Shown here: positions 1 through 5,621 of the stretch, one piece after another
Layout of the letters: each line of letters opens with the position of its first letter
Position numbering within the stretch: position 1 is the first letter of the stretch
Source: a virus
Lineage: Duplodnaviria > Heunggongvirae > Uroviricota > Caudoviricetes
Virus record (IMG/VR): IMGVR_UViG_2563366946_000003
Length of the DNA stretch: 5,621 nt
Strand: one strand, 5' to 3'
Notes under the pieces: model-generated
Seen by the model: only the letters and a program-made list of their open reading frames with translations
Database searches by the model: none
Told to the model about the DNA's origin: nothing
Program-made: the position numbers and the translations under genes

Positions 1-77
1 GAGTCTTGAGTCTTGAGTCTTGAGTCTTGAGTCTTGAGTCTTGAGTCTTGAGTCTTGAGTCTTGAGTCTTGAGTCTT
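1..77. repeat. Perfect tandem heptanucleotide repeat (GAGTCTT)x11, beginning at the window edge so the array may be longer
   Basis: Direct reading: 11 uninterrupted GAGTCTT units at 1-77, followed by AAC. The plus strand has TGA in every frame; the minus strand (AAGACTC)n has no stop in any frame. Confidence 0.95.
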
Positions 78-235
78 AACATATTAGTATCCTACGTTAT
101 TTTACCACTAGTTACTTTTCTTGTCATTAAAAAGCATTTAAATTTTTATATTTAATTTCGTTGACGTCAATGTTTTTTGCCAATGTACTTACTTCTTTAT
201 GTGATCAGTTCATATTTTTGACGCCAACGAAACAT

Positions 236-1207
236 TTAGTGCTTCCCTTCTATTAAGTCTAACCTAGCTTTTATTCTTTCTATTTCTCTGCGCTGCCATG
301 CTGCCTCGATATAGAATAAGAGATCAGGTCTGACCCCCCATCTAGATCCTGCTGGCGTTATTTCAACGCGCTCAATGATGTCTTCCATTACCATCACTGG
401 ATTATCATCCTCATCAACAATGATGCTCCCGTCATTATCAGTCAGCGGCATTTCCCTTTGGCCAGTAATGACGTCATCATATACTGCGGGATAATCGTCA
501 TAGCAAAGAAAGGCATAGCGGCATGTTGTGCTTTCTTCTTCCATGAGTCCGTGAGAAATAAGAACATCACGAAGTTGCTGCGCGATTACACCATGATGTA
601 TCCTCGCCCCTTCTTCCCCCTTTATAGCGACAGCGTTCAGCCATTTATAAGCGATATACCTGACGTCACCCCAGGCATCCAGCAATGTTTCGTCAGGAGA
701 GACCGGCTCTGTCTTTAATGTTCCGTCACTGGTAGCCACAGGATTGGAGCCAAGATAAACTATCGAGAACCTGTTTCCCGGACCACCAAGAGCATTTACA
801 TTATCAAGATAAGGTTTAACATCTCCGTTCTCAAAAAGATGTTCGAGTGCGTTATATACCGCGCGACGTGGAGTACTGCTTCTGGAACCATGCAACGTTA
901 TCATTGCACCATCTGCTGAAGACGTTGTTTCACCGCCGCTAACGATTAATCTCTGAGCGGTAACATCATCAGACGGTACTTTCTTCGCAATAATGGCGTA
1001 ATTACCCTCAAGTTTGACTTCCGCGCGAACTTGTCCTGATGTACCTGCATGGACAGTCAGTGACTGGACGGCAACATCATCTGTGAAATCAACGGGTACA
1101 GGAACCGTCCTCACGCCTGACGTCGACATAAAAGTAGGAAGCGTTCTGTTAGGAGTGGCTCCGTAGACAAAATCCCTTGAAACAAATTCTTCCTGTTTAA
1201 TTTTCAC
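236..1207 (-). CDS. Phage tail fiber/tailspike-like protein, C-terminal fragment with S74-type intramolecular chaperone (autoproteolytic) domain; 5' end probably truncated by IS629
   Basis: 323-aa ORF with TAA stop at 238-236. The C-terminal half carries the pattern I associate with S74 chaperone domains of tail fibers and endosialidases (ATSDGTLKT ... LDAWGDVRYIAYKW ... ARIHHGVIAQQLRDVL). The annotated start is a GTG only 4 bp from the IS629 left end at 1212, so the true N-terminus is most likely missing. Confidence 0.6.
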   Translation of the reverse strand: MKIKQEEFVSRDFVYGATPNRTLPTFMSTSGVRTVPVPVDFTDDVAVQSLTVHAGTSGQVRAEVKLEGNYAIIAKKVPSDDVTAQRLIVSGGETTSSADGAMITLHGSRSSTPRRAVYNALEHLFENGDVKPYLDNVNALGGPGNRFSIVYLGSNPVATSDGTLKTEPVSPDETLLDAWGDVRYIAYKWLNAVAIKGEEGARIHHGVIAQQLRDVLISHGLMEEESTTCRYAFLCYDDYPAVYDDVITGQREMPLTDNDGSIIVDEDDNPVMVMEDIIERVEITPAGSRWGVRPDLLFYIEAAWQRREIERIKARLDLIEGKH

Positions 1208-1211
1208 CCTG

Positions 1212-1236
1212 TGAACCGCCCCGGGAATCCTGGAGA
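1212..1236. repeat. IS629 left terminal inverted repeat (IRL)
   Basis: TGAACCGCCCCGGGAATCCTGGAGA matches the reverse complement of 2497-2521 at 23 of 25 positions. Confidence 0.8.
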
Positions 1237-1265
1237 CTAAACTTCCTGAGAAAGAGGTAAACAGG

Positions 1266-1592
1266 ATGACTAAAAATACTCGTTTTTCCCCCGAAGTCCG
1301 TCAACGGGCAGTCCGTATGGTTCTGGAAAGTCAGAGCGAATATGACTCACAATGGGCGACAATTTGTTCCATTGCTCCAAAGATTGGCTGTACGCCGGAG
1401 ACTCTGCGTGTCTGGGTTCGCCAGCATGAGCGGGATACCGGGGGCGGTGATGGAGGGCTCACCACCGCTGAACGTCAGCGTCTGAAAGAGCTGGAACGTG
1501 AAAAGCGTGAACTGCGCCGCAGTAACGATATCCTTCGCCAGGCTTCCGCTTATTTTGCGAAGGCGGAGTTCGACCGCCTCTGGAAAAAATGA
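1266..1592 (+). CDS. IS629 OrfA (IS3-family transposase N-terminal HTH/leucine-zipper subunit)
   Basis: 108 aa, [50 protein letters not shown]..., ATG 54 bp inside IRL. The heptad-like [24 protein letters not shown] stretch is typical of IS3 OrfA. Confidence 0.93.
1581..1592 (+). other. Probable programmed -1 ribosomal frameshift window (A6 run) joining OrfA and OrfB into the OrfAB transposase
   Basis: TGG AAA AAA TGA at the OrfA end; the OrfB ATG (1589-1591) is in the -1 frame and overlaps the A-run. IS3-family elements characteristically make OrfAB this way. Confidence 0.5.
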
Positions 1593-2479
1593 TGCCACTG
1601 CTGGATAAGCTGCGTGAGCAGTACGGGGTCGGACCGCTATGCAGCGAACTGCATATTGCCCCGTCAACGTATTACCACTGTCAGCAACAGCGACATCATC
1701 CGGATAAACGCAGTGCCCGTGCGCAGCGCGATGACTGGCTGAAGAAAGAGATACAGCGCGTATACGATGAAAATCACAAGGTATACGGTGTGCGTAAAGT
1801 CTGGCGTCAGTTGTTACGGGAAGGTATCAGAGTGGCCAGATGCACTGTGGCACGTCTCATGGCGGTTATGGGACTTGCCGGTGTTCTCCGGGGTAAAAAG
1901 GTCCGTACGACCATCAGCCGGAAAGCCGTTGCCGCAGGCGACCGCGTAAACCGTCAGTTCGTGGCAGAACGACCTGACCAGCTGTGGGTGGCTGATTTTA
2001 CTTACGTCAGCACATGGCGGGGCTTCGTCTATGTGGCGTTCATCATTGATGTGTTTGCCGGATACATCGTGGGGTGGCGGGTCTCATCGTCCATGGAAAC
2101 GACATTCGTGCTGGATGCACTGGAGCAGGCGTTATGGGCCCGTCGACCGTCCGGCACGGTCCATCACAGTGATAAAGGTTCTCAGTATGTATCGCTGGCC
2201 TACACACAGCGGCTTAAGGAAGCCGGATTACTGGCATCAACAGGAAGTACAGGCGACTCGTATGACAACGCGATGGCGGAGAGCATCAATGGTCTTTACA
2301 AAGCGGAGGTAATACACCGTAAGAGCTGGAAAAACCGTGCAGAAGTGGAACTGGCCACACTCACGTGGGTGGACTGGTATAACAATCGACGATTGCTGGA
2401 AAGGCTGGGCCATACTCCTCCGGCAGAAGCAGAAAAAGCTTATTATGCTTCCATCGGAAACGATGATCTGGCAGCCTGA
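1589..2479 (+). CDS. IS629 OrfB (IS3-family transposase catalytic DDE domain)
   Basis: 296 aa in the -1 frame relative to OrfA. DDE-type core visible (WVADFTYV ... HHSDKGSQY ... [11 protein letters not shown]). Confidence 0.93.
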
Positions 2480-2496
2480 GTTCACAGATAAAACAC

Positions 2497-2521
2497 TCTC
2501 CAGGAAACCCGGGGCGGTTCA
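2497..2521. repeat. IS629 right terminal inverted repeat (IRR)
   Basis: Reverse complement reads TGAACCGCCCCGGGTTTCCTGGAGA, matching IRL at 23 of 25 positions. Confidence 0.8.
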
Positions 2522-2776
2522 TCTAAAATTGCTATACTATTCATGTTGGTTTTTCTCCACGGATTTACCGACAACCGAAGCCCTGACTGTTCCAGCAGTT
2601 GGGGCTTCACTGTTTTGATTTCTTTGCCGCATCAAGCATCACTTCTGAAAACGTGCGCTTGCCACTGAATACTCTTTCTCTTCTCAATTTTTCGTTCGTG
2701 CCAAATGATTCGCCATGAACAAAATTTGGTCTTAAAATGGTAATCGCAATCTCTTTGACTACTGCATCCAAGCGAA

Positions 2777-2929
2777 TCACACCGTTACCCCCTCTCTCTT
2801 CAGGCTGTCTATCAGGCGCTTGATAACCTCTGAGTTAAACGACCTGCACTCTTCCTTTGCCCTGCTACCGATAGCATCCTTTAACGACTGCGGCATCCTT
2901 ACCAAAATCTTACTTATTTCTTTCTCCAT
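2777..2929 (-). CDS. Arc-like ribbon-helix-helix (Arc/MetJ superfamily) transcriptional repressor, 50 aa
   Basis: MEKEISKILVRMPQSLKDAIGSRAKEECRSFNSEVIKRLIDSLKREGVTV; the RSFNSEV...SLKREG region resembles P22 Arc (GRSVNSEIYQRVMESFKKEG, from memory). I chose the ATG at 2929 because GGAGGG sits 4 nt upstream; the track's longer ORF (to 2965) starts at a TTG with no RBS. Confidence 0.7.
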   Translation of the reverse strand: MEKEISKILVRMPQSLKDAIGSRAKEECRSFNSEVIKRLIDSLKREGVTV

Positions 2930-2965
2930 GTTACCCTCCACGCAAACAACTCTTTTCGAATACAA

Positions 2966-2994
2966 AAGATAGCAAAGTGAGTATATCTAGTCAA
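2966..2994 (-). promoter_or_regulatory. Putative sigma70-like promoter for the Arc-like gene
   Basis: On the minus strand, TTGACT (plus 2994-2989), a 17-nt spacer, then TATCTT (plus 2971-2966). The -10 overlaps the left operator arm. Pattern match only. Confidence 0.25.
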
Positions 2995-3020
2995 AATTTT
3001 TTTGCATACACTTTGCTATC
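2968..3020. promoter_or_regulatory. Candidate operator: 12-bp perfect inverted repeat GATAGCAAAGTG (2968-2979) / CACTTTGCTATC (3009-3020), 29-bp spacer, between the divergent RHH genes
   Basis: Exact reverse-complement arms read directly from the sequence. They lie between the two RHH start codons and overlap both putative -10 elements. Confidence 0.45.
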
Positions 3021-3022
3021 AA
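3014..3022 (+). promoter_or_regulatory. Putative extended -10 element (TGcTATCAA) for the Mnt-like/peptidase operon
   Basis: TG-n-TATCAA about 22 nt upstream of the ATG at 3044; overlaps the right operator arm. No convincing -35 found. Confidence 0.2.
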
Positions 3023-3043
3023 ATTGAATACCAAAGGTGTTAT

Positions 3044-3292
3044 ATGGCAAAGGGTGTGTCAATTTCTCCAACTACGGTAAGAATCCCTGAATCTTTACGC
3101 GAGGCTCTTGCTGTCAGAGCATCAAAAAATGGTCGCTCTGTTAACTCCGAGATCGTCATGATTTTGCAAGCCGCGATTGATGAAGATAGGTCGCCAAAGT
3201 CAGTTGAGTCATTTGCTCAGCAAGAAGCTGATAAATTCAAAGAGGCGCTACTTGAGACGCTAAAGACCATGTATGCTAAGGATGAAAAATAA
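3044..3292 (+). CDS. Mnt-like ribbon-helix-helix (Arc/MetJ superfamily) repressor, 82 aa
   Basis: MAKGVSISPTTVRIPESLREALAVRASKNGRSVNSEIVMILQAAIDEDR...LKTMYAKDEK resembles P22 Mnt in length, in the NGRS(V/M)NSE motif and in the C-terminal ...LK(D/T)(L/M)Y(K/A)K tail (from memory). AGGTG lies 6 nt upstream of the ATG at 3044; the track's 14-codon N-terminal extension has no RBS. Confidence 0.75.
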   Translation: MAKGVSISPTTVRIPESLREALAVRASKNGRSVNSEIVMILQAAIDEDRSPKSVESFAQQEADKFKEALLETLKTMYAKDEK

Positions 3293-3828
3293 TGCTGCAC
3301 ACAATTCATTTCTTATGCCCTGTTAACACTGCCACTGTTGGGCAACTTCAGAACCACTGTCTCACCGCATTATCTCAAGGCGCAACTGAATTAAATATCC
3401 ATATATCAAGTCAGGGAGGGGAAACTGCTGCTGGCTTTACTGCGTATAACTTTCTTAAGTCACTCCCTGTTACCGTTAGAACTCACAACATAAGCAATGT
3501 TGAATCCATAGCTAATATCGTTTTCCTGGCTGGCTCAGAACGTTTCGCAAACCCATTATCAAGATTCCTGTTACATCCTCTATTATGGTGCTTTGCCTCC
3601 CCAGCCGCCGACCATGCCAGATTGAGAGAGTACGGGAAATGCCTCGATAACGATCTTGATCGCTTCGTTGAGACGTTCAATATCGACATCGGAACCCATA
3701 TTAGGTGGGCATCCCTGATAGCAGACTCGACCATTTTGGATGCTAACAAGGCTCTTGAGCATGGCATAATTAATTCCATAAAAACTGCAAGGCTGGCATC
3801 CAATCAGGCAAACTGGTGGGTTGTTTGA
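3292..3828 (+). CDS. Stand-alone ClpP-fold (S14-like) serine peptidase, 178 aa, translationally coupled to the Mnt-like gene
   Basis: ISSQGGETAAGFTAYNFL aligns with the ClpP [20 protein letters not shown] motif. By manual alignment the ClpP catalytic Ser and His fall on S72 (NVESIAN) and H95 (SRFLLHP), and the C-terminal ALEHGIINSI resembles ClpP AVEYGLVDSI. Its ATG overlaps the Mnt-like TAA (TAATG at 3290-3294). Confidence 0.75.
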   Translation: MLHTIHFLCPVNTATVGQLQNHCLTALSQGATELNIHISSQGGETAAGFTAYNFLKSLPVTVRTHNISNVESIANIVFLAGSERFANPLSRFLLHPLLWCFASPAADHARLREYGKCLDNDLDRFVETFNIDIGTHIRWASLIADSTILDANKALEHGIINSIKTARLASNQANWWVV

Positions 3829-3852
3829 TGGGTAAATCATGATTACTCCTTA

Positions 3853-3879
3853 TAAAAAACCCACCTGACGGTGGGTTTA
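3853..3879. terminator. Bidirectional rho-independent terminator between the convergent peptidase and YafO-like genes
   Basis: ACCCACC (3859-3865), loop TGAC, GGTGGGT (3870-3876), with A6 upstream and TTT downstream. On the minus strand the hairpin is followed by TTTTTTATA. Confidence 0.6.
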
Positions 3880-4326
3880 GTCAAACATAGTGTTTCTAAA
3901 GTCTCTCGCATACCCTGCTAACACTCTCATTCTATTATGATTGTTAGCAGACATGTGAGCTACAGGATGAAAAAGAGCAATCAATGAATACCTGTTCTCA
4001 TCAAAAAGATTTTGTGCATAAACGAGAGCGGTATTGGATGTTTTATGCCACTGCAACTTTTGCGGTGTGCTGATATCTGTGCCATTTTTTATTGGCTCAA
4101 ATTTATTTTCACCAATTGCTAAATGAAGGTGCATAAGGCCTGCATCTTCAATATCAGGAGGTCGATGATAAGAGGTGTCTCTGCCAAAATAGCTGGGCAA
4201 CGTTCCCGTAGACTTGTAGATGATAAAATCATCTACAAGTGTTTGTTTTAAATCAGGAAACTCAACAAAAACCGGGGAGAAAAAATAGTCAAAACTATCC
4301 TGATTATATTCCACGGTTACTTGCAT
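3877..4326 (-). CDS. YafO-family toxin homologue (type II TA ribosome-dependent mRNA interferase family), 149 aa
   Basis: DDFIIYKSTGTLPSYFGRDTSYH ... MHLHLAIGEN ... ALVYAQNLFDENRYSLIALFHP ... NNHNRM aligns well by eye with E. coli YafO as I recall it (ADFISYKRDGVLPDTFGRDALYD ... AHIHLANEN ... HLVYCQGAFDEQAWLLIAILKP ... DNNQMH). GAGGT RBS lies 5 nt upstream of the ATG. Confidence 0.7.
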   Translation of the reverse strand: MQVTVEYNQDSFDYFFSPVFVEFPDLKQTLVDDFIIYKSTGTLPSYFGRDTSYHRPPDIEDAGLMHLHLAIGENKFEPIKNGTDISTPQKLQWHKTSNTALVYAQNLFDENRYSLIALFHPVAHMSANNHNRMRVLAGYARDFRNTMFD

Positions 4327-4334
4327 GTTTTACC

Positions 4335-4901
4335 TCAGTGGAAGTTACCAGAGTGAAACACACGAGTCCCGTGCTCAGCAAGCGCACGCAAACCAGCCAT
4401 ATCTACGGAACTATCAAAAACAACCGGAACACATGAGCGTTGTTTAATAAGACTATTCAGGTTGGTTACGGCAGATCTGGCATCAGCAACAACGATATAG
4501 ATATCTCTTGCGATCTCTTTAAAATCAGCAGAAGCTTCTTTGAATACCGATTTCATTGCCCCTTCAAGTCCTCTCAATTGATGCTCTATCAATCGAGACT
4601 TTTCTGGTTCAATGATAGACAACACATTGTCTACATTCTCATCGGTAGCGTTTGCAAGAACACGATAAGCGTATTTCAGCATTCGAGACAATTCTTTAAT
4701 CGAAGACACCGCCTCATGAAGCTCATCATTAGCCCGTTCACTGCTGAATGAGGATTGATGGTAAGCGTGCTGAACGTTATCAGTAACAACCACCTCACAA
4801 CTGAACGCAGAAGCTTGCTGTAATAGCAAACCTATTGCGACTCCAGCTTTGGCAGCGTTCAAGCTAAACATTTCATCAATCCCATTAGTCTCATTGCTCA
4901 T
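4335..4901 (-). CDS. Hypothetical 188-aa protein encoded immediately upstream of, and co-operonic with, the YafO-like toxin; family not recognised
   Basis: Start placed at ATG 4901 (MSNETNGIDEMF...) because a perfect AAGGAGG lies 5 nt upstream; the track's TTG start at 4931 lies upstream of that RBS. The TGA stop (4337-4335) is 8 nt from the toxin ATG and overlaps its RBS. Not Phd/YefM/YafN-like in size or sequence. Confidence 0.6.
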   Translation of the reverse strand: MSNETNGIDEMFSLNAAKAGVAIGLLLQQASAFSCEVVVTDNVQHAYHQSSFSSERANDELHEAVSSIKELSRMLKYAYRVLANATDENVDNVLSIIEPEKSRLIEHQLRGLEGAMKSVFKEASADFKEIARDIYIVVADARSAVTNLNSLIKQRSCVPVVFDSSVDMAGLRALAEHGTRVFHSGNFH

Positions 4902-5076
4902 ACAAACCTCCTTCTTATCGGAGATTATCAATAGCTATGCATCCATTGAATACACGCTATGCGCAATAAGTTTACGTCACGTGATATCATTATGCAACCA
5001 CCGTTCTATCACCGACTAACTTTACTCCCACTCCTATACATCATCTGGTATCCTGCGCAAAACTAAGGAGGTTGGT

Positions 5077-5427
5077 GTGAATGCTCAGTCTGTCATCATG
5101 GTTTTCCTTGGGCTGATTGTCGCAAAACTATATCCAGACTGGTGGAAAGGGGCATTAGCTACTGTCGCCATCTATTTGCTTTTATCCATCGTTAAGCGAT
5201 CACTCGCTGAGACCGTAAATCAAGCAAAACGTTTCTCATTTAAGAGTTTAATAAACTATGTTACTGGGCTTATTTTTTGCCTTTCAATTCTGATCGCTTC
5301 GGCTTTTTTGCCCGTATCAATAGCTAATTTTTTTGGCGCACCATATGAGGTAGGTTATCTATTCTCTGTTTCCTGTCTTGCCATTGCTCTTCTTTACCTG
5401 TGGACGAGATCAAAGAATAAAAATTAG
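5077..5427 (+). CDS. Small integral membrane protein, 116 aa, about 4 predicted TM helices; function unknown
   Basis: GTG start at 5077 preceded by AAGGAGG (5064-5070). Four hydrophobic stretches: SVIMVFLGLIVAKLY, ALATVAIYLLLSIV, LINYVTGLIFCLSILIASAFL, GYLFSVSCLAIALLYLW. Confidence 0.6.
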   Translation: MNAQSVIMVFLGLIVAKLYPDWWKGALATVAIYLLLSIVKRSLAETVNQAKRFSFKSLINYVTGLIFCLSILIASAFLPVSIANFFGAPYEVGYLFSVSCLAIALLYLWTRSKNKN

Positions 5428-5551
5428 CCATCCGTGGCTGCCAGTTATTGAGCTTCTTTTTGTGATGCCTGTGCGACTCTGGTGAGCGATTGTGTGACCG
5501 TACTGATCGCTCTGTCATATGCTGTGCTACCTTTTGGCGTATTTGCCAGAC

Positions 5552-5621
5552 TGAACCGCCCCGGGAATCCTGGAGACTAAACTTCCTGAGAAAGAGGTAA
5601 ACAGGATGACTAAAAATACTC
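5552..5621 (+). mobile_element. Second IS629 copy, left end only (continues beyond the window), same orientation as the first
   Basis: 5552-5621 is identical to 1212-1281 (IRL plus the start of OrfA). Confidence 0.9.
5606..5621 (+). CDS. IS629 OrfA, 5' partial (second copy)
   Basis: ATGACTAAAAATACTC, identical to the start of OrfA at 1266. Confidence 0.85.

Follow-up and report, generated by a model that had tools for sequence, protein, structure and literature searches.

Results

Genes and features of the window

The analysed stretch of DNA, referred to as the window in the following, comprises 5,621 nt of the viral record IMGVR_UViG_2563366946_000003 (Caudoviricetes). From left to right, it holds a heptamer array that is cut by the window edge, the 3' part of a tailspike gene, a complete IS element, a set of P22-type immI elements, several cargo and hypothetical genes, and the start of a second IS copy. 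The gene names used in the following list anticipate the assignment discussed below.

1-77, minus strand: neuO poly-psi VNTR with 11 perfect 5'-AAGACTC-3' units, cut by the window edge and encoding RLKTQDS heptads (TRF, translation, annotation of CP000711)
78-82, minus strand: neuO start codon ATG (82-80) and the two bases TT before the array
90-93, minus strand: Shine-Dalgarno-like AGGA 7 nt before the ATG, of presumed function (direct sequence reading)
94-235, minus strand: non-coding spacer from the tailspike stop to neuO, the presumed neuO promoter region
236-1211, minus strand: 3' remnant of siaK1, the CUS-3 endosialidase tailspike gene, with its C-terminal 323 codons (99.9% identity to siaK1 of CP000711)
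1212-2521, plus strand: IS3-family element of 1310 bp with orfA (1266-1592), orfB (1589-2479) and an ALIL frameshift pseudoknot (1547-1663)
2522-2544, minus strand: ant remnant, i.e., the first 23 nt of the gene
2545-2611, plus strand: P22-type sar antisense RNA (Rfam RF00262, 83.9 bits)
2607-2780: small hypothetical gene
2777-2929: arc
3044-3292: second Arc-family gene at the mnt position
3292-3828, plus strand: ClpP-like protease gene
3877-4326, minus strand: YafO-family toxin gene
4335-4901, minus strand: hypothetical gene (188 aa)
5098-5427: hypothetical gene
5445-5551, minus strand: 3' end of an ejection/injection protein gene
from 5552 (5552-5621): second copy of the IS at 1212-2521, in the same orientation

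The cargo cluster (3292-4901) sits between immI and the ejection genes. Within it, the 188-aa protein could be the partner of the adjacent YafO-family toxin.

The repeat array and its reading frame

A sequence-only reading of the window had described an 11-fold GAGTCTT repeat spanning positions 1-137. TRF and a regular expression check both recover the 11 units (period 7, 11.0 copies, 100% matches, zero indels) and place them at positions 1-77; the remaining part of that interval (78-137) carries the ATG, the Shine-Dalgarno sequence and non-coding DNA upstream of them. No further tandem repeat was found by TRF in the window. A perfect period-7 repeat of 77 bases cannot have arisen by chance. 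Since the array meets the window edge, exactly in register, the number of 11 units is a lower bound, i.e., the present isolate has at least 11 copies.

The minus strand is open in all three frames along the array and every plus-strand frame is closed, as had been noted before; the plus-strand stop is TGA in each case. The minus-strand ATG at 82-80 and the AGGA upstream of it (93-90, 7 nt spacer) are located where the sequence-only reading had placed them. The array begins 2 nt past the ATG, i.e., the minus strand reads ATG TT + (AAGACTC)n. Translation from this ATG yields MLRLKTQDSRLKTQDS..., i.e., MLRLKTQDS(RLKTQDS)n, and exits the left window edge. The repeat peptide had thus been identified correctly, while its given form LKTQDSR is a rotation of the heptad that is published as RLKTQDS.

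We also scanned positions 1-400 for promoters. Three consensus-like sites were found compared to 1.2 +/- 1.2 in shuffled sequences, which is not significant. The putative consensus-like -35/-10 pairs are located at 170-142 and 127-99. The latter candidate is not endorsed, since the transcription start would land inside the Shine-Dalgarno sequence. A terminator-like site was not found in the scanned upstream region.

Assignment to neuO of prophage CUS-3

The window matches E. coli chromosomes at 99-100% identity, namely within a prophage beside tRNA-Arg and intS. The window flanks share 99.9-100% identity with CUS-3 prophages located at argW/intS (APEC O1, FY26, S88, others), and window positions 78-1211 show 99.9% identity to phage CUS-3 (CP000711, host E. 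coli RS218). The latter record annotates 'neuO ... poly(psi) domain' with 19 copies of AAGACTC between int and siaK1. The gene order in the window is in accordance with this position, i.e., the 3' end of siaK1, which is the gene immediately upstream of neuO, is found at 236-1211, and P22-type immI elements (arc, mnt-like, sar RNA) follow further right. The genes int and argW lie outside of the window, yet they are present in every colinear genome. Judged by its sequence, the window covers that end of CUS-3, a P22-like prophage of E. coli K1, where the tailspike and immI are located.

The protein encoded beyond the array can be read from genomes with identical flanks. There, the frame enters a 214-aa acetyltransferase body, such that the open reading frame expected past the array does exist. 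In APEC O1 (39 units) and FY26 (27 units), an annotated acetyltransferase/acyltransferase CDS starts at the same ATG, and the translation of both CDSs is MLRLKTQDS(RLKTQDS)n followed by the 214-aa body. The array-containing CDS of FY26 matches PDB entry 3jqy ('polysialic acid O-acetyltransferase') with 100% identity over 242 aa (E-value 1.6e-160), and its protein contains the Pfam domain Hexapep. The next closest solved homologue of the NeuO body is OatWY from Neisseria meningitidis (PDB 2wlc, E-value 5.9e-31), a left-handed beta-helix sialate O-acetyltransferase; this match is limited to the catalytic body (query residues 88-271) and does not extend into an RLKTQDS heptad region.

Given these data, the array is almost certainly the 5' coding VNTR ('poly-psi' motif, 5'-AAGACTC-3') of neuO, which encodes the polysialic-acid O-acetyltransferase, and a slippage-driven switch. 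In the feature itself, we observe no difference to the neuO poly-psi of CUS-3: the unit is 5'-AAGACTC-3', it starts 2 nt after the ATG, the upstream sequence and the tailspike neighbour are 99.9-100% identical, and the protein downstream in genomes with identical flanks is the one of PDB 3jqy. What differs is the surrounding prophage, which is IS-eroded here and, right of ant, unlike the RS218 reference phage.

Erosion of the prophage

The window is colinear with APEC O1 up to position 1211. Compared to this intact prophage, the IS at 1212-2521 took the place of 2950 bp of prophage DNA, i.e., the N-terminal two-thirds of the endosialidase tailspike and all of ant except 23 nt were lost. The sar RNA is intact although its target gene ant is cut to these first 23 nt. 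The terminal inverted repeats of the element start TGAACCGCCCCGGG, and its counterpart in related genomes is annotated as 'IS3 family transposase, programmed frameshift'. From its inverted repeats and its length, the element may resemble IS629/IS3411. The second IS copy cuts the 3' end of the ejection/injection protein gene (5445-5551). None of the related complete genomes examined shows an IS at the exact site 5552, and the window as a whole is colinear with none of the complete E. coli genomes, among which the best matches differ in IS position. An exact look-up of the truncated tailspike ORF (323 aa) returned no record. When comparing positions 2522-5551 with phages, the best match covers only 45%, and the CUS-3 reference record is not among the ten best-covering ones. 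This part of the CUS-3 family is therefore mosaic. Overall, CUS-3 is present here as a defective, IS-eroded remnant.

Such erosion raises the question of whether neuO itself has been deleted or inactivated beyond the window edge, so that the array would be left as a functionless VNTR. Besides the 2950 bp lost to the IS3-family element and the second IS copy inside the ejection-protein gene, the IS1 element in the neuO flank-to-flank span of one related genome (FDAARGOS_1296) speaks for such a relic. On the other hand, the window matches functional alleles without any difference over the 158 bp from the array to the tailspike stop codon, a segment that comprises the start codon of neuO and the region upstream of it. 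Furthermore, every related genome examined has an intact NeuO body (100% over 214 aa). These genomes include two remnants with comparable IS erosion (MS20673, FDAARGOS_1301), in which int and an array of 11 units are intact as well. We thus regard a dead relic as very improbable. Because these similarly eroded remnants keep a 100% intact body, we infer that the NeuO body probably lies just left of position 1 and is intact in the present isolate as well.

Copy-number variation and the frame rule

To assess the array among related genomes, we joined 300 bp of the neuO body to the 300 bp upstream of the array and used the result as query against complete E. coli genomes. Matches were obtained in 194 of the 5426 genomes and both flanks in 157. 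For 84 genomes, the copy number was inferred from the flank-to-flank distance. It ranges from 5 to 60 units with 40 distinct values and a median of 25, i.e., the repeat number varies strongly among relatives, as the sequence-only reading had anticipated. Direct counts by TRF and regular expression agree with the spacing-based values (39, 27, 11, 11 and 19 copies). In FDAARGOS_1296 (NZ_CP070066.1, 1627817-1629213), the flank-to-flank span measures 1397 bp, with an annotated IS1A transposase under the match, which suggests an IS1 insertion in or beside the array.

The copy numbers distribute over the residues modulo 3 with 28/22/34 genomes, such that 33% of them are ON, very close to the published 34%. 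Gain or loss of a unit shifts the frame because 7 is not a multiple of three. The consequences can be followed in silico: alleles with n = 9, 12 and 27 units encode proteins of 237, 244 and 279 aa, while for n mod 3 = 1 a stop is reached 3 codons past the array (...LVFR*) and for n mod 3 = 2 a stop 19 codons past it. If the present isolate had exactly 11 units, as MS20673 and FDAARGOS_1301 do, its neuO would be OFF.

The annotation of the 84 genomes follows the same rule. An acyltransferase CDS lies under the match in 28/28 multiple-of-three genomes compared to 1/56 others. In this one case (EC28, 53 units), the call is 202 aa long, begins at an internal start and leaves out the array. Annotated CDSs that contain the array are confined to genomes with a multiple of three. 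OFF alleles are either left without annotation or reported by PGAP as an 'acyltransferase' shortened to an internal start (111 aa; 202 aa in EC28), with no flag for a frameshifted, phase-variable neuO. The contingency locus is therefore invisible in the annotation.

These observations also bear on whether the array might act on transcription, i.e., by altering promoter spacing or a regulator platform rather than the translational frame. DsdC ChIP-seq peaks are reported inside the neuO coding sequence and downstream of it, and the respective authors speculate on an effect on slippage or transcription (PMC9659370). However, the array starts 2 nt past the ATG and thus downstream of the Shine-Dalgarno sequence and any promoter, the ON/OFF status of the annotated CDS tracks the copy number modulo 3, which argues against transcription as the primary mechanism, and locked-ON constructs with a recoded repeat O-acetylate constitutively (PMC13001214). 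A transcriptional switch is hence hardly credible, and a translational one via the reading frame of neuO is preferred.

Heptamer arrays at other loci

We searched one-per-species genomes for exact (AAGACTC)x4 and found more than 120 loci, with several per genome in some cases (Acidobacteria MAG SZAS-13, Methylococcales symbiont of Iophon). Nearly all hosts are environmental MAGs (Planctomycetota, Acidobacteriota, the sponge Methylococcales symbiont, others), and the arrays mostly have 4 to 6 units. A NeuO body was found near none of these environmental loci. The idea that the AAGACTC heptamer is specific to neuO is thus rejected. Within the 835 kb of the environmental loci, there are 223 period-7 arrays with 59 different units, while any other period accounts for at most 36 arrays. 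Given the many other period-7 arrays, we consider the environmental AAGACTC arrays as a general heptamer-repeat phenomenon and not as relatives of neuO. Variant units such as AAGACTA or AGGACTC often lie next to them.

Among viral contigs with the array (n=19), the NeuO body is directly adjacent in 9, while 7 end inside the array. Short-read assemblies thus break at the VNTR, and copy numbers from draft assemblies are unreliable. That the count of exactly 11 is an artefact of assembly or window and biologically meaningless could be suspected from these seven contigs, from the array meeting the window edge, and from 77 bp being a common assembler k-mer length, but has a negligible probability as an account of the array, which is present in every CUS-3 genome checked, finished genomes included, such that only the count of 11 is uncertain. 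We likewise reject the idea that the window represents an entire short-read contig with collapsed repeats at its end: an IS that occurs more than once, both in the window and in related genomes, is contained in it as a complete internal copy, which is beyond the span of a short-read contig.

Discussion

The sequence-only interpretation of the array as a phase-variable gene start or hypervariable VNTR is supported and coincides with the published neuO poly-psi contingency locus (PMC3046976, PMC13001214; CP000711). This locus is already known, with its genetics, biochemistry and structure characterised experimentally, and the present array leaves the current understanding unchanged. It was described as a contingency locus by Deszo et al. 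2005 (PNAS) and King et al. 2007 (J Bacteriol), both as cited in PMC3046976. The AAGACTC unit, its position and its mechanism are described in PMC3046976, PMC13001214, PMC8653822 and PMC9659370.

According to the mechanism that we propose for the window, neuO would start at the minus-strand ATG (82-80), pass through the array and leave the window at its left edge. Slipped-strand mispairing in replication would add or remove 7-bp units, and the left-handed beta-helix catalytic body would be reached in the frame of the ATG only at copy numbers divisible by three (phase ON). For all other copy numbers, translation would end 3 or 19 codons past the array (phase OFF). Within ON alleles, each three units would add one more N-terminal RLKTQDS heptad. 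Since catalytic efficiency increases with the heptad number according to published enzymology, the array may be both switch and dial for K1 capsule O-acetylation.

The literature provides the experimental side of this picture. The 5'-AAGACTC-3' unit of the poly-psi motif occurs 2 to 93 times and readily undergoes strand slippage, active NeuO of full length is only produced at multiple-of-three copy numbers, and the catalytic efficiency of NeuO rises linearly with the number of RLKTQDS heptads (PMC3046976). neuO is present in 43.5% of 8,659 K1 genomes and in 88.1% of ST95; 64 complete genomes show 3 to 53 repeats with 65.6% being OFF (PMC13001214). Within a single MS7163 culture, 93%, 1.9% and 5.4% of the cells have 21, 20 and 22 repeats, respectively, and locked-ON constructs with the recoded repeat mentioned above result in constitutive O-acetylation (PMC13001214). 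An OFF-to-ON switch from 38 to 39 repeats was obtained after four passages (PMC8653822). Expression of neuO depends on DsdC, and NeuO protects from K1 phage (PMC9659370). In the present study, the array, its frame, the locus identity, the copy-number polymorphism and the frame consequences were shown; slippage rate, enzyme activity and the capsule, phage and neutrophil phenotypes are taken from the literature.

Contingency loci are also found in Haemophilus influenzae and Neisseria, e.g., the tetranucleotide repeats in lic and mod genes or the CTCTT pentamer in opa. Like neuO, they combine an intragenic tandem repeat, the unit length of which is not divisible by 3, with slipped-strand mispairing, with a translational switch that turns ON and OFF reversibly, and with a phenotype that concerns a surface structure or antigen. 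In contrast to these loci, neuO has a 7-bp unit and resides on an E. coli prophage. Furthermore, its repeat peptide is kept in the mature enzyme, where its length tunes catalytic efficiency (PMC3046976).

The neuO locus is tied to antigenicity, resistance to K1 phage and neutrophils, serum sensitivity, and Siglec recognition (PMC13001214, PMC9659370, PMC8653822). The present window illustrates that such a contingency locus can be recognised from the sequence alone and without tools, while automatic annotation hides it. What is new here, and only mildly so, is the retention of the switch in a prophage remnant that is IS-immobilised. It is conceivable, though we consider it rather doubtful, that the prophage was immobilised by its IS losses while neuO, its upstream region and the VNTR stayed, and that the contingency locus has perhaps become a fixed host gene by domestication, maintained because switchable O-acetylation of the capsule is selected for. 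If so, its repeat-length dynamics could differ from those of inducible CUS-3 lysogens.

Follow-up and report, generated by a model that had tools for sequence, protein, structure and literature searches.

Insertion sequences of the IS3 family, such as IS911 and IS2, can undergo intramolecular transposition that results in adjacent deletions or inversions, including via tandem dimers. IS3411, an isoform of IS629, flanks the citrate transposon Tn3411. Work on Escherichia coli O157:H7 places IS629 behind many genomic deletions (Ooka et al., 2009, as cited in PMC9943667), and at the O157 sites of the element a target-site duplication was recorded at only 21 of 47 (PMC3271280).

The prophage CUS-3 is a P22-like, K1-specific element of E. 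coli at argW that carries neuO, the gene for a K1-capsule O-acetyltransferase, and both its integration site and the AAGACTC repeat of neuO have been described (PMC3046976; PMC9659370). CUS-3-like phages have been called “prone to decay”, losing content, and in many isolates the tail and coat genes are pseudogenised and the distance between neuO and dsdC has shrunk (PMC9659370). Both the decay of CUS-3 and the occurrence of IS629 without a flanking duplication have been described before. The stretch of DNA analysed here, 5,621 nt long and referred to as the window, is very probably a contig of a degraded CUS-3 prophage, with two IS629 copies at the junctions of deletions of 2,950 bp and 21,167 bp.

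Prophage context of the window

The window is identical (100%) to part of scaffold KB732222.1 of assembly GCA_000350645.1 (locus L004, reverse complement, 9766-15386). There it forms a single contig of a draft scaffold, bounded by N gaps on both sides and adjoined by tRNA-Arg, intS and neuO. It ends inside the second IS copy because the assembly has an N gap at this point; users of the assembly should read the window edges as repeat-induced contig breaks. The features are as follows.

1..77, minus strand: phase-variable heptanucleotide repeat of neuO, 11 x GAGTCTT (coding strand AAGACTC); the contig begins within the array
80..82, minus strand: neuO start codon, followed by TT and the repeat array, read directly from the sequence
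236..1211, minus strand: 3' remnant of the endosialidase tailspike gene, C-terminal ~324 codons, equal to S88 L005 2895-3870
1212..2521, plus strand: IS629 isoform, copy 1, complete, 1,310 bp (IRL 1212-1236, IRR 2497-2521)
1266-1592, plus strand: orfA of copy 1 (Pfam HTH_Tnp_1)
1547-1663: ALIL frameshift pseudoknot of copy 1 (120 bits)
1589-2479, plus strand: orfB of copy 1 (Pfam HTH_21 and rve)
2522..2544, minus strand: first 23 nt of ant, all that remains of the gene (coordinates from the S88 ant CDS, L005 5941-6843)
2545..2611, plus strand: sar antisense RNA of a P22-type immI region (Rfam RF00262, 83.9 bits, E 3.4e-17, full length)
2607-2780, minus strand: 57-aa ORF, phrog_17642, identical gene annotated in S88
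2777-2929, minus strand: arc (Pfam Arc 5.1e-12), identical gene annotated in S88
3044-3292, plus strand: mnt-like Arc/RHH repressor gene (Pfam Arc 9.5e-11; S88 annotation), overlapping the ClpP-like gene
3292-3828, plus strand: ClpP-like gene (Pfam CLP_protease 2.2e-11; S88 annotation)
3877-4326, minus strand: YafO-like toxin gene (Pfam YafO_toxin 3.4e-22)
4335-4901, minus strand: 188-aa ORF upstream of the YafO-like gene and its possible partner (function-unknown phrog)
5077..5427, plus strand: small hydrophobic ORF (RefSeq start 5098; hypothetical in S88)
5445..5551, minus strand: 3' remnant, 107 nt, of a gene for a P22-gp16-type DNA-ejection protein (from the S88 CDS, L005 9744-11756)
5552..5621, plus strand: left end, 70 nt, of IS629 copy 2, an exact direct repeat of 1212-1281 in the orientation of copy 1

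The host prophage is CUS-3. The source locus has the tRNA-Arg-side genes, the integrase and the hexapeptide acyltransferase of the argW/intS/neuO site, and the neuO array, preceded by an N gap in the scaffold, has a period of 7 and 11.0 copies with 100% matches (Tandem Repeats Finder). The tailspike and the P22-type immI region are represented as well: sar is full length, arc and the mnt-like gene are present, and tailspike and ant are truncated by deletion. It is not a complete, inducible CUS-3 genome, as 24.1 kb of the ~40-kb prophage are absent and a third IS copy interrupts the replication gene.

IS629 copies and their flanks

The original prediction of a complete IS629 at 1212-2521 is borne out by the inverted repeats, orfA, orfB and pseudoknot within these 1,310 bp. 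The terminal inverted repeats comprise 25 nt that are 92% complementary (TGAACC...GGTTCA), and the length of ~1,310 bp, the TG/CA ends, the overlap of orfA and orfB and the signal for a programmed -1 frameshift are those of IS629; RefSeq annotates a “programmed frameshift” in copies identical to this one. Over 1,310 bp copy 1 is 96.03% identical, without gaps, to the copy annotated as IS629 on pO157 Sakai, above the 95% threshold for an isoform, with that copy and not the ISfinder type sequence serving as the reference.

A second copy in the same orientation had been proposed from 5552 onwards. The 70-nt exact direct repeat supports its start and orientation, but the window contains only a contig end, and the full length and the right-hand join depend on scaffolding across an N gap. 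In the scaffold, the 70 nt are followed by 1,135 N, the last 95 nt of the IS and then a dnaB-like gene at S88 L005 31018. A third copy, in inverted orientation, interrupts the replication gene; it inserted cleanly and is flanked by the 3-bp duplication GTA. The IS629 isoform is thus present at least three times in this prophage, and two of the copies now lie at deletion junctions.

The flanks of copy 1 read ...CACCCTG|IS|TCTAAA, and CTG versus TCT leaves no target-site duplication, as had been noted from the sequence. Copy 2 is preceded by ...GCCAGAC in the window and followed by CAT in the scaffold, again without a duplication; its left flank (CAGAC) differs from both flanks of copy 1, as had also been noted, and its right flank, which was to be read for a match to CTG, does not provide one. 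The usual duplication of IS629, 3 bp and sometimes 4 bp, is accordingly missing at copy 1 (CTG/TCT) and at copy 2 (GAC/CAT). This absence is meaningful, because all six of the clean insertions of this IS that were examined have an exact 3-bp duplication: five are in CUS-3 prophages (GTA at copy 3 of the source strain, AAC and GCC in FY26, CCC and ACC in E10) and one, GTC, is in another endosialidase prophage, that of strain 23CRST038. Copies 1 and 2 lack the duplication because the flanks of each stem from two separate places, and its absence reflects later deletion rather than some other element.

Deletions relative to intact prophages

In S88, positions 1-1211 of the window correspond to L005 2660-3870 and positions 2522-5551 to 6821-9850 at 100% identity, and after copy 2 the DNA resumes at 31018. 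Copy 1 stands in place of exactly 2,950 bp (S88 L005 3871-6820), a stretch that held the first two-thirds of the endosialidase tailspike gene and, apart from 23 nt, the whole of ant, and it joins the 3' third of the tailspike gene to codon 8 of ant. According to the scaffold, 21,167 bp are lost at copy 2, from gp16 through the late genes into the dnaB-like helicase gene, so that the last 107 nt of the gp16-type gene are joined to the dnaB-like gene; the ejection, head, packaging, lysis, Q and nin genes are among these 21.2 kb. The claim that copy 1 abuts a tail-fibre gene without its 5' part holds: the ORF at 236-1207 on the minus strand encodes only the C-terminal 323 aa (Pfam End_tail_spike 2.4e-78, and Peptidase_S74), and the remnant is 99.9% identical to S88, where a 981-aa tailspike is annotated.

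Comparison with IS629-free relatives had been set beforehand as the test that could overturn an IS-mediated rearrangement. Intact relatives without the IS (S88, APEC O1 and others) cover window positions 1-5551 in two pieces spanning 7,191 bp, and at least 80% of the tailspike-ant interval is held by 121 of 5,426 complete genomes. The relatives carry extra DNA and not the same junctions, and relative to them the deletions of 2,950 bp and (from the scaffold) 21,167 bp speak for rearrangement rather than clean insertion. Since everything retained is colinear with S88, the rearrangement is deletion; inversion, which the original prediction had left open, is rejected. Two independent simple insertions with overlooked or mutated duplications deserve practically no credence: the IS ends are intact, which would suit them, but nothing further does, and the distances at which the flanks CTG/TCT and GAC/CAT map in the intact prophage, 2,950 and 21,167 bp, refute this reading.

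The source genome is a draft built from short reads. Although copy 1 is internal to a contig, its two flanks could be linked there only by resolving a 1.3-kb repeat that is present in several copies, and to the right of copy 2 the join is no more than a scaffold link spanning 1,135 N. The flanks of copy 1 could in principle belong to different IS629 copies joined through a collapsed repeat, with the missing DNA still elsewhere in the genome; a misjoined contig with two clean insertions would appear as junctions IS|CTGAAACAA or GCTTCT|IS. Such an artefact would fit a draft in which the other two nearby IS copies were left as N gaps, with gaps bounding the window, and an arrangement found in no other genome. 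It is nonetheless improbable, as the scaffold runs colinear with S88 to either side, the gap sizes correspond to one IS each (70+1135+95 = 1,300 versus 1,310), and three long-read genomes have the same type of IS-bridged tailspike-ant deletion, so that such a structure is nothing unusual biologically. In none of the 5,426 complete genomes is any of the strain's five IS junctions contiguous, and the junction-specific truncated tailspike ORF was found in this assembly only, so that neither independent confirmation nor a precursor allele turned up.

The bracketed segment

The two direct copies, at 1212 and 5552, flank 3,030 bp, copy 2 being complete only by scaffold inference. This arrangement invites the view that they form a composite transposon that brought a 3-kb accessory module here or can mobilise it. 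The segment has a lower G+C content (42.2% at 2522-5551; IS, 54.0%; tailspike remnant, 46.2%), which confirms the visual impression that it is AT-richer, and it contains toxin-like and protease-like genes; Tn3411 indicates that such units of an IS629 isoform exist in principle. The IS-free prophage of S88, however, matches the segment colinearly at 100% identity, and the ends of the segment run into the native neighbours ant and gp16, both present as remnants. The outer flanks, CTG on the left and CAT on the right, form no duplication, and neither foreign passenger DNA nor the unit at other sites was found: no place in 72,556 plasmids or 50,697 phage records covers at least 80% of it, and in the chromosomes examined it lies in its native CUS-3 context. 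A composite transposon is therefore refuted as the origin of the segment and is highly improbable overall, and the predicted mobility as a unit finds no support in the mismatched flanks or in those plasmid and phage records, none of which holds the segment whole. Loss of the segment by recombination between copies 1 and 2 is mechanistically possible; none was seen.

Rather than imported cargo, the segment is the immI/moron region that belongs to the prophage, at its native position and in its native orientation. Phage records annotate sar, ant and promoter at the place matching 2545-2611. The YafO-like gene and the 188-aa ORF (3877..4901) match phrog_1651 and phrog_8416, both function-unknown, with no PADLOC hit, and the small hydrophobic ORF (5077..5427) has no family hit in the Pfam, PHROG and PADLOC searches.

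Routes to the deletions

After at least three entries of the IS629 isoform into this prophage, copies 1 and 2 would each have begun as a simple insertion at one of their present junctions. The IS ends may then have attacked a nearby site on the same molecule, a single transposase-mediated intramolecular event that would delete the DNA on one side. We consider such one-step adjacent deletion after simple insertion the most likely route, with recombination between two copies nearly equal to it.

In the latter case, RecA-dependent homologous recombination would have taken place between two clean IS629 insertions of the same orientation, one in the tailspike gene (CTG) and one at the start of ant (TCT), and likewise for copy 2. 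Its predicted product is identical to the observed structure. FY26 and E10 each have two clean copies a few kb apart in CUS-3, suggesting that double hits are common; as the FY26 pair is 2.7 kb apart in this very prophage, the route is fully plausible, and the two direct copies of the window, 3,030 bp apart, are exactly such a substrate. Yet both pairs in FY26 and E10 are inverted, and none of the examined genomes has two direct clean copies around the tailspike-ant interval. The route also requires two insertions per deletion, in four lineages and twice in each, and BEN5202 provides evidence for transposase-driven events at this locus: there, two copies in opposite orientations enclose an inverted segment, and the 3-bp target TTC is present as an inverted duplication, which shows that intramolecular events of this kind occur here. 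Recombination is a serious contender, somewhat short of even. Because intramolecular transposition and two-copy recombination leave the same product, the sequence does not separate them.

The same locus in other strains

IS-bridged deletions from tailspike to ant occur in three long-read genomes, SCU-116 (3411|6374), FDAARGOS_1301 (3102|6076) and APEC E19019 (3098|5850), each with a second IS at a large deletion of the late region. The left junction of FDAARGOS_1301 is base for base that of the clean GTC insertion in 23CRST038, which supports one-sided loss from an original insertion.

With that of the window, the four independent tailspike-to-ant deletions measure 2,751, 2,950, 2,962 and 2,973 bp, and both end points differ in every strain. 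The clean copies of FY26 are 2,718 bp apart, donor and target in BEN5202 2,662 bp and the copies of the window 3,030 bp, so that paired IS629 events in CUS-3 cluster at about 2.7-3.0 kb across strains. It is conceivable, if unlikely, that IS629 acts in cis at a preferred distance in CUS-3, which would imply either that local transposition or adjacent deletion by an IS3-family element includes a step that measures distance, or that a resident copy is surrounded by an exclusion zone. Alternatively, strong selection may repeatedly remove endosialidase and ant while it spares neuO and the immI/toxin module. This clustering of event distances at ~3 kb, together with recurrent insertion hot spots in CUS-3, is the only point that might repay more work.

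Discussion

Together, the deletions show that the prophage is no longer able to make virions or antirepressor. The integrase, neuO, the immI repressors, the ClpP-like and YafO-like genes and the early region are kept, that is, the capsule-modifying gene, integrase and immunity and toxin-like genes remain, and the endosialidase tailspike, the antirepressor and the late genes are gone. This explains why neuO of the strain sits in a prophage without particle production. In annotations, both the truncated tail-fibre ORF and the 3-kb block should be given as remnants of CUS-3, not as an IS-borne island. Outside such bookkeeping the importance is slight.

Compared with Tn3411, the locus likewise has two direct IS629-type copies around a few kb, but the DNA between them belongs to this site, no duplication is formed by the outer flanks and the unit was not seen elsewhere. 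Adjacent deletion by IS3-family elements, as here, keeps one IS between one old and one new junction without a duplication, and BEN5202 shows the corresponding inversion, in which 3 bp are duplicated in inverted orientation; for the deletions in the window the step itself is inferred, and two-copy recombination yields the same product.

The O157:H7 studies (Rump et al., 2011, PMC3271280; PMC9943667) describe the same IS (a 96% isoform here) with the same preference for prophages, duplications of 3-4 bp at clean sites and none at more than half of the sites, and deletions that adjoin a retained IS, all of which resembles our locus. The host here is of K1/ExPEC type and not EHEC, and the IEE-dependent events described for O157 remove the IS itself, whereas here it stays at the junction. 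The published account of CUS-3 decay (PMC9659370) concerns the same prophage, integration site and neuO repeat, but the term “insertion sequence” occurs nowhere in it and no junctions are given; the exact junctions here are private to the strain. Set beside these systems, the window is an ordinary, textbook case of a prophage disabled and domesticated by insertion sequences.

IS629 copies in the window and on the scaffold

The window is 100% identical to scaffold KB732222.1 of GCA_000350645.1 and corresponds to exactly one contig of this draft scaffold, both ends of which are repeat-induced breaks (heptanucleotide array, IS629). A run of 385 N precedes it within the neuO heptanucleotide repeat (9381-9765 on the reverse complement of L004, our handle for the scaffold locus), and 1,135 N follow it within IS copy 2 (15387-16521 on the same strand). 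Because the first gap breaks the neuO array, the repeat number, and hence the neuO reading frame, is not readable from this assembly, and because the second break falls in IS629, copy 2 appears as only 70 nt.

Features of the window and scaffold (window coordinates unless stated)
1-77, minus strand: neuO phase-variation array, 11 copies of GAGTCTT (coding strand AAGACTC); contig part only, array broken by the 385-N gap
80-82, minus strand: neuO start codon, then TT
236-1207: ORF for the C-terminal part of an endosialidase tailspike (End_tail_spike, Peptidase_S74)
1212-2521: IS629 copy 1, complete IS3-family element, 1,310 bp
1266-1592 and 1589-2479: orfA and orfB of copy 1 (domains HTH_Tnp_1, rve)
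1547-1663: ALIL frameshift pseudoknot, inside copy 1
IS-side edge of the bracketed block: first 23 nt of ant
2545-2611: sar antisense RNA, full-length (Rfam, 84 bits)
within the bracketed block: 57-aa ORF and arc
3044-3828: mnt-like repressor gene overlapping a ClpP-like gene
about 3877-4901: YafO-like toxin gene with an upstream 188-aa ORF
within the bracketed block: small hydrophobic ORF
copy 2 edge of the bracketed block: last 107 nt of a gp16-type ejection-protein gene
L004 reverse complement 18536-19816: IS629 copy 3, its middle an N gap

The original prediction of a complete IS629 at 1212-2521, with a second copy in the same orientation from 5552, is borne out. Copy 1 ends in 25-nt terminal inverted repeats (TGAACC...GGTTCA), and its 96.0% identity to the annotated IS629 of pO157 Sakai, full length and gap-free, justifies the label of an IS629 isoform. 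The left end of copy 2 (5552-5621) repeats 1212-1281 exactly and in the same orientation; beyond this 70-nt contig end, the scaffold supplies the terminal 95 nt of the IS, followed by unique DNA. Copy 3, present on the scaffold only, is inverted relative to copies 1 and 2; it disrupts the replication (O-like) gene of this prophage and is flanked by a clean duplication of 3 bp, GTA.

Probable deletions at copies 1 and 2

Neither copy in the window has a target-site duplication. Copy 1 lies between CTG and TCT, as had been noted, and copy 2 between GAC, also as noted, and CAT, which is read from the scaffold. This absence is meaningful, since an exact 3-bp duplication accompanies each of six clean insertions examined for this IS (GTA at copy 3 of the source strain, AAC and GCC at copies a and b of FY26, CCC and ACC at copies a and b of E10, and GTC in 23CRST038). 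In O157, IS629 has duplications of 3-4 bp at only 21 of 47 sites (PMC3271280), so that IS629 copies without duplication are common.

In S88, APEC O1 and many other genomes, the prophage is IS-free at these sites and carries the DNA that is missing at copies 1 and 2; among 5,426 complete genomes, 121 have 80% or more of the tailspike-ant interval. On the intact CUS-3 prophage locus of S88 (L005; genome NC_011742.1), window 1-1211 maps to 2660-3870 and window 2522-5551 to 6821-9850 (100% identical), and the scaffold resumes after copy 2 at 31018. By this mapping, copy 1 replaces 2,950 bp, namely the first 1,970 nt of the tailspike gene, a 100-nt spacer and 880 nt of the 903-nt ant gene, which accounts for the tail-fibre gene seen to lack its 5' part. 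The 21,167 bp replaced by copy 2 take in most of gp16, the remaining ejection genes, those for head, portal and terminase, the lysis cassette, Q and the nin genes, as well as the 3'-terminal 219 nt of a dnaB-like helicase gene.

An IS-mediated rearrangement by deletion, inversion or recombination had been proposed. IS mediation and deletion stand; inversion is rejected on the colinearity of all retained DNA with S88. Excision of the IEE type is ruled out as well, since it would remove the IS, which is still present, and two simple insertions are ruled out by the flanks and the S88 mapping. Deletion is very probably the correct reading of the window's IS junctions, and most of the remaining doubt concerns assembly error.

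Such an error would be a chimeric contig, in which the assembler wrongly joined the flanks of copy 1; if two clean insertions had been misjoined in this way, the genome itself would instead contain the junctions IS followed by CTGAAACAA and GCTTCT followed by IS. This is unlikely, given the colinearity of the scaffold with S88, gaps that each fit one IS in size, and comparable alleles in genomes sequenced with long reads. None of the five IS junctions of the source strain is contiguous in 5,426 complete E. coli genomes, where rows of "100%" consist of two separated pieces, and neither a precursor nor a sister allele was found among these genomes. The truncated tailspike ORF occurs in its 297-aa ATG version in one public assembly only, GCA_000350645.1, and its 323-aa GTG-start version has no match in the assembly index. 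The junctions are private to the source strain.

Parallel events in other strains

Long-read genomes contain IS-bridged tailspike-to-ant deletions with different end points, each together with a large deletion in the late region that is marked by a second IS.

Tailspike-ant junctions in S88 coordinates
Source strain: 3870/6821
SCU-116 and three others: 3411/6374
FDAARGOS_1301 and three others: 3102/6076
APEC E19019 and three others: 3098/5850

These four alleles are not derivable one from another, because each keeps DNA that is absent from the rest. A homologue search with the tailspike remnant for further truncation alleles returned one partial protein only. Looking up the 57-aa immI ORF yielded intact prophages, one more SCU-116-type allele, a moron cassette variant and another IS3-family element, about 1.25 kb long, and no new IS629 tailspike-ant deletion, so that the sample stays at n=4. 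The element of about 1.25 kb, which is not IS629, is found in the same prophage at three comparison loci (L014, L015 and L017). It has inserted cleanly into both the ClpP-like and the tailspike gene, and one of its copies marks a deletion of about 30 kb (S88 L005 10024/40159) that extends almost to torI.

The four independent tailspike-ant deletions measure 2,751, 2,950, 2,962 and 2,973 bp, with both end points differing per strain (S88 L005 3098-3870 and 5850-6821; comparison loci L003, L006 and L007). The left end points rank in the same order as the right ones (r = 0.97, n=4), and in a post hoc simulation the probability of finding three of the four sizes within 24 bp of one another was 0.0006 to 0.004. 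The FY26 pair is spaced by 2,718 bp, donor and target in BEN5202 by 2,662 bp, and the window copies by 3,030 bp. Paired IS629 events in CUS-3 thus cluster tightly at 2.66-3.03 kb, an unexplained regularity in a small sample chosen after the fact. As a possible cause of the parallel end points, shared sequence was sought in the end-point zones, which have nothing in common beyond 15-nt chance matches.

Some sites were hit repeatedly. GTC at 3100-3102 was hit in two different prophages, and the E19019 junction lies 4 bp away (L021, the 23CRST038 locus, 9177-10486; L006 9444; L007 9440). The beginning of the ClpP-like gene was a target for two IS variants with 99.9% and 96% identity to the window copy, inserted in opposite orientation at points 1 bp apart (L002 12273; L008 13961).

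Route of DNA loss

Within the deletion reading, two routes may be considered. A simple insertion may have come first, with a later intramolecular attack by the transposase on a site nearby; the product would be an adjacent deletion. Alternatively, a second insertion in the same orientation could have been followed by homologous recombination between the copies. At its left junction, the FDAARGOS_1301 deletion matches base for base the clean GTC insertion in a different endosialidase prophage, located near yfgI in 23CRST038; this junction is therefore an original insertion site, with the loss on the IRR side. In BEN5202 (L010 11275-14930), part of the tailspike-ant region is inverted between oppositely oriented IS629 copies, and the 3-bp target TTC occurs twice, as an inverted duplication (TTC ... 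GAA), which is the signature of intramolecular transposition. BEN5202 also lacks 1.63 kb beside the right end of the new copy. Third, the double direct insertion that recombination needs was found in no genome examined. All three points lean toward intramolecular attack. However, both FY26 and E10 have a pair of clean copies within a few kb of each other in CUS-3; double hits are therefore frequent, which speaks against a firm choice. Intramolecular attack is slightly ahead of recombination.

The bracketed block

The window's neighbours are tRNA-Arg (argW), intS and a hexapeptide acyltransferase gene with an AAGACTC array at its 5' end. The bracketed 3 kb are the CUS-3 immI region and adjacent moron genes. 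Calling them an accessory segment was a mislabel, since the block is native to CUS-3, 100% identical to and colinear with S88. Its lower G+C content, first judged by eye, is real (42.2% over 3,030 bp, vs 54.0% for the IS and 46.2% for the tailspike remnant). A composite mobile unit finds no support, as the outer flanks (CTG vs CAT) do not match and no record among 72,556 plasmids or 50,697 phage records covers 80% of the block. An imported composite transposon is rejected because the enclosed DNA is native and its edges are remnants of native neighbours. Recombination between the two direct copies could still remove the block in future, although no such loss was seen; the toxin-like gene might counter-select such loss.

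The sar gene is intact, with the IS end only 23 nt from its 5' end (2522-2611), and the right end of the IS has taken the place of any sar promoter element farther than 23 nt upstream. With ant lost, sar would be left without a target. The mnt-like and ClpP-like genes share one base (TAATG, 3289-3294) and are probably co-transcribed. A protease-like gene is unusual within an immI region, and its PHROGs relation is to head-maturation proteases only. In other CUS-3-like prophages (comparison loci L012, L019 and L020, around 6000-6900), the place of the YafO-like gene and its 188-aa neighbour is taken by a SocA/Panacea-domain gene and a different small ORF. Toxin-antitoxin-like cassettes seem to be exchangeable at this position, between gp16 and the ClpP-like gene. 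The block's ORFs without known function gave no defence-system match in PADLOC, and in PHROGs matched only families of unknown function.

Relation to known IS629 activity

The original observation is accurate and its main interpretation correct. Pruning of a prophage by IS629 that leaves copies without duplication is already described for this IS, which is credited with many genomic deletions (PMC9943667), and, in general terms, for this prophage, CUS-3-like phages being prone to decay with retention of neuO (PMC9659370).

Follow-up and report, generated by a model that had tools for sequence, protein, structure and literature searches.

A P22-type immI region in a decayed CUS-3-like prophage of Escherichia coli K1 carries a predicted N-terminally truncated ClpP paralogue behind mnt

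The ClpXP and ClpAP proteases govern the turnover of antitoxins, recovery from the SOS response, RpoS and a number of phage proteins, and accessory ClpP paralogues take part in mixed tetradecamers in Listeria (ClpP1/2), Mycobacterium (ClpP1P2) and Pseudomonas aeruginosa (ClpP1/ClpP2). An accessory subunit of this kind has weak or no activity alone and no ATPase binding of its own. The paralogue PpClpP1 of Pseudomonas plecoglossicida (PDB 9UXT) assembles as a homotetradecamer whose pore measures 42.7 A, does not bind ClpX, and has a peptidase activity that needs Ser and His and is 13-fold below that of the canonical paralogue; alone it degrades neither casein nor GFP-ssrA, but together with canonical ClpP it forms a more active heterotetradecamer, and deletion of the chromosomal PpClpP1-type gene in Pseudomonas impairs growth (PMC12900304, PLoS Pathog 2026). 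The immI region of phage P22 lies between gene 16 and the tailspike gene, with divergent mnt and arc genes and the sar antisense RNA, and on the P22 map mnt is followed by orf59a on one transcript; morons of the CUS-3 type were reported to be without arc (Villafane et al. 2008, PMC2629481).

Here we describe a locus in which these two systems meet, within a stretch of 5,621 nucleotides that we refer to as the window (Table 1). The locus is a genuine P22-type immI region of a decayed, CUS-3-like E. coli K1 prophage. It is the "ant moron" between gene 16 and the tailspike gene of this defective member of the P22 family, flanked by gp16, an endosialidase tailspike and a neuO VNTR, and its position between the ejection-protein gene 16 and tailspike gene 9 is that of a P22-like late operon. 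The integration site of related prophages adjoins tRNA-Arg and intS. Positions 2522-3878 comprise the immI core (the ant remnant, sar, orf57, arc and then mnt) plus one passenger gene.

Table 1. Features of the immI region and its flanks in the window.
Feature	Coordinates	Strand	Evidence or remark
IS629-type IS3-family element	1212..2521	+	right end cuts ant, left end cuts tailspike gene
ant remnant, first 23 nt, encodes MNSIAIL	2522..2544	-	ORF list: ...MNSIAIL joined to IS sequence
sar antisense RNA	2545..2611	+	Rfam RF00262, 83.9 bits vs gathering score 43, full-length model match
orf57, 57-aa ORF between arc and sar/ant, none in P22	2607..2780	-	phrog_17642, 1.3e-43
arc, 50-aa Arc-type RHH repressor gene	2777..2929	-	Pfam Arc 5.1e-12; 39% identical to P22 Arc
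Divergent control region, candidate operators	2930..3043	.	114-bp arc/mnt spacer
mnt, 82-aa Mnt-type RHH repressor, C-terminal oligomerisation helix	3044..3292	+	Pfam Arc 9.5e-11
178-aa N-terminally truncated ClpP paralogue, predicted PpClpP1 type, TAATG-coupled to mnt	3292..3828	+	
Bidirectional terminator hairpin between convergent clpP-like and yafO-like genes	3857..3878	.	9-bp GC-rich stem, both strands

A sequence-only reading of the window had pointed to an immI-like pair of divergent Arc-like and Mnt-like RHH repressors, and this proves to be true immI homology: both products match the Pfam Arc profile, sar is present between arc and ant, and the Ant proteins of relatives are 84% identical to P22 Ant. 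The Mnt protein shares 36% identity with P22 Mnt in an alignment of 74 residues that takes in the C-terminal helix with its TLK..Y.K segment, and a Pectobacterium orthologue of this Mnt matches PF11423 (Repressor_Mnt). The 50-aa Arc gene is present in this CUS-3-type moron, contrary to the 2008 report. The start of orf57, which is also annotated in relatives, overlaps the arc stop by 4 nt, and a terminator-like hairpin is located within the sar region at 2577-2608.

The spacer between arc and mnt contains a perfect 12-bp inverted repeat (arms 2968-2979 and 3009-3020), a length reached in 3 of 5000 shuffles of the spacer, and a near-palindrome, TTTGCTATCAAA, at 3012-3023. A Pant-like promoter is present on the minus strand at 2994-2966 (TTGACT-17-TATCTT); scanning with consensus sequences gave no convincing site for a Pmnt-type promoter. 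Sister alleles have other palindromes at the same place in the spacer, including authentic P22 Omnt/Oarc sequences. Across these immI sister loci the operators differ from one repressor allele to another, and conservation of the 12-bp long-range repeat is not strict. Arc and Mnt would be expected to act here as the usual repressors of the ant promoter.

Gene order in the intact relatives is arc, orf57, ant and tailspike, and in the window just 23 nt of ant are left downstream of arc, abutting the IS629 element. The element contains two transposase ORFs (1266-1592 and 1589-2479) and an ALIL frameshift pseudoknot recognised by Rfam at 1547-1663; its terminal sequence, TGAACCGCCCCGGG, can be read in the window, and similarity to intact prophages returns from 2522 onward. 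The full-length Ant of one relative (L001) begins MNSIAILE. The sequence-only reading had placed a peptidase where the antirepressor should be, a substitution that did not occur: ant was lost through the IS629 insertion and not through replacement by the clpP-like gene, and sar and the start of ant persist on the arc side.

The clpP-like gene follows mnt on the other side of the control region, and the overlap of the mnt stop codon with its ATG noted in the sequence-only reading is indeed present in the sequence (TAATG, 3290-3294). The gene rides the mnt transcript, going by the P22 map, and ends at the predicted hairpin terminator at 3857-3878, which has z-scores of -3.1 and -3.4 and is followed by six U on the minus-strand transcript but by just UUU on the plus-strand transcript. 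A YafO-family toxin pair adjoins the gene in the window. We considered a linkage between this pair and the clpP-like gene and rejected it, the YafO marker being confined to window-type loci. A 116-aa membrane ORF beside gp16 is likewise not SieA, as it has no similarity to P22 SieA. None of the six cargo proteins had a meaningful match in PADLOC.

The earlier description of the product as a minimal ClpP-fold peptidase with a conserved Ser and His, and without at least part of the N-terminal docking region, is borne out. The 178-aa protein scores 44 bits against PF00574 (cutoff 20), and its AF2 model (pLDDT 90) has a ClpP fold, with Foldseek TM scores from 0.75 to 0.90. Ser72 and His95 align with ClpP Ser97 and His122 and are invariant across 21 homologues, down to 32% identity. 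The triad itself is incomplete, since the position of ClpP Asp171 is occupied by Ser146, and by Ala or Ser across the family. The protein starts about 25 residues later than ClpP and has neither the N-terminal axial loops nor the hydrophobic docking pocket for ClpX and ClpA: at the residues that we take to form the ClpX/ADEP pocket of ClpP (Y60, Y62, F82, I90, M92, F112, L114 and L189) it has N35, H37, S57, H65, I67, F85, N87 and K164, so that six of these eight presumed pocket positions are polar.

Profile scores place the protein outside canonical ClpP. The NCBIfam equivalog and subfamily models for ClpP give 19-40 bits against cutoffs of 228-361, which makes the RefSeq product name an over-call. 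The NCBIfam head-maturation model Clp_rel_HeadMat (NF045542) scores slightly higher than the cellular ClpP models, at 49 bits and 5e-13, yet below its cutoff of 120, and the best PHROG match is to the head maturation proteases of phrog_94 (7e-21). Both names given to the gene, "ATP-dependent Clp protease proteolytic subunit" in RefSeq and "head maturation protease" in phage annotation, are thus probably wrong.

A closer match is provided by PpClpP1, which at 183 aa is 40% identical to the 178-aa protein end to end by BLASTP. A profile search with the 178-aa protein recovers 9UXT at 3.5e-51, compared with 2.8e-13 for the best canonical ClpP, and Foldseek gives a TM score of 0.90 to 9UXT against no more than 0.80 for canonical ClpPs (0.75-0.80 to those of E. 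coli, S. aureus and others). From its sequence and predicted fold the protein is best classified, as a phage-borne representative, with PpClpP1, the type member of a family of ClpP paralogues that are truncated at the N-terminus and have no catalytic Asp. The sequence-only reading had not recognised the pairing as a described system; the family at least has been studied both biochemically and structurally through PpClpP1. Apart from the PpClpP1 paper, our literature searches on ClpP encoded by prophages, on ClpP-like defence and on ClpP paralogues in prophages brought up nothing, and the paper on phage E212 does not discuss the gene. PpClpP1 was itself considered as prophage cargo, a possibility rejected on the grounds of its conserved chromosomal neighbours, an iron permease, a DUF72 gene and a CheB/CheR hybrid kinase.

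Comparison of loci shows how the gene travels. It is carried by 117 IMG/VR viral contigs and by 176 of 5426 complete E. coli genomes (about 3%), which include ST95/K1 ExPEC lineages harbouring CUS-3-like prophages. Prophages of Klebsiella, Proteus, Serratia, Pantoea, Pectobacterium and Pseudomonas carry it as well. The orthologues on the chromosomes of the P. putida group and Massilia are housekeeping-like. For copies at least 79% identical to that in the window, an RHH gene is a neighbour at 39 of 40 loci, all of them immI modules, and the Mnt gene directly adjoins in all 39 informative loci; the junction, with the Mnt stop over the clpP-like start, is kept across at least six Mnt/Arc/operator alleles, including some with authentic P22 operators. 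The peptidase gene is 97-100% identical while the upstream Mnt ranges from 36% to 100% and the operators differ. At 75% identity or less the RHH neighbour is found at none of 64 loci, and neither Ant nor immI is nearby. The linkage to RHH genes therefore holds within P22-type immI and fails in the more distant clades, an outcome that the sequence-only reading had itself named as a refutation. In those clades the gene stands alone, inserted on the opposite strand where prophage modules meet (lysis/terminase, N/erf, Mu-like tail and lysis/tail-fibre), and has a conserved promoter-like block upstream. Lone copies in antisense orientation, a promoter-like block of their own and five kinds of junction are what is expected of a moron. 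In strains E10 and FY26 IS elements disrupt the clpP-like gene or part it from mnt, so the gene is dispensable in such strains at least. The clpP-like gene is cargo of many prophages and most likely a passenger outside the immI switch.

Most likely, the 178-aa protein serves as an accessory ClpP subunit, made in the lysogen and working via host ClpP, and that the locus as a whole is an immI core with a PpClpP1-type passenger acting in this way in the lysogen is a reading to which we give somewhat better than even chances. As second cistron of the mnt transcript, in the slot of orf59a, the gene would be translated whenever Mnt is made, and therefore in the lysogen, an expectation based on the biology of mnt in P22 and on the TAATG coupling. 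By homology to PpClpP1, the protein would assemble into heptameric rings of the ClpP type, their pore wide and open, its Ser72/His95 peptidase activity would be weak, and it would have no ClpX or ClpA docking of its own; such a ring could stack on a ring of host ClpP to give a mixed tetradecamer with altered ClpXP/ClpAP output. We infer the oligomeric state, the pairing with E. coli ClpP and the activity by extrapolation from a 40%-identical Pseudomonas protein. Fitness, lysogeny stability and competition with other phages are candidate benefits. Two counter-points bear on a model that involves host ClpP: PpClpP1, the source of the extrapolation, is encoded at a chromosomal locus and not by a prophage, and the similarity to phrog_94 may reflect descent from a stand-alone phage protease.

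A bolder scenario, which we consider improbable although worth stating, is that temperate phages of the Enterobacterales supply, in the lysogen, a gate-less, ATPase-blind ClpP ring that caps host ClpP and re-programs ClpXP and ClpAP, such that lysogeny is stabilised, for example through clearance of Ant-type antirepressors, or superinfecting phages are killed or blocked. If this is true, these phages have a hitherto undescribed kind of "protease-subunit" module, and the strict mnt-clpP operon would be the way in which the P22 family wires it to the lysogenic state.

Alternatively, the protein could act without host ClpP as a stand-alone anti-phage or superinfection-exclusion effector, a self-compartmentalised peptidase, possibly derived from ClpP-type prohead proteases, that degrades or mis-processes proteins of incoming phages such as scaffolds and capsid precursors. 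The gene does occupy slots associated with cargo or defence, namely the orf59a/sieA side of immI, the lysis/terminase junction and the N/erf interval, the last being the site of sieB in P22 and lambda. The lone copies face against the flanking operons behind their own promoter-like region, a YafO-family toxin pair is adjacent in the window, its best PHROG match is phrog_94, and Clp_rel_HeadMat scores slightly higher than the cellular ClpP models do. To our knowledge P22-type heads have no maturation protease and their capsids mature without proteolysis, for which reason a carrier phage of this type would be immune to a head-protease-like activity. However, many carriers are lambdoid or Mu-like and may use proteases in their own heads (L018, for example, has an S49 protease), and the chromosomal orthologues in the P. 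putida group and Massilia look like housekeeping genes. The characterised homologue is a weak peptidase when alone and leaves casein and GFP-ssrA undegraded, PADLOC gave no match, and we found no paper that ties such a gene to defence. Taken together these points leave a stand-alone effector possible but doubtful.

Less probable again, and in our view quite unlikely, is an effector tied to the immI switch itself, a modified version of the lysogeny-switch effector first suggested. Here Ant from leaky expression or from a superinfecting phage, or some other switch protein, would be cleared by the peptidase, acting by itself or together with host ClpP, and maintenance by Mnt would be reinforced. 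Consistent with this are the invariable overlap of the Mnt stop with the clpP-like start at the 39 informative immI-type loci (at least six alleles), the location of the gene on the maintenance transcript rather than on the ant transcript, and the survival of the ant-arc/mnt-clpP block, intact, within the tail gene cluster of the lambda-like phage PhiR12_5; strict linkage over six alleles and persistence in a lambda-like phage could mean a closer tie to immI than the word passenger conveys. On the other hand, RHH, Ant and immI are all missing from the vicinity of the gene at the 64 loci of other clades, so that the function of the family does not need immI. The gene is 100% identical in prophages that have lost ant, including that in the window, and adjacent Ant alleles may be as little as 40% or as much as 100% identical beside a peptidase that hardly varies, which argues against a co-evolving pair of enzyme and substrate. 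The antirepressor role first suggested for the peptidase is unlikely, as the gene lies on the mnt side and not the ant side, on what in P22 is the lysogenic maintenance transcript.

The sequence-only reading also raised a toxin-antitoxin or abortive-infection module, with an RHH antitoxin or regulator and a peptidase toxin. Translational coupling with the RHH gene first suits this idea, the antitoxin gene coming first in the usual type II layout. We nevertheless regard such a module as very improbable: the RHH protein is an orthologue of Mnt, with its own known target and an immI setting, and the missing RHH partner in every clade at or below 75% identity argues against it; lone copies are frequent and clearly tolerated. 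An IS lies between the two genes in strain E10, PADLOC gave no match, and deletion of the Pseudomonas chromosomal homologue impairs growth and brings no relief (PMC12900304). Least credible of all is a prohead (head-maturation) protease of the phage itself, already contradicted by gene context: the annotation "head maturation protease" in phage phiv205-1 and the PHROG and NCBIfam similarity favour it, but the Clp_rel_HeadMat score is far short of its cutoff, the gene is separate from the head module and runs on the opposite strand, with gp16 and the tailspike gene on either side, P22-type capsids mature without proteolysis as far as we know, and the same gene is found at unrelated positions in phages with differing head types.

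If the accessory-subunit reading is correct, a subunit that joins the central ClpP protease of the host is encoded by many prophages, and a lysogen-expressed modifier of ClpXP and ClpAP could alter the stability of prophages, tolerance of stress, virulence or resistance to phages. The locus also places the PpClpP1 of 2026 in a family with both chromosomal and phage-borne branches.

Comparison with the described systems provides the context for the locus. It shares with P22 immI the position between gene 16 and the tailspike gene, the divergent mnt and arc genes and sar (Villafane et al. 2008, PMC2629481), and the ClpP paralogue is found as the second cistron after mnt where P22 has orf59a. It differs in that Mnt and Arc are only 36-39% identical to their P22 counterparts and the operators are different, orf57 is added between arc and sar, sieA is absent, and ant in the window has been deleted by IS629. 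The S14 (MEROPS) head-maturation proteases (phrog_94, NF045542) are, like the 178-aa protein, phage-borne, similar to the ClpP core and without ATPase-docking elements, but no head module surrounds the 178-aa gene, which is neither fused nor adjacent to scaffold or capsid genes. The accessory paralogues of Listeria, Mycobacterium and P. aeruginosa share the ClpP fold, and their PDB entries are among the fold matches of the 178-aa protein; they are chromosomal, have a Ser-His-Asp/Asn triad and retain the greater part of the N-terminal region, whereas the 178-aa protein is phage cargo in which the N-terminus is missing and the third residue is Ser. PpClpP1 is the nearest in kind: in both proteins the N-terminal axial region is missing, Ser and His are kept, the third triad position is non-acidic (Ser146 in the 178-aa protein, Pro151 in PpClpP1), and THN and DHxR motifs and a W-rich C-terminal tail are present. 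The PpClpP1 orthologues, however, are found in synteny on the chromosomes of about 55 P. putida group species, while the copy in the window is prophage-borne and coupled to mnt.

The window lies at the right-hand end of a CUS-3-like, P22-family prophage in a K1 E. coli, and its centre is a true immI region, the P22-type immunity region of mnt, arc, sar and ant (see table). The features listed in the sequence-only reading are all present: arc, mnt, an inverted repeat between them, the TAATG overlap of mnt with the ClpP-like gene, the ClpP fold and Ser72/His95. The match to P22 Mnt reaches through the C-terminal helix, and the 114-bp arc/mnt spacer contains a 12-bp perfect inverted repeat, equalled in only 3 of 5,000 shuffles, whose left arm is overlapped by a Pant-like promoter on the arc strand. 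Full-length Ant of the relatives shares 84% identity with P22 Ant. The open reading frame orf57, which has no P22 counterpart, and the arc stop overlap by 4 nt.

Features of the window
Feature	Position	Strand	Evidence or remark
GAGTCTT array	1-77	-	11 perfect copies within the window, the array being already under way at base 1; reverse complement of neuO AAGACTC repeat
neuO ATG	82-80	-	Beside repeat array
Endosialidase tailspike, C-terminal part	236-1207	-	PF12219 2.4e-78; Peptidase_S74
IS629-type element	1212-2521		ALIL pseudoknot; fuses tailspike C-terminus to first 23 nt of ant
ant start codon	2544		Frame MNSIAIL, then enters IS
sar (immI antisense RNA)	2545-2611		Rfam, 83.9 bits
orf57 (57 aa)	2607-2780	-	phrog_17642 1.3e-43; between arc and sar/ant
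arc	2777-2929	-	Pfam Arc 5e-12; 39% identity to P22 Arc
mnt	3044-3292	+	Pfam Arc 9.5e-11; 36% identity to P22 Mnt
ClpP-like gene (178 aa)	3292-3828	+	WP_000903306.1
YafO-family toxin gene	3877-4326	-	PF13957 3.4e-22
orf188 (188 aa), upstream of yafO-like	4335-4901	-	phrog_8416; no Pfam family
Small multi-pass membrane ORF	5098-5427	+	Convergent with gp16
Second IS629-type copy	5552-5621		Begins within gp16 3' end

In P22 the order is 16 (rightwards), sieA, orf59a and mnt (leftwards), then arc, ant and 9 (rightwards), and a single transcript common to mnt and orf59a ends at the mnt terminator. The ClpP-like gene thus takes the place of orf59a, behind mnt on the maintenance side of the region, opposite to ant. 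The proposal that it stands in place of the antirepressor must be abandoned, since sar and the ant start persist on the arc side. Villafane et al. named the gene16-to-gene9 interval of P22-like phages the 'ant moron' and recorded a six-gene CUS-3/UTI-1/APEC-1 type there (PMC2629481). Their 2008 comparison describes CUS-3-type morons apparently without arc (PMC2629481); contrary to this, there is plainly a gene for a 50-aa Arc, which PGAP now annotates.

Intact relatives (ATCC 11775, E10 and SCU-116) carry tRNA-Arg, intS, neuO, tailspike, ant, orf57 and arc; mnt and clpP-like; yafO-like and orf188; orf109; and gp16, gp20 and gp7, beyond which genes continue up to a P22-type coat gene. The O-acetyltransferase gene of the CUS-3 prophage, neuO, carries AAGACTC at its 5' end as a phase-variation repeat (VNTR) (PMC3046976). 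The window prophage is defective. Its tailspike, ant and gp16 are truncated by two IS629-type elements, which flank, in the same orientation and in a composite-transposon-like layout, a 3-kb cargo block (ant'-sar-orf57-arc-mnt-clpP-yafO-orf188-orf109-gp16'). IS positions differ in the same region of other ExPEC genomes, which suggests repeated independent decay.

A strong hairpin at the 3' end of the ClpP-like gene is shared with the convergent yafO-like operon, in which the 188-aa protein takes the upstream place of a YafN-type antitoxin; together the two genes may make up a toxin-antitoxin or defence pair of unusual type. They are variable cargo, absent from other P22-like loci having the ClpP-like gene. 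The membrane ORF lies where sieA does in P22 and is, by position only, a candidate superinfection-exclusion gene; it has no sequence similarity to P22 SieA and matches no family.

Profile search and structure prediction confirm the ClpP fold of the 178-aa product (PF00574, 44 bits; AF2 pLDDT 90; TM 0.75-0.80 to many ClpP structures). Ser72 and His95 align with ClpP Ser97 and His122, and both are conserved without exception in homologues as distant as 32% identity. In an hhalign alignment, the window protein has polar residues in place of six of the eight that are taken to form the ClpX/ADEP pocket in E. coli ClpP, and some of these substitutions are family-invariant. The protein misses every NCBIfam ClpP cutoff (19-40 bits vs 228-361) and that for head-maturation protease (49 vs 120). 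It is publicly named 'ATP-dependent Clp protease proteolytic subunit' in RefSeq and 'head maturation protease' in phage phiv205-1 (QGF19911.1); under either name the protein falls short of the curated model cutoffs, and it lacks the ATPase-docking features. Its closest solved relative is PpClpP1, ClpP1 of Pseudomonas plecoglossicida (PDB 9UXT), matched by the family profile at E 3.5e-51 vs 2.8e-13 for the next entry, far above all canonical ClpPs, with a Foldseek TM of 0.90 and 40% BLASTP identity over the full length. We class it as a truncated ClpP of the PpClpP1 type whose Ser/His pair is conserved.

PpClpP1, the shortest ClpP characterised, lacks the N-terminal region, has Ser73-His96-Pro151 instead of Ser-His-Asp, and assembles into a homotetradecamer whose axial pore measures 42.7 A (PMC12900304). 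Its activity, 13-fold below that of the canonical paralogue, requires Ser and His, the third residue being dispensable; it does not bind ClpX, and with canonical ClpP it forms a heterotetradecamer that is more active and still functional with ClpX (PMC12900304). The window protein shares the N-terminal truncation and has Ser146 at the Asp171 (ClpP)/Pro151 (PpClpP1) position, which is Ala or Ser across the family.

We surveyed 104 loci encoding homologues, obtained from encoding-contig look-ups, an IMG/VR scan (the best 80 of 117 viral contigs) and annotated genomes, and scored by marker proteins and an iterated RHH (ribbon-helix-helix) profile. Among copies at least 79% identical (40 loci, in P22-like prophages of E. 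coli and Pectobacterium), the stop of a Mnt-type gene overlaps the ClpP-like start in 39, the 40th being cut at a contig edge. Across these coupled loci Mnt is 36-100% identical to the window Mnt and at least six alleles of the control region are represented, authentic P22 Omnt/Oarc sequences among them; the ClpP-like protein is 97-100% identical throughout. Lambda-like phage PhiR12_5 carries the block, ant-arc divergent from mnt-clpP, between tail genes L and K. In two IMG/VR contigs (L037, L039) the ClpP-like gene is preceded by a tandem series of two or three Mnt-like genes that differ in allele; these may be stacked immunity specificities.

In contrast, none of the 64 loci whose copy is 75% identical or less has an RHH gene within 1.5 kb. 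Linkage to RHH genes thus marks the one clade carried in immI modules and does not extend to the family as a whole. The more distant copies are lone inserts that run opposite to the operons on either side. Klebsiella, E. coli, Serratia and many viral contigs have the gene at the lysis/terminase junction, Proteus has it between N and erf, and Chromobacterium has it between its lysis and tail-fibre genes; in Pantoea and P. putida it lies inside a Mu-like tail cluster or where such a cluster ends. Lone copies (L006, L013, L018, L060, L063, L081, L100 and L102) share a conserved block within ~130 nt upstream of the start. It runs from a TGAAA-N3-TTTCA palindrome through TTGAAT and an AT-rich -10-like stretch to a short CCC..GGG hairpin showing compensatory changes, and then to ACCTCTGGAGAA, the ribosome-binding region, before the ATG, as expected of a self-contained moron. 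A second upstream type, TGATCAAAYGTCAGGATTAC ... GGAATATTCTTAAGGA, precedes copies within Mu-like tail clusters.

The family extends beyond viruses. Among the species-representative genomes scanned, ~55 P. putida-group species have PpClpP1 orthologues (75-93% identical) in a syntenic chromosomal neighbourhood, and a Massilia clade is likewise chromosomal. The end of an upstream low-affinity iron permease gene (PF04120) overlaps the orthologue start in 31 of 54 species loci (e.g. locus L115, 5540-6546), which suggests an operon; the PpClpP1 paper does not discuss this pairing (PMC12900304). A different Pseudomonas clade, P0111 (49% identical to PpClpP1), is located where the tail module of a Mu-like prophage ends.

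P22-type prophages express Mnt as their maintenance repressor (PMC2629481), so lysogens should also make the ClpP-like passenger that is translationally coupled to it. Homology with PpClpP1 predicts that the protein would form open-pore rings unable to recruit ClpX or ClpA and would act by pairing with a host ClpP ring. We lean modestly towards this package. The main rival, a stand-alone anti-phage effector possibly descended from a ClpP-type prohead protease, seems unlikely: the gene sits in classic cargo and defence slots and matches phrog_94 (7e-21), but PADLOC returned no match. Still less probable is an immI-specific role such as clearing Ant, which would suit the strict mnt-clpP linkage but sits poorly with 64 loci without immI and with retention of the gene where ant is lost. 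A toxin-antitoxin module and the phage's own prohead protease are effectively excluded.

Both the truncated-ClpP family as widespread prophage cargo and its hard-wiring to the mnt transcript in P22-type phages appear to be unreported in the searchable literature. The locus is not the new regulatory system once supposed: immI is textbook, the family has a solved and characterised member, and the interval is already catalogued as a variable moron.

Follow-up and report, generated by a model that had tools for sequence, protein, structure and literature searches.

Putative mirror-image RHH operators in a P22-type immI module of a defective Escherichia coli prophage

Introduction

Repressors of the RHH family read DNA with the N-terminal β-strands of dimers that associate into higher oligomers. 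Their operators (the 21-bp Arc operator, the 17-bp Mnt operator, the met boxes of MetJ, the sites of CopG, and the omega heptads) are built of short pseudo-palindromic subsites that lie about one helical turn apart, and they overlap promoter elements. In Arc and Mnt, the residues of the N-terminal β-strand are the determinants of operator specificity. The closest described system is the immunity I (immI) region of phage P22 in which, read in the same orientation as the DNA studied here, Omnt and Oarc both lie between arc and mnt. The two divergent promoters of P22, Pant and Pmnt, overlap (PMC2724298), and with the scanner used here, they read TTGACA-17-TATATT (Pant) and TTGAGA-17-TATCAT (Pmnt) and overlap within 34 bp. 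The ant moron, as this module is also called, is highly mosaic among P22-like phages (PMC2629481).

Here, we analyze a stretch of 5,621 nucleotides (the window) from the IMG/VR virus record IMGVR_UViG_2563366946_000003 (Caudoviricetes), in which an initial annotation had noticed a 12-bp inverted repeat between two divergent genes. RHH operators in the control region of a P22-type immI module are a well-known kind of element; the present ones are an uncharacterized specificity variant, and we found no description of the operators of this immI type in the literature.

Results

The locus is a P22-type immI module

The intergenic region that holds the repeat lies between two small divergent genes. 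The gene on the minus strand (2777 to 2929) encodes an Arc-like protein of 50 amino acids (Pfam Arc, 5.1e-12; PDB matches to Arc entries), and the gene on the plus strand (3044 to 3292) encodes an Mnt-like protein of 82 amino acids (Pfam Arc, 9.5e-11; best PDB match, 1mnt). Both had been annotated as RHH proteins of the Arc and Mnt kind, and the Pfam and PDB matches bear this out. In BLASTP, the Arc-like protein was 39% identical to P22 Arc over residues 10 to 47 (E = 9e-10) and the Mnt-like protein was 36% identical to P22 Mnt over residues 11 to 79 (E = 7e-14), the latter alignment taking in the C-terminal region homologous to the tetramerization region of Mnt. Both alignments begin just past the residues of the N-terminal β-strand, which did not align with those of P22 Arc or Mnt.

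Downstream of the Arc-like gene is an open reading frame of 57 codons (orf57). A sar antisense RNA gene was found on the plus strand at 2545 to 2611 (Rfam RF00262; 83.9 bits with a gathering score of 43; E = 6e-18), and the terminator scan placed its terminator hairpin at 2577 to 2608. On the minus strand, the first eight or so codons of ant (2522 to 2544) are left, with 95 to 98% identity to the ant start of P22 and epsilon34; the gene is cut by an IS3-family element of 1,310 bp (1212 to 2521), beyond which lies the 3′ fragment of an endosialidase tailspike gene (236 to 1207). The Mnt-like gene is followed by a translationally coupled ClpP-like gene. The closest phage, phiv205-1 (Lederbergvirus), is 98.7% identical and has the identical layout with an intact ant, which is also intact in phage 611R6. 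The window itself matches E. coli ATCC 11775, among other strains, at 100% identity. All features that mark an immI region were present, i.e., divergent arc and mnt RHH genes, ant after arc, sar spanning the ribosome-binding site of ant, and a late region adjacent to the tailspike gene. Since the RHH gene pair, sar, the 5′ end of ant, the tailspike gene, and the layout of phiv205-1 go together, the locus is a P22-type immI module (ant moron) in a defective, CUS-3/phiv205-1-like E. coli prophage. It is like the immI region of P22 in gene order and orientation, in sar and the 5′ end of ant, in its place next to the tailspike gene, and in its Arc and Mnt homologues.

Neither Omnt (AGGTCCACGGTGGACCT) nor Oarc (ATGATAGAAGCACTCTACTAT) of P22 is present in the window, where other bases stand at the aligned positions. 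Both RHH proteins, too, have N-terminal recognition strands that differ from those of P22. The absence of the P22 operators indicates that the module is heteroimmune to P22.

Related modules

Homologous modules were sought in collections of phages, E. coli records, viral contigs, genomes, and metagenomes. We distinguish type A, which comprises the type of the window and a Serratia relative; type B, which comprises prophages of O157:H7 and phage vB_EcoP-611R6; types C and D; and the distant types E to H. Type-A matches of at least 95% identity occurred in 104 of 20,395 E. coli records, and some 390 records matched at 60 to 80% identity, mostly with type B and including O157:H7. The search of genome contigs with a single protein yielded one locus only, the one from Serratia. 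A search with the pattern of the conserved core gave no new lineage in the viral collection; in metagenomes, it gave one recombinant type and five chance matches in unrelated AT-rich DNA.

A 12-bp inverted repeat in the intergenic region

The left arm, GATAGCAAAGTG, occupies positions 2968 to 2979, and its exact reverse complement, CACTTTGCTATC, occupies positions 3009 to 3020. The perfect 12-bp repeat is thus confirmed as annotated; its arms are separated by a spacer of 29 nt, and the match does not extend further in either direction. Its placement between the two RHH start codons had been described as symmetric, but the distances are unequal: 38 nt lie between the Arc-like ATG (minus strand, 2929 to 2927) and the left arm and 23 nt between the right arm and the Mnt-like ATG (3044 to 3046). 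The dyad is at 2994, where the −35 hexamer of the leftward promoter described below has its upstream edge.

Could the repeat have arisen by chance? The region is AT rich, and inverted repeats of 8 to 9 nt were indeed common when it was shuffled. However, when the 114-nt intergenic region (2930 to 3043) was shuffled 20,000 times with its dinucleotides preserved, only 0.105% of the shuffles contained a perfect inverted repeat of 12 nt or longer (P of about 0.001), and arms persist at the same position in lineages that are only 60 to 70% identical. Given this improbability, the repeat is real and unlikely to be accidental, and we rate chance as close to negligible. Perfection is nevertheless the minority state in type A: the arms matched at 12 of 12 positions in 8 of 34 distinct viral contigs and at 11 of 12 in 26 (C3016A in 20, G2972T in 4, and T2978C in 2). 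The base that is usually polymorphic is the "n" of TGnTAT, arm position 5.

Promoters around the repeat

The minus strand carries a strong promoter that corresponds to Pant (2966 to 2994), with the −35 hexamer TTGACT at 2994 to 2989, a 17-nt spacer, and the extended −10 element TGcTATCTT at 2974 to 2966. It scored 9/12 with TG in the consensus scanner and 14.0 bits with the position weight matrix (PWM), and a leftward promoter was found at the same offset, with 11 to 14 bits, in every related type. Transcription is predicted to start near 2959 and to run through the Arc-like gene, orf57, and ant. The left arm covers 4 bases of the −10 hexamer, the TGn, and 5 bases of the spacer. Directly upstream of the −35 hexamer is the A/T tract AAAATTTTTTT (2993 to 3003), which is part of the near-invariant core between the arms; columns 30 to 45 of alignment A3 are invariant or nearly so in types A to D. 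Judged by what is generally known of such tracts, it probably serves the Pant-like promoter as a proximal UP element.

On the plus strand, no promoter reached the threshold of the consensus scanner. The zone from 3007 to 3029 contains three candidates for the −10 hexamer of the Mnt-like gene, each with at most 4.1 bits in the window: TACACT (3007 to 3012), the only one whose position is conserved across all types; TGcTATCAA (3014 to 3022), the choice of the initial annotation, whose TATCAA scores poorly; and TTGAAT (3024 to 3029). All three overlap or abut the right arm and lie 13 to 30 bp to the right of the −35 hexamer, so the right arm can safely be placed in the promoter/leader zone of the Mnt-like gene; rightward transcription would be predicted to start between 3019 and 3036. 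Of the proposal that each arm overlaps a −10 element, the left half stands, with an extended −10 element at 17 nt from TTGACT that is fixed in the relatives, whereas the right half depends on the weak TATCAA.

Recurring units within and beside the arms

Each arm contains a 7-bp pseudo-palindromic unit of the form CA(C/A)-n-(G/T)TG with constant internal spacing. Unit L1, CAAAGTG (2973 to 2979, center 2976), lies in the left arm, which would be the core of an operator O_L. Unit R1, CACTTTG (3009 to 3015, center 3012), lies in the right arm, and a further unit, R2, CAAATTG (3020 to 3026, center 3023), follows 11 bp to its right as measured between centers. R1, CTAT, and R2 together form the proposed full operator O_R of about 18 bp (3009 to 3026), of which the right arm covers the inner two-thirds. 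R2 is part of a perfect 9-bp palindrome, TCAAATTGA (3019 to 3027), and in the commonest type-A variant, the 18-mer CACTTTGATATCAAATTG at 3009 to 3026, with the halves CACTTTGAT|ATCAAATTG, is palindromic at 16 of 18 positions. A possible fourth unit, R3 (CCAAAGGTG, 3031 to 3039), coincides in part with the Shine-Dalgarno sequence that precedes the Mnt-like gene, and its counterpart in the alignment with type B is TCACGGTG. R3 is weak, its spacing is off by one, and it is indistinguishable from constraint on the ribosome-binding site.

The window thus has three units with spacings of 36 and 11 bp, compared to 0.15 expected from shuffles, and types A to D have three to four per region, compared to 0.15 to 0.3 expected. 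The pattern was derived after the arms had been seen, which biases these enrichments, and only the extra copies are independent support. Type B has four units with spacings of 36, 11, and 12 bp, type D has three or four, and type C has three with spacings of 58 and 22 bp. R2 is kept in type B (CAATGTG), and in the type-B variant L271, R2 and R3 are degenerate.

A spacing of 11 bp between unit centers is the geometry of dimer-of-dimer RHH repressors such as Arc. The arrangement found here, with the centers of R1 and R2 11 bp apart and L1 inside the Pant-like promoter, over its spacer and extended −10 element, is that of RHH subsites. The centers of L1 and R1 are 36 bp (about 3.4 turns) apart, a distance that makes independent occupancy likelier than bridging by one protein. 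A reading as two separate operators, of which the arms cover about two-thirds each, would suit the repeat better than one operator of 53 bp, and each arm would consist of the inner unit plus the 4- to 5-bp central spacer of a two-unit operator. The outer unit on the left is degenerate, as may be expected from its overlap with the −10 element and the start of the promoter.

The extra copies also bear on another explanation, in which no operator exists and two extended −10 elements, TGnTATC, of back-to-back divergent promoters give the repeat through their mirrored arrangement. This heptamer is in fact present in both arms and accounts for 7 of their 12 bases; the left one is convincing, being 17 nt from TTGACT, and the polymorphic arm position 5 is its "n". 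However, the other five arm bases (CACTT/AAGTG) are kept as well, the triplet CAC/GTG is invariant in types A to D, and the unit recurs where no −10 element is expected, i.e., in R2, in R3, and in a second left copy in type D. Moreover, TATCAA on the right is a poor −10 hexamer, and TGnTAT is missing from this place in types D and G. We consider a mere pair of −10 elements quite improbable.

The arms change in concert around a conserved core

Types A and B are about 72% identical overall; 26 of 29 positions of the spacer are identical, while the arms differ. In types A to D, the spacer is almost invariant, with AGTCAAAATTTTTTTG..TACAC throughout, and both the arms and the coding DNA are less conserved. 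The arms read GATAGCAAAGTG and CACTTTG(C/A)TATC in type A, CATATCAC(C/T)GTG and CACTGTGATATC in type B, and TACTACAC(C/G)GTG and CACTGTGTAGC(A/T) in type D. They are found at fixed offsets in types A to D, including lineages that are 60 to 70% identical, and their sequences covary. When 16 distinct sequences were aligned without gaps, 85.9% of the cells of the two arms paired, compared to 73.5 ± 1.8% after shuffling (none of 500 shuffles reached the observed value) and 13 to 59% when the arms were slid against each other; the 16 sequences represent about four independent lineages, and their relatedness inflates the shuffle statistics. At five of the 12 arm positions, changes are seen on both sides. 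Type A is set apart from type B by the same-letter difference in L1 (CAA/CAC), R1 (TTG/GTG), R2 (TTG/GTG), and the weak R3 (CAA/CAC). At the position of the right arm, TACAC-T-(G/T)TG was found in types A, B, C, D, F, and G; in types F and G, there is no left-arm site. The words TGTGA/TCACA of types B and C were considered as CRP sites and rejected, their spacing being 0 to 3 nt and not 6.

The concerted change of the arms is supportive of paired sites, though not conclusive. Together with the fixed position of the arms, it speaks for the original idea that RHH proteins control the two divergent promoters from here; the single symmetric operator in which that idea had been cast would give way to two operators.

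Changes on both sides would also be expected if the arms paired as an RNA stem, in minus-strand read-through transcripts of the late operon, which run over the ant moron in the direction of the tailspike gene and would include both arms. Folding predicts a 12-bp stem (−18.6 kcal/mol; z = −2.3), late transcription is said to continue through the region in P22 (PMC2629481), and the two-sided changes resemble compensatory ones. However, the common polymorphisms would give G·A, C·U, U·C, or A·G mismatches and never wobble pairs, the "n" in the center of the unit is unpaired in types B and D (columns 17/53), and the extra copies R2 and R3 have no pairing partner. The stability of the stem, with its 29-nt loop, is unremarkable as well. 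An RNA stem is, in our view, highly improbable.

Which protein reads the arms?

The position of the left arm points to the Arc-like protein. The arm lies between the −35 and −10 elements of the Pant-like promoter, which is exactly the place of Oarc in P22, and a site at both promoters would match the finding that Arc of P22 represses both divergent promoters (PMC2724298). The arms could then be operators of the Arc-like protein, which would shut the ant and mnt promoters through one site each. Indeed, positions 2969 to 2994 align without gaps with Oarc and the −35 hexamer of P22 (19 of 26 positions), the matches being mainly in the −10 element, GTG, TATC, and the −35 hexamer. However, an operator of the Arc type, with two inverted TAGA boxes about 9 to 11 bp apart within about 21 bp, was not found there: the TAGA/TCTA boxes of P22 are replaced by CAAA (2973 to 2976) and TATA (2982 to 2985), which are mutually asymmetric. 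The likeness of GATAG in the arm to the TAGA half-site of Arc, to which the initial annotation had drawn attention, disappears in this alignment, because GATAG aligns with the TATAG flank of Oarc, i.e., the −10 element of Pant, and its G is polymorphic. TATATC (2982 to 2987) was considered as a contact that tracks the type of the Arc-like protein and was rejected, since the recombinant L266 has an A-like Arc-like protein and AATATT at this place.

Natural variants argue against the Arc-like protein as well. In the type-A variant L033, its strand, SRILVRMP, is identical to that of type B, yet the arms are of type A. Recombinant L266 and its frameshifted twin L257 have an Arc-like protein that is 86% identical to that of the window, together with a type-C Mnt-like protein and a type-C operator region, arms included. 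L044 and L266 have identical arms and very different Arc-like N termini. In contrast, KGVSISPTTVR is the N terminus of the Mnt-like protein in type A alone, types B, C, and D having (V/A)RDIxPxxxR instead. We therefore regard operators of the Arc-like protein as rather unlikely. The evidence favors arms that follow the N terminus of the Mnt-like protein and not that of the Arc-like protein, one recombinant being the clean case, and we think it likely that the Mnt-like protein is their reader. Two observations are counterpoints: types H and H′ combine a B-like Mnt strand with mixed units, and the left arm corresponds in position to the Arc operator of P22 and not to its Mnt operator. In type D, the strand is the same in the Arc-like and the Mnt-like protein, and the two may use common sites.

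A 19-bp palindrome, TCTTTTCGAATACAAAAGA (2951 to 2969), was examined as an equivalent of Omnt and rejected; its arms are lost in the Serratia relative (L009) and broken in several type-A variants. As a lead only, CACnGTG may be homologous to the center of P22 Omnt. The shared heptamer may be a coincidence, since the Mnt dimers of P22 presumably sit on GGnCC elements 10 bp apart.

Discussion

The reading that we consider probable, from the comparison of sequences, is that each arm forms the core of one of two mirror-image operators, O_L and O_R, which belong to a heteroimmune immI module of the P22 type and are read most probably by the Mnt-like repressor. An RHH repressor, most probably the Mnt-like protein and, like Mnt, a tetramer made of a dimer of dimers, would bind the units. 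At O_L, it would sit on the spacer and the extended −10 element of the strong leftward promoter, and the Arc-like gene, orf57, and ant would be silent in the lysogen. At O_R, it would sit on the core or the leader of its own weak promoter, and the Mnt-like gene and the coupled ClpP-like gene would be subject to negative autoregulation. In P22, the overlap of the promoters lets one operator serve both. Here, the A/T-rich core would displace the rightward promoter region from the leftward one, so that a site is needed on each side, which would give rise to a mirror-image pair. What we infer from these comparisons is binding and its stoichiometry, the identity of the binder, where rightward transcription starts, and in which direction regulation acts.

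As in P22, there is a strong leftward promoter, homologous in place to Pant, and its −35 and −10 elements would enclose a repressor site. In P22, however, the two overlapping promoters contain two single operators that differ from each other, whereas the present module has one type of unit repeated on both sides of a conserved 29-nt core. It also has the 11-nt A/T tract, which P22 does not have, and its rightward promoter region is shifted by about 27 nt in comparison with P22. Unlike Oarc of P22, the left site appears to follow the Mnt-like protein. The type-B modules of O157:H7 and phage vB_EcoP-611R6 share the architecture to the base, with the core, the offsets of the arms, and the first two unit spacings, and have an Arc-like protein that is 86% identical; they differ in their units (CACnGTG, compared to CAAnGTG and CACnTTG here) and in the N terminus of the Mnt-like protein. 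The O157 module differs further in that it lies in a lambdoid prophage beside tail genes and is without the ClpP-like gene. As far as general knowledge of RHH operators goes, the sites have no sequence relationship to those of other systems, and the mirror duplication around a shared UP/−35 core is particular to the present group.

A further possibility, which we put forward tentatively and would not yet favor, is that the module is a natural cassette for swapping specificity. The promoter core would stay nearly invariant, while the operator units and the N-terminal strands of the repressors would be exchanged, or would coevolve, together. Type A could then have arisen from an ancestor of the CACnGTG type by the same single-base change of C·G to A·T in three or more units, on either side of the core; along with it, the N-terminal arm and strand of the Mnt-like protein would have been replaced, (V/A)RDIxP(Y/M/L)(S/G)xR giving way to KGVSISPTTVR. 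If this is true, the A/B pair is a clean natural example of a one-base switch in RHH recognition, and the mirror symmetry is explained, since each change of immunity is needed at both promoters. The coevolving pairs of units and strands are the most useful lead, and matched pairs of protein and site would be material for studying the recognition of DNA by β-strands.

The operators would illustrate how P22-type immI modules diversify, with a conserved promoter core and with sites and recognition strands that coevolve. With the antirepressor under the control of the module, the specificity of the operators would decide which related prophages cross-induce each other and which stay immune. In the present prophage, ant is destroyed, and the switch would now mainly govern the Arc-like gene, the small open reading frame downstream of it, and the Mnt-like gene with its coupled ClpP-like gene.

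Probable truncation of the prophage at an IS element

The tailspike open reading frame (ORF) at 236-1207 on the minus strand (323 amino acids) represents no more than the C-terminal portion of an endosialidase tailspike, with a Pfam End_tail_spike domain (2e-78) and a Peptidase_S74 chaperone domain. The start listed for it, a GTG immediately next to an IS element, is a truncation artefact. The fragment points to a K1-capsule-specific, CUS-3-like phage.

The IS element is a 1,310-bp member of the IS3 family (1212-2521) with orfA at 1266-1592 and orfB at 1589-2479; the OrfA sequence suggests that it is IS629/IS1203-like. Its terminal repeats read TGAACCGCCCCGGG... at one end and ...CCCGGGGCGGTTCA at the other. 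The triplets that flank the element are unequal (CTG and TCT), and its neighbours are codon ~8 of the antirepressor gene ant on one side and the middle of the tailspike gene on the other. Therefore, a deletion after insertion of the element probably removed most of ant along with the tailspike gene's 5' portion, and this deletion probably left the prophage defective.

Accessory genes of the module

A ClpP-like serine protease gene (3292-3828, plus strand; Pfam CLP_protease, 2e-11; PHROG "head maturation protease") starts within the stop codon of the Mnt-like gene (TAATG), and because of this overlap, it should be coexpressed with the maintenance repressor in lysogens. The gene lies within the ant moron, as the immI module is called, and is distant from the head genes. 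It had no PADLOC match, and loci of specificity type B do not carry it. Farther along, on the minus strand, a YafO-toxin-like gene (3877-4326; Pfam YafO_toxin, 3e-22) is preceded by an ORF of 188/198 amino acids (4335-4931) that belongs to PHROG 8416, a family of unknown function. The two may form a toxin-antitoxin or defence pair carried by the moron; neither gave a convincing match to any PADLOC model.

Between the Arc-like gene and ant lies an ORF of 57 amino acids (2607-2780, minus strand; PHROG 17642, unknown function, 1e-43). This ORF overlaps the Arc-like stop codon at its start (GTGA) and the terminator of the sar RNA gene at its 3' end. In the type B phage 611R6, this place is taken by a different ORF of 73 amino acids.

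Predicted operators of other specificity types

In types D (L045-L049 and L101-L108), F and G (L119-L124), the Arc-like and Mnt-like proteins have a near-identical N-terminal strand, e.g., RDIAPLGIR and RDISPMGIR, and the modules contain one motif in up to four copies. Since the strand is shared and a single motif is repeated, the two repressors may compete for the same predicted sites. In types F and G, GTGTAGCTA occurs as direct repeats 11 bp apart, and the left-arm site is absent. In type E (L008 and about 30 IMG/VR loci), the strand of the Mnt-like protein is Arc-like (NPQVNLRLP). The sites of this type consist of GGTACGCAT repeats: a pair of direct copies spaced 21 bp apart, with an inverted TAGGTA copy across the -35 element from them; thus, an inverted pair flanking the predicted -35 element recurs in type E with unrelated sequence.

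Further repeats around the arms

A degenerate third copy of the arm of the 12-bp inverted repeat, ATGGCAAAGGGTG at 3044-3056 (79% identity to ATAGCAAAGTGAGT), extends across the start codon of the Mnt-like gene and forms a 15-nt inverted repeat (80%) with the right arm. Serratia retains this copy. As it lies in coding sequence, however, protein constraint is inseparable from any role as a site. A direct repeat, GAATACAAAAG/GAATACCAAAG, lies on the outer sides of both arms, at the predicted leftward transcript start (2958-2968) and just 5' of the ribosome-binding site of the Mnt-like gene (3026-3036); the Serratia relative keeps it as GAATACAAATG/GAATACCAAAG. Two relatives, Escherichia coli HH97 (L007) and L257, have intact arms and a frameshifted Mnt-like gene. 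In HH97, unit R2, the 7-bp CAAATTG to the right of the right arm, has two substitutions (CAAGTGG).

Follow-up and report, generated by a model that had tools for sequence, protein, structure and literature searches.

Two adjacent genes of a CUS-3/P22-like Escherichia coli prophage probably make up an autonomous moron that encodes a type II toxin-antitoxin system, with a 188-aa protein as the cognate antitoxin of a 149-aa YafO-type toxin. We note that this reading is drawn from sequence comparison. The toxin side is of a known kind, and the partner is outside every described antitoxin family. The analysis establishes the anatomy of the genes, the family and fold of the toxin, the absence of a known antitoxin domain from the partner, strict synteny, and a divergence of toxin and partner that runs in parallel. 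An earlier note on this DNA had offered three options for the 188-aa protein: a new antitoxin family, a fusion of regulator and antitoxin, or a sensor component of a phage-defence-type module. The first of these is the best supported. The partner has no known antitoxin domain and is paired with a YafO-type gene in all 34 loci examined, and the pairing recurs on many phages and plasmids of bacteria from the gut and from hospitals.

Prophage setting and gene anatomy

The window, by which we mean the whole stretch of 5,621 nucleotides analysed, represents the immI end of an E. coli prophage of the CUS-3/P22-like type (Table 1). Positions 3800-5000 are 100% identical to K1-type E. coli chromosomes, including those of S88, APEC O1, and ATCC 11775. 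In S88, the stretch is flanked by the DNA-ejection gene 16 on one side and the mnt/arc/ant/tailspike block of the prophage on the other, and the prophage integration site adjoins a tRNA-Arg gene. The counterpart of this site in P22, from gene 16 to mnt/arc, is the one that houses the superinfection-exclusion gene sieA. We considered the neighbouring ClpP-like and Mnt-like RHH genes as parts of the system and rejected them, as they are absent from Salmonella and L005 relatives that keep the pair.

Table 1. Features of the window, with positions counted from its first nucleotide
Feature	Position	Strand	Remarks
Endosialidase tailspike, truncated	236-1207	-	
IS3-family element	1266-2479	+	
sar antisense RNA	2545-2611	+	
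arc	2777-2965	-	
Mnt-like RHH gene	3002-3292	+	
ClpP-like gene	3292-3828	+	
Intrinsic terminator hairpin	3878-3852		9 bp, AAACCCACC/GGUGGGUUU, loop GUCA, then U run
YafO-family toxin gene, 149 aa	3877-4326	-	RelE/ParE-superfamily fold; ATG at 4326; UAA stop 3879-3877
Toxin Shine-Dalgarno GAGG	4336-4333	-	Overlaps partner TGA stop; translational coupling; read from sequence
Partner gene, 188 aa, putative antitoxin of unnamed family	4335-4901	-	ATG at 4901; TGA stop 4337-4335
Partner Shine-Dalgarno AAGGAGG	4913-4907	-	5 nt before ATG; kept in Salmonella relatives
Candidate weak sigma-70 promoter for pair	4969-4997	-	TTGCAT 4997-4992, 17-nt spacer, TAAACT 4974-4969
Small multi-pass membrane protein gene	5077-5427	+	

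Both open reading frames are real genes, annotated by RefSeq and encoding proteins conserved down to about 15-30% identity in other genera. The gene layout described in the earlier note was confirmed on the minus strand, including the perfect ribosome-binding site of the partner and that of the toxin, which overlaps the partner gene. An 8-nt spacer, GGTAAAAC, separates the partner stop codon from the toxin ATG, and the spacing ranges from -10 to +19 nt across all intact homologous pairs. The strong terminator said to overlap the toxin stop codon is also there, as its hairpin begins within the UAA codon and has a folding energy of -16.3 kcal/mol (z = -2.8 versus shuffles; -2.79 to two decimals). 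In Salmonella phage Emek, an identical element carries a terminator annotation, and phage HK639 has the same layout, with an annotated terminator directly after the toxin. Because the hairpin lies between an A-tract and a U-tract, it is usable by both convergent units. A terminator-like hairpin also follows gene 16 (5439-5426), so the toxin/partner cassette is bounded on both sides.

The 175-nt region upstream of the partner is conserved between E. coli and Salmonella relatives, with 84% mean column identity. Within it, the TTGCAT and TAAACT hexamers are a plausible promoter of the pair. The blocks TTGCA and TA.ACT are conserved in four E. coli/Salmonella loci, and the candidate scores under the threshold of a consensus scan. 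We found no clear operator-like inverted repeat upstream of the partner, the only such symmetry being two mirrored ribosome-binding sites.

A YafO-type toxin and its unnamed partner

That the 149-aa protein belongs to the YafO family, as had been judged by eye, was borne out by profile searches and structure prediction. The protein matched Pfam PF13957 (YafO_toxin) with E = 3.4e-22 and 78.9 bits (cut-off 25), covering profile positions 3-101 of 101. Against the NCBIfam equivalog for K-12 YafO (NF007377), it scored 79 bits, under the cut-off of 153. By sequence, the toxin is a YafO family member in a separate clade, not an orthologue of K-12 YafO. A structure model built from 56 homologues had a pLDDT of 95.3, and its top structural matches were RelE, HigB, YafQ, and YoeB. 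As modelled, the toxin has a RelE-type alpha/beta fold and is a genuine member of the RelE/ParE (BECR-fold) superfamily. Eight residues (F34, G48, D50, H66, H68, L101, Y103, and H124) are invariant in phage, plasmid, and K-12 YafO proteins, and the GRD, HxH(L), LVY, and AH residues are common to the experimentally toxic K-12 YafO. In both sequence and model, the toxin looks intact. Members of the YafO class are BECR-fold mRNases whose genes follow that of the antitoxin (PMC11980606). Unlike classical ribosome-dependent RelE toxins, the phage and plasmid YafO-type toxins are acidic, with pI values of 5.2-6.4. None of the PADLOC-DB v2 defence models matched the toxin.

The partner, by comparison with Pfam, NCBIfam, and PADLOC, had no domain at meaningful E-values. 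Its only match among the PADLOC-DB v2 defence models was one of 14 bits to the coiled-coil region of ZorA. When 25 diverse members of the partner family were compared with Pfam and NCBIfam, there was again no match, and no HTH, RHH, AbrB, Phd, or other DNA-binding domain was found. A profile of the family found nothing real among PDB sequences, and its hhalign probability against YafN was 0.3%. The earlier observation that the partner carries no Phd/YefM, RHH, HTH, or AbrB motif thus holds in these searches. The protein corresponds to PHROG 8416 (2.2e-96), a group listed in PHROG as of unknown function. Six subfamilies are all named "hypothetical protein" in databases apart from one automatic "Lipoprotein" label, given in UniProt to the member from Pseudomonas phage YMC11/02/R656.

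An AF2 model of the partner had a mean pLDDT of 70, with a core of 88-94. In the model, the N-terminal helix (16-35) is followed by a disordered stretch (36-53) and then by the helical bundle (54-155), which a linker joins to a C-terminal helix (168-183) and its tail. A hydrophobic segment occupies residues ~17-34, and the tail has the invariant sequence FHSGNFH. In family alignments, the strongest conservation across subfamilies was in the C-terminal ~50 residues (ARSA..LN.L..Q....F.S.ID...L..LA.HGT....S..FH), which map in the AF2 model to the last helix of the bundle plus the helix and tail beyond the disordered linker.

The partner family is difficult to gather by sequence search. An exhaustive profile search of 1.84 billion representatives returned only 24 at E <= 0.001, a count that understates the family because partners diverge fast. 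Proteins encoded upstream of YafO-like genes matched the family profile with hhalign probabilities of 94.8-99.8% or HMM E-values of 1e-69 to 2e-5; these were from phage HK639, Pseudomonas phage YMC11/02/R656, E. coli phage PhiR40_1, Klebsiella phage-plasmids, and Klebsiella/Enterobacter IncF plasmids. The annotation "YafM antitoxin" in phage PhiR40_1 appears unsupported. One protein considered as a minimal antitoxin (P0038) was rejected, as it is a fragment in a decayed locus.

Co-occurrence and parallel divergence of the pair

Co-occurrence of homologues of the two genes had been set beforehand as a check, and in each of the 34 loci examined, the YafO gene, of phage or plasmid type, had a partner homologue directly upstream. 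These loci come from prophages (P22-like, lambdoid, myovirus, and P2-like), phage-plasmids, IncF plasmids, and chromosomes in about 12 genera, among them Escherichia, Salmonella, Proteus, Klebsiella, Enterobacter, Photorhabdus, Pseudomonas, Halomonas, and Gilliamella. When loci were picked by the toxin alone, a partner-family open reading frame was immediately upstream in 22 out of 22. This set comprised three phage records, four plasmid records, 12 genome loci (from Xenorhabdus, Photorhabdus, Pantoea, Phytobacter, Enterobacter, and Halomonas), and prophage loci of Gilliamella (two) and Halopseudomonas (one). The search that started from the partner recovered Salmonella P22-like prophages, Proteus myovirus prophages, and a P2-like island, each with a PF13957 gene 8-18 nt after the partner. 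One locus (L011) was considered as a partner without a toxin and rejected, as the toxin was present and had been missed by the gene caller. The exceptions were confined to short K-12-type toxins: K-12 YafO pairs with YafN, and a chromosomal YafO of this type in Endozoicomonas has no such partner. Flanking genes vary between loci, and we therefore interpret the pair as a conserved unit.

The two proteins have also diverged in parallel. Pairwise identities of partners and toxins were correlated (r = 0.84), and none of 5000 Mantel permutations reached this value. Mean identity was 24.5% among partners and 45.4% among toxins, such that the partner diverges faster. Antitoxins typically evolve faster than their toxins. 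In two of the 12 genome loci, the toxin was frameshifted beside an intact partner, and the reverse was never seen. Among 5426 complete E. coli genomes, the pair was present in 55, and in all 55 it was complete and at least 99% identical. These genomes include some in which the prophage has been crippled by IS insertions, and the same cassette is also found on IncF plasmids and in chromosomes.

The earlier note had described a YafO-type toxin paired with an unrecognised partner in place of a YafN/Phd-type antitoxin. The partner is indeed not of the YafN/Phd type; the pairing, however, is not peculiar to this locus and is standard for phage- and plasmid-borne YafO toxins. The partner family has no name, and surveys had already noted that most YafO partners are unclassified. 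YafO was associated with Phd and with untested "guilt-by-association" sequences by Leplae et al. in 2011 (PMC3141249), and a 2023 survey of E. coli gave 13 partner clusters for YafO toxins, with a proportion known of only 0.08 (PMC10790755). Surveys of P. aeruginosa prophages list a YafO toxin without a partner (PMC10449497). In the literature searched, we found no paper that names or characterises the partner family or tests it for toxicity, rescue, or binding.

The K-12 YafN-YafO system, a type II pair in the dinB-yafN-yafO-yafP operon, is similar in the PF13957 toxin with its GRD, HxHL, LVY, and AH residues, in the order of antitoxin then toxin, and in tight coupling. However, the toxins are only about 30-38% identical, and K-12 YafO lacks a ~12-residue N-terminal extension of the window toxin. 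YafN is a 97-aa Phd/YefM-type protein, whereas the partner in the window is 188 aa, all-helical, and unrelated. The K-12 genes sit in the SOS-regulated dinB operon, in contrast to the prophage moron described here. The antitoxins of RelBE, DinJ-YafQ, YefM-YoeB, and HigBA have RHH, Phd, or HTH DNA-binding domains and 70-100 aa. The window partner has no such domain and is about twice as long, and most of its relatives carry a signal-like N-terminus.

Possible modes of action

Under the toxin-antitoxin reading, the cassette in the immI region would consist of its own upstream region, two coupled genes, and a terminator. The 149-aa protein would act as a YafO-type RelE-fold mRNA endonuclease that stops translation. 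The 188-aa antitoxin would be made first, in step with the toxin through translational coupling, and would neutralise the toxin through direct binding, most likely by its conserved C-terminal third. This third, made up of the last bundle helix, helix 168-183, and the FHSGNFH tail, may occupy or occlude the active-site face of the toxin, and the helical bundle may be a scaffold or oligomerisation domain. We favour the C-terminal third as the toxin-binding element because it is the most conserved part across subfamilies, and by analogy with the C-termini of RelB, DinJ, and YefM. If the antitoxin supply failed, either by loss of the element or by an infecting phage shutting off host gene expression, free toxin would arrest the cell. 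The outcome could be maintenance of the element, abortive-infection defence of the lysogen, or both, roles suggested by the occurrence of the cassette in prophage accessory regions and on plasmids. Toxicity, direct binding, the binding part of the partner, and the biological role are what we infer.

The genes have one hallmark of type II systems, a tightly spaced bicistronic pair conserved as a pair (8-nt gap, 34/34 loci, Mantel r = 0.84). Another, a DNA-binding domain in the antitoxin together with autoregulation, was not seen in the 25 family members or the upstream region. Such autoregulation is common in type II systems and not universal. It is unaccounted for here, given the lack of both a DNA-binding domain in the partner and a clear palindromic operator upstream. 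The partner could instead be a regulator, either fused to an antitoxin or acting alone as a DNA-binding operon repressor, with the toxin controlled mainly through its expression. Its size, larger than a minimal antitoxin, and the conserved upstream intergenic region would be in keeping with this. We consider it very improbable, given the acidity of the protein (net charge about -7, pI 5.5) and the failure to find a DNA-binding fold or an operator-like repeat; the fused regulator-antitoxin proposed earlier is likewise unsupported. It is also improbable, if less so, that the YafO-like protein does not poison its own cell, serving as an RNase against incoming phage or competitor RNA or as a factor in phage development, with the partner as co-factor or activator rather than inhibitor. 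Gene order places the cassette in the orientation of the late operon, and antiterminated late transcription, which we take to proceed as in P22, would read through it. The acidity of the toxins and the N-terminal extension absent from K-12 YafO also fit a protein of this kind. However, IncF plasmids and chromosomes that carry the cassette have no phage development to serve, the cassette is retained in defective prophages, frameshifts strike only the toxin, and residues common to the toxic K-12 YafO are kept.

The N-terminus of the partner is the feature that fits least easily with a toxin-antitoxin pair. In most partner subfamilies, the hydrophobic segment at the N-terminus combines a basic n-region with a proline near -5/-6 and small residues at -3/-1; examples are MNLSLRNCLAVVLFGGVLSVPSFSA followed by GY, MNPFNAITFAALCGPLACPAAMA followed by QE, and MANHSVINSAILAALFAFSSQA followed by DE. 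A crude signal-peptide rule was passed by 34 of 43 partners, compared with 17 of 97 background open reading frames and none of 14 toxins. A family that starts with a Sec-signal-like segment sits oddly with a cytoplasmic antitoxin. One reading is that the partner is truly exported or membrane-tethered by a Sec signal peptide or anchor, in which case the two proteins would not make up a toxin-antitoxin complex of the classical cytoplasmic kind. The precursor might neutralise the toxin and be kept short-lived by export rather than proteolysis, or an envelope-located partner might report envelope or Sec status (phage DNA injection, membrane depolarisation) and govern toxin release. Consistent with this, the linker after the segment is variable and disordered in the AF2 model, a trait of secreted or tethered proteins; the character of the segment is conserved across the family while its sequence is not; and the YMC11/02/R656 member bears the "Lipoprotein" label.

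Several observations make export of the partner an unlikely, though credible, reading. An exported partner is hard to reconcile with a type II model because export removes the protein from the compartment of the toxin, which itself has no export signal and a cytoplasmic-type fold. The rule applied is crude. When read from Met1, the start served by the strong Shine-Dalgarno sequence, the window partner has an acidic N-extension (net charge -3 ahead of a 9-residue h-region) and fails the rule; only a start at Met11 lets it pass. In the subgroup of the window partner (~35% overall identity), G24-L25-L26 is invariant and Q28 nearly so, beyond the needs of a generic signal peptide, which suggests a more specific role. 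Partners in the pJN2-26/Klebsiella phage-plasmid subgroup have no hydrophobic segment, and we found no report in the literature of a RelE-type toxin with an exported antitoxin. A particular form of the idea, to which we give a little less weight and which we regard as doubtful, is an antitoxin with a working Sec signal: the precursor would neutralise the toxin in the cytoplasm and be constantly drawn off or tethered by the export machinery, such that the toxin is freed when an infecting phage disturbs translation, the Sec pathway, or membrane energisation. The partner may also be a sensor component of a defence module, as the earlier note had suggested.

Returning to the toxin-antitoxin reading, toxin-antitoxin-chaperone (TAC) modules offer an analogy only. 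In these, availability of the antitoxin depends on a hydrophobic segment resembling that of an export client, a SecB-dependent "chaperone addiction". TAC modules with RelE-superfamily toxins (HigB, MqsR) exist, and one acts in abortive infection (PMC11980606). They differ from the present pair in having a SecB-like third gene, which accompanies none of the 34 loci, and a C-terminal extension, where the partner family has an N-terminal segment resembling a complete signal peptide. The cassette is also similar to the P22 immI morons (sieA and the like) and to prophage abortive-infection genes such as BstA, in possessing an upstream region and terminator of its own and flanks that vary between relatives. 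It differs in having no PADLOC match and in occurring on non-phage plasmids, and a role in defence would here be deduced from context.

The partner family occurs in thousands of contigs, including E. coli K1/ExPEC, Salmonella, Klebsiella/Enterobacter plasmids, Proteus, Photorhabdus, and P. aeruginosa prophages. YafO itself ranks among the classical E. coli toxins. Its mobile relatives are routinely annotated as orphan toxins, and here they are paired with one conserved, unnamed family. Defining this family would fill a gap in annotation, would yield an antitoxin fold that lacks a DNA-binding domain, and would provide a candidate for phage defence or addiction borne by prophages or plasmids in strains of clinical importance. 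A functional signal-like N-terminus would further suggest a new mode of toxin control, perhaps a switch read through protein export instead of proteolysis.

Retention of the YafO pair in a defective prophage

The sar antisense RNA marks a P22-type immI region, and its target gene, ant, is missing from the window. An IS3-family element, carrying an ALIL frameshift pseudoknot, has taken the place of ant and of two-thirds of the endosialidase tailspike gene, counted from its 5' end; a remnant of the latter persists (see table). In S88 and ATCC 11775, ant is still present, and ATCC 11775 has a nearby IS21 in place of the window's IS3-family element. The prophage is defective at the ant/tailspike region, but the YafO pair has been kept.

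Features of the window and of homologous loci
Feature	Location	Strand	Evidence or remark
Endosialidase tailspike remnant	236-1207	-	5' part replaced
IS3-family element	1266-2479	+	
ALIL frameshift pseudoknot	1547-1663		Rfam RF01497
sar antisense RNA	2545-2611	+	Rfam RF00262, 83.9 bits
Mnt/Arc-like RHH gene	3002-3292	+	Upstream of ClpP-like gene
ClpP-like protein gene	3292-3828	+	178 aa; Pfam CLP_protease 2.2e-11
Multi-pass membrane protein gene	5077-5427	+	116 aa
Terminator-like hairpin	5426-5439	-	Directly 3' of gene 16 stop
YafO-like gene, L025 (Photorhabdus antumapuensis)	655-1100		Frameshift near 5' end
YafO-like gene, L032 (Halomonas olivaria)	2430-2866		Frameshift near 5' end
Partner homologue, L014 (phage PhiR40_1, PV340560)	222-761		Database label 'YafM antitoxin'

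Genes flanking the pair

The RHH and ClpP-like genes overlap by 1 nt and are convergent with the YafO pair, with one terminator common to both units. The ClpP-like protein is akin to phage head-maturation proteases. Because its gene is absent from the relatives in Salmonella and at the homologous locus L005, it is a separate insertion.

On the other side of the pair, the membrane protein had no family match, and its gene occupies the position of sieA in P22. Its RBS/start region, AAGGAGGTTGGTGTGA, is nearly a mirror copy of that of the partner, AAGGAGGTTTGTATGA, and together these regions form a 16-nt inverted repeat (4898-4913 / 5065-5080). The RefSeq start of this gene is an ATG 21 nt further downstream. 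Its 3' end is overlapped by the hairpin behind the convergent gene 16, whose stop, mapped from S88, lies at about 5445.

Possible toxin decay, labels and charge in homologues

In both loci with a frameshifted toxin gene, the upstream partner ORF is intact, a pattern consistent with toxin decay within an otherwise retained module. We found no support in the literature for the 'YafM antitoxin' name in PhiR40_1, and in K-12 the name yafM belongs to an unrelated gene; the label was probably mis-transferred.

Typical ribosome-dependent RelE toxins are basic, whereas most YafO proteins of the phage and plasmid type are acidic, with pI values of 5.2-6.4 among the toxins of 13 loci, including the one at 3877-4326. 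Within this set, values of 8.7-9.0 were limited to the Klebsiella phage-plasmid subgroup. For comparison, the pI of K-12 YafO is 7.0, close to neutrality.
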